From Myxococcota bacterium (GTDB lineage: Bacteria; Myxococcota_A; UBA9160; UBA6930), in contig OZ245002.1 in NCBI GenBank assembly GCA_965223415.1, positions 4,672,001 through 4,736,000 on the forward strand: a stretch of 64,000 nucleotides of DNA, given 5' to 3'. Below are positions 1 to 64,000 of this stretch, piece after piece. A model generated the notes under the pieces. The model saw only the letters and a program-made list of their open reading frames with translations, was not told the DNA's origin and did not search any database. Within the stretch, counting starts at the first letter, position 1. Every line of letters begins with the position of its first letter. A program made the translations under genes and the position numbers.

Positions 1-949
1 TGTAGGGATGCCAGAGCCAGGAGACGTCCTCGGGCTCCACGTCCGCGACGGTCACGAGGTGGGGAGTGCCTCGCCGATCAAGGAGCTGTTCGGGCGGCGC
101 GTGCTCCGGAGGCGGCTGCTCCTCGGTCGCTGCGCATTGGCCGTTGGCCCAAGGTATGCCCAGCCACTCCGCAGCTTTCCTGACTACAGGCTCCGCAATG
201 ATCGTCGCGAGGTGGGGAGCGCCCCGCACCGGGCTACCCCTGCGCAGCTTCTCCTGCGTAGACTCGCAGTTCCGCGCGCGCGCGCTCGCTTCCTCGTCGC
301 CTGCCGCTTCGGCCACCGCGCCAACGAAGGAGTTGACGTCGGGCTGCTCCCATCCGGCCCGCAGGAGCATCCCGGAAAGCGCGAGTGTCGCATCGTGACG
401 GCCACCAGGGTCGGGATGGTGTTTGGCCAGAAGAGAGGCGGCGGCCAGACGAGCCGCGGCCGCCTCTAGGGCGTCGGCTGGCACCTCGGCCGGGAGGTTG
501 TTCTTGGATTGCCACTCGTAGCGCTCTCCCGAAGGGTGGCAGGAAGGCGGGACGACAGTCTGGGCACCGCCTGCGCGCAGCTCGACCAGACAGGCCCCAT
601 CAGAGGGGTCGCGAAAGCGCCTCGTCTTCCCATCCATCGACCGAAAGAAATGGTGGGATGCAGGAGCGCCGCGCCGACCAGCGACCCATTCAGTCGCAGG
701 CAAGAAGCGACGGGCGAGCGCACGAGCGCACGGGGCATCCAGGTCGATGTCGACCAGGTCGCCACTCCGGGGACCCAGGAGCACACCGAGGTTGGCAGCC
801 CCGTCCCGTAGATCCCTGCGCAACGCATCGTCGGTAGGGTCGTAGTTCGGCCAGTCTGATGGAATCGGGCGCTTGCCGCGGGCAACTACTGGAATCGGCA
901 GCATCCCAGCATTCCTCAGCCGCAAGGCCTCCACGAGCAGCTCACCCAT
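1..949 (-). CDS. Bifunctional DNA primase/polymerase (Prim-Pol) fused to AAA_25/RepA-like helicase, truncated by window edge
   Basis: Manual translation from ATG 949: MGELLVEALRLRNAGMLPIPVVARGKRPIPSDW...NLGVLLGPRSGDLVDIDLD...ELRAGGAQTVVPPSCHPSGERYEW...ADVEPEDVSWLWHPY; no stop before position 1. Confidence 0.85.
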   Translation of the reverse strand, partial: MGELLVEALRLRNAGMLPIPVVARGKRPIPSDWPNYDPTDDALRRDLRDGAANLGVLLGPRSGDLVDIDLDAPCARALARRFLPATEWVAGRRGAPASHHFFRSMDGKTRRFRDPSDGACLVELRAGGAQTVVPPSCHPSGERYEWQSKNNLPAEVPADALEAAAARLAAASLLAKHHPDPGGRHDATLALSGMLLRAGWEQPDVNSFVGAVAEAAGDEEASARARNCESTQEKLRRGSPVRGAPHLATIIAEPVVRKAAEWLGIPWANGQCAATEEQPPPEHAPPEQLLDRRGTPHLVTVADVEPEDVSWLWHPY

Positions 950-1424
950 CGCCGTTCTCCGGCGGAATCCGATTCCCGGCCAACGACCGCTCGATATCGT
1001 CCGCTACGCGGCGAAGGACCGAAGCCCGTGGTTCGGCCGGATCGCCGTCCGCGACGGCATCGAGGACGGTGGCTGCTAGTTGGAGGGGGTCAGGAAGCGG
1101 TGAGGGACCGTCAATGATTTCGAACGGCGTGATGCCCTTGACCGGGCGCCAAGGCTCGATCGGAATTCGCACCGTCTCCTCGCCGAGGCCGACGACGTCC
1201 ACCTCAATTCGATGGGGGTGGGGTGCTCTCCCGCGAGGCGGACGGGTCGTGGCGTCGTCGATACGATAGCTCCGGAGCCGGAGGTCAGAGCGGTCGAGCT
1301 GAAAGGCCTTGCGCACGATTCGAAGGAGGCGGGCTGCGAAGGTGGCAACACCCTGGTTGGCGGGAATGTGCCGCCGGGCGATGTTGGAGGAGGCCGTGCG
1401 CCTTGTTATTCTGTCGTTGGACAT
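942..1424 (-). CDS. Hypothetical protein (island)
   Basis: ATG 1424 preceded by GAGGA; stop overlaps Prim-Pol start (ATGGGTGA). Confidence 0.55.
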   Translation of the reverse strand: MSNDRITRRTASSNIARRHIPANQGVATFAARLLRIVRKAFQLDRSDLRLRSYRIDDATTRPPRGRAPHPHRIEVDVVGLGEETVRIPIEPWRPVKGITPFEIIDGPSPLPDPLQLAATVLDAVADGDPAEPRASVLRRVADDIERSLAGNRIPPENGDG

Positions 1425-1498
1425 TCGTTCCTCGTGAGGGCGTCGCTGCATGTGGTGAAGTGCGACCGCGGCGCCCTCCGTGTGTGCGGTGGGGGTTG

Positions 1499-1714
1499 CT
1501 AGGAATCCTCGCTGGGCGCGCAGCCCACAATCGGAGTCAACGGGGGGCGCCGGCTCGCACTAGGCCTGCCCGGAGCGCTGCCCCGCCTGCCGCTTTCGAT
1601 CTGCTCTGCGAGGTGGCGTCGCACTTCGGCGAGCAGGCCCGGGTCTCGGGTGCGCCCGAGCACCTGCACGGCGCCGCCGGGCTCAGCCCAGCGCAGAAGG
1701 GTGAGTTCGTCCAT
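1499..1714 (-). CDS. Small hypothetical protein (island)
   Basis: Strong AGGAGG RBS upstream; co-oriented with replication genes. Confidence 0.55.
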   Translation of the reverse strand: MDELTLLRWAEPGGAVQVLGRTRDPGLLAEVRRHLAEQIESGRRGSAPGRPSASRRPPLTPIVGCAPSEDS

Positions 1715-1723
1715 GGGATCGTC

Positions 1724-1767
1724 CTCCTAGGTGAAGCGAGTGGTCAGTTCGTCGCTTCACCTAGGAG
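1724..1767. promoter_or_regulatory. 16-bp perfect inverted repeat covering the RBS of the 1499-1714 ORF
   Basis: CTCCTAGGTGAAGCGA (1724-1739) / TCGCTTCACCTAGGAG (1752-1767), 12-nt loop. Confidence 0.6.
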
Positions 1768-1846
1768 AACGGCAGCGCACCCAGGTCTTGGGACACGAGG
1801 GCGCGCTTTTTCTGAGGAGGGCTTCCCTGGGGGGCAGGCTTGGGGG

Positions 1847-2884
1847 CTAGCCGAGGGAGGCGCGACGGCGGAGCGAGTCCCGCCACGGCTCCACGCGCCG
1901 CCGGATCTTCCTCTCCAGCGACCGGTCGCCGGCCGTGGCCTCAGCCCAGGTGGCGCCCTGCGTTCGAGCCTGGAGCACCGCCAACTCGCGTCCGCGCAGG
2001 TCAGCAAGCGCCGCCACCTCGGCCACGAGCGCGTTCATGCTCGCCTCGTCCTGGGCGGCGTCTGCGATCAGGCCCAGCTCGCTGGCGTTCGCCTCGTCGG
2101 AGATGGAGAGGAAGGTCAGGGGCGGCTCGGCGGGCTCGGTCGCCTCGTCCCCCTCGGCGGGCTCGCCCTGCTCCTCCGCTGCGCGCCTACCGACGAGTGC
2201 GCGGTAGTCGTCGATCGCCTTCCGCACGGCTGCCTTCTCGACGTATTCGCGGGCCTCCGGCTGGTCCATCCCCGAGAAGATGTCGGAGCGTTCCTTCGAA
2301 GAGACACTCCACATCCCACGCAGCAAGGCGTCCCGGCCGTCGAGGTCGCCGTTCCTCGGGAACTGGAGGCGCCCGGCGATCCTGCTCGGCGTCGCTCCCA
2401 GCCCCGAGGCCGCGAAGTCGAGGGTGGCGCTCCCGGTCGGGTCCCCCTGGCAGAGCATCGTCGCGAGCTGGATCAGGTGGCTCTTGGAGATTCGCCAGTA
2501 CAGGGCGGCATCGAGCTGCATGCGGAACAGCTCGAAGGCCGCCTCCGCCGAATCCACAAGGGCTCGCCCCGTGGCCGGGTCAACGGACTTGACCAGACGC
2601 AGGAAGGCCGCCTTGAGGGTCTCGAAGAGGTCGCGGAACGAGTCGACGGCCTCGTCTAGCGCGTTCCACGCACCGAAGGCGGAGCCGACCTGGGGGCCAG
2701 CGGAGCGGCCCCAGGCGAGGGCATCCCGTGCGTGGTCGTGTGCCTCGAAGACGGCGGTGTGCGCCGCCGTGAGCCTTAGGCTCTCGGACCTGCACGCTGC
2801 CAGCGCAGCGAGAAAGTCCGCGAACGCACGCTCGGGTGCCCCGTCCCGGACGTCCCTCGACTCTCGGCTTTCGAGATCATCCAT
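1847..2884 (-). CDS. Hypothetical protein with possible C-terminal sigma-region-4-like HTH
   Basis: C-terminus LRGRELAVLQARTQGATWAEAT resembles an HTH; start chosen at MDDLES. Confidence 0.55.
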   Translation of the reverse strand: MDDLESRESRDVRDGAPERAFADFLAALAACRSESLRLTAAHTAVFEAHDHARDALAWGRSAGPQVGSAFGAWNALDEAVDSFRDLFETLKAAFLRLVKSVDPATGRALVDSAEAAFELFRMQLDAALYWRISKSHLIQLATMLCQGDPTGSATLDFAASGLGATPSRIAGRLQFPRNGDLDGRDALLRGMWSVSSKERSDIFSGMDQPEAREYVEKAAVRKAIDDYRALVGRRAAEEQGEPAEGDEATEPAEPPLTFLSISDEANASELGLIADAAQDEASMNALVAEVAALADLRGRELAVLQARTQGATWAEATAGDRSLERKIRRRVEPWRDSLRRRASLG

Positions 2885-3107
2885 GCCGCCGCTCCCGCGA
2901 CGCTCCTTGGGGGCGCGGGCCAGGCGCGGGAGCAACGCGCGTTTCGGGTGCGACCGTAGGCACGCCACCCGAGACATAGCGGTTTCGGCCGCGGAAGAAA
3001 TCGAAAATGAATTCGAGAATTCCTTTGCTAGGCGAAACGGGAACCCCCGCGGGGGTCTTGCGCCTTCGCACTGCGAGGCCGGACATGAAGACCGCCGCCG
3101 CCGCTAG

Positions 3108-4377
3108 CAGGCTGCTGAAATTCGGCGCTGAGAGGCGCCAGAACGCCAGAGGGCGCGGGTCCCCGCGGCCCGCTCGGCTCGCTCTTCGATCCCGGAAGCG
3201 ATCCGGGGTACCTCGTCTCGATGCAGGTGCGTCATGTGACCTCTACGAGGTTGCGTATGCGGACCAGGTTGTAGACCGCCGCCGTGAAGACGAACATCCA
3301 CCCGACCCGATCCGTGCCCCGGTGACGCGTCTTTCGCATTCCCCCGACCGTCTTCATCCAACCGAAGCACTCCTCGATCCGCTTGCGTTTGTGCTGGCTG
3401 ATCGCGTAGCCCTCGTGACGGACCGTGCGACCGTCGATCCGGCTGGCCCGATTCGTCGTGTGCTGCGCCACGTGCGGCGTGATGTTGCGCTTCCGGCAGC
3501 CCGCCACGAACTCCTCGGTGTCGTAGCCCTTGTCCCCGCCCAGCGTGATCCGGCGCCTTCCCGCCACGTCCTCCGCCATCTCCAGCGCTGCCAGCCGCTC
3601 GGCGTAGCCATCGGCCTCCGTCAGCAGCGCCGAGACGATCAGGCCGTTGCGGTTCTCCGTCAGCAGATGGCCCATGTAGGCCAGCTGCGAGGTCTGGCCC
3701 TTCTTGCGCGCCAGCCGCGCCTCGGGATCCGTCGTCGATTCGTGCGTCGCGTTGCTCCGCCGCTCTCCCCGAAAGTTCACCGTCGGGTTGCCCGGATCGT
3801 CGTCTCCGTCGTCCCCCGAGCCGTCCTTCGCCCGGAAGCTCTTCTGGCTCGCCCACGCCTCGATCAGCGTGCCATCCACCGTGAAGTGCTCCGACGACAG
3901 AAGGCCGTGGTCCTTTCCCTGCGCCAGCACCGCCTCAAAGAACGCCTCCGCCACGTCCCCTTCCAGCAGCCGGTCCCGGTTCTTCGTGAAGACCGTCGGG
4001 ACCCAGACCGCATCCTCCATCCCCAGCCCTACGAACCAACGGAACAGCAGGTTGTACTCGAGCTGCTCCATCAGCTGGCGCTCACTCCGGATCGAGTAGA
4101 GCACCTGCAGCAACAGAGCCCGCAGCAGCCGCTCCGGTGGGATCGACGGCCGGCCCGTCGACGCGTAGAGCTCCGAGAACCGCCGAGACAGGCCCCTCAG
4201 CGCCTCGTCCACCATCGCCCGCATGGGGCGAAGCGGATGATCCTCCGGAATCCGCGTCTCCAGCGAGACGTAGCTGAACATCGAACCCTGCTCTCGGTCG
4301 CTGCCGCGCATCCTCTCTCCCCCCGACCCATCTTCTACCATCGAGAACACGGAAACGCAGGGTTTTTCAGCAGCCTG
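3108..4377 (-). mobile_element. IS5-family insertion sequence, copy A (1270 bp), flanked by CTAG duplications
   Basis: TIRs CAGGCTGCTGAAA (3108-3120) / TTTCAGCAGCCTG (4365-4377); CTAG at 3104-3107 and 4378-4381. Confidence 0.92.
3232..4311 (-). CDS. IS5-family DDE transposase
   Basis: GRPSIPPERLLRALLLQ, FTVDGTLIEAWAS, GDKGYD, RKRIEECFGW motifs. Confidence 0.93.
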   Translation of the reverse strand: MRGSDREQGSMFSYVSLETRIPEDHPLRPMRAMVDEALRGLSRRFSELYASTGRPSIPPERLLRALLLQVLYSIRSERQLMEQLEYNLLFRWFVGLGMEDAVWVPTVFTKNRDRLLEGDVAEAFFEAVLAQGKDHGLLSSEHFTVDGTLIEAWASQKSFRAKDGSGDDGDDDPGNPTVNFRGERRSNATHESTTDPEARLARKKGQTSQLAYMGHLLTENRNGLIVSALLTEADGYAERLAALEMAEDVAGRRRITLGGDKGYDTEEFVAGCRKRNITPHVAQHTTNRASRIDGRTVRHEGYAISQHKRKRIEECFGWMKTVGGMRKTRHRGTDRVGWMFVFTAAVYNLVRIRNLVEVT

Positions 4378-5001
4378 CTAGGCGGTGCGGTTGGCGGCCT
4401 TGGCGATCTTCGCCGGCGCGCGCGCCCCGTATTGGCGCGCTAGACGGGCGACCGCCTGGAGGTGAAGCCGCGTGGCCACGTGCGCGCCGTATCCCGGCCT
4501 TTCGAGGTTGCGGTAGTGCTCGGACAGCGCGTCTTCGTCGGCCTCGCGGACAGCGGTGATCAGCCCGGACACCCTCGAATCCCAGGTCTGGGTGCTCCGG
4601 TAGGAGAGCGCTAGGCAGTGGCGGCAGCCGGCTCGCCTCCGGTGGCCGTTCACGAAGAGCCGTCGGGCCCGGCGCCCGCACCCAAGGGGACACTCCCAGT
4701 GCCAGCGGCGCGAGAAGCCGACGTCCACCTGGACGAGTGCGACTCGCAGCACGAAGAGGCCACCGGCGGCGGGGACGAGGGCGAGGCTGCCTTCGCGCCG
4801 GCCGCGGCCCAAGGGGCCCTCTAGGGCGAGGACAGCCCTGCTGCCGCAATCGGGGCCCCAGAGGCACTGGACGGTGCCCCGTACGGGGCCGTTCTCGAAG
4901 GAAGACGCCGAGGTTATTGCCCGCGCGTCGATCGCCATGGCTTCTTCAACCAGCGGCTTTTTCTCGTGTCTGGCCCAGCGGGTGCTGCCGATTCCCCCCA
5001 A
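4378..5001 (-). CDS. Mobile-element hypothetical protein with CxxxC/CxxC putative zinc-binding motif
   Basis: GGIGSTRW N-terminus; RWHWECPLGCGRRARRLF...GCRHCLALSYRS; TTG start with AAAGGA RBS. Confidence 0.65.
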   Translation of the reverse strand: MGGIGSTRWARHEKKPLVEEAMAIDARAITSASSFENGPVRGTVQCLWGPDCGSRAVLALEGPLGRGRREGSLALVPAAGGLFVLRVALVQVDVGFSRRWHWECPLGCGRRARRLFVNGHRRRAGCRHCLALSYRSTQTWDSRVSGLITAVREADEDALSEHYRNLERPGYGAHVATRLHLQAVARLARQYGARAPAKIAKAANRTA

Positions 5002-5152
5002 GAGGCTGCTTCCTTTTTCCAAAATCTACACTTTGAAGGTAGGGAATTGATCGGGGTGTCGAAGGCCGCCAAGGAAGCCAACTCCAGCCGTGAGGAAACC
5101 TGGCGGCCTTCGTGCGAGGATGGATCTCCGCTAGGAGATCCGCGCACCAGGA

Positions 5153-6544
5153 GTGAAGGCAGTGATGGGCAAGTTCCCGACCTTGGTGCTCGCACTCGCA
5201 CTGGGGCCCACCGTAGTTGGGTGCGCGACGGTCCCCCGAGAAGCTGCCGACCTTCGGAAGTCCGCTCGCGAGGCGCTTGACCAGCCCCCGAGCGAGCCGA
5301 GATGCATCGTCGGCGTGGCGATGAATGCCGACCTGATCGTGATCCCGGGGCCGTCCGCCTACCAGGCCGGGATTCGCAAGGGTGATCGAATGCGGGGAAT
5401 GGAGGGGAGGCCCGCTCGAAACGCCGACGACTGGCACGCCCTTGCGCGTGCCAACTACGGCCGCGACAAGGTGACCATCACAGTAGAGCGCGACACCGAG
5501 GATCGGCGCGTGACTCTTCCTTGTCTTGACTCAGCCCAAGTGGACGAAGCGCATCGGCAAGTGTTGTTCGCCATCGCCAACGGGGAATGGCGAGAGTGTA
5601 TCTCGAAGATTCCAGAGCTGGAACGCTATCGAGGACGGGACGCCTTGACGATGCGGCTCCGCAACAATTGCAGCGACGTGCTTCGTCTGATACAGCGCCG
5701 CGCACCTACCCTGCAGGATGCCCATCTTGCCTATGAGGCCCGCCGTATACTCCTCGAAGAGGCGGTGCTAGGCGGGAATATCCCCAACGTCAAAGGCGAA
5801 GTCCTTCTCGCTATGCAATGGCTACGGTCGAGCGGGTATTCCCGTTTCGCTGAGGAGCTAGAAGCTCAGCTTGCCAAGGCAGAAGGCAATCGCCCAGAAA
5901 CCGGGCGCGAGCCGGGAGCCGCGGTTCGCCGAGTCTCTGCCGGATCCTGTTTCGCGACGAATGCCGGCCTAGTGGCGACCGCGTACCATGTGGTGGACCA
6001 GGCAAAGGAGGTTTCGGTTCACTTCTTTGGAGAGGCGCGCTCTCGTAGTGCACGAATCCGAGGATCCTCGAAGGCTACTGACGTTGCGGTCCTGGAGGTA
6101 GACGGCGGGCCCCTCCCCGGCACCTTGTCGTTGGTACCGCCCGGTGGCTCTCGTTCCGGGGTACGGATCTTCACGGTTGGCTATCCGGTGCCGGACTTGC
6201 TTGGAGAGGAACCGAAGTTCACCGAGGGTGTCATTAGTGGATTGTCCGGTCTTCGTGGAGATGCTGCGTTCATGCAGATCTCGGTTCCAGTACAACCTGG
6301 CAACTCGGGGGGGCCTGTAGTCCGTGAGGACGGCTTGGTGGTCGGAGTGGTCTCCTCGTCAGCGGCGATTCTTCCGTTCATCGAAGAAACGGGATCCCTA
6401 CCACAAGACGTCAACTGGGCCGCAAGGGCAGAATATCTCCGCCCGCTCCTTCCCGCATTCTCGTCAACGAAGGGACTGTCATCGCGCGACGAAGCGATCG
6501 AAGCGGCACGCCGGGCCGTGTGCGCAGTTGAGGCTATTCGTTGA
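5153..6544 (+). CDS. Lipoprotein with PDZ-like domain and trypsin-like serine protease
   Basis: Lipobox-like VVGC; triad motifs TAYHVV, TDVAVL, QPGNSGGP. Confidence 0.85.
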   Translation: MKAVMGKFPTLVLALALGPTVVGCATVPREAADLRKSAREALDQPPSEPRCIVGVAMNADLIVIPGPSAYQAGIRKGDRMRGMEGRPARNADDWHALARANYGRDKVTITVERDTEDRRVTLPCLDSAQVDEAHRQVLFAIANGEWRECISKIPELERYRGRDALTMRLRNNCSDVLRLIQRRAPTLQDAHLAYEARRILLEEAVLGGNIPNVKGEVLLAMQWLRSSGYSRFAEELEAQLAKAEGNRPETGREPGAAVRRVSAGSCFATNAGLVATAYHVVDQAKEVSVHFFGEARSRSARIRGSSKATDVAVLEVDGGPLPGTLSLVPPGGSRSGVRIFTVGYPVPDLLGEEPKFTEGVISGLSGLRGDAAFMQISVPVQPGNSGGPVVREDGLVVGVVSSSAAILPFIEETGSLPQDVNWAARAEYLRPLLPAFSSTKGLSSRDEAIEAARRAVCAVEAIR

Positions 6545-7481
6545 GCCCGGGCTTCGACCCTTCAGCATCCGCCCCTTGCTCGCGCGGTCGTCGCAGGCCA
6601 AGCGAGACGGCTAGCAGCGAAGGCAGGGCAACTGCGAGCGCCGCCTCAGGCAGGTGGCGAAGTGCGATTGCGGGACGCAGGTAATGCTCTCGCGGGCGGC
6701 GATAGCCTTCGAAGTTCGCGAGATTGCCGATGTTGTTGCTGAGGTTCGCATGGACGGGTTTCAGCTTTTCTGCCGCATCCTCCAGCCACTTGTTGTAGTT
6801 GCGGTAGTTGTTGGAGATCCCGCTGGCCCGGATTTCCGCATCGCTAGACTGGAATAGCATCCCAAAGAGCAGCACGTAGGCGCCTGCAAGCGAGAGCCTT
6901 CGTGCCCCTCTGCTGCGAGGCTCTCGGACCGCATTCCAGCCGAGCCAACCCGCAATCAGGCCGAGGACCATCCACACCAAGTCTTCCGCTGGAGGAGAGG
7001 ACGCCCATCGAAGCCCGCCGACACGAGACCGTTGGAGGAACATCTGCGCCTCACGCAAGACCGCACGGGCGTCTTCGGTGATTGGACTGTCGACATCGTA
7101 GGCATATCGCTCGATGTGGGTATTCAGGACGAAGTCACTTGAATGAAAGGGGCTCATCAACCAAGAAGAGACGTAGAGGTCAGCGCCTCGGCAGAGACCG
7201 GCCAGGGCGATCGCCAAGACTACTGCGACATCAATCGGATAGTCGCTCCGCGTAGTCGCGAGTTCCCGTGTTTCGAGGACGAAGCGGTAGAGCAGGTAGG
7301 ACACTACGAGCACCAACGCCCCAGGCACCATATGTGGCCGTTCGAGGGCTGGGAGGACTCCGCCGACAGCTCCGCCAACCTTCGCGGGATCAACTCCAAT
7401 CCAGTCCCAGGCAATCAAGATCGACGCCCATAGCAGCAACTGCCTCCGAGACCGATCTCGCACATCGGATCTTGCCGCCAT
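6534..7481 (-). CDS. Hypothetical multi-pass membrane protein (island cargo)
   Basis: C-terminal part of the 791-aa track ORF from MAARSDVRD; several hydrophobic helices. Confidence 0.6.
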   Translation of the reverse strand: MAARSDVRDRSRRQLLLWASILIAWDWIGVDPAKVGGAVGGVLPALERPHMVPGALVLVVSYLLYRFVLETRELATTRSDYPIDVAVVLAIALAGLCRGADLYVSSWLMSPFHSSDFVLNTHIERYAYDVDSPITEDARAVLREAQMFLQRSRVGGLRWASSPPAEDLVWMVLGLIAGWLGWNAVREPRSRGARRLSLAGAYVLLFGMLFQSSDAEIRASGISNNYRNYNKWLEDAAEKLKPVHANLSNNIGNLANFEGYRRPREHYLRPAIALRHLPEAALAVALPSLLAVSLGLRRPREQGADAEGSKPGLNE

Positions 7482-7850
7482 AGTTGCTCCGACAGGGGCA
7501 GGTAAGAAGCTAGGTGTTCTGTCTCCTATGTGCCGTACATCTGGCGAAGGCCGTGGGTTCGCGAACCGCGGGTGCACGCCTTCGTCGTGACGAGCGGTAG
7601 CGGGCGTCGGAAGCAAGTCGCTCCGGGGGAGGAGGGGAAGCGCCCATGGGCAACCCCTGACGCGGCGAACGCTCGCCGCAATCCCCAAGATCCTCCATTT
7701 TTCGAGAGGTCCGAATGTCGAAGCCGAGGGGATGCCGTGTGGTGGGGCCCCGGGGGCCGATCGTGTTTCCGCCTGCTGCCGCCCCATGACGTGCGGGAGC
7801 CACCCGGGAGCCGTCGGCTCGTCGCGGGGGAGCGTGCGCCTCGCTGCTCG

Positions 7851-7899
7851 CTGCCGAATACTGCCGAATGCCGACGCGGCTGCCGCAGTCTGCCGCGAT
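7851..7899. repeat. Two pairs of tandem 10-bp repeats (CTGCCG core), candidate integrase arm sites
   Basis: CTGCCGAATA CTGCCGAATG (7851-7870); CTGCCGCAGT CTGCCGCGAT (7880-7899). Confidence 0.55.
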
Positions 7900-7959
7900 C
7901 CGCATTGGCTCGCAGAGCTGGAGACGCAAGCTCTCGCTAGTCCTCGTCCTCTTCTTCCG

Positions 7960-8004
7960 TTCCCAAGCCGAGGGTCGCGGGTTCGAGTCCCGTCTCGCGC
8001 TCCA
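7960..8004 (+). other. att site: 3' half of tRNA-Gly(CCC), anticodon loop to CCA
   Basis: TTCCCAA GCCGAG GGTC GCGGG TTCGAGT CCCGT CTCGCGC T CCA; upstream sequence lacks the 5' acceptor, D and anticodon strands. Confidence 0.85.
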
Positions 8005-8038
8005 GGGTTCACGAGCTGGCTCGCGCTCCCGCGCCGCC

Positions 8039-8909
8039 TCAGGCTCCGGGCCGAGGCGTCACCCGCTCCGGATGCCCCGACCACTGCCACGCCATGGTCG
8101 GACGCGACAGGCCGAGCATCATTCCGCCCAACGTGTCCGGGTGGAGGAACACGGTGTTCGCCTCCCCGCGGCGCCCTTCGGCCGGCGGCTCCGGGGTGTG
8201 TCCGGCGCCGAGCGATCGCGCGCGCTCTTCGATCCGCGGGAGGCAGGAGGACTCGGCGAAGGCCATGTAGAACGCTTCCCCGAAGCGGGAGAAGAAGCGT
8301 CCCATCGTCTTCGTGAGATCGTGGGGCGTGATGACCTCGAAGCGGCCGAGCTGGTCGGGGTCGAAGAGGGTGAGCGTCCCTGCGTAGCCGTAGTGCGCGG
8401 ACTCGATGGGCACGAAGGCACTGGCGTCGAGGGCGAACATCGAGGCGCAGGCGGCGGCGGCTCGGTCCGCGTCCGCGACCAGCAGAGTCGTCTCGTAGAA
8501 GAAGTCGACGTCCCCCAACGCGCTCGAGCGCTTCGTCGGGGCTCAACACGGTGCGAAAGCCCACCTGGCCCGAGGCCGCCGGGTCGATGAAGGCCTGGCC
8601 TCTCTCTTCAAGGCATTCGATTCCCTGGGCGCGCAAGTGGGCCACGAGGGCGGCGACGTCGTCGGTCGCCGCGCCCGCGGCGTAGAGCTGGGCGCCCCGC
8701 GAGGCCACGGCGTCCTGGATGGGCCCGGCGCCGTCGGGCTCGAGCAGCTCCAGGAAGCCGTTGCCGAGGCGCAGCCGGCTTCGACGCGCGCAGAGGGCCG
8801 CAACGCGATCCTCGCCCGCCGGCTCGGCGCCGAGCATCTCGATCCACCGCTTCGCCGCCGTGCCGCGATCGGGCACCGCCATCTGCAATCGGTCGACGCG
8901 CTTCAGCAA
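8039..8909 (-). pseudogene. VOC/glyoxalase-family protein split by a frameshift at a G5 run
   Basis: N-half MLKRVDRLQMAVPD...LERVG in one frame, C-half GDVDFFYETTLLV...WQWSGHP in another; junction at CCCCC 8512-8516. Confidence 0.7.
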
Positions 8910-8961
8910 GGGGCCTCCGAGCGGATGCTACCCGCTCCGCGCTTCGGCCCCCACGCTCAGG

Positions 8962-9852
8962 TCACGGGCGATTCGGCGTCTGGTACTCCAAGCCGATGCG
9001 TCCGAGCCGGGTCTTGAACTCCCCGAGCACGGTGTCGGTGAGCACGTCTTCGAGCTCCTCCGGAGAGGCCTCGGCCAGGTTGACACCGTGGTACTCGGGC
9101 GCCTCGGCGTCCGGGTTCTCCGGCGCGACTTCGCGAACACGCTCCCGCTGGGCGACCACGCCGCCGTCGCGGAAGCGATCGGCGAAGGTCGCGAGCATGA
9201 AGTAGGACATGTCCTTTTGCATCTGCTGCACGTCCGCCTTCCGCTCCGGCTGCTCGCGGATCAGCGAGCCGATCCGGTTCTCCCCGAAGCCGACGTGACG
9301 GCGCTCGTCCGCGATCGTCCCCGCGAGGGTGTGCGCGAACTTCGGGTTGCCCTCCCGCATCGACGCGTGCAGCATCTCGAAGACGCTGAAGGCCATGCCC
9401 TCGAGCACGATGTTCTGGCCGACCACGCCCGCGACGAAGTCGCGCTTGTCGACCTTCTCGAGCAGGATCTCGGCGAACTGCACCAGGTTCGGGTTCGCGA
9501 GCTGGGTCACGACGTCGTCGAGCTCGCCCTTCTTCACCCCCAGGTCGAAGAGGCGCTGGGAGAAGACCTCGACGTGGCGGGCCTCGTCGAGGGTCTGGGT
9601 GGCGAGGAAGCGCTTGCTGGCTTCGTCGGGGGCCGCGTTGATCAGCCCGGAGGAGGCGGCGAGGGCGCAGCGTTCACCGGCGACGAGCTGCACGGTGAGC
9701 GAGATGGCTTGCTCGCGGAGCAGGGGGTCGCTCACGACGAGGTCCGGCTCGCGCTCGCCGGGCGGGTGTCCGAACTCCGTCTCGGCCAGGTATCCCTGGG
9801 GACAGGATTCGAGCCAGCGTTGGATGGAGTAACCCTCGAGAAAATCGGTCAT
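8962..9852 (-). CDS. Ferritin-like di-iron domain protein
   Basis: Two D-E-x-R-H motifs (DEARH, DERRH) plus GE and LEG helices; start MTDFLEG. Confidence 0.8.
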   Translation of the reverse strand: MTDFLEGYSIQRWLESCPQGYLAETEFGHPPGEREPDLVVSDPLLREQAISLTVQLVAGERCALAASSGLINAAPDEASKRFLATQTLDEARHVEVFSQRLFDLGVKKGELDDVVTQLANPNLVQFAEILLEKVDKRDFVAGVVGQNIVLEGMAFSVFEMLHASMREGNPKFAHTLAGTIADERRHVGFGENRIGSLIREQPERKADVQQMQKDMSYFMLATFADRFRDGGVVAQRERVREVAPENPDAEAPEYHGVNLAEASPEELEDVLTDTVLGEFKTRLGRIGLEYQTPNRP

Positions 9853-9907
9853 GGTGTTCGAGCCTCCGGGCGCCGGCCGGGGGCCCGACCGATCGGTCGG
9901 GTAGCAC

Positions 9908-9922
9908 GCAAGACGGGTGCCA
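9908..9922 (-). promoter_or_regulatory. Sigma54 -24/-12 promoter of the ferritin-like gene
   Basis: TGGCAC-CCGTC-TTGC on the minus strand, exact TGGCAC-N5-TTGC match. Confidence 0.7.
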
Positions 9923-10174
9923 ACCGATGCGGCGGCTCCGGCTCCCCAGGGCTCCGCCGCGAGGCCGGAAGTCCCAGCTCGCTGGGTGCGAGCGTCACGA
10001 CGCCCCATTGGGGCCGATACTTCCGCGACGACCTCCGCAGCCGCTTCTCGGCGGGCTCGATCTCTCGCACGGTGAGTCGCTCACCTCAGCCTGGGCGGCG
10101 ACCATCTGCGCTACTGGCTCGACGCCACGGGCCTCTGCTCCGGCCCCATCGGCCCGCGTGGCGGCTCTCGCCGC

Positions 10175-10669
10175 TCAGCGCGCCCGCTTGCGGGCCGCCT
10201 TCTTCCGCGTGGCCTTCTTCGTGGCCTTCTTGCGGGTGGTCTTCTTCCGCGCGGCCTTCTTCGTCGCCTTCTTCCGCGTGGTCTTCTTCCGCGCAGCCTT
10301 CTTCGTGGCCTTCTTGCGGGTGGCCTTCTTCGCCGTCTTGCGCGCGCTCTTCTTCCGCGCGGTCTTCCTCCTTGCCGTCTTCTTCCGCGTGCTCTTCTTC
10401 TTCCGCGTCGGGGTGCCGCGGATGGCGCGCTCGAGGCGCTTGTAGAGCTTCTCGGCGTCGGTTTCGAGCCGCTTGCGCCGCTTCTCGCCGTCCTTCACCA
10501 GCTTCTCGATCTGCTTCTCCATGTCCGCGAGCTGCTTGCGCACCTCGCGGACGCCTCGCCTGAGATTCGGAGGGAGCTCCTTCTCGAAGCGGGCTACGCC
10601 CTTGATGAACCAGTTGGAGCTGCGGGTGCTCGCGCTGCGAGCTCGCTTTGCCTTCGGGCGCGCTGCCAT
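10175..10669 (-). CDS. Basic histone H1-like protein (coiled coil plus KKAARKK/KKTTRKK repeats)
   Basis: K/R/A/T pentapeptide repeats in the C-half; GGAGG RBS. Confidence 0.8.
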   Translation of the reverse strand: MAARPKAKRARSASTRSSNWFIKGVARFEKELPPNLRRGVREVRKQLADMEKQIEKLVKDGEKRRKRLETDAEKLYKRLERAIRGTPTRKKKSTRKKTARRKTARKKSARKTAKKATRKKATKKAARKKTTRKKATKKAARKKTTRKKATKKATRKKAARKRAR

Positions 10670-10773
10670 GGGTGCCTCCTTCGTCGCCAGCGATGAGCGA
10701 TCGGGATCAGCCTACCAGGCTTCGCAGGGCGGCGGGCCCCCGATTTGCCGGGGTGCGTAGGCGAAGGCCTGCG

Positions 10774-12834
10774 CTACGGGAGCTCGAGAGTGGCGTCGGC
10801 CCCTGCGTCGAGGGTCTCGCGCACCCGGCGGCACAGGTCGTCGGTGCGGACCGGCTTCATCAGCAGGGGGCCGTCGCACGGGGCACTCGCGAGGGCCGGG
10901 CCGCGCTCCGGGTGGCCGGACATGAAGAGGATGAGGGGGCGCGGGTCCCGCTTCACCAGGACCCGGGCGAGCTCGGGGCCTCCCATGCGCGGCATGACCA
11001 CGTCCGATAGCACCAGGTGCACCGGGGCGCGCTCGCGCTCGATCATGCCGAGCGCGTCGATTCCGTCGCGCGCTTCGAGGACGCGGTAGCCCGCCTCTTC
11101 GAGGGTGCGCACGACCAGGGCCCGCACGTCGGCCCGGTCCTCGGCGACGAGGATCGTCTCGTCGCCACGGGGCAGGGGCTCGGCTTCGCCCGCCGCCGCG
11201 GCCCGCGTCTCGTCTTCGGTGGCAGGCAGATCGATGAGCACGGTGGTGCCGTCGCCGGGCTCGCTCTCGACACGGATCTCGCCATCCATGCTGCGGACGA
11301 TCGAGTAGACGACGGCGAGGCCGAGGCCGGTTCCGGAGCCGGGCTCCTTGGTGGTGAAGAACGCCTCGAAGACCCGTTCCCGCGTCCGGGTGTCCATGCC
11401 GACGCCGGAATCAGTGACGGCCAGGCGCACCCGGTCGCCGTGGCGCTCGGTCTCGATGCGCAGGGTGCCACCTTCGGGCATGGCGTCGCGGGCGTTCACG
11501 GCGAGGTTCACCAGGATCTGCTCCAGGTGGGCCGGGTCCGCGAACACCATGGGAAGGCCCGGCTCGAGCTGCAGGGCGAGCAGGACGTCTTCGCCGATCA
11601 GGCGGGAGAGCAGGCTCTCCACCTTGCCAGCCACGTCGTTCAGGTCGACGGGCCGCCGGCGTCCGCGGGCCGGGCGGCTCACGGCCAGGAGCTGTCGCGT
11701 CAGGCCCTCGCCCTGTTCGGCGGCGCGCAGGATCTCCCGAACCATCGCCGGTTCCTCGGTGGCGCTCGCGCTCCCGGCGGTGAGCTGTTGGGCGTAGCCC
11801 ATGATGACCATCAGCAGGTTGTTGAAGTCGTGGGCGACGCCGCCGGCGAGCTGGCCGATCGCCTCCATCTTCTGGGACTGGCGAAGCTCGCTCTCGAGGT
11901 GGAGCCGCTCGGTCAGGTCCCGGGCCACCACCACCACGCGGTGGCGCCCGTCCGGGGTGGCGAAGGCTGTGGCGTCGGGCTCGAGCCAACGCCAGCCGCC
12001 GTCGGCGGTCTGGACGCGCAGGGGCTCGCCGCGGGTGTTGCCCAGGACGACGGCTTCGCGCAGCTGGGAGCGGAAGCGGGCGCCATCCTCCGGATGCACG
12101 CGGGCGGCCAGGTTCGTACCGAGGATCGCGCGGAGGTCCCACCCCAGGGTGGTGTGGTGGCTCGGGCTCGCAAAAAGGATGGCACCCTCCTCGTCGAGCT
12201 CGGAGACGAGGTCACCGCTGTGCTCGGTCACCGCCCGGCTGCGGGCCTCGCTCTCCTCGACGTCGCGCAGGCTGCTCTGGCGCAGGTGGTCGTAGACCAG
12301 GGCGACAGCCAGGAGCAGGCCCTCGAAGACGAGCGCGCCGCGGAAGGCCGATTGGGCCGCGACCTCTGCCGAAACCTCCACCGGGAAGGCGAAGCCCGTT
12401 CGCCGCAGCGCTTCGAGCCCGACGATGAAGGCGCAGCACGCCACGGCCCAGGCCGCGCCGACGCGGGCTCCCCCGAAGACGGTCGCGAGGAGGGGGACGA
12501 GGCCCAGGTAGAAGCTCGCCGACACGAGGGCGCCGCCGGTGGAGGCGGCCACGAAGGCCGGGGCCGCGAAGAGGACGGAGCACAGCAGGTAGCCGAGCGG
12601 TCGCCAGGCCCCCGTGCGGCGCAAGACCGGGGGGATGGCTCCGCCGGCCAGGGCCACGCCCGCGCACACCGCCGCCACCAGCCGCGAGCCCTGGGTGAGC
12701 TGGATCCAGGCGATCCAGGAAGCCGCCGCTGCGGTCAACAGGCCGCCGAGCACGACGGCCCGCGCCGCCCGCACGGCGTCGGGGCCCTGCTGGCGGACCG
12801 ACTCGGGGACGCCCCACGCGAAAGGATCCTGCAC
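10774..12834 (-). CDS. Membrane hybrid sensor histidine kinase (TM-PAS-HisKA-HATPase-REC)
   Basis: AHDFNNLL H-box, NARDAM, FTTK..GTGLGL, REC SDVVMP. Confidence 0.92.
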
Positions 12835-12843
12835 GCCCGGATC

Positions 12844-13731
12844 CTAGGGGGAAGCCACACCCGAGCGCGATGCGGGATTCCCCTCATCCCCCTCGCCGGG
12901 CCGGCTCCCGCGGGCCGGGTTCGGGAAGAAGAGCTGCTGGCCGTCGACCCGGAACTCGGCGATCGCTCGCTGCCCCTCGGGGCCGGTCAGCCAGTCGATG
13001 AAGGCGCGACCTTCCGCCGCCTTCACGTGAGGATGGCGTTCGGGGCTCACGAGCAGGACTCCGTAGGGGTTGTGGAGGCGCGAATCCCCCTCGACCAGCA
13101 CCTCGAAGTCGCGCCGGTTCCGGAAGCTGATCCAGGTGCCGCGATCGGTCAGGGTGTAGGCCTGCATCGCCACGGCCGTGTTGAGGGTGGCGCCCATCCC
13201 GGCGCCGGTCTCGCGGTACCAGCTGCCGCTGGCGCTGCTCGGATCGATCCCGGCGTCCTTCCACAGGGCCCGCTCCTTCGTGTGGGTGCCGCTGTCGTCG
13301 CCCCGGGAGGCGAAAGGCACCTCCTGTCCAGCGAGCCTGCGCAAGGCGGCCGCTGCATCGGTCCGGCCGCGGAGGCCGGCCGGATCGCCGGCGGGACCGA
13401 CGATCACGAAGTCGTTGAACATGACGTCTCGCCGCATGCTGCCGTGCCCGTCGGCGAGGAAGGCGTCCTCCCGGGCGCGGGCGTGCACCAGCAGCACGTC
13501 CCCGTCGCCGTTTCGCGCGTTCCTGAGGGCCTGGCCCGTTCCCACGGCGACGACCCGCACGCCGATGCCCGTCGCCCTCCGGAAGCGCGGGATCAGATCG
13601 TCGAGCAGACCGGAGTTCTGTGTGGAGGTCGTGGATTGGAGCAGGAGGGTGCGCTCGGCGTTCCCCGCATGGCTGGCCGTCGGTATCAGCAGCGCCAGGG
13701 CGACGAGGACGAGCGAAGGCAGGCGCGGCAC
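12844..13731 (-). CDS. tupA: Tungstate ABC transporter substrate-binding protein
   Basis: STTSTQNSGLL, VGTGQAL, SRGDDSGTH, NPY motifs; signal peptide. Confidence 0.88.
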   Translation of the reverse strand: MPRLPSLVLVALALLIPTASHAGNAERTLLLQSTTSTQNSGLLDDLIPRFRRATGIGVRVVAVGTGQALRNARNGDGDVLLVHARAREDAFLADGHGSMRRDVMFNDFVIVGPAGDPAGLRGRTDAAAALRRLAGQEVPFASRGDDSGTHTKERALWKDAGIDPSSASGSWYRETGAGMGATLNTAVAMQAYTLTDRGTWISFRNRRDFEVLVEGDSRLHNPYGVLLVSPERHPHVKAAEGRAFIDWLTGPEGQRAIAEFRVDGQQLFFPNPARGSRPGEGDEGNPASRSGVASP

Positions 13732-13732
13732 C

Positions 13733-15016
13733 TCAGAACCTCACGACCAGGTCGGTCTGCAGGAGCGTCCGTTCTGCGCCCGAGAGGGATCCGGCGAAGG
13801 CCGACCCGCGCTCCACCGGTTCCCCGAAGAAGAGGGCGACCTTCAGGTCCGTGCTCGGGAGCACCTCCCTTGTGGCCTTGAGGACGATCACCTCCCGGTT
13901 GGCCCGTCCGTCCAGGAGCGGGGAGTCGGTGAACTGGCCCGGCCAGGCGTTCGCCTCGAGCCGGAAGAAGCCCACCTCGAGCTTCGCCAGCTTGCGCTTG
14001 TCGCCCACCTCGAGCCCGAAGCCGAAGCCCAGGTCTTCTTCGCCGGCGTCGGGGTGGAGCGCGTGGCGGGCAGCGTCGTGGTTCTTCACGACGTGGCCGT
14101 ACACGAGCACCGGCCAGTCTTCGTTGCCGCTCCAGCGCAGGTAGGCGGCGAGCTCCGTGGCCGAGAGGCCGCCGTTGCCGCTGGCCGTACCGTTCAGGCC
14201 GAAGCGCAGGCCGCCCGCAGCCGCCGCGCGGCCGAGGAAAGCCGGATCGAGGGAGCGCCACTCGTAGTGGGTGACACGGCCGCCGGCCTGCCACGCCGCC
14301 GCCGGCTCCCAGAGGGCGCCGAGCTGGAGCCCGAGCAGGTGGGGATCCCGAGCCGCGCTGTTCTCGTCCGCGATCAGGTAGGCCGCGCGGGCGAAGAGCC
14401 GTGCATCGCCCAGGTCGTCCGAGTCCCACGCGAGGGCCGCCCCCTCGAGGGAGAGATCGCGATCCCACAGCATCGAGTCTGGCCCGTGCTTCCAGCGGAA
14501 GGGCACACCCATCTTGCCCAGCCGCAGTCGGGCCGTCCCAGCCAGGGGAAGCAGCGTCTCCGGTGCGCGCAGTTCGAGGTGGGCGCGATCGATGAACAGC
14601 CCGTCCGGGTCGAAGTCGTCGCCCGCGCCGAAGGTCTGGTTGGCGCTGCGGGGCCGGCCGCCCGAGGCGAGCCGGAGGGTCACGTCCGCCCACGGGTTGA
14701 TGCGGGCGCGGCCCTGGAGACGAAGGCGGTAGCGGCCCCGGGAGCGGTCGGATCGGTCCACCCCCAGCGGGTCGCGGTTGAACCAGAACTGCTCGTAGCG
14801 CGCCCGGAAGTCGCCGGACCACTCGATCTGCGCCAGGGCGGCCTTGCGGGCCGTCCAGCGCTCGTGGCGGGAGGCGAGATCGGCGTACTCGGCATCGTCG
14901 ACCAGGCCGCGCGCGTGCAGGATGGCCAGGACCTCACGCACCACGCTCTCCTCCTCGGCGGCGGCTGGCGAAGCGAGGAGGAGAAGAACGGCAAGGGCGG
15001 GAGCGAGGGCGGACAT
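13733..15016 (-). CDS. Putative outer-membrane porin
   Basis: Signal peptide, WSGDFRARYE, RYRLRL, C-terminal QTDLVVRF; start MSALAP. Confidence 0.78.
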   Translation of the reverse strand: MSALAPALAVLLLLASPAAAEEESVVREVLAILHARGLVDDAEYADLASRHERWTARKAALAQIEWSGDFRARYEQFWFNRDPLGVDRSDRSRGRYRLRLQGRARINPWADVTLRLASGGRPRSANQTFGAGDDFDPDGLFIDRAHLELRAPETLLPLAGTARLRLGKMGVPFRWKHGPDSMLWDRDLSLEGAALAWDSDDLGDARLFARAAYLIADENSAARDPHLLGLQLGALWEPAAAWQAGGRVTHYEWRSLDPAFLGRAAAAGGLRFGLNGTASGNGGLSATELAAYLRWSGNEDWPVLVYGHVVKNHDAARHALHPDAGEEDLGFGFGLEVGDKRKLAKLEVGFFRLEANAWPGQFTDSPLLDGRANREVIVLKATREVLPSTDLKVALFFGEPVERGSAFAGSLSGAERTLLQTDLVVRF

Positions 15017-15028
15017 CGGGCCTCCGGG

Positions 15029-15052
15029 CGCTATTCCCGCGGAGGTATAGCT
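15029..15052. promoter_or_regulatory. ModE-type operator upstream of porin-tupA
   Basis: CGCTAT-N12-ATAGCT, same geometry as the known ModE box CGTTAT-N12-ATAACG. Confidence 0.65.
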
Positions 15053-15057
15053 GCTCC

Positions 15058-15384
15058 TCAACGCACCTGCTTCTCGATCCGCCGGAGGTCCCGGCCCACG
15101 GCGCGCAAGGCGGCCTTCTCCATCGCGTGGTAGCGCTGGATCAACTCCTCGCCGAAGGGGGTGAGGGCCGCGCCGCGGGACGAGGTGGCGACGACAGGCT
15201 CGCGGAAGCACGTGTTCAGGTCGTCGATGCGCTCCCACGCCTGCCGATAGCCCAGGTCCGACGCCCGAGCGGCCGCCGAGATGGAGCCGTGCTCCCGGAC
15301 CGCCTCCAGTAGCGCCACCTTGCCCGGGCCCAGCTTGGAGCCCTCGTCGGTACCGAAGTAGAACCCGATCCGGACCCGCGTCAC
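15058..15384 (-). CDS. modE: ModE-family winged-helix regulator (no molybdate-binding domain)
   Basis: LGPGKVALLEAVREHGSISAAAR..YRQAW..LN. Confidence 0.85.
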   Translation of the reverse strand: MTRVRIGFYFGTDEGSKLGPGKVALLEAVREHGSISAAARASDLGYRQAWERIDDLNTCFREPVVATSSRGAALTPFGEELIQRYHAMEKAALRAVGRDLRRIEKQVR

Positions 15385-15429
15385 GGGGCGCCCACACGGG
15401 TCCGCGCGGCGGCCGATCGGAGCCCGATG

Positions 15430-16719
15430 TCAGTAGTCGTAGCCGCGCTCCTCGTGCAGGCTCACGTCGAGGCCGCGGGTCTCGTCTTCGTCGGTCACGC
15501 GCAGGCCGATGACGGCGCTCACCGCCTTCAGGATCACGTAGCTCGCGAGGGCCGTGTAGACGACCGTGATGCCGGCGGCCAGCAGCTGCACGCCGAGCTG
15601 CGAACCGATGGCGAGCGCTCCCTGGTTGCCGCCGAAGACCTCCGACGCGAAGACCGCCGCCAGCACGGTGCCGACGAAGCCGCCGACGCCGTGCACCCCA
15701 AACACGTCCAGGGAGTCGTCGTAGCCGAGGGCGCGCTTCATGCTGGTCGATGCGAGGTAGCAGACGGCGCCGGAGGCGAGGCCGATCGCGAGCCCTCCGA
15801 CTGGTCCGATGTACCCGGAGGCCGGCGTCACCGCGGCCAGGCCGGCGATCGCCCCGGTGGCGATGCCCAGCACGCTCGGCTTGCCGTGCCGCACCCACTC
15901 GATCACCATCCAGGTGGCCGCCGCCGTGGCCGCCGAGATCTGGGTCACGACCGCCGCCATGGCCGCGCCGCCGTTGGCGCCGAGGGCGCTGCCCCCGTTG
16001 AAGCCGTACCAGCCCACCCAGAGTATGCCCGTGCCGGTGACGCACATGGTCATGTTGTGGGGGAGCATCGGCGTTCGGGGATAGCCGGAGCGGGGGCCGA
16101 TGACGATGCACGCCACCAGCGCACCGACTCCGGCGGTGATGTGCACGACGATGCCGCCCGCGAAGTCGAAGACCCCGAGCTCGCCGAACCAGCCGCCGCC
16201 CCAGGTCATGTGACAGATGGGCAGGTAGACGACGACCAGCCACAGCACGCAGAACCAGAGCATGGAGCTGAACTTCATGCGCTCGGCGAAGGCGCCGACC
16301 ATCAGGGCCGGCGTGATGATGGCGAAGGTCATCTGGAACAGGAAGAAGAGCACCTCCGGAATCGTCCCGGAGAGGGCGTCGCCGGTGATGCCGCGCAGGA
16401 AGCTCTTGCCGAAGCCGCCGATCAGCGCACCGCCTTCTTCGAAGGCCAGGCTGTAGCCGAAGGCCGTCCACAGCACGGTGATCACCGCCGCGAGGGCCAG
16501 GCACTGCATCAGCACCGAGAGCACGTTCTTGGTCCGAACCAGCCCGCCGTAGAAGAGGGCCAGGCCGGGGAGGGTCATGAACAGGACGAGCGCGGTGGAG
16601 GCCAGGATCCAGGCCGTGTCGCCGGTATCCAGGGCATCCTCTGCCCAGGCCGGGGCGGCGAGCACGAGGGCCACCGCGGCGGGAAGGAGCAGACGGACGC
16701 GAGACAGCCAGGTGGACAT
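15430..16719 (-). CDS. amtB: Ammonium transporter
   Basis: LFMTLPGLALFYGGLVR, FQMTFAIIT, DFAGGIVVH, DDSLDVFGVHG. Confidence 0.95.
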   Translation of the reverse strand: MSTWLSRVRLLLPAAVALVLAAPAWAEDALDTGDTAWILASTALVLFMTLPGLALFYGGLVRTKNVLSVLMQCLALAAVITVLWTAFGYSLAFEEGGALIGGFGKSFLRGITGDALSGTIPEVLFFLFQMTFAIITPALMVGAFAERMKFSSMLWFCVLWLVVVYLPICHMTWGGGWFGELGVFDFAGGIVVHITAGVGALVACIVIGPRSGYPRTPMLPHNMTMCVTGTGILWVGWYGFNGGSALGANGGAAMAAVVTQISAATAAATWMVIEWVRHGKPSVLGIATGAIAGLAAVTPASGYIGPVGGLAIGLASGAVCYLASTSMKRALGYDDSLDVFGVHGVGGFVGTVLAAVFASEVFGGNQGALAIGSQLGVQLLAAGITVVYTALASYVILKAVSAVIGLRVTDEDETRGLDVSLHEERGYDY

Positions 16720-16845
16720 GGGGCACCTCGGGGCAGGAGTGGACGGGGCGTTTGGTACTCCTCTCCTGGTGGGCGCGTCCAGCCCCTCGTCGCCCGAAAA
16801 TCGCGTTCTGTGCTGGTAGGGGCACAAATTTGTGGGGGATCCGGC

Positions 16846-18357
16846 CTAGGCGGCGTCCTCCAGGAGCTGGATCATGGCGGCCCGCCCGGGGCCGAGCTCC
16901 GGCTCCTCTCGCTGGTCGCGGCCCTGGTAGACGTCGAGCACCCGCCGCAGCACCTCGGGGTTCTGCATCAGGTCGCCGGGCGGGTCGAGCAGGTTGAAGC
17001 CGCGCAGGAAGGCGCGCAGCACGGTGGCGTCGAGGCGCAGCGCCGGCACGAAGCCCCGGCGCATGAGGTCCCGCAGGTAGGCCTTGGGATCCACCACGCC
17101 GCCGGGGCTCGGGGCCTCTTCGTCGGCGCCGCTGCGGAGCTTCTCGGCCCAGGCCGCGGCGTCCCGGTCCTGGCCGCGGGCCAGGTCGTACCACGGCACG
17201 ATCTCCCGCTCGACGTCCGCCTCCAGGGCGAGGGCCAGGGCCTCGTCGTCGTACGGGTGCTCGGCCAGTCGATCCGCCAGCAGTGCCGCGTGCACCAGGG
17301 CGAAGGCGCAGCCCCGTCCGTAGAGCGGGTTCGAGTGGATCGCGGCGTCGCCGATCGCCACCACGCCCAGGGCGAGGAGCCGGCCGTCCTGCACGAAGAG
17401 GCGCCGCGTGTTGCGCAGGCCATCCATGGGATGGACCTCGCTGATCGGCTCCGCGACCGCCGGGTCGACCCAGGCGCGGGTCGCCGGCAGGGCCTCGGCG
17501 GCGGCGGTGAACGGCGCGCTGCGCAGGAGCGCGCGGAGCGGGCGGTCCTTCGGTGCGGCGGCGAAGGTGACGGAGAAGATCTTGGAATCGCCATGGAAGA
17601 TCGCGTACTTCAGGTAGCCCAGGTCGGCGCCGATCGTGGTATCCCGCTCCGGGGGCTCCACGCCGGGCCGCAGGGCGTAGAAGCGCGAGCAGTAGAAGAT
17701 GCCGCAGGGCTCCGACTCCACCTCCGGAACCGGCGCGCCGATCTCCCCGAGCCAACGGCCCAGCGGGGAGCGCCGGCCCGAGGCGTCGACCACGAGATCG
17801 GCCTCGAGGATCCGCTGCTGTCCCCCCTGCACGTAGCTCAGGCCGCGGACGCGAACCGGAGCGCTCGCATCGTCGGCGAGGAGTCCGCCGACCTCGGCGC
17901 CGTCGATCAGCTCGACCCGGGGCTCGTCCGTGGAGATGCGATGGAGCACCCACTCGAAGGTGAGGCGCCGGCAGGCCAGGAGGGTGAGATCGTCGTCGCC
18001 GGGGCGCGGGCTCGGGTCGTCGATGCCCTCCCGCAGCAGGTTGGCGATCGGCAGCTCCTCGGCGCCGGCCTCGAGCAGGGCCTCCAGCACGTCGGGGAGC
18101 CGGTCGCGCAGCAGGTTGCGCAGCCGGGCCAGGAAGGCGTGGGAGTGGCGGGCCTGAGGGGCTCCGCGGCGTTCCCAGGTCTCGAAGGCGCTGCGGGGAT
18201 CTTCGGGGAGCGGGGTGTCGTCGCGTTCGAGGAGCGTGACGCGATGGCCCGCCCGCCCCAGCAGCAGCGCGCAGCCGAGCCCCGCAATGCCCGCGCCCAC
18301 CACGGCGACGTGTTTCGCCCCAGGGCTTCCCCCGGCCGGAGCGACGTGACTCGTCAC
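16846..18357 (-). CDS. FAD-dependent oxidoreductase
   Basis: VVGAGIAG, DASGRRS, IGDA..NPLYGRG; GTGA overlap with upstream gene. Confidence 0.85.
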   Translation of the reverse strand: MTSHVAPAGGSPGAKHVAVVGAGIAGLGCALLLGRAGHRVTLLERDDTPLPEDPRSAFETWERRGAPQARHSHAFLARLRNLLRDRLPDVLEALLEAGAEELPIANLLREGIDDPSPRPGDDDLTLLACRRLTFEWVLHRISTDEPRVELIDGAEVGGLLADDASAPVRVRGLSYVQGGQQRILEADLVVDASGRRSPLGRWLGEIGAPVPEVESEPCGIFYCSRFYALRPGVEPPERDTTIGADLGYLKYAIFHGDSKIFSVTFAAAPKDRPLRALLRSAPFTAAAEALPATRAWVDPAVAEPISEVHPMDGLRNTRRLFVQDGRLLALGVVAIGDAAIHSNPLYGRGCAFALVHAALLADRLAEHPYDDEALALALEADVEREIVPWYDLARGQDRDAAAWAEKLRSGADEEAPSPGGVVDPKAYLRDLMRRGFVPALRLDATVLRAFLRGFNLLDPPGDLMQNPEVLRRVLDVYQGRDQREEPELGPGRAAMIQLLEDAA

Positions 18358-18872
18358 AGGGCGCCCTCCCGACGCAATGAGTCGATCAGCGCCTCGGGCA
18401 GCGCGGCCCGGGTGTCGCTCTCGAAGAGCAGCGGCTGGTCCCCCCGCCATTCCGCATCGCATTCCCGCTGCCACGGGAAGTGTCCGCCCGGATCCGGCCA
18501 GAAGCACTGGAGACAAGGCACGTCGTCCCGCTGGTAGTGCCAGGCGGCGTTGCCGAGGAAGGGATCCCGCCACTTCGGCGCGAGGTCGCGGAAGGCGAGC
18601 GCCCCCTGCTCGAGGAGCCCCGGGGCTTCCTCGCCCGACGCGAAGCGCCGGCCGCGGCGGATTGCCTCGCCCACGTGGTTCAGCAGGCGCGCCAGCACCT
18701 GCAGGTCGATGCCGAACACCAGCACCTCGGGGTGCTCGAAGCCCTCGAACAGCCCGATCGTGTGGGCCCATCCGGGCGCCGACTCCTCCGGCGGAACGAG
18801 CACCAGATGCCAGCCGTGGCGGGCGATGTCGTGGCGTACCCGGGCCTCGATCTCGTCCTGGACGTCGCTCAT
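18354..18872 (-). CDS. DUF4262-like protein
   Basis: HGWHLVLV, WAHTIGL, HPE, LQCFWPD..FPW..QP. Confidence 0.75.
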   Translation of the reverse strand: MSDVQDEIEARVRHDIARHGWHLVLVPPEESAPGWAHTIGLFEGFEHPEVLVFGIDLQVLARLLNHVGEAIRRGRRFASGEEAPGLLEQGALAFRDLAPKWRDPFLGNAAWHYQRDDVPCLQCFWPDPGGHFPWQRECDAEWRGDQPLLFESDTRAALPEALIDSLRREGAL

Positions 18873-18902
18873 CGCGGCGCGAGGCTACCGGTCGGCGGCT
18901 CT

Positions 18903-21803
18903 TCAGGCGAGCAGGGCGAGGAGATCATCGCGGGTGATGCGGCCCGCGGCGCCGGCCTCGGACAGGGCCGCGTCGGCCAGCTTCCGTTTCTCCTCCTGGA
19001 GCGCGAGGATGCGCTCCTCCACGGTCTGCTCCGCCACCATGCGGTAGACGAAGACCGGCCGCTCCTGGCCGATGCGGTGGGCGCGATCTGCCGCCTGCTC
19101 CTCCACCGCCGGGTTCCACCAGGGGTCGAGCAGGAACACGTGATCGGCCGCGGTGAGGTTGAGGCCGGTTCCGCCGGCACGCAGCGAGATCAGGAAGACG
19201 GGCGGGCCGCCCGGCTCGGAGAAGGCGCGCACGACCGCCCCACGGTCCCGGGTCGAGCCGTCGAGCCGGGTGAAGGCCAGTCCCGCCGCGGCGAGCCGCG
19301 GCTCCACCAGGTCGAGGAGCGAGGTCCACTGGGAGAACACCAGGGCCTTGTGGCCCTCGGAGACGGCGGTCTCGAGCCGGTCCTGGAGGAGCGCGAGCTT
19401 GGCGGAGGCGTCGGCGGTCTGGCCGGGCAGCAGGCGCGGGTGGCAGCAGGCCTGGCGCAGACGCAGCAGGGCCTCGAGCGCCGCCAGCACGCTGCCGCCG
19501 CCTTCGAGCTGGCGCACCACCTCGTCCCGGGTGGCCGCACGCACCGCGTCGTAGATGGTGCGCTCCTCCTCGGAGAGCATGCAGTGGAGCACCATCTCGG
19601 TGCGGGGCGGCAGCTCCGGCGCCACGTCCGCCTTGCGCCGGCGCAGCACGAAGGGGCGCAGACGCTCGCGCAGGTGCCGGAGGGCGTCTTCGTCGCCCTG
19701 GGCGATCGGGCGCGCATAACGTTCCTCGAAGTCCCGGCGGCCCCCGAGCAGGCCGGGGTTCAGGAAGTGGAGCTGGCTCCAGAGCTCGTCGAGGCGGTTC
19801 TCTACCGGTGTGCCGGTGAGGGTGATGCGCTGGTCCGCCCGCAACGTGTAGGCGGCCTGGGCCACCTGGCTATCCGGGTTCTTGATGGCCTGGGCCTCGT
19901 CGAGGACGACCGCCGGCCAGCGGCGCCCGGCGAGGGCTTCCCGGTCGCGACGCAGGAGCGCGTAGGTGGTGAGGGTGACGTCGGCCTGGTCGTCGAGCTC
20001 GCGACCGGCGCCGTGGTAGACGGCCACCGAGAGGTTGGGGCGGAAGCGGCGGATCTCTTCCTCCCAGTTGGGCAGCAGGCTCGTCGGCGCCACCACCAGG
20101 CTGCCAGGGCCGATGGCACAAAGGGCCTGGAGCGTCTTGCCGAGGCCCATGTCGTCGGCGAGGAGGCCGCCCAGGCCGGCCTTGCGCAGGAAGGCGAGCC
20201 AGCGCACGCCTTCCTGCTGGTAGTCGCGCAGCTCGGCGCGGAGGTCCTGGGGAAGCGGGCTCTCCGGGAGGGCGTCCGGGCCTTCGAGGAGCTGGCGCAG
20301 GGGCCCCAGGGCCGCGGGGGGCGGATGGTCGAGGTCGGCGCACAGCCGGCCCAGGTCGGGCAGGGCGGCGGCGCCGACACGCCCCTCCGCGTCCCGGGCG
20401 GCCAGGAGGTCGGCGACCTGGCGGCCGAAGCGCGCCAGCCAATCGGCGGGAAGGGGAGCGAAGCCGCCGCCCTCCAGCGGAACGAGGGAGCGGCCGCCGC
20501 GCCAGGCCGCGAGCACGGTCTCGGCGGAGACCTGCCCGTCGCCGCCCGTCGGTGCGAAGTCGAGGCTCACCCGATCGTCCTCGATCGAAAGGGCCGCCTC
20601 CAGGGGGGCGGCGTGGAAGAAGCTGCGCTCGGGCTCACCGCGTACGACGGCGAGCCGGCCCATCTTCGGCACCAGCTCGAGGGCGCTCTCGGCTTCGAGC
20701 AGGGTGCGGTGGCCCGGCGTGAGCCCCAGGCTCTTGCGCAGTCGGTCGGCCAGGCGCTGCTCTTCCGCTTCGTCGCGGATCGGCACGGCGCCGCCCAGGT
20801 GGACCAGACGTCCCGCATCCACGCGGGCGGTGGGCGGATCGCCGTAGACGAGGAGCGGCAGCACCGAGAGCCGATCGCCCTCGCGCCCGGTCTCCAGCAC
20901 GAGCCGCGGCGGCACCCGCTCGGTTTCGGGCAGCGCGTCGGTCTCGATGCGCACCGGGACGCGGCGCTCGAGCTCCGGCAGCACGTCGGCCAGGAGCTCG
21001 GGCAGGGCCTCGGCGGGGAAGCGGCGGCCGCGGGCGAGCTCTTCCGCCTCGCGACCGGTCAGGCGGCTCGGCGCGAGCTCGCGGATCTCGTCGCCGCAGC
21101 GGACGAGGCCCGCGCCGAGCTGCTCGTCGATGGTGGGCTCGAGGGCGCAGACGAGCCGAAAGCCCCCGTCCTCGGCCAGCAGCCGCACGAGGGTGACGAC
21201 CGCCTCGCCGCTCGTCCGGATGGGCTCGCCGTCGAGGGACACGTCGCCGCAGCCTTCGAGGGCCGCGAGCAGGCTGCGCATGACGCCGCGGGGCATCGGG
21301 CCCGAGTGGCGGGTGCCGAGGGCGCGCTCGGCGGCGAGATCCGCCTGGGTCGGGCTCACCGGCGGGCCGTCGACGCGGCCCGTCGCCAGGGCGGTGAGAG
21401 TCGTCGTGAGGCGTTCTTCGCACTGGCCATCTACGATGGCTCGCTCGAAGGCGAGGCCGTCGCCCGTGCGGGCGAGCCGATAGGCCACCCGGCCGCCGCT
21501 CGTGCCCTCGCCGGCGGCGGGCAGCGTCTTGCCCTCGCGCTCGGCGCGCCGCAGCGCGATCACTGCCGCCGCCACGTGCTCGCAGGGATCCTCGCCTCCC
21601 GGGCAATCGCACTCCCACTCCGCGTCGCCCACGTAGAGCACGACGGTCGGGTGGATCACCCCGGCCGAGGGACGCACCCGCAGGATCAGCTCGTCCTCGT
21701 CGCCGCCCTCGCGAGTGACCGCATCGCTGCGCGCGAGCTCGACGCCCCGGGACCACGCCGCCTTCGACGCCTGCGCGCGCACCGTGTCGAAGAGCTCGTC
21801 CAC
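18903..21803 (-). CDS. SWIM zinc-finger SNF2-family helicase/ATPase
   Basis: [37 protein letters not shown]. Confidence 0.93.
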
Positions 21804-21833
21804 TCCGCGAACCTAGCGGCTACGATTCGGCGC

Positions 21834-22313
21834 GTGGGCAGCTACATCACACCGGAGGGCTTCCGGAAGCTCCAGGAGGAGGCGGATCGCCTGTGGCGGG
21901 TGGAGCGGCCGCGGGTCACCCGCGAGGTCTCCGAGGCGGCCGCCCTGGGCGATCGCTCCGAGAACGCCGAGTACATCTACGGCAAGAAGCGGTTGCGGGA
22001 GATCGACCGGCGGCTTCGCTTCCTGGCCAAGCGGATGGACGAGCTCACGGTGGTCGAGCCCTCGCCGGAGCAGGAGGGGAAGGTCTTCTTCGGCGCTTTC
22101 GTCAGCGTCGAGGACGCGGAGGGCGAGACGGCCGAGTACCAGCTCGTCGGGCCGGACGAGTCCGATCCCTCGGAGGGCCGGCTCAGCATCGAGTCTCCCC
22201 TCGGCAGGGCGCTCCTCGGGCGCGAGGAAGGTGACGAGGTGCGCGTGGCGCGTCCCCGCGACGGAGGCACCGGGGTGTTCGAGGTCGTGGGCATCCGGTA
22301 CGCGGACGCGTGA
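21834..22313 (+). CDS. greB: Transcription elongation factor GreB
   Basis: YITPEG, GDRSENAEYIYGKKRLREIDRR, SPLGRALL. Confidence 0.93.
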   Translation: MGSYITPEGFRKLQEEADRLWRVERPRVTREVSEAAALGDRSENAEYIYGKKRLREIDRRLRFLAKRMDELTVVEPSPEQEGKVFFGAFVSVEDAEGETAEYQLVGPDESDPSEGRLSIESPLGRALLGREEGDEVRVARPRDGGTGVFEVVGIRYADA

Positions 22314-22843
22314 CGGGCGACGTCTGGATCTTCGGCTACGGCTCGCTCGTGTGGCGACCCTCCTTCCCGTTCCGCGAGCGGCGTCCCGCGCGGATCTCCG
22401 GCTGGAGCCGGCGCTTCTGGCAGGGCTCGACGGATCACCGGGGCGTGCCCGGCGCGCCGGGCCGGGTGGTGACCCTCGTGCGCGAGACCGACGCCGAGTG
22501 CTGGGGCGCGGCCTACTGCATCGCGTCCGGCGACGTGAGGGACGTGATGGACCACCTCGACTGGCGCGAGAAGGGGGGCTACGAGCGCGCCGACGAGCGG
22601 CTCGAGCTGCGGGATCCGGACGCCGAGACCGCCGGCATCGTCTACGTCGCCACCGAGAGCAATCCCAACTACCTCGGGCCCGCCCCGCTCCCGGAGATCG
22701 CCGATCAGGTGCGGCGCTCCCGGGGGCCGAGCGGCGCGAACCCGGAATACGTGCTGCGGCTGGCGGAGGCGCTGCGGGAGATGGGAGCGGACGATGCCCA
22801 CGTCTTCGCCCTCGAGGCGTTGGTGCGCGCGGACGGCGGCTGA
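22310..22843 (+). CDS. chaC: ChaC-family gamma-glutamylcyclotransferase
   Basis: WIFGYGSLVW, STDHRG, REKGGY, GPSGANPEY. Confidence 0.9.
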   Translation: MTGDVWIFGYGSLVWRPSFPFRERRPARISGWSRRFWQGSTDHRGVPGAPGRVVTLVRETDAECWGAAYCIASGDVRDVMDHLDWREKGGYERADERLELRDPDAETAGIVYVATESNPNYLGPAPLPEIADQVRRSRGPSGANPEYVLRLAEALREMGADDAHVFALEALVRADGG

Positions 22844-22869
22844 GTCCGCGGCGTGTCATTCTCCCCTCC

Positions 22870-24120
22870 ATGAGCGAAGCCACTCCGTTTCCCACCGGCG
22901 GCAACCCGCTCCTCGCGAATCCCCTGTTCCAGCAGAACCCGTACGCCCTCTACGGCATGCTGCGCGAGAGCAACCCGGTGTTCCGGCCCCCGGTGCCGAT
23001 CGAGACCGGCGCCGGGATCTTCGTGCTCACCCGTCACGCCGACGTGGAGGCCGCCCTGCGCGACAAGCACATGAGCGCCCAGCGCCAGCGGGCCGACGTG
23101 TTCCGGCGCTACGCGGACCAGCTCCCCGCGGCCATCCTCCAGGGCGGCCCCATCAGCGGCTCGATGCTGATCCAGGATCCGCCCGAGCACACCCGCCTCC
23201 GCGGGCTCGTGAACAAGGCCTTCACGCCACGACGCATCGAGGCGCTGCGACCGCGGATCGAAGCGCTGGTGGCGGGGCTCCTCGACGGAATCGGCGACGG
23301 AGGCGAGCTCGACGTGATCCACGATCTCGCCGAGCCGCTCCCGGCCATCGTGATCGCCGAGCTGCTCGGCGTGCCCGCCGAGGATCACCGGCGGTTCCGC
23401 CAGTGGTCGCAGACGCTGATCGACGGCCTGCCGGACTGGTCACCGGAGGGCCGCGCGCGCGCCGAGGAGACCGTGCAGGTCCTGGTCGACTACCTCGGGG
23501 GCCAGATCGACGAGCGGCGCCGCACGCCGCGGGACGACCTCCTGTCGGCCCTCATCGCGGCGCGGGACCAGCGCGATGCGCTCAGCGAGGCAGAGCTCGT
23601 CTCCACCTCCCTCCTGCTGCTCCTCGCCGGGCACGAGACGACGACGAACCTAATCGGCAACGGCACGCTGGCGTTCCTGAGGAACCCGGGCGAGTGGGAT
23701 CGGCTGCGGGCAGAGCCCGGCCTCCTGGACAACGCCGTGGAGGAGCTGCTGCGCTTCGACAGCCCGGTCCAGGCGACCGTGCGGGTGCCCACCGAGACGG
23801 TGGAGCTCGGCGGACAGGCCATCGAGCCGGGGGCCGTGGTGGTGTGCGGGATCGGCGCCGCCAATCGGGACCCGGAGGTGCATCCGGATCCGGACCGGCT
23901 CGACATCGGGCGCTCGGACATCCGCCACCTGTCCTTCGGGCTGGGCACCCACTTCTGCCTCGGCGCGTCCCTGGCCCGCCTCGAGGGGCGCGCCTTCTTC
24001 GCCGCGCTCCGCGACCGCTTCGCGAAGCTCGAGCTGGCCTGTGCCGAAGAGGAGCTCGCCTACCGGAGCAACCCGATCCTGCGGGGCCTGAAGGCCCTTC
24101 CGGTGCGCGCCGCCGCCTGA
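22870..24120 (+). CDS. Cytochrome P450
   Basis: AGHETT, EELLR, FGLGTHFCLG heme motif. Confidence 0.95.
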   Translation: MSEATPFPTGGNPLLANPLFQQNPYALYGMLRESNPVFRPPVPIETGAGIFVLTRHADVEAALRDKHMSAQRQRADVFRRYADQLPAAILQGGPISGSMLIQDPPEHTRLRGLVNKAFTPRRIEALRPRIEALVAGLLDGIGDGGELDVIHDLAEPLPAIVIAELLGVPAEDHRRFRQWSQTLIDGLPDWSPEGRARAEETVQVLVDYLGGQIDERRRTPRDDLLSALIAARDQRDALSEAELVSTSLLLLLAGHETTTNLIGNGTLAFLRNPGEWDRLRAEPGLLDNAVEELLRFDSPVQATVRVPTETVELGGQAIEPGAVVVCGIGAANRDPEVHPDPDRLDIGRSDIRHLSFGLGTHFCLGASLARLEGRAFFAALRDRFAKLELACAEEELAYRSNPILRGLKALPVRAAA

Positions 24121-24128
24121 CCGCCCTG

Positions 24129-24998
24129 CTACATGTGCGGGAGCAGGCCGATCGGGCACTCCCCCCGCGCCAGCTTCTGCGCCCGCTCGACGAGCTGGGC
24201 CTCCATGTCCTCGCGGCCGATCATGATCACGAAGTCGCCCTTCTTGATCCCCTCGATGGCGAAGCGGGCCAGCTCGTCCAGGTCCTGCACCGGCAGCTCG
24301 ATGCCCGCCTTCTTCATGCCCTCCATGAAGTCGTCGAACTTCACCTCGGTACCCGCCGGGAACTCCTTCGCGCGGGCCAGCTCCGCCGGGCGGTTGCGCC
24401 GCGTGGTCCAGATGCCGGTGTCGAGCATGCCGCCGGAGGGATAGAAGATGGCGGCCCGCAGGTTCGTGTCCTGGCCCGCGAGCTGGGCGCCGAGGCACTC
24501 GGTCAGGATGGAGACGGCGGCCTTGCTCGAGGCGTAGACCGATTGCTCCGCCAGGGGTGAGATGCCGCCGTCGCCGGAGGAGGTATTCATCACGAAGCCC
24601 TCCTCGCCGCCTTCCAGCATGCGCGGCACGAAGGCCTGGATGCCGTGCACCACGCCGCGCACATTCACGCCGTGCACCCACATCCAGTCGCTGGGCTCGG
24701 TCTCCCAGACGTTCAGATTCGCCACGCTCACGCCGGCGTTGTTGCACAGCAGGTGGCAGGCACCGTGGAGGTCGTACACCTGATCCGCGAGCGCGTTCAC
24801 CGAGGCCGGGTCGGACACGTCGGTGACGACGCCGGTCACCTCGCCGGACAGGCCGCCGATCGCGCGATCGAGGGCCGGCTTCTCCACGTCGGCGACCACC
24901 ACCTTCATGCCTTCCGCCAGGAAGGCCCGCACCAGCGCCAGGCCGATGCCGCTGGCACCGCCGGTCACCACCGCCACGCGATCGCGAAGCTCCTGCAT
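24129..24998 (-). CDS. SDR-family oxidoreductase
   Basis: TGGASGIG, NNAG, YASSK. Confidence 0.93.
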   Translation of the reverse strand: MQELRDRVAVVTGGASGIGLALVRAFLAEGMKVVVADVEKPALDRAIGGLSGEVTGVVTDVSDPASVNALADQVYDLHGACHLLCNNAGVSVANLNVWETEPSDWMWVHGVNVRGVVHGIQAFVPRMLEGGEEGFVMNTSSGDGGISPLAEQSVYASSKAAVSILTECLGAQLAGQDTNLRAAIFYPSGGMLDTGIWTTRRNRPAELARAKEFPAGTEVKFDDFMEGMKKAGIELPVQDLDELARFAIEGIKKGDFVIMIGREDMEAQLVERAQKLARGECPIGLLPHM

Positions 24999-25065
24999 AC
25001 GTCAGCTCTCCTTCGAGTTGAGCGGCCGAGGATACCGCGGGACGAGGCGACGTTCCTTCGCGCGG

Positions 25066-26511
25066 CTACGCGGTCTCCTCGGCCCTCGGCCGAAGCTCGA
25101 TGGGGCCGTCCGCGAGCTTCAGGAGCTCCTCCTGGCTCTCGCGCAGGAAGGCGACGAAGCGGGCCAGGTCGGGCACGACCTCGTAGTCGGCATTGAAGCC
25201 CCAGCACAGCCGGCCGTCGTAGCTGAACAGCGCGATGCCGAGCCCGGTGCGGTCGGTGAGGGGCACCTGCGGGTAGATCTCGTTCATCGGCGCGCCCATC
25301 ATGTAGAGGGGCACCTGGGGCCCGGGCACGTTGGTGACGACCAGGTTGAAGGGCAGCAGCCGCGAGGCGTTGCGGGCACCGAGGGAGAGCAGGGTGGCCG
25401 GCGTCCAGTCCGCCACCTGGGTGAGCGCCTCGGCGCCCACCGCGCTCTTCGACTCCTTGAGCTCCCGGGTCGAGTCCGAGATGCGCCGGAGCTGCTCGCG
25501 CGGGTCCTCGGCGTCGAGGGGCAGGGGGAGGATCCAGGCGGAGACGCGGTTGCCGAGCTTCCCGCGCTCGTCCTGGCTGCGCACGCTCACCGGGGCCAGC
25601 ACGCGGAACTCGAGGTCCTGGGTGTCGACGCGTCGGTATTGGAGGTAGCGGCGGACGGCGCCGGTGACGATCGTCAGCACCACGTCGTTCAGGGAGCCGC
25701 CGAGCTGGCTGCGCACCCGCTTCACCTCGGCCAGGTCCATCGTGTGCCAGTCGAAGCGCCGGTGGGGGCCGATCTGCTGGTTCAGCGGCGTGGAGGAGAC
25801 CGGGCGCAGGGTCGTGCCCAGGGTCTCGGCGGCGGCGCGCAGGCGGCTCGTCAGGTCGCGGCGGCGCTCGCCGACCTCCTGCCAGAGGTCGCGGGCGCCT
25901 CGCACGAGGTCGAGGGGCAGGCGCAGCCGGCGGAGCATCTCGTCCTGCAGGAGCTCCCCGTCGCTCGGGGCCGGCCGCGGCACGAAGGCCGGCGGGTCGA
26001 GCACCTCGAACTCCGGGGTGGTCTGCATGAGCACGTTCATCAGGTCGACACCGGAGACGCCGTCGATCATGCAGTGATGGGTCTTGCTGACGACGGCGAA
26101 GCGGTCGTCCTGGAGGCCCTCGATGAACCACATCTCCCACATGGGTCGGGTGCGGTCGAGGCGCTGGGCCATGATGCGCGAGGCCAGGCGCTTCAGCTGA
26201 TCATCGTCTCCGGGGCGGGGCAGGCTCGTGTGGCGGACGTGGTAGTCGAGGTTGAAGTCCGCGTCGTCGATCCAGACCGGCGACTGCTCGATGGGCACCC
26301 AGGCCAGCTTCTGCCGGTAGCGGGGAATGCGGTGCAGGATCGACTCGATGCCCTTCTTCACGAGGGTCATATCGATGCCGCCGTCCGCGGTGCGAAGGGG
26401 CCCCGCGTCGTACAGCGCCGTCGAGGAGACGTGCATGAAGGTGTTGGGGCCCTCGAGAAGGAGGAAGGAGTTGTCGAGGGCGGTCAGGCGGTCGTAGGCG
26501 TAGCGGGCCAT
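25066..26511 (-). CDS. Wax ester synthase/diacylglycerol acyltransferase
   Basis: HHCMIDG catalytic motif, TNVPGP. Confidence 0.93.
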   Translation of the reverse strand: MARYAYDRLTALDNSFLLLEGPNTFMHVSSTALYDAGPLRTADGGIDMTLVKKGIESILHRIPRYRQKLAWVPIEQSPVWIDDADFNLDYHVRHTSLPRPGDDDQLKRLASRIMAQRLDRTRPMWEMWFIEGLQDDRFAVVSKTHHCMIDGVSGVDLMNVLMQTTPEFEVLDPPAFVPRPAPSDGELLQDEMLRRLRLPLDLVRGARDLWQEVGERRRDLTSRLRAAAETLGTTLRPVSSTPLNQQIGPHRRFDWHTMDLAEVKRVRSQLGGSLNDVVLTIVTGAVRRYLQYRRVDTQDLEFRVLAPVSVRSQDERGKLGNRVSAWILPLPLDAEDPREQLRRISDSTRELKESKSAVGAEALTQVADWTPATLLSLGARNASRLLPFNLVVTNVPGPQVPLYMMGAPMNEIYPQVPLTDRTGLGIALFSYDGRLCWGFNADYEVVPDLARFVAFLRESQEELLKLADGPIELRPRAEETA

Positions 26512-26601
26512 GCGGTCTCCCTGGAGAGGTCTTGACGCGTCGCATCATAGCGGACCGAGCCGTGGCGTCCTGCGCGGAGGAGATCGTCCCCTGGGGGATC
26601 G

Positions 26602-26630
26602 TCAAGTCGCCCCCCGGTTCCTGCCGATGA
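26602..26630 (+). promoter_or_regulatory. Sigma28-like promoter motif upstream of the FHA gene
   Basis: TCAAG-N16-GCCGATGA, 7 nt before ATG. Confidence 0.5.
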
Positions 26631-26637
26631 GCTGCGC

Positions 26638-27393
26638 ATGCCGAACCTTTGCATCCACCTCCTGTGCGAGGGCCAGCTCCTGGCCGAAATTCCCTTCAGC
26701 GCCGACCGGCTCCAGGTGGGCCGGCTGGAGGAGAACGACGTCGTCGTGCCGGACCGGGCCGCGAGCCGCACCCACGCGCTCCTCGAGCGGGACGGCGAGC
26801 AGGTGTTCGTGCTCGATCTCGGCAGCCAGAACGGCATCTGGCTCGGCGAGCGACGCATCGCGGGGCGCACGCCGATCGGCCCCGAGGACGAGCTGCGCAT
26901 CGGCAGCCATCGGCTGCGGGTCGTGCCGTCGGCGTGCGCCCTCGCCGAGGACGACGAGGAAGAGCGAGACGGGGACGGCGTGGCGACCGTCATGATGCGC
27001 CCCCCGGAGGCCCCGTCCGGCGTGACGGACCTGGAGCCGGCGGGACTCGAGCCGTTCTCGATCCGCGAAGAGGACCTGGCGGGCCCGGACGACCCGTCGC
27101 CGGTGGCGGACGAGCACGTGATCGAAGCGGGCGAGGCGGACCTGTTCGGCGCTCCCCAGGTCTTCTCGTCCGAGTTCGACGAGCCGATGGCGGACGCCGT
27201 GGAGGCAGACGCCGAGGAGGCCAAGGAGCTCGAGCTCGTCCCCGTCTTCGAAGAGGTCCGGAGCGAGCCCTGGGTGCTCGAGCTCGAGGTGGATCCGGCG
27301 TCGCTGCCCGAGCCCCTGCGCCGGGCCGTCGACGAGCTGGACGAGCCGGGGGAGCTGCGTCTCAGCGTCGTGCTGCGCCGTCGCGGCGCCTAA
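26638..27393 (+). CDS. FHA-domain protein with acidic C-terminal region
   Basis: VGR, ASRTHA, DLGSQNG. Confidence 0.85.
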   Translation: MPNLCIHLLCEGQLLAEIPFSADRLQVGRLEENDVVVPDRAASRTHALLERDGEQVFVLDLGSQNGIWLGERRIAGRTPIGPEDELRIGSHRLRVVPSACALAEDDEEERDGDGVATVMMRPPEAPSGVTDLEPAGLEPFSIREEDLAGPDDPSPVADEHVIEAGEADLFGAPQVFSSEFDEPMADAVEADAEEAKELELVPVFEEVRSEPWVLELEVDPASLPEPLRRAVDELDEPGELRLSVVLRRRGA

Positions 27394-28175
27394 CGAGACT
27401 GGCTGCGCCCGCGCTCTTGGATGGCGGCACGGCGGCCTGCCACGTCGTCGGCGCTGACGCGGGTGACCTGCTCGTTGGAGACGCGCCGCTCGTAGGCGCG
27501 GCTCTCGCCGTAGGGCATCGCGTAGCCCTCGTCGATCATCCGCTTGTAGCCGCGCATGGCGTCGGGGACGCAGGACAGCATGTCGCGGGCGAGGGCCTGG
27601 CAGGTGGGCAGGAGCTCCTCGGTGGGCACGAGGCGGGCCAGCAGGCCCCAGCGCTCGGCGGTCTCTGCATCGACGAAGTTGCCGGTGAGGGACACGAGCT
27701 TGGCCCGGCCGATACCGATCATCCGGGAGAGCTTCTGGGAGAGGCCCCAGCCGGGCAGGATGCCGACCCGGGCGTGGGTGTCGGCGAAGCGGGTCTCCGG
27801 GCAGCCGATCAGCACGTCGCAGGCCAGGGCGACCTCGAAGCCGCCGGTGATCGCGAAGCCGTTGATCGCGCCGAGGATTGGCAGCGGGCAGGCCTCCATC
27901 GCCCGTACGGCGTCCTCGACCGGCGGCAGCTCGCCGGCGCCGCCCTCGGCCGGGCCGGCGCTGCCGAGCTCCTTCAGGTCGACGCCGGCCGAGAAGGCGG
28001 TGCCGGCGCCGGTGAGCACCACCGCCCCCACCTCCGGATCGTCCGACAGCGCGTCGAACGTCTCGGCAATGGCCCGCCGAAGCGCGCTGGAGAGCGCGTT
28101 GCGCGCCTCGGGCCGATTCAACGTGACGGTCGCGACACCGTCCTTCTTCTCCACGAGGATCACCGGTTCACCCAT
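27390..28175 (-). CDS. Enoyl-CoA hydratase/isomerase
   Basis: LNRPEARNAL, FSAGVDL, GGFEVALACD, PGWG. Confidence 0.92.
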   Translation of the reverse strand: MGEPVILVEKKDGVATVTLNRPEARNALSSALRRAIAETFDALSDDPEVGAVVLTGAGTAFSAGVDLKELGSAGPAEGGAGELPPVEDAVRAMEACPLPILGAINGFAITGGFEVALACDVLIGCPETRFADTHARVGILPGWGLSQKLSRMIGIGRAKLVSLTGNFVDAETAERWGLLARLVPTEELLPTCQALARDMLSCVPDAMRGYKRMIDEGYAMPYGESRAYERRVSNEQVTRVSADDVAGRRAAIQERGRSQSR

Positions 28176-28196
28176 GCCCACCAGCATACGCGATCC

Positions 28197-28266
28197 CGCA
28201 AGAGTGGGGACGTTCCTTGGAACTTGCGCAATTGCGCAAGTTGCAAGGAACGTCCCCACTCTTGCG
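28197..28266. repeat. 70-bp palindrome (one mismatch), REP-like, copy 1
   Basis: CGCAAGAGTGGGGACGTTCCTTG-G-AACTTGCGCAATTGCGCAAGTT-G-CAAGGAACGTCCCCACTCTTGCG. Confidence 0.9.
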
Positions 28267-28274
28267 TTTCCTAG

Positions 28275-29565
28275 CAGGCTGCGGAAGAACGCCGATGGTA
28301 CGCAGAGAACGGTGCCTTGGAGGCGCTTTGGCTAGGAAAGGAGCGCGGAATCGAGGCCTTGCCGCCGGTTGACGCCCGGCTCGCTGCCAACGGGGCCCTC
28401 CACTCGACCCGACAAGCTACGTGGGGCATAGCAGGTTCCTCATCCTCACAAGGTTGTAGGCCGCCTGGGTGAACGTGAACATCCAGCCCACCCGCTCCTT
28501 GCCGCGATGCTTCACCTTGCGAATCGGGCCTACCGTCTTCCCCCAGCCGAAGACCTGCTCGATCGCCTTGCGTTTGCGCTGGCTGATCTCGTAGCCCACG
28601 TGCGTCGTCGTTCGATCATCGATCGCGCTGCGGCGGCCCTTGTCGTTCTGCGCAACGTGCGGGGTCACGCCCAGCTCTCGAAGCTCTTCGACATGCGACA
28701 CCGTGTCGTAGCCCTTGTCTCCGCCCAACGTCGATCGCCGTCCGCGTGGCACCCGCTTCACCATCGCCACCGAGGCCTCGCGCTCCGCCGTGCCCGTGGC
28801 CAGCGTCGTCTTGGCCGCCACCACCAGGCCATGCCGGTTCTCCGTCACCACGTGGCCCATGAAGCACAGCTTCGCTTCCTTCCCCTTCCCCTTGCGGTAG
28901 AGCCGGGACTCCGGGTCCGTCGTCGAGGCGTGCGTGTCGTTCTTCCTACGCTCACCGTGGAAGTCCCGCTCCGTCGCCTTCCGTCCACCCCCGCGGCCGC
29001 CCCGGTCCTCGTCCTTCGGCCGAAAGCTCTTCTGCCCCGCCCATGCCTCGATCAGCGTGCCGTCCACCGTGAAGTGCTCGTCCGACAGAAGCCCCTCCTC
29101 GCGGGCCTCCGCCAACACGGCCTGAAAGAACCCCTCCGCGATCTCTCCCCGAAGCAACCGATCCCGATTCTTCGTGAACACCGTCACGTCCCAGACCCGG
29201 TCGTCCATCTCGAGCCCCACGAACCAGCGGAACAGCAGGTTGTACTCGAGCTGCTCCATCAGCATCCGCTCGCTTCGCACCGAGTAGAGCACCTGCAGCA
29301 GCAGGGCCCGCAACAGGTGCTCGGGCGGAATCGACGGCCGACCCGTCCGCGAGTACAGCTTCCGCAACCTCCCGTCCAGCCGGACCAGGGCGCGATTCGT
29401 CATCTCCCGCGTCACGCGCAGTGGATGATCGGCGGGGACACGCGCCTCCGGCGACACGTAGCTGAACATCGTGGACTGCGTTCGATCGGTTCCGCGCATC
29501 TCCATCCCCCCGGTATGCCTGTACCAACCGATTCGACCCGTCGCACGGGGTTTTTCCGCAGCCTG
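28275..29565 (-). mobile_element. IS5-family insertion sequence, copy B (1291 bp), flanked by CTAG duplications
   Basis: TIRs CAGGCTGCGGAA / TTCCGCAGCCTG; CTAG at 28271-28274 and 29566-29569. Confidence 0.92.
28417..29499 (-). CDS. IS5-family DDE transposase
   Basis: Homologous to, but diverged from, the 3232-4311 transposase (FTVDGTLIEAWA, GDKGYD). Confidence 0.93.
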   Translation of the reverse strand: MRGTDRTQSTMFSYVSPEARVPADHPLRVTREMTNRALVRLDGRLRKLYSRTGRPSIPPEHLLRALLLQVLYSVRSERMLMEQLEYNLLFRWFVGLEMDDRVWDVTVFTKNRDRLLRGEIAEGFFQAVLAEAREEGLLSDEHFTVDGTLIEAWAGQKSFRPKDEDRGGRGGGRKATERDFHGERRKNDTHASTTDPESRLYRKGKGKEAKLCFMGHVVTENRHGLVVAAKTTLATGTAEREASVAMVKRVPRGRRSTLGGDKGYDTVSHVEELRELGVTPHVAQNDKGRRSAIDDRTTTHVGYEISQRKRKAIEQVFGWGKTVGPIRKVKHRGKERVGWMFTFTQAAYNLVRMRNLLCPT

Positions 29566-30045
29566 CTAGGTCTCGAACAGGGTGCGGGTGTCGTCCTGGA
29601 GGAGGGTGTAGAGGGTGAGCGCGCCGATCACGGTGCCGAGGGGGAACCAGAACAGGGAGAGGGCGCCGATCACGAGGGCGAAGCTCCGGGCCCAGGGGCG
29701 GCGGCGAAGCAGGCCCACGCCGGCAGCGAGGCCCGGGATCGAGAGGCCGCCGACCACGGCGGCGATCGCCGCCCCGATGCCGCCCAGGATCCAGCTCGCC
29801 GTCGGATCGCCGCTGGCCAGGCCGATGCCGGCGATCGCCGTGAAGACGATCGCCGCCGCAGCGGCGCCCAGGCCGTGGACCACCAGGAAGGCGAGGGCGA
29901 GGAGCCGCACGCGCTCCTCTGCCCGCGCTCTTCCCTCGACCCGCCGTACGATCCGCGTGAACTCCGGCTCCTCTTCGTGGAGCCAGGCGTCCTCCGACGG
30001 CGACCGCCAGGCCCCCTCCGCTCGCGATCGCACGGGCGCGGTCAC
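29566..30045 (-). CDS. Small membrane protein at the end of the psp-like operon
   Basis: Hydrophobic helices, LAAGVGLLRRRPWAR..FPLGT; GTGA overlap with pspA. Confidence 0.75.
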   Translation of the reverse strand: MTAPVRSRAEGAWRSPSEDAWLHEEEPEFTRIVRRVEGRARAEERVRLLALAFLVVHGLGAAAAAIVFTAIAGIGLASGDPTASWILGGIGAAIAAVVGGLSIPGLAAGVGLLRRRPWARSFALVIGALSLFWFPLGTVIGALTLYTLLQDDTRTLFET

Positions 30046-30788
30046 CGGGAGGCCACCGGCACCGCGGCGGCCGGTCGCGCCGCCTTGGCGGGCAGGGCGG
30101 CGGAGCTCATCTGCCGCTTGAACTGCTCGAGCTCCTGGCGCGCCGCCTCCTGGGTGGCCTCACGCCGGATGCTCTTGAGCCGGCCCTGCAGGTCGTCGTC
30201 GGCGCCGAGCTCGCGGTCGAGCTCGCCCTCGGTCGCGAGGCGCGCCACGTGGGCGCGCACGCTCTCGAGGGCCCGCATGTCCGCGTCCACCGAGAGCCCC
30301 TCGATCGCTTCCTGGATCCGCCGCCGCGCCTTCGCGTTGGCGAGGGTGACGACGATGCGTCCCTTCTCGCGCTCGAGGGCGCGGATCTCCTCGCGGAAGC
30401 GCACCAGGTTCGTCTTGGCCTCCTCGGCTTGGATCTTCAGGCCCTCGAACTCCTGCTCGGCCCGCTCGATGTCCTCGCTGAGGGCCTGCTTGTGGGTGAT
30501 CAGGGTGAGGGCGACGTCGTCCTCGCCCCGACCGACGGTGCGCCGGATGTCCTCGAGGGTCCGGGACAGCTCGGCGCGGCGCTCGGAGAGATCCCCCTCG
30601 AGCTTGTTGCGCATGTACAGGATGCCGGCGACGGCCTCCTTGAGCTCGCGGTACTGGCCCACCCGCTCGGAGATGGCGTTCTCGAACACCGCCTGCGGGT
30701 TTTGCTGCTCGCGGCCGCGCAGCCAGTGGGTGGCCCATCCCGAGATGAAGCCGAAGAGTCGGGCGAAGAAGCCGGGTCGCTGGGTCAT
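30042..30788 (-). CDS. pspA: PspA/IM30 (bacterial ESCRT-III) family protein
   Basis: Amphipathic N-terminus FFARLF, NPQAVFE, GEDDVA, long coiled coil, ELEQFK. Confidence 0.78.
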   Translation of the reverse strand: MTQRPGFFARLFGFISGWATHWLRGREQQNPQAVFENAISERVGQYRELKEAVAGILYMRNKLEGDLSERRAELSRTLEDIRRTVGRGEDDVALTLITHKQALSEDIERAEQEFEGLKIQAEEAKTNLVRFREEIRALEREKGRIVVTLANAKARRRIQEAIEGLSVDADMRALESVRAHVARLATEGELDRELGADDDLQGRLKSIRREATQEAARQELEQFKRQMSSAALPAKAARPAAAVPVASR

Positions 30789-30833
30789 GTCGTCCTCCTG
30801 GGGCGTGGGCGCGCCGAGATCGTTTCGGTCGCT

Positions 30834-32233
<1,400 letters not shown>

Positions 32234-32237
<4 letters not shown>

Positions 32238-33307
32238 GTGAGCTCCTGGGCCGGGGCCGCGGGTGTGGGCAGCGTCACGAGGAAGGCCGCTCCGTCGGAG
32301 GGGCTCTCCAGCTCGATGCGGCCGCCGTGGGCCTCGATGATCTTCTTGGTGAGCGCGAGGCCGAGGCCGGTGCCCTCGTCCTTCGACGAGTAGAAGGGGC
32401 TCCAGATGTCGGCGCGCTGCGTCTCGGGGATGCCGTGGCCGTGATCGCGCACGCGCAGCCAGGCCTCGGTGCCGGCCAGGTTCTCGCCGCACTCGATCTC
32501 GAGCACCGGCCGCTTCGCGTCGCGCATGGCGTCGAGGCCGTTGCCGATCAGGTTGATCACCACCCGTCGCAGCTTCTCGGGATCGCCCTGGATCTCGGGG
32601 GCGCCGTCGGTGCGTAGCCGTACCTCGACGCGCTCCCGGTCGATGCGCTCGCGGAAGGTCTCGAGCGCGCCTCGAACCACCTCACGCAGCTCGAGGGGCT
32701 CGGCCTGGAAGCCCTCCTCCCGGGCGAAGCGCAGCAGGTGGGAGATGCTCTTCTCCACCCGCTCCAGCTCCTCCAGGGCGACGTGGGCGTACTCGACGTT
32801 CTCATGGGAGCCCGGGTCCTCGCCCATCTGCTGGACCAGGCTCTTGGCCGCCGTGATGGGATTGCGGATCTCGTGGGCCACGCCCGCCGCCAGGTGCTCG
32901 ATGTGTCGCACGTGCTCGCCCTGGGTCTGGTGGCGGTGGGCGGCCACCTCGTGATCGAGCTCGCGCCGGACCTCGCGTTCGATCCAGCGCTCGCGGAGCT
33001 GGGGCTCGAGGACCTTCTTCAGATAGTCGCCCAGCAGGATGAAGCCGCCGATCAGGATCACCCAGCGCGCCGCCGCACCGGCGAAGACCCCGACGATGGC
33101 CGTGGCCAGGAGCAGGCCCATCAGGTCCTTCGCGAGCTTGGCCTTGGCCTTGCCCCGCCGGCGCCCACGGGCGATCGGGTCCGCCGGGTCGTACTCGGCG
33201 TCCACCGCGGGCTCGCGGTGCTCGTGCCCGTGCCGCCGGTTGCGCCGGCGTCTTCGCGCCGCCTGCTTCGTGGGGCCGCCTCCGCACGCATGGGCCCGGC
33301 CGCTCAC
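32234..33307 (-). CDS. Sensor histidine kinase (paralog 2)
   Basis: Two TM helices, AHEIRNP, DHGHG, GTGLGL; GTG start overlapping upstream stop. Confidence 0.88.
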
Positions 33308-34470
33308 GAGCGGCTCTCCTGGGGCTCGCGGATCTCCTTGGGGAAGGTCAGCACGAACTCGGTGCCGCTTCCCGGATCCGAGTGGGCCTCGATCGAGCCG
33401 CCGTGGGCGTCGACGACCTTCTTCGAGATGGCCAGGCCGAGGCCGGTGCCGGTCTCCTTCGAGGTGTAGAAGGGGCTGAAGATCCGGGTCAGCCGTTCGG
33501 GCTCCATGCCCGGCCCGTTGTCCTTCACGCGGATCCACACCTCCGTGCCCGCCAGGTTCTCGCCCGCCTGGACGTTCAGGGCCGGATGCTCGGTGTGGCC
33601 CTCGGCGAAGGCGTCGAGGGCGTTGCCGACCAGGTTGATGATCACCCGTCGCAGCTTCTCCGGATCCCCGCGCATCGCGCCGGCTCCCTGGACGTCCTGG
33701 TGGACGACCACGCCGAGGGTCTCCAGGCGATCGCGGAAGGTCTCGAGGGCCGACTCGACCACCTCGGCCATGTGCACCTCGCGCAGGTCCACGTCCTCGT
33801 CCCGCGCGAACTTCAGCAGGTGGGAGATGCTGCGCTCGACCCGCTCCAGCTCTTCCAGGGCGACGTTCGCGTACTCGACGTTCTCGCCCGCGGCCGGGTC
33901 CTCGCCCATCTGCTGCACCAGGCTCTTCGCCGCCGTGATCGGGTTGCGGATCTCGTGGGCGATGGACGCCGAGAGCTCCTCGACCCGCTTCGACTGCTGG
34001 CCCTCGAGCTGCACGCGCTCCCGGGTGACGTCGTGGCCGACGCGCTGGTCGACCTGGTCGTGGATCCAGCGCTTGCGCAGGTCCGGCACGACGAGAGCGA
34101 AGAAGTAGTGGAGCCCGAGGCCGAGGCCCCAGGGCACCGCGGTCCAGAACGCGGCTCGCGGGCCGGCGATCAGAAGCAGGAAGCCGTTCACGGCGAGGTA
34201 CGGAATCAGGTGCGCCATGAACCCGATGCGCGCGTTGGCCGCCTTGCGGGCCTCGCGGTAGGCCCGCTCGCGGGGGGAGACCCCGGCCTGCTGGGCCTGG
34301 GGGAGATCGGCCTCATCGTCGTCCGGGCCGTAGGTCTGGCTCCAGGTCCAGTCCTGCTGGTCCCGGTGCCTGGCTCGGCGGGCCTCCAAACGCTCCTCCT
34401 GGCGGCGCCTCTGCCGCTCGCGGGTAGTACGGGAGCGGGGCGAGCGAGGTTCGTCGCGCCGTCGGGACAT
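33304..34470 (-). CDS. Sensor histidine kinase with 2TM-like input (paralog 1)
   Basis: RIGFMAHLIPYLAVN..WGLGLGLH, AHEIRNP, DNGPG, GTGLGL. Confidence 0.88.
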   Translation of the reverse strand: MSRRRDEPRSPRSRTTRERQRRRQEERLEARRARHRDQQDWTWSQTYGPDDDEADLPQAQQAGVSPRERAYREARKAANARIGFMAHLIPYLAVNGFLLLIAGPRAAFWTAVPWGLGLGLHYFFALVVPDLRKRWIHDQVDQRVGHDVTRERVQLEGQQSKRVEELSASIAHEIRNPITAAKSLVQQMGEDPAAGENVEYANVALEELERVERSISHLLKFARDEDVDLREVHMAEVVESALETFRDRLETLGVVVHQDVQGAGAMRGDPEKLRRVIINLVGNALDAFAEGHTEHPALNVQAGENLAGTEVWIRVKDNGPGMEPERLTRIFSPFYTSKETGTGLGLAISKKVVDAHGGSIEAHSDPGSGTEFVLTFPKEIREPQESRS

Positions 34471-34540
34471 GCAGGGGCCTCCCAGGGCGGGCTCGGAGCC
34501 GGCGGGTTCGGTCCGCTCGAAGATCATGCCCGATCCGGAG

Positions 34541-34556
34541 AGCAAGGGCCGTGCCC
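34541..34556 (-). promoter_or_regulatory. Sigma54 -24/-12 promoter of the HK-HK-RR-pspA operon
   Basis: GGGCACGGCCCTTGCT (GG-N10-GC). Confidence 0.65.
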
Positions 34557-34694
34557 GTTTCGGGAACCCTGGAAATCCGGGCAGTTACGGATTGACTGTC
34601 GCCGGCCTGCTGCAGCCCGGGGGCGACAGTGCAGCGCTGGCGCTGCACCCTCCCCGGGGATTGCGCGGCCGGCCGTGGCAGGCAAAGTAGGGCC

Positions 34695-34958
34695 ATGACC
34701 GAATCCGACCCGACCCCCGAGGGTGACGAGACCCCGGAGTATGCACCGACTCCGTTCGACGGCCCGTACTTCGTGCCCGTGCTGCTCCTCGGCATGTCGC
34801 TCTGGTTCGCCTACGACGGCTTCTTGAACCCGGCCCGGCTCGATCCCAACGAGTCGCTCAGCAACTACCTGGCCTTCAACCAGTGGGGCGCGGTGATCCT
34901 GGCCGTGGCCGGGTTCGTTCTCGGGGTGCGGGCCTGGCGCCGGCGGCGCGACGCCTGA
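34695..34958 (+). CDS. Small two-TM membrane protein
   Basis: Two hydrophobic segments, basic tail. Confidence 0.65.
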   Translation: MTESDPTPEGDETPEYAPTPFDGPYFVPVLLLGMSLWFAYDGFLNPARLDPNESLSNYLAFNQWGAVILAVAGFVLGVRAWRRRRDA

Positions 34959-35681
34959 TCAGGAGGCCTCGCCGGGCGAGGGCACGACCGGCGGGACGCT
35001 GCCGGGCTCCGCCGGCGCGACCTGCACGCCGCCGGCCTCGGGGTTCTCGCTCTCGGGATTCACCAGGCCCGCCGACATCACCAGCTTGAAGGCCTGCTCG
35101 ACGCTCAGGTCGATGGGGGTCAAGTCGGCCTCGGGAACGAGGAGGTAGAAGCCCGAGGTGGGGTTCGGCGTCGTCGGCACGAACACGTTCACCAGGTTCG
35201 GCGGCAGCTCGGCGTGGCCCAGGCCGCGGACCGGCCCGGTCACGAAGGCCAGCGCGTAGAGGCCGGCGCGGGGATACTGGATGATCGCCACCCGGTTGAA
35301 GCTGGCCGTGGCGTCGCTGCTCCGGAAGATCGCCTCGAAGAGCTGCTTCACCGCGGCGTAGATGTTGCGGGCCACCGGCACGCGCGAGAGCAGCCGCTCC
35401 CACAGCCGCACCAGCTCCCAGCCGAACAGGTGTCGGGCGATGACGCCGAACAGCAGGATCACGATCAGCGTGAAGACCGCTCCGAGGAGCGGGATGGTCG
35501 GCGGATCCTGGACGCCCGGGAAGACCCAGCGCAGCACCGTGGGCAGGAGCAGGTTGTCGAGCCGTTGCACGATCCAGGCGATCGCCCAGACCGTGATCCC
35601 GATCGGCGCGAAGGCCAACACCCCCGCCACGAAGTAGCGGCCCAGCACCAGCCGGATGTTCTTCCAGAGCCTCGAGAGCAT
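34959..35681 (-). CDS. DUF502-family membrane protein
   Basis: RVPVARNIY, FVPTTPNPTSGF. Confidence 0.88.
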   Translation of the reverse strand: MLSRLWKNIRLVLGRYFVAGVLAFAPIGITVWAIAWIVQRLDNLLLPTVLRWVFPGVQDPPTIPLLGAVFTLIVILLFGVIARHLFGWELVRLWERLLSRVPVARNIYAAVKQLFEAIFRSSDATASFNRVAIIQYPRAGLYALAFVTGPVRGLGHAELPPNLVNVFVPTTPNPTSGFYLLVPEADLTPIDLSVEQAFKLVMSAGLVNPESENPEAGGVQVAPAEPGSVPPVVPSPGEAS

Positions 35682-35740
35682 CGCTCTAGACTGTATCGGT
35701 AGCGGGCCTCTCGTGCGTGAGGGCCCCGAGGAGGTCCCCC

Positions 35741-36133
35741 ATGGTCAAGCTGGTCTTCTGTCTACGCCGCCTGCCCGCGCTCTCCCGGGAGGAGTTCCAG
35801 CGCTACTGGCGGGAGAACCACGCCCCGCTGGTCGCCCGGCACGCGGAGGCCCTCGGGATCCTGCGCTACGTCCAGCTCCACTCGGAGCCCGACGAGCTGC
35901 CGGCGAACCAGCTGCTGCGGGCCAGTCGGAGCGCGCCCGAGCCCTACGACGGGATCGCGGAGCTCTGGTGGGAGAGCCAGGACGCCATGGCCGCGGCGAC
36001 GGCGAGCGAGGCCGGCCGCCAGGCGGGGGCCGTGCTCCTGGAAGACGAGCGGCGCTTCATCGATCTCGAGCGCTCGCCCCTGTGGCTGGCCCGGGAGCAC
36101 GAGGTGGTCCGGGCGGCGGAGTGGAGGGCCTGA
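35741..36133 (+). CDS. EthD-family protein
   Basis: LSREEFQRYWRENHAPL, YDGIAELWW, DERRFID; GAGGAGG RBS. Confidence 0.85.
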   Translation: MVKLVFCLRRLPALSREEFQRYWRENHAPLVARHAEALGILRYVQLHSEPDELPANQLLRASRSAPEPYDGIAELWWESQDAMAAATASEAGRQAGAVLLEDERRFIDLERSPLWLAREHEVVRAAEWRA

Positions 36134-36884
36134 GGGAAGCGGAGAGGCGCCGGCCGGCCAGCATGAGCAGCAGGCACCCGGCGAGGAGGGACAGCGCCGC
36201 CGGCTCCGGCACGAAGTGCAGCACCAGCGTGGACGCCGAGGCCGTGCGGCGGAGGAGGGAGCTACCGCCGGCTCCGAGGCTGACGGCCACGATCGACGGC
36301 GCGACGAGCGTCACGCTGCCGGCGCCACCGGCCGTGAGATCGTTCGCACCGGTGAACATCGCCGTCGACGGAATGGTCCGCGAGACGCTGAACAAGCCCG
36401 TCGCCGTCCAAGTGCGCGTCGTCCACGCGAGGTGCGTGTACGTCACCGTCACCGGCCCGACCAAGGGGTTGGCGGTCACGATCTGCGAGCTCACCGAGAC
36501 CCCGACCGAGAGCGGAACGGACCACATGACGAGCGGAATGCCTTGGGCGATAAAGGCAAAGGTGGCTCCGCCCATCCCGCGGTTCGCGACCCCGTCGACG
36601 AGCGTGATCGAGCCGGACAGCTGCTTGTCGACGGTAAACCGCGGCGGACCCGGCGCGCCGGGATCGAACAGTACGGCCCAACCCACTCCGGGCAGGATGG
36701 TCACCGCCGCGGTGTAGGACGTGCCCGTCGAGCTGCCCGACGCGAAGAAACGCGGATCGGCGGGCGTCACCGTGAACGTCGTCCCCTCGAGGCTGGTGTG
36801 CCAGCTCGCGGAGGTCAGCGTTCCGGCCCGGGCCGAGCCCGCCGTCCACACGAGGATCGCAGCGAGAATCAGGAGCTTCTGCAT
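36057..36884 (-). CDS. PEP-CTERM sorting-domain surface protein
   Basis: Signal peptide; T/S/G-rich body; FVPEP + hydrophobic helix + RR. Confidence 0.82.
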   Translation of the reverse strand: MQKLLILAAILVWTAGSARAGTLTSASWHTSLEGTTFTVTPADPRFFASGSSTGTSYTAAVTILPGVGWAVLFDPGAPGPPRFTVDKQLSGSITLVDGVANRGMGGATFAFIAQGIPLVMWSVPLSVGVSVSSQIVTANPLVGPVTVTYTHLAWTTRTWTATGLFSVSRTIPSTAMFTGANDLTAGGAGSVTLVAPSIVAVSLGAGGSSLLRRTASASTLVLHFVPEPAALSLLAGCLLLMLAGRRLSASLRPSTPPPGPPRAPGPATGASARDR

Positions 36885-36922
36885 CACACAACCCCACGCC
36901 GATCGCCTGGGACCAAGGGACA

Positions 36923-36937
36923 GCGTCGATGGTGCCA
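36923..36937 (-). promoter_or_regulatory. Possible sigma54 promoter of the PEP-CTERM gene
   Basis: TGGCAC-CATCG-ACGC (GG-N10-GC, weak -12). Confidence 0.4.
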
Positions 36938-37008
36938 CACGCCCGCTCCACGCACACGCCGCAGGAGCGCGGTCGAAGCCCCTGGCTGGCTCATCGCGCC
37001 AGGTCGCT

Positions 37009-37173
37009 CTAGAAGAGCGGCTCGTCGTCCGGCGCGTAGGCGGTGATCTCGCAGGAGAGCGAGATGACCTCGAAGCTGGGGGGCTCGTAGGCCTCCGTCC
37101 GCACGTTCTCGCGGTCCGGGCGGGTCTCGTGGTGTTCGCGATCCATGGCCGGCCAGGCTAGCAGATCGCTCAT
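37009..37173 (-). CDS. PqqA-like precursor peptide (54 aa; alternative start 37146, 45 aa)
   Basis: MSDLLAWPAMDREHHETRPDRENVRTEAYEPPSFEVISLSCEITAYAPDDEPLF; aromatic-xxP leader plus E-x3-Y; ATGA overlap with sulfotransferase stop. Confidence 0.7.
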   Translation of the reverse strand: MSDLLAWPAMDREHHETRPDRENVRTEAYEPPSFEVISLSCEITAYAPDDEPLF

Positions 37174-38183
37174 CGCAGGAGCACGTCGCAGGCGCCCCGC
37201 ACCCGTCGGACGAGCCGGCCCAAGGCGTTGCGCTGGATGTTGCGGCGGGCGGCGACGAGCAGGCGGCGCTCGAGGGCGTAGCGGGTGAGCTTGGCCCGGG
37301 AGGGGCCGGCGTCCCGCGGCTCGATCTCGGCCAGGGCCTTGCGCAGCTCCTCGCCCGGGTAGCCCCAGGTGGCCAGGTCCGGGTCGGTGAGGCGCGCGGC
37401 GATCTCCCGGCACTGGCCGAGCCGCGCAGGGTCGGCCGCCAGGGCCTCGGCCCATTTCGCCACGGAGGCGGTGGTCGGCCGGCTCTGCTGGGCCACGCCG
37501 GTGGGATCGCCGAGGCCCCGTGCGGAGGCGGCGCCCCCGCCGGCCGAGGCGCCGTAGTCGATCATGCCCGGCTCGTACTCGACGCCCAGGAACGCACACG
37601 CCGCCTCCATGTGCGTCTCGGGGGCCTGGACCAGCTCCTCGTAGCGCAGGTGGTGCAGGTCGACGGGCTGCTCGCGCAGGAAGCGCGCGATCGCCGGGAC
37701 GTAGCGCTCGAGGATCGGGTTGTGGGCGTGGGCGCTCTCGTGGTCGCCGTCGAAGAACGAGTCGACGACGCTCGACCACACCGCCATCGGGTGGCGGGTG
37801 AGGACGAGGTACTTCGCTTCCGGGTAGAGCCGGGTCAGGAAGTCGAGCACCAGCGAGTAGGCGGGCGTCTTGTCGAGGAAGAGGCGGCAGCCCGAGGGCT
37901 CGAGGGCCTTCGCGTACAGGTGGTTCGTGGCGGCGCGCAGGGCGTCCAGGTAGTCCGCCTCGCCGCCGGGCAGCAGGCCCACGAGCTCGCGCAGGCCGAG
38001 CTGGGTGATGGTGGGGTCGTAGGGCGCTTTCTCGACCTTGTCGTGGAAGCCCAGGTGGGCCAGCGGCGGCATCAGGTGCGGCTCCACCGGGGCGAAGATG
38101 GCCGGGTGGGCGCCCAGCATGCGCGTCGTCAGGGTGGTGCCCCCGCGCGGCGGGCCGATCAGAAAGACGAGTCGGTCTTGCAT
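37170..38183 (-). CDS. PAPS-dependent sulfotransferase (Sulfotransfer_3-like)
   Basis: IGPPRGGTTL (5'-PSB), DKTP, LTRHP..S (3'-PB), LRYEELV. Confidence 0.9.
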   Translation of the reverse strand: MQDRLVFLIGPPRGGTTLTTRMLGAHPAIFAPVEPHLMPPLAHLGFHDKVEKAPYDPTITQLGLRELVGLLPGGEADYLDALRAATNHLYAKALEPSGCRLFLDKTPAYSLVLDFLTRLYPEAKYLVLTRHPMAVWSSVVDSFFDGDHESAHAHNPILERYVPAIARFLREQPVDLHHLRYEELVQAPETHMEAACAFLGVEYEPGMIDYGASAGGGAASARGLGDPTGVAQQSRPTTASVAKWAEALAADPARLGQCREIAARLTDPDLATWGYPGEELRKALAEIEPRDAGPSRAKLTRYALERRLLVAARRNIQRNALGRLVRRVRGACDVLLR

Positions 38184-38273
38184 GGAGTCCTTCCCATCGG
38201 TCGCGAGCCGACCGGGCCTTGAGAGTAGGCAGGGTCCGCGCTCGTGGCCGATGCCCGGGGCGGCCCGGCCGCG

Positions 38274-39470
38274 TCAGACCTCGAAGCCGTTCTCGGCGGC
38301 TGTCTGCTGGAGCCAGGTGGCGGAGCGGCGCGGGGTGCGGGCGTCGGTCTCCGGGTCCAGCGCGACGAGGCCCAGGCCCCGGGGCGGGGCGGTGGGCGTG
38401 TCGCGGATGTCGAGCAGGTGGGGGGCGTGGTAGGCGCGTAGCTCGACACCCCGGGCGACGGCCTCGGCGGCGCCTTCCAGCTCGCCGCGAAGGCGGAGCA
38501 GGCGCTCCTCGTCCGGCAGGGCGCCATCGGGCTCCGGCTCCGGATCGTCCAGGCAGGGGAGGCCCACCAGCTCGAGGGGTGGGCAATCGGGTCCTGCGAA
38601 GCGCTCCTGGAGCAGCCGGCAGACCGTCTCGGGCCAGCGGCTCGCGTCGAAGGCGGCCGGCAGCGCCTCGGCCTCGTGGCCGAGGCGGGGATCGTCGCGC
38701 GCGCGGATGCGCACCGGAGGAGCCAGCCGAACCGAGAGGAAGTCCGGGGCGCCGAGGCAGCGCTCGCCGTCCCCGTCGCGGGCCTCCAGCTCGGGCACCG
38801 GGCGGCCCTCGGCGTCTGCGTAGGGCGGCGGGTAGCCGCGGCCCTGGGCCGGGCCCAGGAAGAGCTCGGCGTGGCCGGCCCGCCACAGGCGGAAGGCCTC
38901 CTCGTCGTCGCTCCCGTCGCCCTCGGGCTCGGCGGGGGCGGCGACGAGGCCAGCGCCTAGGGCCAGGCCGTCGCGCTCGGCGCGCAGGGCCTCGGCGCCT
39001 GCCGCCTGGGCCAGGTTCGCCACGTGGACCCCGCGCAGGAAGGCGCGGCGCTCGGGCAGCGCCTCGCGCAGAAAGAGGGATGGGGCGTCGAGGAGGAGCC
39101 AGGCGTCGACCCGGTCCGCCAGCGCTCGTCCCAGGGCCGATGCGTAGTCGGCGAAGCGTCCCGCCGTATCGCGGTCGGCCCAGCCGCCGCGCCTCGCCAG
39201 GGCGTCCGGCAGCTCGCCCTGGTGCAGCACGGGGAGCGGCCGGATGCCGGCGGCGAGGAGCCCGTCCACCAGGGTGCGGTAGGCATCGAGGACGTCCGGT
39301 CGGGCCGGTCCGCGGCCCTCGGGCTGGACCCGCGGCCAGGGGACGCCGAAGCGGTAGCTCGAGAGCCCGAGCCGGCCGAGCAGCTCGACGTCCTGGGTGG
39401 CGGCTCCCTGGCCGGTGGCGGCGCTGGCGGCTCCCCAGAGGAAGCCCTCCGGGAAGCGAAGGCGAGACAT
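38274..39470 (-). CDS. GH1 beta-glucosidase-like protein lacking both catalytic glutamates
   Basis: FPEGFLWGAASAA, YRFGVPWPRVQP, GGW; NEP site reads DAP and ENG site reads GLP. Confidence 0.75.
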   Translation of the reverse strand: MSRLRFPEGFLWGAASAATGQGAATQDVELLGRLGLSSYRFGVPWPRVQPEGRGPARPDVLDAYRTLVDGLLAAGIRPLPVLHQGELPDALARRGGWADRDTAGRFADYASALGRALADRVDAWLLLDAPSLFLREALPERRAFLRGVHVANLAQAAGAEALRAERDGLALGAGLVAAPAEPEGDGSDDEEAFRLWRAGHAELFLGPAQGRGYPPPYADAEGRPVPELEARDGDGERCLGAPDFLSVRLAPPVRIRARDDPRLGHEAEALPAAFDASRWPETVCRLLQERFAGPDCPPLELVGLPCLDDPEPEPDGALPDEERLLRLRGELEGAAEAVARGVELRAYHAPHLLDIRDTPTAPPRGLGLVALDPETDARTPRRSATWLQQTAAENGFEV

Positions 39471-39568
39471 GCGGCGGGATCTTCTCGGACCCGCGGCCCC
39501 CGGCGCAAGGCTGCCGGCCTCCGGCGCAAGCCGGCCCTCGGGGCCGCCGATGGTAGGTTCCAGTCGCC

Positions 39569-40417
39569 ATGAACGAGCAGGTCGCCCAGCCCTCTCCCGC
39601 ACCGTCCCGCGAGTGGCTTCTCGCCGTGGCGCTGCTGGTGGTCTTCGCGCCGGCGATCGCGGGCATGGCGGAGCAGTGGCGCACCTTCGACTACCTGTCC
39701 CACGGGTTCCTCGTCCCGGTGGTCTCGCTGTGGGCCTTCCTGCGCGAGCGGCCCTTCCGGGAGCGCGTGGCCGCGGCCGCCGATGGTCGCGGCGCGGTGC
39801 TCATCGGCGTGGCGCTGCTCACCTACCTGGCGGGGCTCGCGGCCAGCGTGGTCTCCCTCCAGGGCGTGGCCCTGGTGGCGGCCGTGGCGGGCGCGGCCTG
39901 GCTGCTGCGGGGCACGGCGTGGCTTCGGGCAGCCTCGTTCCCGATCGCGTTCCTCCTGTTCATGGTGCCGCCGCCCCAGGGCTGGATCACGCCGTTGATC
40001 GTGCAGCTCCAGCTCTTCGTGTCCGTGGTGGCCCTGACCATCGTGCGCGGCCTCGGCCTCGAGGTGGTGCGGGACGGGAACGTGCTCACCCTGGCGAGCG
40101 GGGAGTCGCTCTTCGTGGCCGAGGCCTGCAGCGGGGTCACGTCGGTCATCACGCTGACCCCGCTCGCGGTGGTGCTCGGCTACTACGGCCTGCGCCGGCT
40201 TGGATCGCGGGTCGCGCTGGTCGTGGCGGTCATCCCCCTGGCCATGCTCGGCAACCTGACCCGGGTGGTGGCGACGGTGTGGCTCGCAGATGCGGAGAGC
40301 GTGGCCTTCGCGACCGAGGGCCCGCTCCACGACGTGCTGGGCCTGAGCACCTACCTGGTCGCCTGCCTCGGCATGCTCGGGGTCGCCGCGCTCCTGCGCC
40401 GCTGGGAAGAAGCCTGA
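39569..40417 (+). CDS. Exosortase
   Basis: YLSHGFLVP, VAEACSG (Cys), GNLTR (Arg), LH (His); multi-TM. Confidence 0.9.
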   Translation: MNEQVAQPSPAPSREWLLAVALLVVFAPAIAGMAEQWRTFDYLSHGFLVPVVSLWAFLRERPFRERVAAAADGRGAVLIGVALLTYLAGLAASVVSLQGVALVAAVAGAAWLLRGTAWLRAASFPIAFLLFMVPPPQGWITPLIVQLQLFVSVVALTIVRGLGLEVVRDGNVLTLASGESLFVAEACSGVTSVITLTPLAVVLGYYGLRRLGSRVALVVAVIPLAMLGNLTRVVATVWLADAESVAFATEGPLHDVLGLSTYLVACLGMLGVAALLRRWEEA

Positions 40418-41463
40418 GCGAGCGCGCGGAAGATCGCGCGGAGCGGATCCGGGCCCTGGGCCTGGCGCTGGGCTTCGACGCGGTCGGCTTCGCCCGCGCG
40501 GAAGAGGCCCCGCGGGCCGACTTCGTGCGCGACTGGCTGGCGCGGGGCCGGGCCGGCGAGATGGATTGGCTTCCGGCGCGGTTCGAGGAGCGGCTCGACC
40601 CGCGCCGCGTGCTGGCCGGAGCGCAGACCGTCATTGCCGTGTCCCTCGTCTACGGCCCCGAGCCCCTCGAGGCGAGCGACCTCCCCGTCGCCCGCTACGC
40701 CCAGGGTGAGGACTACCACGACGTGCTGGGAGACCGGCTGCGCGCCTTCGAGGCGGGTGTGGTGGCGCTGGTGGCGGAGCCCGTGGCGACGCGGGCCTAC
40801 GTCGACACCGGGCCGGTCCTCGAGCGGGAGTGGGCGGCCCGGGCCGGTCTGGGCTGGCAGGGCAAGAACACGCTGCTGATCGATCCGGCCCGGGGCTCCT
40901 ACCTGTTCCTCGGGGTCGTGCTGACGGACCTGGCGCTCCCGCCCGACGAGCCGGAGCCGGACCACTGCGGAACCTGCCGCGCCTGCCTGGACGCCTGCCC
41001 GACCGACGCCTTCCCCGAGCCCTACGTGCTCGATGCCACCCGCTGCCTCGCCTACACGACGATCGAGCTGCGCGGCGCCATCCCGGAGCCGCTGCGCGAA
41101 GCCCAGGGAGCCCGCGTCTTCGGCTGTGACGTGTGCCAGGCCGTGTGCCCGTGGAACGGCCGCACGGGACGCCGCGTGCCGAACGATCCGCTCGGCCTGC
41201 GCGCGCGCCTCGCCCCCCGCGACGCCTGGAAGGCGCCGACCCTGGCCTGGCTGCTGGGTCTCGACGAGAACGCCTGGCGCGCTGCCACCCGTCGCTCGGC
41301 CCTGCGCCGGGCCCGCTTCCGCGGCCTCCTGCGCAACGCCCTGGTTGCCGCCGGCAACAGCGGCGACGCGAGCCTCCGCCCGGCCGTCCACCGCCACGCC
41401 GAAGGCGGCGACCCCCTCCTGGCCCAGCACGCCCACTGGGCCCTGGCCCGCCTCCCCACCTAG
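40414..41463 (+). CDS. queG: tRNA epoxyqueuosine reductase (start uncertain, CTG proposed)
   Basis: ARYAQGEDYH, VDTGPVLER, GWQGKN, CGTCRACLDACPT, FGCDVCQAVCPWN. Confidence 0.92.
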   Translation: MSERAEDRAERIRALGLALGFDAVGFARAEEAPRADFVRDWLARGRAGEMDWLPARFEERLDPRRVLAGAQTVIAVSLVYGPEPLEASDLPVARYAQGEDYHDVLGDRLRAFEAGVVALVAEPVATRAYVDTGPVLEREWAARAGLGWQGKNTLLIDPARGSYLFLGVVLTDLALPPDEPEPDHCGTCRACLDACPTDAFPEPYVLDATRCLAYTTIELRGAIPEPLREAQGARVFGCDVCQAVCPWNGRTGRRVPNDPLGLRARLAPRDAWKAPTLAWLLGLDENAWRAATRRSALRRARFRGLLRNALVAAGNSGDASLRPAVHRHAEGGDPLLAQHAHWALARLPT

Positions 41464-41468
41464 CCAAA

Positions 41469-41550
41469 ACGCAAGACTGGGGACGTTCCTTGCGACTTGC
41501 GTTCTTCGATCGAAGAACGCAAGTCGCAAGGAACGTCCCCAGTCTTGCGT
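41469..41550. repeat. 82-bp perfect palindrome, REP-like, copy 2
   Basis: ACGCAAGACTGGGGACGTTCCTTGCGACTTGCGTTCTTCGA followed directly by its exact reverse complement. Confidence 0.92.
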
Positions 41551-41570
41551 CTCCGTCTCCTCGGCTGGGG

Positions 41571-42107
41571 TCAGGCGGGGCGGCGGGCGGTGAGGTGGGC
41601 CACGGCGAAGGGCTTGGGGTGGGTGGTCTCGCCTTCCCAGTGGCGCAGGATCTGGAGGGTCGGGAAGAGGCTGGGGAGCTCGCTCGGATGGAGGAGAAAG
41701 TCCGGATTTCCGGGGCCATAGCCGAGATCTCTCTGGTGGATCGTGAAGGTCTCGTAGAGGAGCAGGCCGCCGGGTCGGAGTGCTCTGGCCAGCTCGGGGG
41801 CCAGGGGGCGATGGAGGTAGCGGAACACGAGAACGCTTCCGAAGCAGGCCTCCGCAACCGGGAGGTGCGGGGCGGCCTCCAGGTCGGCGCGCGCCGGGTG
41901 GACGGGGAGGGCCTCGGCGCGTGCGGCTCCCGCGAGCTCGCCGAGCGAGTCGGCGTCCCGGTCGAGGGCGACGACCGGAACGCCCCAGCGGGCCACCGCG
42001 AGGGCGTGGCGGCCGCGGCCGCAGGCGATGTCGAGGCAGGGGCCGAGCCGGGCCGCCGCGCGGATCCCGGCCTCGTGGTCCAGCAGCAACGCGGAGGGCT
42101 CGCTCAC
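41571..42107 (-). CDS. Class I SAM-dependent methyltransferase (TehB-like)
   Basis: LDIACGRGRH, YLHRPL, LRPGGLLLYETF. Confidence 0.85.
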   Translation of the reverse strand: MSEPSALLLDHEAGIRAAARLGPCLDIACGRGRHALAVARWGVPVVALDRDADSLGELAGAARAEALPVHPARADLEAAPHLPVAEACFGSVLVFRYLHRPLAPELARALRPGGLLLYETFTIHQRDLGYGPGNPDFLLHPSELPSLFPTLQILRHWEGETTHPKPFAVAHLTARRPA

Positions 42108-42898
42108 CCGCCGCCGGCCACCTGCACCAGCCGCGCGGGGAAGTCGCTCATCAGGCCGTCGACCCCCAGTGCGAGGAGGCGGCGCATTTCCGCCGCCTCG
42201 TTCACGGTCCAGACGTGGACGTGGACGCCGCGGGCGTGGGCGAAGGCGAGGAGCTCCGGCGTCACCAGCGGATCGCCGCCGAACGAGGGTGGGACCTGGA
42301 GCGCCATCGGTCCCGCCGGTGGCGCCCCTTCGCCGAGGGCCGCGCGCACGAAGCCCAGCACGTCGCCCACCGAGGCGCCCATCGCCGGCAGGGCGCCGCG
42401 TTTCTCCACAGCGCCGCGCAGCGCGCGCATGGTGGGGTCCTCGGCCGCGGCCAGCAGGGTGATCTCCGCCCGGGGCGCGACGAGGTCGAGGGTCGCCTCG
42501 ATGAGCGGCTCGCTCTCGGCCTTGATCTCCACGTTGATGCGCAGCGCCGGGAACGCTTCGAACAGCTCGCCCAGGGTCGGGACGCGAATGCCCTGGCCCC
42601 GGAACGGGAAGCTGCGCCCGCCGTCCGGCGAGAAGCGGTGGCCCGCATCGAGCGCCCGCAGCTCCGCCAGGCTGTGCTCGGCGACGAGACCCTCGCCGTC
42701 GGTCGTGCGGGCGAGGTCGGCGTCGTGGAACACCACGACCTCGCCGTCCCGGGTGAGGTGCACGTCCGTCTCCAGCGCCGCGACGCCCTGGGCCGCCGCG
42801 CGCTCGAAGGCGGGCAGCGTGTTCTCCGGCCGCTCGCCGCTCGCGCCGCGGTGGCCGAAAAGGAGCGGGTGAGGGGGGCCGAAGTACGGGTGCGGCAT
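42104..42898 (-). CDS. Glycerophosphodiester phosphodiesterase
   Basis: HRGA, PENT, ETDV, HD, WTVN, SDFP. Confidence 0.92.
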   Translation of the reverse strand: MPHPYFGPPHPLLFGHRGASGERPENTLPAFERAAAQGVAALETDVHLTRDGEVVVFHDADLARTTDGEGLVAEHSLAELRALDAGHRFSPDGGRSFPFRGQGIRVPTLGELFEAFPALRINVEIKAESEPLIEATLDLVAPRAEITLLAAAEDPTMRALRGAVEKRGALPAMGASVGDVLGFVRAALGEGAPPAGPMALQVPPSFGGDPLVTPELLAFAHARGVHVHVWTVNEAAEMRRLLALGVDGLMSDFPARLVQVAGGG

Positions 42899-42966
42899 CC
42901 CGCGTACGGTACCGAACGGCGCGCCGCGCCCTTTCCCCGCGGCGGTACGGTACGCTCCGCCGCCCG

Positions 42967-43479
42967 ATGGCCGTTCTGACCCGCGACGCGATCCTGGCCG
43001 AGATCGATGCCGGCCGGATCCGCATCGAGCCCTTCGAGCCGGACCAGGTCGGCCCGGCCTCCATCGACCTCACCCTGGGCGACGAGATCCGGGTGATCGA
43101 GCCCGGCGACGACCCGATCCGCCTCGAGGCCGACGTCGATTACCGCGACTTCACGCGTCTCCAACCCCTCGATCGTCCCTTCGTGCTGGTGCCCGGCGTG
43201 ACGATCCACGGGATCACTCGCGAGCGCATCACCCTGGCCCCGGACCTGTGCGGATTTCTCGAGGGACGGAGCCGGTTTGCACGCCTGGGCTTGATGATTC
43301 ACGTGACCTCTGCTTTCGTGCAGCCCGGGGTATCGAACCGGCAGGTGCTGGAGATGAGCAACGTCTCCGGCCACCCCCTCGAGATCCACGCCGGCGTGCG
43401 GATCTGCCAGATCGTGCTGCTGCGGGCGGAGGGCCGGGCGGTCTACGAAGGGCGCTTCTCGAGCCAGGACGAGCTGTAG
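42967..43479 (+). CDS. dcd: dCTP deaminase
   Basis: PASIDLTLG, EGRSRFARLGL, RICQ. Confidence 0.88.
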   Translation: MAVLTRDAILAEIDAGRIRIEPFEPDQVGPASIDLTLGDEIRVIEPGDDPIRLEADVDYRDFTRLQPLDRPFVLVPGVTIHGITRERITLAPDLCGFLEGRSRFARLGLMIHVTSAFVQPGVSNRQVLEMSNVSGHPLEIHAGVRICQIVLLRAEGRAVYEGRFSSQDEL

Positions 43480-43929
43480 TTGCGGGCGGTGGCCCAGCGG
43501 GTGCGCCGGGCCCGCGTCCGCGTCGGGGACGAGACGGTGGCGGAGATGGGCGCGGGGCTGCTGGCGCTCGTCGGCGTGGCCGTCGGTGACGGGCCCGCAG
43601 ACGCCGAGCAGCTCGCCGCGAAGCTCGTGCACCTGCGCGTCTTCGAGGACGACGAGGGCCGGATGAACCGCTCGCTCCTGGACGCCGACGGCATGCTCGG
43701 CCTCGTGTCCCAGTTCACACTCCTGGGCGACGTCCGCAAGGGCCGTCGCCCCGCCTTCACCGAGGCCGCGCCCCCGGAGGAGGCCGAGCCCCTGGTGGAG
43801 GCGCTCGCCGACGCGGCCCGGGCTCTCGGCGCTCCGGTGGTCACGGGCCGCTTTCGCGCTCGCATGGAGGTGGAGCTGGTCAACGCCGGGCCGGTCACGC
43901 TCCTGCTCGACACCCGGAAGGCATTCTGA
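43480..43929 (+). CDS. dtd: D-aminoacyl-tRNA deacylase
   Basis: RAVAQRV, SQFTL, KGRRP, NAGPVT. Confidence 0.93.
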   Translation: MRAVAQRVRRARVRVGDETVAEMGAGLLALVGVAVGDGPADAEQLAAKLVHLRVFEDDEGRMNRSLLDADGMLGLVSQFTLLGDVRKGRRPAFTEAAPPEEAEPLVEALADAARALGAPVVTGRFRARMEVELVNAGPVTLLLDTRKAF

Positions 43930-44074
43930 GCGCCGGATGAACGGCGGCTTGCGGGCCCCCGGGCGCCGGGTGAATGCGGGCTTGCACACACGCGTCCCAC
44001 TTTCGATGCTCACCCCGAGATCGAGATGGGGTTGGCCCCGGCCGCTGGCCGCGCGAGCCGAGAGAGGAGACGAC

Positions 44075-44473
44075 ATGCGAGGAATCGACCGTTCGGCGCG
44101 CCGGGTGGCGCGTGCGGTGCTGATGAGTCTGTGCTTGGTGGTGGCGCCGGTGGCCGCCCAGGCCGAGAGCCCGGCGATGGAGTTTGGCAAGGGCGTCGGC
44201 ACGTTCCTGACCAACGTGGTCTACGGCCCGGCCAAGCTGCTCTACGCGATCGGCGGCGGCACGGTGGCGACGATCGCCTACGCCTTCTCCGGCGGCGACG
44301 AGCAGGTGGCCCGCCCGATCGTGAACGCCTCGCTGCGGGGCGACTACATCCTGAGCCGGGAGCAGATCTTCGGCCCGGAGGAGATCGAGTTCGTCGGACG
44401 CCAGCCGGAGCACGAGCGGGCGCGGGGCGGCGGCTGGGACGTCGCAGCGCCCTCGGAACCGGAAGGCTTCTAG
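44075..44473 (+). CDS. Hypothetical exported protein
   Basis: GAGGAG RBS, signal peptide AQA. Confidence 0.7.
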   Translation: MRGIDRSARRVARAVLMSLCLVVAPVAAQAESPAMEFGKGVGTFLTNVVYGPAKLLYAIGGGTVATIAYAFSGGDEQVARPIVNASLRGDYILSREQIFGPEEIEFVGRQPEHERARGGGWDVAAPSEPEGF

Positions 44474-44611
44474 GGGCGTAGCCACAGGAGCCCCCGGGGC
44501 TCCCGCTCCGCCTGCCGGACCGGTCGGCCGAAGGGGGCCCTACCTGCGGCCGGCCCTCCCTGCTGGGAGGTGTTGGAAGGTCCGGCCCGGGCTCGTCATC
44601 CTGAGAGGCCC

Positions 44612-45391
44612 ATGGCGGACGGACTCACCCTGGCATCCTTCGGCGCGGCGTTCGGCGCCGGCGTCATCTCGGTGCTGTCGCCCTGCGTGATGCCCCTGAT
44701 GCCGGCCTACCTGTCGCTGATCTCCGGCGTCTCCGTGGAGGAGCTGCGGGACGAGGCGCCGGAGGAGGGCCTCCGGCGCCGCGTCCTGCTCGGCTGCGCG
44801 GGCTTCGTCGGCGGCTTCTCGACCGTCTTCATCCTGCTCGGCGCCTCGGCCACCGCGGTCGGTCGGGTCCTCAACACCTGGCGGGTGGACGTGGCCGGCG
44901 TCGAGATCAGCGCCGTGCAGATCGCCGGAGTCGTCATCATCGCCATGGGCTTGCACCTGATGGGGCTGCTGCCGATCCAGGCCCTGTACCGCGATACCCG
45001 CTTCCACGATCGCTTCACGCCGAAGAGCTGGATCGGCACCTACCTGGTCGGCGCCGCCTTCGCCTTCGGCTGGTCGCCCTGCGTGGGGCCGATCCTCGGC
45101 GGCATCCTCACCATCGCCGGCGCCCGGGACACGGTGGGGCAGGGGATGGCGCTGCTCGCCGTCTACTCCCTCGGCCTGGGTCTGCCGTTCTTCCTGGCGG
45201 GCTGGAGCATCGAGCTGTTCTTCCGGACCCTGCAGCGCATGAAGGCCCACTTCCGCCGCATCGAGATCGCCTCGGGCGCGCTGCTGGTGGCGCTCGGGCT
45301 GCTGGTCGTGACGCGCCGGCTGACCCTCTTGAACGAGTACTTCAGCTTCCTGAATCGCATCGTGGAGACCGCCGAGGGATGGTTGACGTGA
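44612..45391 (+). CDS. ccdA: Cytochrome c biogenesis CcdA/DsbD-type protein
   Basis: SPCVMPL and GWSPCVGP. Confidence 0.9.
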   Translation: MADGLTLASFGAAFGAGVISVLSPCVMPLMPAYLSLISGVSVEELRDEAPEEGLRRRVLLGCAGFVGGFSTVFILLGASATAVGRVLNTWRVDVAGVEISAVQIAGVVIIAMGLHLMGLLPIQALYRDTRFHDRFTPKSWIGTYLVGAAFAFGWSPCVGPILGGILTIAGARDTVGQGMALLAVYSLGLGLPFFLAGWSIELFFRTLQRMKAHFRRIEIASGALLVALGLLVVTRRLTLLNEYFSFLNRIVETAEGWLT

Positions 45392-45894
45392 GGAAGCTCC
45401 GGCGAGCCGGCCTCGCCCTCGCGGCCTGGGTCGTCCTGGCCTGCGGCGCGCCGCCGGGCGAGACCGATGCCCACGTGGACGACGAGGGCGATCGGGCCCC
45501 GGCCTTCGATCTGGCGACCCTGGACGGGGCGCAGGTCTCCCTGGCTTCCCTCGCCGGCCGGCCGGCGGTGATCGACTTCTGGGCGACCTGGTGCGCCCCC
45601 TGCGTCCGCCAGATCCCGGTGCTGAATGCGCTCCAAGAGGCCCGTGGTGATGCGGTGAGCGTGATCGGCATCGCGGTGGACGCGAGTGGCGCCGAGGTCG
45701 TCGCGCCCTTCGCCGAGGAGCACGAGATCGCCTACACGGTCCTGCTGGGCGACGAGGCCCTGGCCCAGGACTACGGCGCCATCGGCTTCCCGACCCTCTT
45801 CGTCCTGGACGGGCAGGGCCGGATCATCGAGGCCCACGTCGGGATCGTGACGATGGAAGAGCTGGAGGACGCCCTGGAGCGCGCCGGGGTCTGA
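45388..45894 (+). CDS. TlpA/ResA-family thiol-disulfide reductase lipoprotein
   Basis: FWATWCAPC, GFPT, lipobox VLAC. Confidence 0.9.
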   Translation: MRKLRRAGLALAAWVVLACGAPPGETDAHVDDEGDRAPAFDLATLDGAQVSLASLAGRPAVIDFWATWCAPCVRQIPVLNALQEARGDAVSVIGIAVDASGAEVVAPFAEEHEIAYTVLLGDEALAQDYGAIGFPTLFVLDGQGRIIEAHVGIVTMEELEDALERAGV

Positions 45895-45968
45895 GCCCCG
45901 CGGGGGCGCCTGGTGTGCGGGGAAGCCGGCGTCTCAAGTCGCCCCCGGTCTCCGACGAAGGGCAGGGC

Positions 45969-46634
45969 GTGGGCAACCAAGCCGGCCAGGTCCACGAGGA
46001 CACCGGGCTCTCGGTCCGACAGGTTTTCGAGCGCTATCTCGTGCGCGGGGACGTGCTCTTCGACGAAGGCGACGTGGGCGACACGGTCTACGTGGTCCAG
46101 ACGGGCCAGATCGAGCTCACCCGCGACGGCCCGGACGGGCCCCGACTGCTCTCGCGCAAGGGGCCGGGCGACCTGATCGGCGAGATGGACGTGCTGATGG
46201 GCAGCCTTCGCACGGCCTCCGCGCGGGCGCTCGGCGATTCCCGGGTCCTCCAGCTCGACGCCTCCACCTTCGAGGCGATGTGCGTGGAGCAGCCGGAGAT
46301 CGCGATCCGGGTGATCCAGCGGCTGGCGGCACGGGCCAAGAACCTGGAGCGGCGCCTCGCGGCCCTGGGCGGCGATGACCTGCTGCGTCCCGTGGTGCGC
46401 GTGCTGCTGCGCCACGCGCGGCCGGTCTCGGGCAAGAAGGGCATCCGCAGGGTTCCCCTGGCCCTGCGCGAGCTGGCGCGGGAGGCGGGGCTCTCGCTCC
46501 TCGAGACCCACCGCGCGCTCACCCAGCTCGTCGATCGCAAGCTCGTCAAGCTGACGGACGACACCCTCCACGTCCCCGATCAGGAGACCCTGGCGGCCGC
46601 AGTGGAGCCTCCCGACGAGCTGCTCGCCGGCTGA
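45969..46634 (+). CDS. Crp/Fnr-family cNMP-binding regulator
   Basis: LFDEGD, GEM..RTASA, C-terminal HTH. Confidence 0.85.
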   Translation: MGNQAGQVHEDTGLSVRQVFERYLVRGDVLFDEGDVGDTVYVVQTGQIELTRDGPDGPRLLSRKGPGDLIGEMDVLMGSLRTASARALGDSRVLQLDASTFEAMCVEQPEIAIRVIQRLAARAKNLERRLAALGGDDLLRPVVRVLLRHARPVSGKKGIRRVPLALRELAREAGLSLLETHRALTQLVDRKLVKLTDDTLHVPDQETLAAAVEPPDELLAG

Positions 46635-46754
46635 GCCGCCGCGCCGCGGCCCCCGCTGCGGGGTGGTCTTCACCCGCCACTCATCCCCGCGCATTGCCCC
46701 CCGCCGCGCCCCTTCGTTACCGTGGGCGCCGACTGTGGACGGCCGAGGGGGGAA

Positions 46755-49421
46755 GTGCAGGTCCTGCAGCACAAGCGTGCACCGATCGACCGGGGCAGGG
46801 CGCTCTTCCGCCTCCTCGGGGCCGTTCTCGTGGCGGCGCGGGTCCTCTCGGGCCCGGCGGCCTTCGCCCAGGACCTCTTCGCCGGCGGGGAAGACGAGGG
46901 CGGCGCCGATCCCTTCGACATCACCGCGGACACGGTGGAGTTCGATACCGCTCGCCAGGTCTACATCGCCAGGGGCAACGTGCGCCTCGACCAACCGGAC
47001 CGAGAGCTCACCGCCGACTGGATGGTGTTCAGCGACATCACCCGGGAGGGCGTGGCCAGCGGCAACGTGGTGGTGACCGAGGGCGACGACAAGCTCTTCG
47101 CCGACGTCCTCCACTTCGAGGTCGACGATCTCCAGGGCATCGTCTTCCAGGGCAAGCTCGAGACCGGCGGCAACAACTTCCTGGCCACGGGCGACACGAT
47201 CAAGCGTACCGGCGAGCAGGAGTACGTCTTCACCGACGCGGTTTTCACCACCTGTCGCTGTCCGGATCCGAGCGCCCGGGAGCCCTGGCGGATCGAAGCC
47301 GCCGAGGCGGATCTCGAGTTCGGGGGCTACGCCGTCACCAAGAGCACCACCTTCAATGTGCTCGGCGTGCCCATCCTGTGGACGCCGCGGATGTGGTGGC
47401 CCCTCAAGACCGAGCGGCAGACGGGCTTCCTCTTCCCCGTCTTCAACGCGGCGTCGCGCAACGGCTTCGACGTGGGGCTTCCGTTCTTCTGGGCGGCCCG
47501 CGACAACATCAACGTGCTGTTCACGCCCCACTACCTGACGGACAACGGCTTCAAGCCCGAGGGCGAGATCGAGTACGTCTTCGGCGAGAAGTCCGAGGGC
47601 GAGCTCTACGGCACCTGGATCCGCGACGACGACATCAACGAGAACGACATCTCCACGCCCTTCAGCCGGGACCGCTGGGCCGTGGAGTGGCTCCACGATC
47701 ACCACCTGCCGGAGCCCTTCGCCGGATGGCGCTGGAAGGTGGACGGGCGGATCCTCTCCGACAACAACTACGCCTTCGACTACCGCGATTTCTCGAGGAT
47801 CCGCGACGATCGCTACATCGAGTCCGGGACCTTCCTGGAGGGTCGCTTCGACCGCTTCGGCGATCTCCTGGGCCGCGAAGGAGCGGCGGCGACCGGCCGC
47901 TACGGCCTGACGGCAGCGCTCTCCTACGCCGAGGACCAGCAGAACCCGGACGACCAGGATCGGGACGACTTCCTGCTCCAACGCTTCCCGGACCTGCGCC
48001 TCGCCCGCCTGCCCCAGCAGCTTCCCCAGCTGCCGGGCAACGCGGTCTTCTCCTTCGACACCCGATACACGCACTTCTGGGCCCAGGACGACGTCACGGA
48101 CGTCCAGCCCTTCGCCACGGTGGTCGACGACGTCTTCGCCGACACGGGCATCGAGGCCATCCCGGACGGCGACGAGCGGGATCGCTTCGGCCGCAAGGTG
48201 CTCCCGGATGGGACCATCCTGAACGCGAACGGCACCGTGACCACCGCTGCCGAGATCCTGGCGGCGAACCCGATGGCGGATCCGCTCCTCGTGCTGCCGA
48301 CCGGCGACGGCAGCGGCGACAACTTCCCGGGGCCGGAGGGCGACGGTCGCTTCCAGGAAGGCGAGCCGCTGGTGGATCGCGGCCATCGCTTCGTGTTCAA
48401 TCCGCGCCTGGCCTTCCCCTTCCGGGTGGCGGACACCTTCGAGGTGATGCCGGAGATCGGCTGGCACGCCACGCTCTACAACACGGACATGCAGAGCAGC
48501 GAGTTCCGCAACCTGTTCACGGCGCTGCTCGACGTGCGCACCCGGCTGCGGCGGGAGCTCCAGCTGCCGAGCTGGCTGTACGACGGCTCGCCGACCGTCC
48601 ACCTGATGGAGCCGCGCTTCGTCTACACGATGATCGAGGGCAGCGGGCAGGGCGGCCATCCCCTCTTCATCCCCCGGCCGCGGGTGCAGAACGAGCGCCT
48701 GCGGCTGCTCGAGCCGACGAACCGCGTGCGGGACCCCTCGGATCGCATCGACGACGTCCAGGCGGTGACCTTCCTGCTGGGCAACCGCTTCTACCTCCCG
48801 GGTCACGTCCGCGAGGAGCGGGTCGGGCCGCCCCGGCTCTTCGCCGACGTCACCCTGGGCCTCCACCACGACTTCGCGGACAGCGATCTCTCGAGCCTCT
48901 ACCTGGACGGCGTCGCCTACCCCTGGGAAGGCGTCCGCACGCGCTTCAACGCGGGCTTCGATCTGGACGACGCGCAGTTCCGCGAGATGCTCTTCTCGAT
49001 CGGCTACGGGACACCGGAAGGCAACGACTTCCGCTTCTCCTACCGCTACGTCGAGGACGTGCCGCGCTTCTTCGAGAACTTCCGCTTCGACGAGGAGCGC
49101 TTCGAGGATTTCGAGGAGGGCTTCCTCGAGATCAACCAGTTCGACTTCCTGTCACGCATCGCCGTCACCCGCAACTGGGCCGTGACCTACCGGCTCCGCT
49201 ACTCCTTCGAGCAGAGCCTGGCCCTCACCAACCAGGTCGGCGTCGAGTACGTGTCGAAGTGCCTGTGCTGGGCCATCCGTGCCGAGCTCGAGGAGGACCG
49301 CAGCCGCGGCTTCGAGTTCAACTTCCGCTACCGCATCCTGGGGCTCGGTGACGACACGGTTCGCCCCTTCTCCCGCCGCCGCCGCGGCGAGCGCGACCCG
49401 CTGATCGACGAGTCCTCCTGA
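46755..49421 (+). CDS. lptD: LPS assembly protein LptD
   Basis: OstA-like ITADTV/GNV, FTTC, RQTGFLFP, C-terminal CW barrel strands; start uncertain. Confidence 0.85.
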   Translation: MQVLQHKRAPIDRGRALFRLLGAVLVAARVLSGPAAFAQDLFAGGEDEGGADPFDITADTVEFDTARQVYIARGNVRLDQPDRELTADWMVFSDITREGVASGNVVVTEGDDKLFADVLHFEVDDLQGIVFQGKLETGGNNFLATGDTIKRTGEQEYVFTDAVFTTCRCPDPSAREPWRIEAAEADLEFGGYAVTKSTTFNVLGVPILWTPRMWWPLKTERQTGFLFPVFNAASRNGFDVGLPFFWAARDNINVLFTPHYLTDNGFKPEGEIEYVFGEKSEGELYGTWIRDDDINENDISTPFSRDRWAVEWLHDHHLPEPFAGWRWKVDGRILSDNNYAFDYRDFSRIRDDRYIESGTFLEGRFDRFGDLLGREGAAATGRYGLTAALSYAEDQQNPDDQDRDDFLLQRFPDLRLARLPQQLPQLPGNAVFSFDTRYTHFWAQDDVTDVQPFATVVDDVFADTGIEAIPDGDERDRFGRKVLPDGTILNANGTVTTAAEILAANPMADPLLVLPTGDGSGDNFPGPEGDGRFQEGEPLVDRGHRFVFNPRLAFPFRVADTFEVMPEIGWHATLYNTDMQSSEFRNLFTALLDVRTRLRRELQLPSWLYDGSPTVHLMEPRFVYTMIEGSGQGGHPLFIPRPRVQNERLRLLEPTNRVRDPSDRIDDVQAVTFLLGNRFYLPGHVREERVGPPRLFADVTLGLHHDFADSDLSSLYLDGVAYPWEGVRTRFNAGFDLDDAQFREMLFSIGYGTPEGNDFRFSYRYVEDVPRFFENFRFDEERFEDFEEGFLEINQFDFLSRIAVTRNWAVTYRLRYSFEQSLALTNQVGVEYVSKCLCWAIRAELEEDRSRGFEFNFRYRILGLGDDTVRPFSRRRRGERDPLIDESS

Positions 49422-49486
49422 GCCGTCTGGCGTCCCCCGCGGGGGTCTGCTAGGAACGGGGTTTCCCCGCATTCGCTGGACGCATC

Positions 49487-50974
49487 GTGCTCCGCCCTCA
49501 GCTCGACGAGTTCGTGAGGCTCGCCTCCCGGGGCAATCTCGTCCCCGTGGTCCGCGAGATCCTCGCCGACCTGGACACGCCTCTCTCCCTCTTCCGGAAG
49601 CTCGACGACGGGCGCACGGCCTTCCTCTTCGAGTCCGTGGAGGGCGGGGAGAAGTGGGCCCGTTACAGCTTCATCGGGACCGGCGCCCGGGCGATCTTCC
49701 GGGCGCGCGGCGCAGACGTGGAGTGGGAGGAGGACGGCCAGCTGCGCGCCGCGCGGGCGCCGGGCGATCCCCTGGAGCTGCTCCGCGACCGCATCGCCGG
49801 CTATCGGCCCGTGCCCCTGCCCGGCGTGGAACTGCCCCGCTTCGCCGGCGGCGCGGTCGGCATGGTCGGCTGGGACTGGGTGCGCTTCGTGGAGCGCATC
49901 CCCGACGGCAATCCCGACGAGCTGGGCCTGCCGGATCTCTGGTTCCACTTCCCCGAGACGGTCGTGGCGTTCGACCGGGTCCGGCACAGTGCGCTGATCA
50001 TCCGGCACGTGCACCTGCGCGAAGGCGACGACCCGGCCGGGCGCTACGCGGAGGAGGTGCGGGCTCTCGACGCGGTGGTGGAGCAGCTGCGCGCGCCGCT
50101 GGCGCCGGAGGCCCGGCACGTGCCCGTGCGCGCGCCGATGGACGTGCGCACCAGCATGAGCCGGGAGCAGTACCAGGACGCGGTGAAGCGGGCGAAGGAC
50201 TACGTGGTGGCCGGCGACGTCTTCCAGGTGGTGCTCGGCTTCCGCCACAGCGTGCCTCTCCAGGTGGATCCGTTCCTGCTCTACCGCATGCTCCGCCACG
50301 TGAACCCGAGCCCCTACCTGATCTACATGCGCATGGAAGGGCCGGTGCTGATCAGCTCTTCCCCGGAGATCCTGGTGCGCCTCGACGGCGACCAGATCGA
50401 CGTGCGGCCCATCGCCGGCACCCGGCGCCGCGGCCGGGATCCCGAGGACGATCTCGCCATGGAAGAGGAGCTGCGCACGGATCCGAAGGAGATCGCCGAG
50501 CACGTGATGCTGGTCGACCTGGGCCGCAACGACGTCGGGCGGGTGGCCGAGATCGGAAGCGTGCGGGTGACGGAGTACGCCAGCATCGAGCGCTACTCCC
50601 ACGTGATGCACACGGTGTCGAACGTGCAGGGGCACCTCACCACCGGCAGGGACTGGCTCGACCTGCTGCGGGCCACCTTCCCGGCCGGGACGCTCTCCGG
50701 CGCCCCCAAGGTGCGGGCGATGGAGATCATCGACGAGCTCGAGGCGGTGCGCCGCGGCCCCTTCGGCGGCTGCGCCGGCTACATCGACTACTCCGGCAAC
50801 ATGGACCTGGCGATCACCATCCGCACCATGCTGGTCCACGACAACGAGGTCCACCTCCAGGCCGGCGCCGGCGTGGTGGCGGATTCGGTGCCCGAGCTCG
50901 AGTGGAAGGAGTGCAACAACAAGGCGCGGGCGATGATCCAGGCCATCGACATGGCGAGGGAGGGGACCGACTAG
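49487..50974 (+). CDS. trpE: Anthranilate synthase component I
   Basis: FESVEGG, NPSPY, PIAGT, EHVMLVDLGRND, GAPK. Confidence 0.95.
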   Translation: MLRPQLDEFVRLASRGNLVPVVREILADLDTPLSLFRKLDDGRTAFLFESVEGGEKWARYSFIGTGARAIFRARGADVEWEEDGQLRAARAPGDPLELLRDRIAGYRPVPLPGVELPRFAGGAVGMVGWDWVRFVERIPDGNPDELGLPDLWFHFPETVVAFDRVRHSALIIRHVHLREGDDPAGRYAEEVRALDAVVEQLRAPLAPEARHVPVRAPMDVRTSMSREQYQDAVKRAKDYVVAGDVFQVVLGFRHSVPLQVDPFLLYRMLRHVNPSPYLIYMRMEGPVLISSSPEILVRLDGDQIDVRPIAGTRRRGRDPEDDLAMEEELRTDPKEIAEHVMLVDLGRNDVGRVAEIGSVRVTEYASIERYSHVMHTVSNVQGHLTTGRDWLDLLRATFPAGTLSGAPKVRAMEIIDELEAVRRGPFGGCAGYIDYSGNMDLAITIRTMLVHDNEVHLQAGAGVVADSVPELEWKECNNKARAMIQAIDMAREGTD

Positions 50975-51008
50975 CGATGGCTCGAGCCCAGCCCGGAGGC
51001 GGCGGCTG

Positions 51009-51605
51009 ATGCCTCGCCTGCTGATGATCGATAACTACGATTCCTTCGCCTACAACCTCTTCCAGTACCTGGGCGAGCTCGGCGCGGAGACCGCGGTGGT
51101 GCGCAACGACGACGAGAGCGTCGACGCGCTCCTGGCCCGGCGGCCCGACGGCCTGGTGATCTCGCCGGGGCCGGGCCGCCCCGAGGACGCCGGCGTGTCG
51201 GTGGAGGCGGTCGGCCGCTTCGGCGAGGCGGGGATCCCGGTGCTGGGCGTGTGTCTCGGCCACCAGGCGATCGGCCTCGGCTTCGGTGGTCGCATCGTCG
51301 GCGCCCGCTCGATCATGCACGGCAAGACCTCCGCCATCCACCACGAGGAGCAGGGCGTCTTCGCCGGGCTGCCCTCGCCCTTCGAGGCGACCCGCTACCA
51401 CAGCCTGGTGATCGACGGTCCCAGCCGGCCCGGCGTGCTCGAGGTGACCGCCCATACCGAGGACGGCGAGATCATGGGCGTGCGGCACCGCAGCCTGGAC
51501 GTCGAGGGCGTGCAGTTCCACCCGGAGTCGATCCTCACCGGCGAGGGCAAGCGCCTGCTCGGCAACTTCGTCGCCCGCTGCCGTCCCCGGGAGGCCGGGC
51601 GATGA
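51009..51605 (+). CDS. trpG: Anthranilate synthase component II (glutamine amidotransferase)
   Basis: IDNYDSF, GVCLGHQ, QFHPES. Confidence 0.93.
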   Translation: MPRLLMIDNYDSFAYNLFQYLGELGAETAVVRNDDESVDALLARRPDGLVISPGPGRPEDAGVSVEAVGRFGEAGIPVLGVCLGHQAIGLGFGGRIVGARSIMHGKTSAIHHEEQGVFAGLPSPFEATRYHSLVIDGPSRPGVLEVTAHTEDGEIMGVRHRSLDVEGVQFHPESILTGEGKRLLGNFVARCRPREAGR

Positions 51606-52627
51606 GCCTCGTCGCCGCCCTGGAGTGCGCCCTCGAGGGGCGAGAGGTCCCGGCCGCGCTGCTGGAGGCGGCCTTCGGGACGATCATGGACGGCGTGGCC
51701 GGCGAGGCGCAGATCGCCGCGCTCCTCGTCGCGCTGCGGGCCAAGGGCGAGACCACCGGAGAGATCGCCGCCCTGGCCCGCGTGCTGCGCAGCCGGGCCG
51801 AGACGGCGCCGCTCCTCGACCCCCGCACCGTGGACACCTGCGGCACCGGCGGCGACGGCGCGAACACCTTCAACGTCTCGACCATCGCCGCCTTCGTGGT
51901 CGCGGGCGCCGGCGTGCCCGTGGCGAAGCACGGCAACCGTGCCGCCTCGAGCCGCACCGGAAGCTTCGACGTCCTGGAGGCGCTCGGCGTCACCGCCGAC
52001 CTGCCCGTCGACGCCGCGGCGGAGGTGCTGGCCGAGGTGGGGATCGGGCCGTTCTTCGCCCGTCGCGCCCACCCGGCGATGCGCTTCGTCGCGCCGGTTC
52101 GCCAGCAGCTGGGCATTCGCACGGTGATGAACGCGATGGGGCCGCTGCTCAATCCGGTGGGCGCGCGGCGCCAGCTCGTCGGCGTGTTCGCCCGGCCCTG
52201 GGTGGAACGTCTCGCCGCCGTGCTCCTCGAGCTCGGTGCGGAGCGCGCGCTGGTGGTGCACGGAAGCGACGGCCTGGACGAGATCACCGTGACGGGTCCG
52301 ACCCACGCGGCCCTGGTCGAAGGCGGGGGCGTGCAGATCCTCGAGCTGGATCCGACCTCGATCGGGATCGCCTGCGCCGTCCCGGAGGGCCTCGCCGGCG
52401 GCGATGCCGAGGAGAACGCCGCCATCGCCCGCGCGGTGCTGGACGGGGAGGCGGGGCCGCGCCGGGACATCGTGGTGGCCAACGCTGGCGCCGCCCTGTG
52501 GGTGGCGGGCGCGGCCGACGACTGGACCGGTGGCGCCGAGCTCGCGCGGAAGAGCCTCGATTCCGGCGCCGCCCGGGAGAAGCTCGCCGCGCTGGTGAGC
52601 GCCACCGCCGGCCGGGGCGGATCGTGA
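51602..52627 (+). CDS. trpD: Anthranilate phosphoribosyltransferase
   Basis: DTCGTGGDG, KHGNR, GLDE. Confidence 0.95.
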   Translation: MSLVAALECALEGREVPAALLEAAFGTIMDGVAGEAQIAALLVALRAKGETTGEIAALARVLRSRAETAPLLDPRTVDTCGTGGDGANTFNVSTIAAFVVAGAGVPVAKHGNRAASSRTGSFDVLEALGVTADLPVDAAAEVLAEVGIGPFFARRAHPAMRFVAPVRQQLGIRTVMNAMGPLLNPVGARRQLVGVFARPWVERLAAVLLELGAERALVVHGSDGLDEITVTGPTHAALVEGGGVQILELDPTSIGIACAVPEGLAGGDAEENAAIARAVLDGEAGPRRDIVVANAGAALWVAGAADDWTGGAELARKSLDSGAAREKLAALVSATAGRGGS

Positions 52628-53409
52628 CGAACATCCTGGACGAGATCCTCGCCTACAAGGCGGAGGAGCTTCGGCTGGCCCGACGCAGGGTTTCCGATGC
52701 GGAGATGGCCCGGGCCGCCGGGGACGCGGAGCCGCCGCGGGGCTTCCGCCGTGCGCTCGTGGAGACGCCGGAACCCCGCATCATCGCGGAGATCAAGCGC
52801 CGCTCGCCGAGTGCCGGTGAGATCCGGCCGGACTTCGACCCGGTCGCCATCGCACGCGACTACACGAGAGGCGGTGCCGCCGCGCTCTCGGTGCTCACCG
52901 ACGAGCACTTCTTCGGGGGCCACCTGGACGTCCTGCGGGCGGTGCGTGCAGTGACGCCGTTGCCGCTCCTGCGCAAGGACTTCGTGATCGACGCATACCA
53001 GATCGACGAGGCACGGGCCGCCGGCGCCGACGCGGTGTTGCTGATCGCCAGCGCCCTCGACGCGGCGGACCTCGCGTCGCTCCTCGCCCACGCCCGGAGG
53101 CGGGGGCTCGACGCCCTCGTGGAGGTGCACGACGAGGCCGAACTCGACGCGGCCGCCGCGGTGGGCGCCGACCTGATCGGCGTGAACAACCGCAATCTGC
53201 GGCTGTTCGAGACCGATCTGGCCATCACCGAGCAGCTGGCGCCGAAGCTCCCCGCCGGCGCCGTCCTCGTCTCGGAGAGCGGTATCTTCACCCACGACGA
53301 CGTGGCCCGGCTCGCGGCGGCCGGGGCCCAGGCCTTCCTGGTCGGGGAGTCGTTGATGAGAGAGCCCGATGTGGAGGACGCCTTGCATCGCCTACGGGGA
53401 GCAGCGTGA
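52624..53409 (+). CDS. trpC: Indole-3-glycerol phosphate synthase
   Basis: IAEIKRRSPS, LRKDF, GVNNRNL, SESG. Confidence 0.95.
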   Translation: MTNILDEILAYKAEELRLARRRVSDAEMARAAGDAEPPRGFRRALVETPEPRIIAEIKRRSPSAGEIRPDFDPVAIARDYTRGGAAALSVLTDEHFFGGHLDVLRAVRAVTPLPLLRKDFVIDAYQIDEARAAGADAVLLIASALDAADLASLLAHARRRGLDALVEVHDEAELDAAAAVGADLIGVNNRNLRLFETDLAITEQLAPKLPAGAVLVSESGIFTHDDVARLAAAGAQAFLVGESLMREPDVEDALHRLRGAA

Positions 53410-54065
53410 CGGTACGGATCAAGATGTGCGGGATCGTCCACCCGGACGACGCGGCGGCCGCCGTCGAGGCGGGGGCCGACCTGATCGGCCTGAACTTCGT
53501 CGCCGACTCGCCGCGCTGCCTCAGCCTGGCGGACGCCGAAGCGATCGCCGTTCGCGTGGATGGCCAGGTCGAGCGGGTCGCGATCTTCCGCGACGCGCCC
53601 TGGGCCGAGATCGAGCGGGTCACGCGCCGCATCGACCTGGAGCGTATCCAGCTCCACGGCGACGAGTCGGAAGAAGAGGTGGAGCTGGTCGACTATCCCG
53701 TGATCAAGGCCGTGCGGGGAGCCGACCGCGAATCGGCCGAACGCTACCCGGGGGCCCTGCTGCTGCTCGATCACCCGACCCGCGGCGGGGGCCAGGGCGC
53801 CGTCTGGAACTGGACCGAAGCCGCCGAGCTGATCGCCGAGGGCGTCGACCTGATGCTCGCCGGGGGTCTCACGCCCGAGAACGTGGGGGAGGCGCTCCGG
53901 GACCTGGGCGATCTCCTGCCCTGGGGCGTGGACGTCGCCACCGGCGTCGAGCGCGAGAGCGACGTGCGCAAGGACCCGGCCCGCATGGCCGCCTTCGTGG
54001 CTGCGGTGCGCCGCGTCGAGGAAGCCGCCGAGGAGACGTCCGAGGAAACCGACGGCGATGAGTGA
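53406..54065 (+). CDS. trpF: Phosphoribosylanthranilate isomerase
   Basis: [23 protein letters not shown]. Confidence 0.93.
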
Positions 54066-55254
54066 GGAGCTGCCCGGGCGGTTTGGCGAGTTCGGCGGAC
54101 GCTACGTCTCGGAGGCGTTGGTCGCGGCCCTGGACGAGCTCGACGAAGCGGTCCGCACGATCGTTCCGAGCGATTCCTTCCAGCGCGAGCTCGGCGATCT
54201 GCTCCGCCACTACGCGGGCCGGCCCACGCCGCTGTACCACGCGAAGCGCATGAGCGAGGACCTGGGCGGAGCGAAGATCTACCTGAAGCGCGAGGACCTG
54301 GCCCACACCGGCGCCCACAAGATCAACAACGTGCTGGGGCAGGCGCTGCTCGCCCGGCACATGGGCAAGCCGCGGGTGATCGCCGAGACCGGGGCTGGAC
54401 AGCACGGCGTCGCCACCGCCACCGCCTGCGCGCTCCTCGGTCTGGAGTGCGACGTGTTCATGGGCGAGGAGGACGTGGGCCGTCAGGCGCTGAATGTCTT
54501 CAAGATGGAGCTCCTGGGGGCGACGGTCCATCCGGTGACCTCCGGCTCGCGCACCCTGAAGGACGCGATCAACGAGGCGATGCGGGACTGGGTGACCTAC
54601 GTGCGCACCACCTACTACTGCATCGGCTCCGTGATGGGGCCCCATCCCTATCCCACCCTGGTCCGGGACCTGCAGAAGATCATCGGCGAGGAGGCCCGGG
54701 AGCAGATCCTCGCAGCGGAGGGGCGGCTGCCCGACGCCCTGGTCGCCTGTGTGGGCGGTGGCTCCAACGCGATCGGGCTCTTCCACCGCTTCCTCGGGGA
54801 CGAGGGCGTGCAGATGATCGGCGTGGAGCCGGGCGGCGAAGGCCTGACGAGCGGTCGTCACGGCGCCACCTTGGGCACCGGCACGGTCGGGATCTTTCAC
54901 GGTCAGCGGACCGTCGTGCTCTCGGACGACGACGGGCAGATCTTCCCGGCGCACTCCATCTCGGCGGGCCTCGACTATCCCGGCGTGGGCCCCGAGCACG
55001 CTCATCTCCACGCCACCGGCCGGGCCCAGTACCCGGCCGTCACGGACGACGAGGCGCTCGAGGGGTTCCAGTACCTCTCGCGCATGGAGGGCATCATCCC
55101 CGCCCTCGAGTCCGCCCACGCGATCGCCCAGGTGAAGAAGCTGGCCCTGCAGCTCGGGCCAGGGGCGCTGATCGTGGTGAACCTGTCCGGGCGCGGCGAC
55201 AAGGACGCGCCCCAGGTTCGCGAGATCCTGCAGCGCCGGGGCGGTCCGCACTAG
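54058..55254 (+). CDS. trpB: Tryptophan synthase beta chain
   Basis: [31 protein letters not shown]. Confidence 0.97.
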
Positions 55255-56054
55255 TGAGTCGCATCACCGACACCTTCGACCGGCTCCGGGCGGCCGGCGA
55301 GACGGCCTTCGTGCCCTTCCTCACCGCCGGCGATCCCGACCTGGACGCCACCGGGGAGCTGGTGCTGGCCATGGCGGACGCCGGTGCGGACCTGATCGAG
55401 ATCGGCGTGCCCTTCTCGGACCCCACCGCCGACGGTCCGACGATCCAGCGGGCGAGTGAGCGGGCCCTGGCCGGCGGCGTGACGCTCCGTCGCATCCTCG
55501 CCCTGGTGAAGACGCTGCGCTCCCAGCTGGATACGCCGCTCCTGCTGATGGGCTACGCGAACCCCTTCTACGCGATGGGCGTGGAGGGCTTCGTGGAATC
55601 CGCCGCGGAGGCCGGCGTCGACGGTTTCCTCTGCCCGGACCTCCCCCCGGAAGAGGGCGCGGCCCTCTACGCGGAGGCGGAGCGGCGGGGCATCGACGGC
55701 GTGCTGCTGGCGGCCCCGACCACCACGGACGCCCGGCTCGGCATGTTGGTCGAGAGGTCCCGGGGCTTCCTCTACTACGTCTCGCTCACCGGCGTGACGG
55801 CGGCCCGCAGCGAGCTGGCCGCCGGGATCGAGCAGGGCGTGGCCGCCATTCGCCGCCACGGCGATGTCCCCGTCTGCGTGGGCTTCGGCATCTCCCGCCC
55901 GGAGCACGCCGCCCGGGTGGGCGCCTTCGCCGACGGCGTCGTCGTCGGCAGCGCCATCGTCGACCGCATCGAGGCCGCCAGCGACCGCAGCGACGCCGTC
56001 CGCCGCGTCGCCGACTTCGTCCGCGACCTCAAGCAACCCCTCCGGGGAAGTTGA
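55254..56054 (+). CDS. trpA: Tryptophan synthase alpha chain
   Basis: EIGVPFSDPTADGPTIQ, GVT, VGFGIS. Confidence 0.96.
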   Translation: MSRITDTFDRLRAAGETAFVPFLTAGDPDLDATGELVLAMADAGADLIEIGVPFSDPTADGPTIQRASERALAGGVTLRRILALVKTLRSQLDTPLLLMGYANPFYAMGVEGFVESAAEAGVDGFLCPDLPPEEGAALYAEAERRGIDGVLLAAPTTTDARLGMLVERSRGFLYYVSLTGVTAARSELAAGIEQGVAAIRRHGDVPVCVGFGISRPEHAARVGAFADGVVVGSAIVDRIEAASDRSDAVRRVADFVRDLKQPLRGS

Positions 56055-56095
56055 CAAACGGACCGGTTCCGTTTGTTGCGTTGTTCGTTTGTCAA
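56051..56095. terminator. Inverted repeat between convergent trpA and coaE, possible bidirectional terminator
   Basis: TTGACAAACG...CGTTTGTCAA, with alternative inner stem ACAAACGGA/TCCGTTTGT. Confidence 0.5.
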
Positions 56096-56694
56096 GTGGT
56101 CAGCGATCGGAAGAGGGCGGTGACCTGGGCTTCGGTTTCGGCGAGTGTGCCGCTGTTGTCGATGACGTGGTCGGCGAGGGCGCGCTTCTCGTCGATGGGC
56201 ATCTGGGAGCGGACGCGCTGGCGGGCGTGGTCGGCGCTGGCGCCGTCGCGCTCGATCTGGCGGGCGATCTGCTGGGCTTCCGGGGCGTAGACGACGACCA
56301 CCGCATCGACGCCGTAGGGCCCCGGGCCGCGCCCTTCCAGCAGCAGGGGGATGTCGGCGACCACGAGGGGCGCCTCGCCGCCTCGCGCCTCGTCGAGCCG
56401 GCGGAGCAGCTCCGCGACGATCGGCGGGCCGGTGATCCGCCCCAGGACGGCGCGGGCCTCCGGGTCCGAGAACACGATCTCACCCAGGCGTCCCCGGTCG
56501 AGGGATCCGTCGGCCCGGAGGATCCCCGCTCCGAAGGCGGCGGTCAGCTCGGCGAGCATCGGCGCCCCCGGCGCCTGGAGCTCGTGGACGATGGCGTCGG
56601 CGTCGACGACGACGGCGCCCCGCCGGGCGAGCATGCGCGACACGGTGCTCTTGCCCGTGCCGATCCCGCCGGTCAGTCCCACCACCCGCGCCAT
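56092..56694 (-). CDS. coaE: Dephospho-CoA kinase
   Basis: GLTGGIGTGKST, DAD, IPLLLE, QMP, IDNSG. Confidence 0.95.
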   Translation of the reverse strand: MARVVGLTGGIGTGKSTVSRMLARRGAVVVDADAIVHELQAPGAPMLAELTAAFGAGILRADGSLDRGRLGEIVFSDPEARAVLGRITGPPIVAELLRRLDEARGGEAPLVVADIPLLLEGRGPGPYGVDAVVVVYAPEAQQIARQIERDGASADHARQRVRSQMPIDEKRALADHVIDNSGTLAETEAQVTALFRSLTT

Positions 56695-56741
56695 CGGCGG
56701 AGCATGGCACGGCTCGGCGGGCGTGCCAGCGCTCCTCGGGG

Positions 56742-58256
56742 TCAGATCGACGCGCCGACGTCTCCGCGCTCGTCCGTCTCGCTGGGCTCGGCGTCGTCTT
56801 CGGGCTCGTGGGCGACGACGCAGTTCTTGCCCTCGGCCTTGGCCCGGTAGAGGGCGTCGTCCGCGCCCTGGAAGAAGGCCTTGCGGCTGCCCCGGTAGGT
56901 GTTGACGCCCACCGAGACGGTCATCTTCGTCAGCCGCATCGTGTCGTCGAGGATGAACGAGGCCGACGAGACCCCGTGGCGGATCTTCTCCGCCAGGAGG
57001 AGTGCCCCGGGCGCGTCGGTGTTGGGAGCCAGGACGACGAACTCCTCTCCCCCGTAACGGGCGACCAGGTCCGACTCGCGCACGCAATCGTTCAGGATCT
57101 CGGCGAGACGCACGAGCAGCTCGTCGCCAGAGGCGTGACCGAGCTGGTCGTTCAGGCGCTTGAAGTCGTCGATGTCGATGAACAGCATCGACAGCGGCTC
57201 GCCGCTGCGCCCGGTGCGCTTGATCTCGCGGGTCAGGAAGTCCTGGAAGAAGCGATGGTTGTGGAGCTTGGTCAAGCCGTCGGTGATCGAGAGCTGGCCC
57301 AGCACCTCGTTGGCGGCCTGCAGCGCGTCGTTCTTCTGTTGGAGGCGCTCGTTCGCGGTGACGATGTCGTCGCGCTGACACCGCAGGTCGTCGGCCATCT
57401 CGTTGAAGGTGCGGGTGAGCAAGGCCAACTCGTCCTGGACCGGGATCGGCTCGATCGCCACGTCGAGCTGGCCCTCGGAGATGCGGCGGGCGCCGCCGGC
57501 GAGGGCGAGGATCGGCCCCACCGTCTTGCGGGTCACCCGGCGGGCCAGGAGCGCGAAGCCCACCAGGAGCAGCGCGTTCACGAGGGCCACCCGCACCAAG
57601 ACCTCCAGCACCGGCTCGAAGGCCGTATCGAAGGGGATCTCCAGGACGAGGCGGCCCGCGGCGGCGGGTACCGCGCGGCTGGCGCCGACGACGAGCTCGC
57701 CGGCCCGGTTCCGGTAGGGCTCCGGAGAGGCGGGCCATCCGCCGGCCGCGTCGCCGGGTTCGCCGGCGAGGGGCGGATCGGGAATCAAGCGCAGCCGCGT
57801 GCGCTCGGGATCGCCCACCGGGAGGGCGCGCTCGAGGCTCTCCCGAGCCAGCCAGGCGACCCGCTCGCCCGCCCCGTCGTCGACGGCGAGGCCGAGCTGC
57901 GGACCGCTCACGCCCCGGCGCCAGAGCACGGCCGGCGTCTCACCCGCGGGCAGGGGCTCGAGGGTCGTCCACGGCTCTGGCGGTCCTTGGCGCGGCTCCG
58001 ACGCGTCGAGCGCCTCGGGCAGCCGGGCGCGCGCCCGGGCCAGCAGGTCCTCCACGTGCCGCTCTGCCTCCTGCAGGGTGACGGGCACGGTCCGGTCCAT
58101 CTCCCGGCGCAGGAAGGCGTAGGTCGTGTGGACCGCGATGGCGGAGACCAGCACCGCGCTCAGCACCACGCCACCCAGGGTCACGGCCAGCAGCCGGCCG
58201 GCCAGGCTGCTGGCGGACCACCGTTCCGAGGAGATCTGGCGTGTGGGTTCGGGCAT
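56742..58256 (-). CDS. Membrane HAMP-domain diguanylate cyclase
   Basis: DIDDFK, RESD I-site, RYGGEEF. Confidence 0.92.
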   Translation of the reverse strand: MPEPTRQISSERWSASSLAGRLLAVTLGGVVLSAVLVSAIAVHTTYAFLRREMDRTVPVTLQEAERHVEDLLARARARLPEALDASEPRQGPPEPWTTLEPLPAGETPAVLWRRGVSGPQLGLAVDDGAGERVAWLARESLERALPVGDPERTRLRLIPDPPLAGEPGDAAGGWPASPEPYRNRAGELVVGASRAVPAAAGRLVLEIPFDTAFEPVLEVLVRVALVNALLLVGFALLARRVTRKTVGPILALAGGARRISEGQLDVAIEPIPVQDELALLTRTFNEMADDLRCQRDDIVTANERLQQKNDALQAANEVLGQLSITDGLTKLHNHRFFQDFLTREIKRTGRSGEPLSMLFIDIDDFKRLNDQLGHASGDELLVRLAEILNDCVRESDLVARYGGEEFVVLAPNTDAPGALLLAEKIRHGVSSASFILDDTMRLTKMTVSVGVNTYRGSRKAFFQGADDALYRAKAEGKNCVVAHEPEDDAEPSETDERGDVGASI

Positions 58257-58420
58257 GGTCGGGCGCTCCGCGGATCGTCCAGACGGCCTTTCCGCTTGAC
58301 CCGGATGCGCCGAAAGCCGTGCGATTCCAACAAGTTGGGATCGGGTATCCGTCCTCCGGCCCCGGCCTCTGCCGGACCGGGGTAACTGCCCGGAAGCGCG
58401 AGGGATTTCCGGTCGATGGT

Positions 58421-58449
58421 TTGACCGCTCAGGGGCCCTCGGATATATT
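58421..58449 (+). promoter_or_regulatory. Sigma70-type promoter of the pheA operon
   Basis: TTGACC-N17-TATATT. Confidence 0.7.
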
Positions 58450-58523
58450 GCGCCAGTCTTTTCGAGGGGTTACGCGCGTTGACGCCCACCGCTGTCGGAC
58501 GCGCTCCCGAACGCGAGATCCGC

Positions 58524-59723
58524 ATGAGCGATCCCGGCTCCCGCACGCCCGCGGCCGCACCTGCCCAGGGGCCCAAGGATCCGTCTTTCGAGGCGGAGCT
58601 CGCAGAGCTGCGTCGCGCGATCGACGCGGTGGATCGGCGCATCCTCGACGATCTGAACCGGCGGGCGGCGTTGGTGCTGCGGGTCGGTCAGCTGAAGCAG
58701 CGGCGCAGCGCCGGCGTGTACAGCGCGGCCCGCGAGCGGGACCTGGCCGATGCCCTGGTCGCTGCCAACCCCGGGCCGTTCCCCGACGCCGGTGTGCGTC
58801 CGGTCTTCCGCGAGATCGTCTCGGCCACCCGTTCGCTCGAGGCGCGGGTGCGGGTCGCCTACCTCGGCCCCGAGGGCACCTTCTCCCACCTGGCGGCCCG
58901 GGACACCTTCGGCGCCCACGCCGAGTACGTGGCGGCCTCCACGCTCTCCGAGGTGTTCGCGATCGTCGAACGCGGCGAGGCGGAGCACGGCATCGCGCCG
59001 GTAGAGAACACGACCGAGGGCGTCGTCACGCCGACCCTCGACGCCCTGCTCGGCTCGGAGCTGGCGATTTCCGGGGAGAGCCTGCTGCGCATCTCCCACC
59101 ACCTGATGTCTGGGTCGGGGCAGCTCGCCGACGTGCGACGGGTGGCGAGCCATCCCCAGCCCCTCGCCCAGTGCCGGATCTGGCTCGATCGCCACCTGCC
59201 GAACGCCGAGCGCCTGGAGATGACGAGCACGTCGGCCGCCGCCGACCTCGCTACCCGCGAGAGCGACGTGGCCGCCGTCGGCAGCTCGCTGGTCGCCGAG
59301 CTCCGGGGCCTGCACATCCTGGCGGGCTCGATCGAGGACCGGCGCGACAACACGACCCGCTTCCTCGTGATCGGCGGTGACCCGCCGCCGCCGAGCGGCC
59401 ATGATCTGACTTCCGTGGCCTACACGGTGCGCAAGGGCCAGAGCGGCGCCCTGCACGAGCTGCTCAAGCCCTTCGCGGACCGCGGCGTCAACCTGACGAG
59501 CATCCAGGCGCGGCCGCTCCAGGGGACGCCCTGGGAGTACGTCTTCTTCATCGACGTCGAGGGCCACCTGCAGCAGGCGGAGGTGCGAGAGGCCTTCGAG
59601 GCGGCCGCCACCTTCGCCAACTCCCACCGCGTGCTGGGCTCGTTCCCGCGCGCCACCGAGGCGCGCAACCCGTCGCGCCAGCCGGTGGGCTCGCCGAACC
59701 CGGTGCAGGGGGCCGAAGGATGA
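58524..59723 (+). CDS. pheA: Chorismate mutase/prephenate dehydratase
   Basis: LRRAIDAVD, YLGPEGTFS, PVEN, NTTRF, ACT domain. Confidence 0.95.
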   Translation: MSDPGSRTPAAAPAQGPKDPSFEAELAELRRAIDAVDRRILDDLNRRAALVLRVGQLKQRRSAGVYSAARERDLADALVAANPGPFPDAGVRPVFREIVSATRSLEARVRVAYLGPEGTFSHLAARDTFGAHAEYVAASTLSEVFAIVERGEAEHGIAPVENTTEGVVTPTLDALLGSELAISGESLLRISHHLMSGSGQLADVRRVASHPQPLAQCRIWLDRHLPNAERLEMTSTSAAADLATRESDVAAVGSSLVAELRGLHILAGSIEDRRDNTTRFLVIGGDPPPPSGHDLTSVAYTVRKGQSGALHELLKPFADRGVNLTSIQARPLQGTPWEYVFFIDVEGHLQQAEVREAFEAAATFANSHRVLGSFPRATEARNPSRQPVGSPNPVQGAEG

Positions 59724-60805
59724 GCCTTCGCGAGCGGGTGAAGCCGCACATCGCGGCGCTCGAGCCCTACAAGCCGGGGAAGCCCATCGAGGAGGTCGAG
59801 CGCGAGCTCGGCATCGTCGGCGCGGCGAAGCTGGCCTCGAACGAGAACCCGCTCGGTCCCTCGCCGAAGGCGATCCGCGCCATCGAGCAGGCCGCGCGGG
59901 GCGCCCACCGCTACCCGGACGGGGCGAGCTACCGGCTCCGCGGCGCCCTGGCCGAGCGGCTCGACGTGGCGCCGGAGCAGCTCGTGTTCGGCTGCGGCGC
60001 CGACGAGGTGCTGGAGCTCGTCGCCAAGGCCTTCATCGGCCCGGACGACGAGGTGGTCTACGCGTGGCCGTCCTTCGCGATGTACCCGATCGTCACCCAG
60101 GGCATGGGTGGGCGGGCTGTGCAGGTGCCTCTGGACGCGGACCTGGCCCACGACCTGCCGGCGATGGCGGAGGCGGTCACCGCGCGCACCCAGGTGGTGA
60201 TCGTCTGCAATCCGAACAACCCCACCGGCACCAGCGTGGGGGCAGAGGCCTTCGACCGCTTCGTGGAGAGCCTGCCCCCGGACGTGGTGCTGGTGGTGGA
60301 CGAGGTCTACATCGAGTTTGCCCGGCGAACGGACTTCCCGGACGGACTGGGCTGGGTCGCACGGCGGCCGGGCACGCTGGTGATGCGCAGCTTCTCGAAG
60401 CTCTACGGGCTGGCCGGGCTGCGGGTGGGCTACGGCGTGGCCGACCCGGAGCTGGCCGGCTACCTGGAGCGGGCCCGCCACCCGTTCAACCTGAACGCCA
60501 TCGCCGAGGTGGCGGCCCTGGCGGCTTTGGACGACACGGAGCACGTGGACGCCACCCTGCGCATGAACGCGGAGGGCGCCCAGCGGCTGACCCGCGGCCT
60601 CGAAGCCCTCGGGTACCGGGTCTGGCCCACCGATACGAACTTCCTGCTGGCGGATCTGGGCCCGGAGGCCTATGAGCGCCTGCTGCACCAGGGCGTGATC
60701 GTGCGCCCGATGGGAGGACTGGGCCTCCCGGACTGCGTGCGGATCTCGATCGGGACCGCCGAGGAGAACGAGAAGCTGATCAAGGCCGTGGAAGCGTGGA
60801 AGTGA
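59720..60805 (+). CDS. hisC: Histidinol-phosphate aminotransferase
   Basis: LASNENPLG, NPNNPTG, RSFSKLYGLAGLRVG. Confidence 0.93.
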   Translation: MSLRERVKPHIAALEPYKPGKPIEEVERELGIVGAAKLASNENPLGPSPKAIRAIEQAARGAHRYPDGASYRLRGALAERLDVAPEQLVFGCGADEVLELVAKAFIGPDDEVVYAWPSFAMYPIVTQGMGGRAVQVPLDADLAHDLPAMAEAVTARTQVVIVCNPNNPTGTSVGAEAFDRFVESLPPDVVLVVDEVYIEFARRTDFPDGLGWVARRPGTLVMRSFSKLYGLAGLRVGYGVADPELAGYLERARHPFNLNAIAEVAALAALDDTEHVDATLRMNAEGAQRLTRGLEALGYRVWPTDTNFLLADLGPEAYERLLHQGVIVRPMGGLGLPDCVRISIGTAEENEKLIKAVEAWK

Positions 60806-61773
60806 GCTTCGAGACGCTCGCGGTGATCGGCCTGGGCCTGCTGGGAGGCTCGGTGGCGGGCGCGGCGCGGGAGCGCGGCGTGGTGGGCCGCGTCGTCGGC
60901 GTGAGCCGACGGCCCGAGATGGCGGCGGCTGCGGTCGATCGCGGCCTGTGCGACGAGGCGGGCACCGACCTGGCCGCCGGCCTGCGCGAGGCCGACCTGG
61001 TAATCCTGGCGACTCCCGTCTACGCCATGGAGGAGACCCTGCGCGGTGCGGCGGCGCACCTGCGCGAGGGCTGCCTCGTGACCGACGTCGGCAGCGTGAA
61101 GGGCGTCCTGGCCGACACGCTTCCCGGCCTGCTGCCCCCCGCCGTGCGCTACGTGGGATCCCATCCGATGGCCGGGAGCCACGCCAGCGGGCTGGCCTTC
61201 GCCCGGGCGGACCTGTTCGAGGGCGCCGCCTGCGTGGTGACGCCTCGCGGCGCGGACGACGCGGAGGACGCCCAGCGGCTGGCGGGCTTCTGGCGGGCGC
61301 TCGGCTCCCGGGTCGAGCTCCGCGACCCGGCCCGCCACGACGACGAGGTGGCCTGGGTGAGCCACCTGCCCCACGCGGTCGCCTTCGCCTTCGCCCGGGC
61401 CCTCGCGAGCGCCGGCGCCTCCGCCGCGGCCCTCAAGGGATCGGGATTCCGCGATTTCACCCGCGTCGCCCGGAGCGAGCCCGAGATGTGGGCCGACATC
61501 CTGGTGACGAACCGCAAGGCCCTGGCCGGGCCCCTGCAGGAGGCCCTCCGCGCCCTGCAGGAGCTCGCCCGACGCATCGAATCCGGAGACCTGGACGCGG
61601 TCTCCGCCGAACTGTCCGCCGCCCGCGACCTGCTCGCCACGCGCGAGTGGGAGACGAGCGGCCCAGACGAGCCCCGATCCGGGAATTCCATCCCGGACGG
61701 AGCCGACGACGCCCGATCCGGGGGCGCAAACCCGGAAATTCAGGCTGCCCCGGAGGCGGCCACCAAGGAGTGA
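60802..61773 (+). CDS. tyrA: Prephenate/arogenate dehydrogenase
   Basis: IGLGLLGGS, DVGSVK, HPMAG, SHLPH, FRDFTRVA. Confidence 0.93.
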   Translation: MSFETLAVIGLGLLGGSVAGAARERGVVGRVVGVSRRPEMAAAAVDRGLCDEAGTDLAAGLREADLVILATPVYAMEETLRGAAAHLREGCLVTDVGSVKGVLADTLPGLLPPAVRYVGSHPMAGSHASGLAFARADLFEGAACVVTPRGADDAEDAQRLAGFWRALGSRVELRDPARHDDEVAWVSHLPHAVAFAFARALASAGASAAALKGSGFRDFTRVARSEPEMWADILVTNRKALAGPLQEALRALQELARRIESGDLDAVSAELSAARDLLATREWETSGPDEPRSGNSIPDGADDARSGGANPEIQAAPEAATKE

Positions 61774-61784
61774 AGACACTTCAC

Positions 61785-63497
61785 ATGAGTCAGGAAGCAA
61801 ACACAGGCGGATCCTTCGCCGATCTTTTCGCCGCGAGCGAGAAGAAGATGAAGGAGGGGGAGGTCACCAAGGGCCGCATCCTCTCCATCGACGACGACCA
61901 CGTCCAGGTCGACGTCGGGTTCAAGTCCGAGGGGTTCATCGACCTCTGGGAGTTCATGGACGAGCAGGGAAACGTCCTCGTCAAGGTCGGTGACGAGGTC
62001 GACGTGCTGATCGAGGAGAGCGAGGACGACGACGGTCGGATCGTGCTCTCCAAGGACAAGGCCGACCGGGTCAAGGTCTGGGACGACATCAGCGACGCCT
62101 ACGAGGCGGACAAGCCGGTCGAAGGCCGGATCCTCTCGCGGGTGAAGGGAGGCCTCAGCGTCGACATCGGCGTGAAGGCGTTCCTGCCGGGCTCCCAGGT
62201 CGACCTGCGACCGGTCCGGAACCTCGAGAACCTCCTCGGCGAGCGCCTCGAGTTCAAGATCATCAAGTTCAACCAGCGGCGCGGCAACATCGTGCTCTCG
62301 CGGCGTGCGCTCCTCGAGAAGGAGCGCGAGAAGATGCGGGCCACCACCCTGGAGACGCTCCAGGAGGGTCAGATCATCGACGGCGTGATCAAGAACATCA
62401 CCGACTACGGTGCGTTCATCGATCTCGGCGGCATCGACGGCCTGCTCCACGTCACCGACATGAGCTGGGGTCGGGTGAACCACCCGAGCGAGCTGTTCCG
62501 CGTCGGCGACGAGATCAAGGTGAAGGTGCTCAAGTTCGACGTGGAGACCGAGCGGGTCTCGTTGGGGCTGAAGCAGATCCAGCCGGACCCGTGGGTGGAT
62601 GCGGCGATGCGGTACCCGATCGGCATGCGCATCAACGGCAAGTGCGTCTCGCTGACGGACTACGGCGCCTTCATCGAGCTCGAGCCCGGCATCGAGGGCC
62701 TGGTGCACGTCTCCGAGATGTCCTGGACCAAGCGGGTCAAGCACCCGTCGAAGGTCGTGGAGATCGGAGCCGAGGTGGAAGCGGTCGTCCTCGATGTGGA
62801 CGAGTACAACCGCAAGATCTCGCTGGGCATGAAGCAGATCGAGCCGAACCCGTGGGCGGTGATCGAGGAGAAGTACCCGATCGGCACCCGCGTCTCCGGG
62901 GAGGTCCGCAACATCACCAACTTCGGGCTCTTCGTGGGGCTCGAGGAGGGGATCGACGGGCTGGTGCACGTCTCCGATATCTCGTGGACGGAGAACATCA
63001 AGCACCCGAGCGAGAAGTACGAGAAGGGCGACCACGTCGAGGCCGTGGTGCTGAAGATCGACCGGGAGAACGAGAAGTTCTCGCTGGGCGTGAAGCAGCT
63101 CGAGGCCAACCCGTGGGAGGACATCCTCAAGAAGTACGCCCTCGGCAGCGAGATCACCGGCGACGTCACGAACGTGACCGACTTCGGTGCCTTCGTGAAG
63201 CTCGAGGACGGCATCGAGGGGCTGGTCTACAGCTCCGAGCTCGCCACGGAGCCGGTGGACAAGCCGTCGGACGTGGTCTCCACCGGAGACAGCGTGACGG
63301 CGATCGTCACCAAGGTGGATCCGGTCGAGCAGAAGATCTCGCTCTCGATCCGGGCGGTTTCCGACCGGGAGCAGCGTGAGGCGCTCAAGAAGATGGCCGC
63401 CCAGCAGTCCGCCACCCAGACGGCGACGCTGGGGGACGTCGGTGCCCTCGCGGCTCTCAAGGAGAAGCTCGAGCAGGGAGGAGGCGAGGAGGGCTAG
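61785..63497 (+). CDS. rpsA: 30S ribosomal protein S1
   Basis: VDVGFKSEG, AFLPGSQ, repeated S1 domains (YGAF..IDGLLH). Confidence 0.97.
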   Translation: MSQEANTGGSFADLFAASEKKMKEGEVTKGRILSIDDDHVQVDVGFKSEGFIDLWEFMDEQGNVLVKVGDEVDVLIEESEDDDGRIVLSKDKADRVKVWDDISDAYEADKPVEGRILSRVKGGLSVDIGVKAFLPGSQVDLRPVRNLENLLGERLEFKIIKFNQRRGNIVLSRRALLEKEREKMRATTLETLQEGQIIDGVIKNITDYGAFIDLGGIDGLLHVTDMSWGRVNHPSELFRVGDEIKVKVLKFDVETERVSLGLKQIQPDPWVDAAMRYPIGMRINGKCVSLTDYGAFIELEPGIEGLVHVSEMSWTKRVKHPSKVVEIGAEVEAVVLDVDEYNRKISLGMKQIEPNPWAVIEEKYPIGTRVSGEVRNITNFGLFVGLEEGIDGLVHVSDISWTENIKHPSEKYEKGDHVEAVVLKIDRENEKFSLGVKQLEANPWEDILKKYALGSEITGDVTNVTDFGAFVKLEDGIEGLVYSSELATEPVDKPSDVVSTGDSVTAIVTKVDPVEQKISLSIRAVSDREQREALKKMAAQQSATQTATLGDVGALAALKEKLEQGGGEEG

Positions 63498-63571
63498 CGC
63501 CCTTCCCGCGGCCAACCGTTCCCGGTGGAGGCCGGGCCCGCCCGGCCTCCACCGATCCAGCGGAGACTTTC

Positions 63572-63898
63572 ATGACCAAGAGCGGACTCATCGAGAAGGT
63601 GGCCGAGCTCACGCCGCACATCTCGAAGAAGGACACGGAGATCGTGGTGAACACGATCTTCGATTCGATGACGGAAGCCCTGAAGCACGGGGAGCGGATC
63701 GAGATCCGCGGCTTCGGCAGCTTCCAGGTGAAGGTCCGGGAGGCCCGCGAAGGTCGCAATCCGAAGACCGGCGAGGAGGTCCACATCCCCGCCAAGCGCA
63801 CGCCCTTCTTCAAGGTGGGCAAGGAGCTGAAGGAGATGGTCGACGCCTCCAAGGCGCCGCTGGATGAGTCCGCCGACGACGACGACACCCAGGGCTAG
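63572..63898 (+). CDS. ihfB: Integration host factor beta subunit
   Basis: MTKS, IEIRGFGSF, RNPKTGE, FKVGKELK; follows rpsA. Confidence 0.9.
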   Translation: MTKSGLIEKVAELTPHISKKDTEIVVNTIFDSMTEALKHGERIEIRGFGSFQVKVREAREGRNPKTGEEVHIPAKRTPFFKVGKELKEMVDASKAPLDESADDDDTQG

Positions 63899-63913
63899 GG
63901 AGAGCCTCTCCTC

Positions 63914-64000
63914 GTGAAGTGGCTGCGACGAATCGTCCTGCTCGTGCTGCTGGCGGGCTTTGCCTACGTGGCCTCCGAGCTGCCCGACGCCAACTCGGTC
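63914..64000 (+). CDS. N-terminus of a probable LapA-family membrane protein (truncated)
   Basis: MKWLRRIVLLVLLAGFAYVA..N; lapA commonly follows ihfB. Confidence 0.45.
   Translation, partial: MKWLRRIVLLVLLAGFAYVASELPDANSV

Follow-up and report, generated by a model that had tools for sequence, protein, structure and literature searches.

Here, we have analysed a short, easily missed gene in a 64,000-nucleotide stretch of Myxococcota DNA (the window; positions 4672001-4736000) and argue that its product is very likely the PqqA of this bacterium. By its sequence, the peptide would belong to a divergent PqqA subfamily of one uncultured Myxococcota order among the genomes sampled, and its gene lies 1.96 Mb from the pqqB-pqqC/D-pqqE genes. 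This reading is based on the sequence family, the core motif, the phyletic coupling to pqqC, a genome that offers no other pqqA and the homologues elsewhere that occupy the canonical pqqA position. The finding is very probably an ordinary gene and not a new sulfated peptide system.

Results

The peptide gene and its start

The minus strand encodes a peptide of 54 residues in its longest form, MSDLLAWPAMDREHHETRPDRENVRTEAYEPPSFEVISLSCEITAYAPDDEPLF (Table 1). A 45-residue form starting at the second ATG has the same C-terminus, ...CEITAYAPDDEPLF. The initial annotation had recognised the 54-aa peptide as the tail of a spurious long ORF, with an ATG overlapping the TGA of the upstream sulfotransferase gene, and all of this is present. 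The ORF is 891 aa long (37009-39684, minus strand), is rich in Arg, Pro and Gly, and overlaps the genuine GH1 and sulfotransferase genes, which are read in other frames, while the ATG of the peptide (37173-37171) shares bases with the TGA (37172-37170) as ATGA. The second ATG lies 23 nt past the sulfotransferase stop. Judged from the N-termini of the orthologues, which start with MD in 10 of 36 and with MDRE in one, the 45-aa form appears to be the likelier product. Since the gap between the sulfotransferase gene and the peptide start is ∼37-160 nt in relatives, translational coupling is not general.

The TAGCCT hexamer that was thought to allow independent expression is indeed found 8 nt before the second ATG (37160-37155), but a promoter role for it gained no support. 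A scan of 36800-38400 for promoters and terminators, the reach of which does not extend to non-sigma-70 promoters, returned no sigma-70-like site. It predicted no terminator between the two genes, the sole terminator-like site being inside the sulfotransferase gene. No Shine-Dalgarno-like sequence was found for the peptide gene, and the sulfotransferase is probably co-transcribed with the peptide.

Table 1. Features of the peptide locus in window coordinates.
Feature	Position	Strand	Remarks
PqqA-like precursor peptide, longest form (54 aa + stop)	37009..37173	-	kept in 37/61 relatives; best TIGR02107 match of the genome
Likelier 45-aa form, MDREHH...PLF, second ATG at 37146	37009..37146	-	start predicted from orthologue N-termini
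E-I-T-A-Y core (Glu42 and Tyr46 of the 54-aa form)	37036..37050	-	Glu-X3-Tyr pair, putative source of PQQ
Sulfotransferase, 337 aa	37170..38183	-	Pfam Sulfotransfer_3, E 6.5e-31; upstream neighbour of the peptide
Divergent GH1 glycosidase	38274..39602	-	Glyco_hydro_1, E 1.4e-37; syntenic, upstream of the sulfotransferase
DUF502 membrane protein	34959..35681	-	Pfam DUF502, E 1.8e-30; synteny
EthD, inserted between peptide and DUF502	35717-36133	+	EthD match
PEP-CTERM paralogue, inserted between peptide and DUF502	36057-36887	-	PEP-CTERM match

Conservation of the peptide and its core motif

Of 61 genomes of the order, 37 have a conserved counterpart of the C-terminal ∼27 residues of the peptide. 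Nucleotide differences number 80/50/127 at codon positions 1/2/3, so that the third position is dominant, and one congener differs from the peptide gene by five synonymous and no non-synonymous codon changes. The C-terminal conservation and the third-position excess together indicate that the peptide is more than a chance frame. Its core contains the Glu-X3-Tyr motif of PqqA, described in PMC2294125 as the pair from which PQQ is built. Neither residue varies among the 36 orthologues, and the same is true of Cys32, which precedes the Glu, and of Pro43 and Leu44 in the terminal PLF; A38, P39, D40 and F45 are found in at least 90% of them. The tail after the invariant Tyr is conserved and acidic, and the family consensus is [Y/W]ExPxFEVISLxCEI[T/S]AYAPD(D/G)xPLF. 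Both tyrosines to which the initial annotation had drawn attention are present, but conservation is confined to the second: at the site of the first, Y29, 16 of the 36 orthologues have Y, 19 have W and one has H.

The peptide itself scores below the curated cut-off of the NCBI PqqA model TIGR02107 (12.1-12.7 bits vs 20; E 0.09-0.14 per protein and 1.42 genome-wide) and has no match to the Pfam PqqA model (PF08042). It is the top match of the genome-wide TIGR02107 search (12.7 bits). When the 61 genomes were searched with TIGR02107, two matches were counted past the cut-off, with 20.9 and 19.7 bits, and both are orthologues of the peptide; the 19.7-bit orthologue was counted as 'yes, 20 with its neighbours in the frame'. 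At E<=10, 11 of the 36 orthologues matched TIGR02107 (best 2e-4) and 5 of 36 matched PF08042 (best 0.004). In a six-frame translation of the 5.83-Mb genome, the peptide core is the sole E[VILM]T.Y within 15 residues of a stop, and the peptide is the sole match to P-x9-E[VILM][TSN]xY.

The pqqB-E genes and co-occurrence with the peptide

The pqqB-pqqC/D-pqqE genes were located at G000:C1:2742861-2745750. They score above the cut-offs of their models (pqqB 331 bits, cut-off 245; pqqC 249.5, cut-off 240; pqqE 456-458, cut-off 381), and PqqD, fused to PqqC, is present near its cut-off. The window was correctly said to lack pqqBCDE and radical SAM genes, as none of the 24 Radical_SAM (PF04055) matches of the genome is inside it. 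The ileS stop overlaps the start of pqqB and leaves no room for a pqqA there. A search of ±1.5 kb around pqqC at the loci of 30 relatives gave no PqqA-like ORF, and neither the TIGR02107 search nor the motif scans turned up a further pqqA candidate in this genome. PQQ users are encoded as well: two PQQ alcohol dehydrogenases, which exceed the cut-off with 674.6 and 587.1 bits, and a GSDH (310 bits).

The presence of the peptide follows that of pqqC. In raw counts over the same 61 genomes of the order, both are found in 32 and neither in 22, while five have only the peptide (73-93% complete) and two only pqqC (85% and 89% complete). One of these seven discordant genomes is a 93%-complete congener in which the peptide is present and pqqC was not found. 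The co-variation is seen inside two genera (g1 and g2).

A family profile was run against 201 Myxococcota genomes and, outside the order, matched no more than two (E 7.6e-5 and 3.4e-4). In both, the matching peptide is encoded immediately upstream of pqqB-pqqC, on the contig that carries pqqC (...WEPPSFREILMNAEIGAYQADD... and MNWQTPAFEEINMSAEIGAYQGDE...). The invariant Cys and the A-P-D...P-L-F tail are absent from these two peptides. Many of the 120 best among 1248 database relatives bear the JGI name 'coenzyme PQQ precursor peptide PqqA', and no published description of this Myxococcota PqqA subfamily was found in the literature searched.

The sulfotransferase and its syntenic block

The upstream neighbour of the peptide is a member of the Sulfotransfer_3 family (PF13469; 108.7 bits vs a cut-off of 27, residues 6-205). 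Its N-terminal G-P-P-R-G-G-T-T loop sits where we take the PAPS 5'-phosphosulfate-binding loop to be expected. The nearest solved relatives are the CurM sulfotransferase (E 2e-18) and the OLS sulfotransferase (PDB 4gbm, 4gox), followed by TPST1/2 (3ap1, 5wri; E ∼1e-8). It shares the Sulfotransfer_3 fold family with these enzymes but is free-standing, beside a GH1 glycosidase and an exosortase. As the similarity amounts to only 33-70 bits, its acceptor cannot be read from homology. Membership of TPST in the same Pfam family was considered as a clue to the acceptor and set aside, the family being too broad.

The peptide gene is part of a conserved block, QueG-(exosortase)-GH1-ST-(M50 protease)-pqqA-DUF502-kinase, in which ST is the sulfotransferase. 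DUF502 is directly downstream of the peptide in most relatives. Within ∼4 kb of the peptide are genes for a kinase, DUF502, EthD, a PEP-CTERM protein, GH1, an exosortase and QueG; no RaxB-type peptidase-containing ABC exporter, no RaxA-type adaptor and no peptidase is among them. An M50-CBS peptidase adjoins the peptide in some relatives, which made it a candidate for the protease that processes PqqA; as a search of this genome gave no homologue (E<=1e-6), it can be no general part of the pathway. In one genus (g3), the peptide has left the block, and a PQQ-dependent dehydrogenase (PF01011, 294 bits) is encoded 1.8 kb away.

The sulfotransferase is directly upstream of the peptide in 16 of the 37 loci of relatives, and in 7 others a single gene separates the two; of 80 species-level loci, 51 have the sulfotransferase within 6 kb. 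None of these 80 loci has pqqB, C/D or E within 6 kb of the peptide, which does not hold the position directly upstream of pqqB that is usual, not obligatory, for pqqA. Among the 61 genomes, 24 have both peptide and sulfotransferase, 12 only the sulfotransferase (an orthologue of 55-84% identity, one per genome), 13 only the peptide and 12 neither; 11 of the 13 with the peptide alone have pqqC. Of the 12 sulfotransferase-only loci, ten were inspected, and each of them retains the (GH1/exosortase)-ST-DUF502 block and lacks the peptide. In the six that have DUF502 in the locus, the gap between sulfotransferase and DUF502 is only 38-156 nt, and a tblastn search of the ten loci for a remnant of the peptide (E<=10, word size 2) gave noise-level matches only. 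The peptide and the sulfotransferase are phyletically uncoupled, and neither gene needs the other to persist. Of the linkage across genomes that the initial annotation had proposed to look for, adjacency is thus common (23/37 loci) but co-inheritance is absent.

Alternative explanations

The headline of the initial annotation was a sulfated RiPP or a PqqA regulated by sulfation: the sulfotransferase would sulfate a Tyr or a Ser/Thr of the peptide, giving a sulfated product or a gate into PQQ synthesis. The close spacing of the two genes (ATGA or 23 nt) with no predicted terminator between them, their frequent proximity in relatives, the Pfam family that the enzyme shares with tyrosylprotein sulfotransferases and the acidic tail past the Tyr would all fit such a system. 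The adjacency is compatible with a functional tie, yet is in itself no evidence for one. As the whole block from QueG to the kinase is syntenic, the adjacency, which is part of this vertically inherited block, needs no functional cause. The same block, made up of unrelated housekeeping genes, explains why the homologues, which on the refuting pattern named at the outset should occur only beside pqqBCDE or at random loci, are literally often found beside a sulfotransferase. The separate inheritance of the two genes in 12 and 13 of the 61 genomes also speaks against this system, as does the lack of a linked RaxA/RaxB-type exporter or peptidase. The first Tyr is replaced in 20 of 36 orthologues and is not a conserved site for sulfation, whereas PQQ synthesis consumes the invariant Tyr, the O-sulfation of which would be expected to block later hydroxylation. 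The closest solved relatives of the enzyme, CurM and OLS, are PKS-associated and not TPSTs. We therefore consider a sulfated RiPP very unlikely, and the sulfotransferase behaves as a mere neighbour by descent with no functional tie to the peptide. It is the cautious reading of the initial annotation, an orphan pqqA beside an unrelated enzyme, that agrees with the co-occurrence with pqqC, with pqqBCDE genes that have no pqqA of their own, with family members that reach the PqqA cut-off and with the homologues directly upstream of pqqB outside the order.

It is also conceivable, though improbable, that the peptide is a PqqA-like precursor of a non-PQQ product, which PqqE or some other enzyme would modify in a different or additional way, with the Cys and the APD...PLF tail as its marks. 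The strong conservation of these residues, the score under the PqqA cut-off and the distance from pqqB-E in all 80 loci could be read in this way. Set against them are the full-scoring pqqB, C, D and E and the PQQ-dependent enzymes in a genome with no other candidate pqqA, the fact that the peptide follows pqqC, the last PQQ-specific enzyme, the out-of-order homologues in the canonical pqqA position and the lack of a second maturase linked to the peptide in the contexts seen. Equally small is the chance of an added role, in which either the sulfotransferase, in lineages with both genes, would act on the acidic tail or Tyr of PqqA as a PQQ-supply checkpoint or towards a second, sulfated product, or the Cys-Glu pair and the APD...PLF tail would mark an extra step of PqqA modification. 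That there is no gene at all, only a chance open frame ending a high-GC artefactual ORF, is suggested by 891 open codons in DNA of 71% GC and by the missing Shine-Dalgarno-like sequence and promoter. The probability of this is close to nil: the frame is kept in relatives, among which the N-terminus varies and the last 27 residues hardly change, third-position changes are in synonymous excess and 1248 database relatives are called as proteins, a pattern of conservation that already refutes a chance frame.

Discussion

The peptide resembles PqqA (TIGR02107, PF08042) in being small, in carrying the Glu-X3-Tyr core near its C-terminus with a [W/Y]-x-x-P-x-[F/V] segment before it at the same spacing, in following pqqC and in having sister-lineage homologues directly upstream of pqqB. 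It differs in its length of 45-54 aa vs the 23-39 aa quoted for characterised PqqAs in PMC2294125, in its score of 12-13 bits vs a cut-off of 20, in the invariant Cys directly before the Glu and the conserved A-P-D-(D/G)-x-P-L-F tail, and in its fixed syntenic site upstream of DUF502, remote from pqqB-E. Of these, the length, the score and the Cys and tail, which the two out-of-order peptides lack, weigh against the PqqA reading, as do the seven genomes discordant for peptide and pqqC. A remote, unannotated pqqA is already known from Methylosinus trichosporium OB3b, described with pqqBCDE and a PqqC/D fusion (PMC3615186), and 3-12 pqqA copies per single pqqBCDE are described for Methylophilaceae (PMC4109929). 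Expression of pqqA typically far exceeds that of pqqB-E, as reported for Methylosinus. As in these accounts, pqqBCDE here has no adjacent pqqA, PqqC and PqqD are fused, and the precursor is encoded elsewhere and missed by automatic annotation. The Methylosinus peptide is near the PqqA of Methylobacterium (96% similarity reported), whereas the family here is divergent and from Myxococcota. RaxX/RaxST of Xanthomonas, as presented in PMC6637879 and bioRxiv 10.1101/442517, likewise has a short precursor gene beside a sulfotransferase of the same broad superfamily. Unlike in that system, the locus here has no RaxA/RaxB-type secretion or processing genes, the precursor and the sulfotransferase are not inherited together, the peptide tracks the PQQ genes, and there is no conserved sulfatable tyrosine outside the Glu-X3-Tyr core.

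How the peptide may serve as PqqA is suggested by the established PQQ pathway, from which we infer every biochemical step. The 45-aa (or 54-aa) peptide would be translated, probably off the sulfotransferase transcript, and the PqqD domain of the PqqC/D fusion would bind its [Y/W]-E-x-P-x-F leader region. PqqE could then cross-link Glu42 to Tyr46 (54-aa numbering), a peptidase would excise the Glu-Tyr pair, and PqqB and PqqC would complete PQQ, which would serve the quinoprotein dehydrogenases of the genome. The sulfotransferase would take no part in this route.

We would like to point out that synteny alone can account for a tight, widely kept gene pair, even one in which ATG and TGA overlap; it was the phyletic uncoupling that separated the PqqA reading from that of a sulfated RiPP. 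The peptide is a divergent Myxococcota case of a remote pqqA, and no long-standing question is opened by it. As PqqA is divergent, scoring under the cut-off of the NCBI model, and is located elsewhere, the complete pqqB-E operons of this order of uncultured Myxococcota look precursor-less, and metabolic reconstructions would wrongly score PQQ synthesis as incomplete in the order. The family consensus could seed an improved PqqA family model.

Gene arrangement around the peptide

The genome under study (G000) is a single contig of 5.83 Mb with 71% GC, on which the window spans C1:4672001-4736000. Every detail that the initial annotation observed at this locus is confirmed. The ATG of the 54-aa form of the PqqA-like peptide overlaps the TGA of the sulfotransferase gene, the hexamer TAGCCT stands 8 nt 5' of a second ATG that opens a 45-aa form, the sulfotransferase is genuine, and the genome's pqq genes and its 24 Radical_SAM matches all fall outside the window. 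The spurious frame, Arg/Pro/Gly-rich and open for 891 codons, overlaps two real genes (sulfotransferase and GH1) lying in other frames; as a typical high-GC artefact, it may lead gene-calling software astray and mask the peptide. The exosortase gene is 2.4 kb upstream of the peptide. The PEP-CTERM protein has at least nine paralogous regions elsewhere in the genome, and its gene and EthD are inserted between pqqA and DUF502 in G000 only.

Features of the locus and of related loci (bare coordinates are window positions; C, contig; L, extracted locus)
Feature	Position	Strand	Remark
Histidine kinase	33304-34545	-	
Small ORF	34629-34958	+	
DUF502	34959-35681	-	
EthD	35717-36133	+	
PEP-CTERM paralogue	36057-36887	-	
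Peptide	37173-37009	-	translation MSDLLAWPAMDREHHETRPDRENVRTEAYEPPSFEVISLSCEITAYAPDDEPLF
Peptide, second ATG	37146	-	
Peptide, Cys41	37051-37053	-	
Peptide, tail	37012-37035	-	APDDEPLF
Sulfotransferase	37170-38183	-	Pfam Sulfotransfer_3, E 6.5e-31
Divergent GH1	38274-39602	-	
Exosortase	39569-40417	+	EpsH, E 1.2e-50
QueG			last in neighbour order, after exosortase
Spurious frame	37009-39684	-	
pqqB-C/D-E operon	G000:C1:2742861-2745750 (L007:6862-9751)		
M50-CBS gene of a relative	L211:4778-5935	+	equivalents in L044, L054, L056, L058, L059, L062-L064, L066, L067
pqqA orthologue of G007	L046:8964-9083		PQQ-dependent dehydrogenase at L046:10908-12716
Second-type operon ORF of G150	L220:~2920-3090		

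Conservation and start of the peptide

The peptide was found at E ≤ 4.4e-5 in 37 of 61 genomes, namely G000 and 60 relatives of the same order; a 38th match (E 0.06, internal stop) was dropped. In an alignment of 36 orthologues, from which one sequence lacking an initial ATG and one read at 77 aa were excluded, the N-terminus is variable and the C-terminus almost fixed as [Y/W]ExPxFEVISLxCEI[T/S]AYAPD(D/G)xPLF, with M1, P23, L30, C32, E33, Y37, P43 and L44 (45-aa numbering) invariant. Seventeen orthologues of equal core length differ from G000 at 80, 50 and 127 sites in codon positions 1, 2 and 3, and the congener G001 shows five synonymous and no non-synonymous codon changes. On these comparisons the peptide is a real gene. 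Because orthologues begin with MD in 10 of 36 cases and with MDRE in one, resembling the form from the second ATG, and because the sulfotransferase-to-peptide gap is ~37-160 nt in relatives, the 45-aa form is favoured over the 54-aa form and the ATGA overlap is probably incidental.

The invariant Cys41 directly precedes the PQQ Glu, and the A-P-D...P-L-F pattern of the tail is conserved over the 36 orthologues; the out-of-order peptides seen here in pqqA position have neither. One may speculate that the two features help PqqD/E or the releasing peptidase to recognise the peptide.

The pqq operon and its probable precursor

The initial annotation proposed locating pqqB-E, and these genes lie outside the window. 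Their scores are 331 bits for pqqB (cut-off 245), 249.5 for pqqC (240), 44.4 for pqqD (46) and 456-458 for pqqE (381), pqqD sharing one uninterrupted frame with pqqC as a PqqC/D fusion. The stop codon of ileS overlaps the start of pqqB, which leaves the operon without a pqqA of its own; nor was any PqqA-like ORF found within ±1.5 kb of pqqC in the loci of 30 relatives. The PQQ users of G000 are two PQQ alcohol dehydrogenases over cut-off and a GSDH.

Genome-wide, the peptide is the top match of G000 to the NCBIfam PqqA model TIGR02107 (12.7 bits, E 1.42, under the cut-off of 20), the second-best sitting within a 552-codon frame. It is also the sole six-frame match to P-x9-E[VILM][TSN]xY and to E[VILM]TxY at most 15 residues from a stop. 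Only two TIGR02107 matches in the 61 genomes counted as over cut-off, both peptide orthologues, one at 20.9 bits and one at 19.7 bits flagged 'yes, 20 with its neighbours in the frame'. This model matched 11 of 36 orthologues (best E 2e-4) and Pfam PqqA matched five (best 0.004). Among the best 120 of 1248 database relatives found with the family profile, many are named 'coenzyme PQQ precursor peptide PqqA' by JGI, and the named NCBI-sourced relative is a 'hypothetical protein' of Myxococcota.

pqqC is over cut-off in 34 of the 61 genomes. Peptide and pqqC are both present in 32 and both absent from 22; five have the peptide only (G001, G013, G019, G030, G037; 73-93% complete) and two pqqC only (G011, 85% complete; G018, 89%), a table that is descriptive as the genomes share kinship. 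Inside genera g1 and g2 the two states change together. In G001 (93% complete) no pqqC was found, and its assembly is interrupted right at the peptide gene, where contigs C200 and C344 (L069 and L070) both end in an identical stretch of 27 codons; either a relic pqqA or a missing contig might account for this.

Across 201 Myxococcota genomes, strong profile matches are confined to the window's order (18 genomes, 17 with pqqC). Outside it only G229 (E 7.6e-5) and G100 (E 3.4e-4) gave matches, both on the pqqC contig, as small ORFs immediately 5' of pqqB-pqqC-(D)-E (...WEPPSFREILMNAEIGAYQADD... and MNWQTPAFEEINMSAEIGAYQGDE...); G199 and G082, also outside the order, have ordinary PqqA-like ORFs at the equivalent position. 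As these out-of-order matches adjoin pqqB upstream, the window peptide is homologous to canonically placed pqqA genes, and in this order the gene is found at another place.

In genus g3 the surroundings differ again: a PQQ-dependent dehydrogenase gene (PF01011, 294 bits) is found 1.8 kb from the peptide. The orthologue of the g3 genome G007 lies outside the sulfotransferase/DUF502 block, after a hexapeptide-repeat transferase and 183 kb from pqqC. G150 (same order, family f11), G136 and G145 carry a second operon type (pqqC ~346-348 bits), which G047 has as an additional copy; that of G150, a genome where the family peptide is absent, has its own different PqqA-like ORF (...WRKPVVEETACGCEINCY...) between pqqC/D and pqqE.

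The neighbouring sulfotransferase

The sulfotransferase is most similar among NCBIfam models to the N-terminal part of NoeE (86.9 bits, far under cut-off), and among solved structures it is closest to the CurM and OLS sulfotransferases (E 2e-18 and 2.7e-17, respectively), followed by TPST1/2 (E ~1e-8). Its neighbours GH1, exosortase and PEP-CTERM protein may suggest a substrate that is a glycan or part of the envelope. The spacing makes co-transcription with the peptide likely, and no predicted terminator separates the two genes.

Some relatives carry a ~370-aa Peptidase_M50 + CBS gene immediately 5' of the peptide, between sulfotransferase and pqqA or replacing the former. It is present in 10 of 80 species-level loci, whereas a search of G000 at E ≤ 1e-6 yielded none. 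It may be a protease that processes PqqA in certain lineages, or simply one more syntenic insert.

Discussion

Two readings had been offered, a sulfated RiPP of the RaxX/RaxST kind and an orphan pqqA beside an unrelated enzyme. Homologues of the peptide are neither restricted to the vicinity of pqqBCDE nor randomly placed. The sulfotransferase is directly 5' of the peptide in 16 of 37 relatives' loci, one gene off in seven (M50-CBS peptidase between) and missing from the available stretch in 14, three of these short or end-of-contig. Of 80 species-level loci drawn from public Myxococcota MAGs (a set overlapping the 37), 51 have it at most 6 kb away and none has pqqB, C/D or E in that range. 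All of the block, QueG-(exosortase)-(GH1)-sulfotransferase-(M50)-peptide-DUF502-(small ORF)-kinase, is syntenic, and its members are housekeeping genes with no relation to one another. Adjacency is thus common, but inheritance is uncoupled. The sulfotransferase has one orthologue in each of 36 of the 61 genomes (E ≤ 1e-116, 55-84% identity); 24 genomes have both genes, 12 the sulfotransferase only, 13 the peptide only and 12 neither. pqqC over cut-off is lacking from all 12 sulfotransferase-only genomes and present in 11 of the 13 peptide-only ones. The ten sulfotransferase-only loci inspected have the block intact, with no peptide or detectable remnant of it after the sulfotransferase (gap to DUF502 38-156 nt in the six where DUF502 falls within the locus), and eight contiguous loci have the peptide in place and no sulfotransferase. 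The PQQ core apart, the peptide has a single tyrosine, and in 20 of 36 orthologues this position holds W or H; no RaxA/RaxB-like exporter is found near the peptide. The sulfotransferase therefore appears to be a neighbour of the peptide, not its partner, and a sulfation link, for which the comparisons give no support, is considered highly improbable.

The more cautious reading, an orphan pqqA, fares well: pqqB-E lie elsewhere without a pqqA, there is no rival candidate, and the peptide co-occurs with pqqC. On this comparative evidence, the peptide is very probably the PqqA of G000. It fails the cut-off of the curated model and is longer than the characterised PqqAs, for which 23-39 aa is given (PMC2294125). 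In Methylosinus trichosporium OB3b, a remote, unannotated pqqA serves a pqqB-C/D-E operon with a PqqC/D fusion of the same kind (PMC3615186), and Methylophilaceae have multiple dispersed pqqA copies (PMC4109929). Given these precedents, and since a literature search pairing 'PqqA' with 'Myxococcota' found no paper, the peptide is a new, divergent case of something known, remote and dispersed pqqA genes. The value of the finding lies in annotation, with little surprise.
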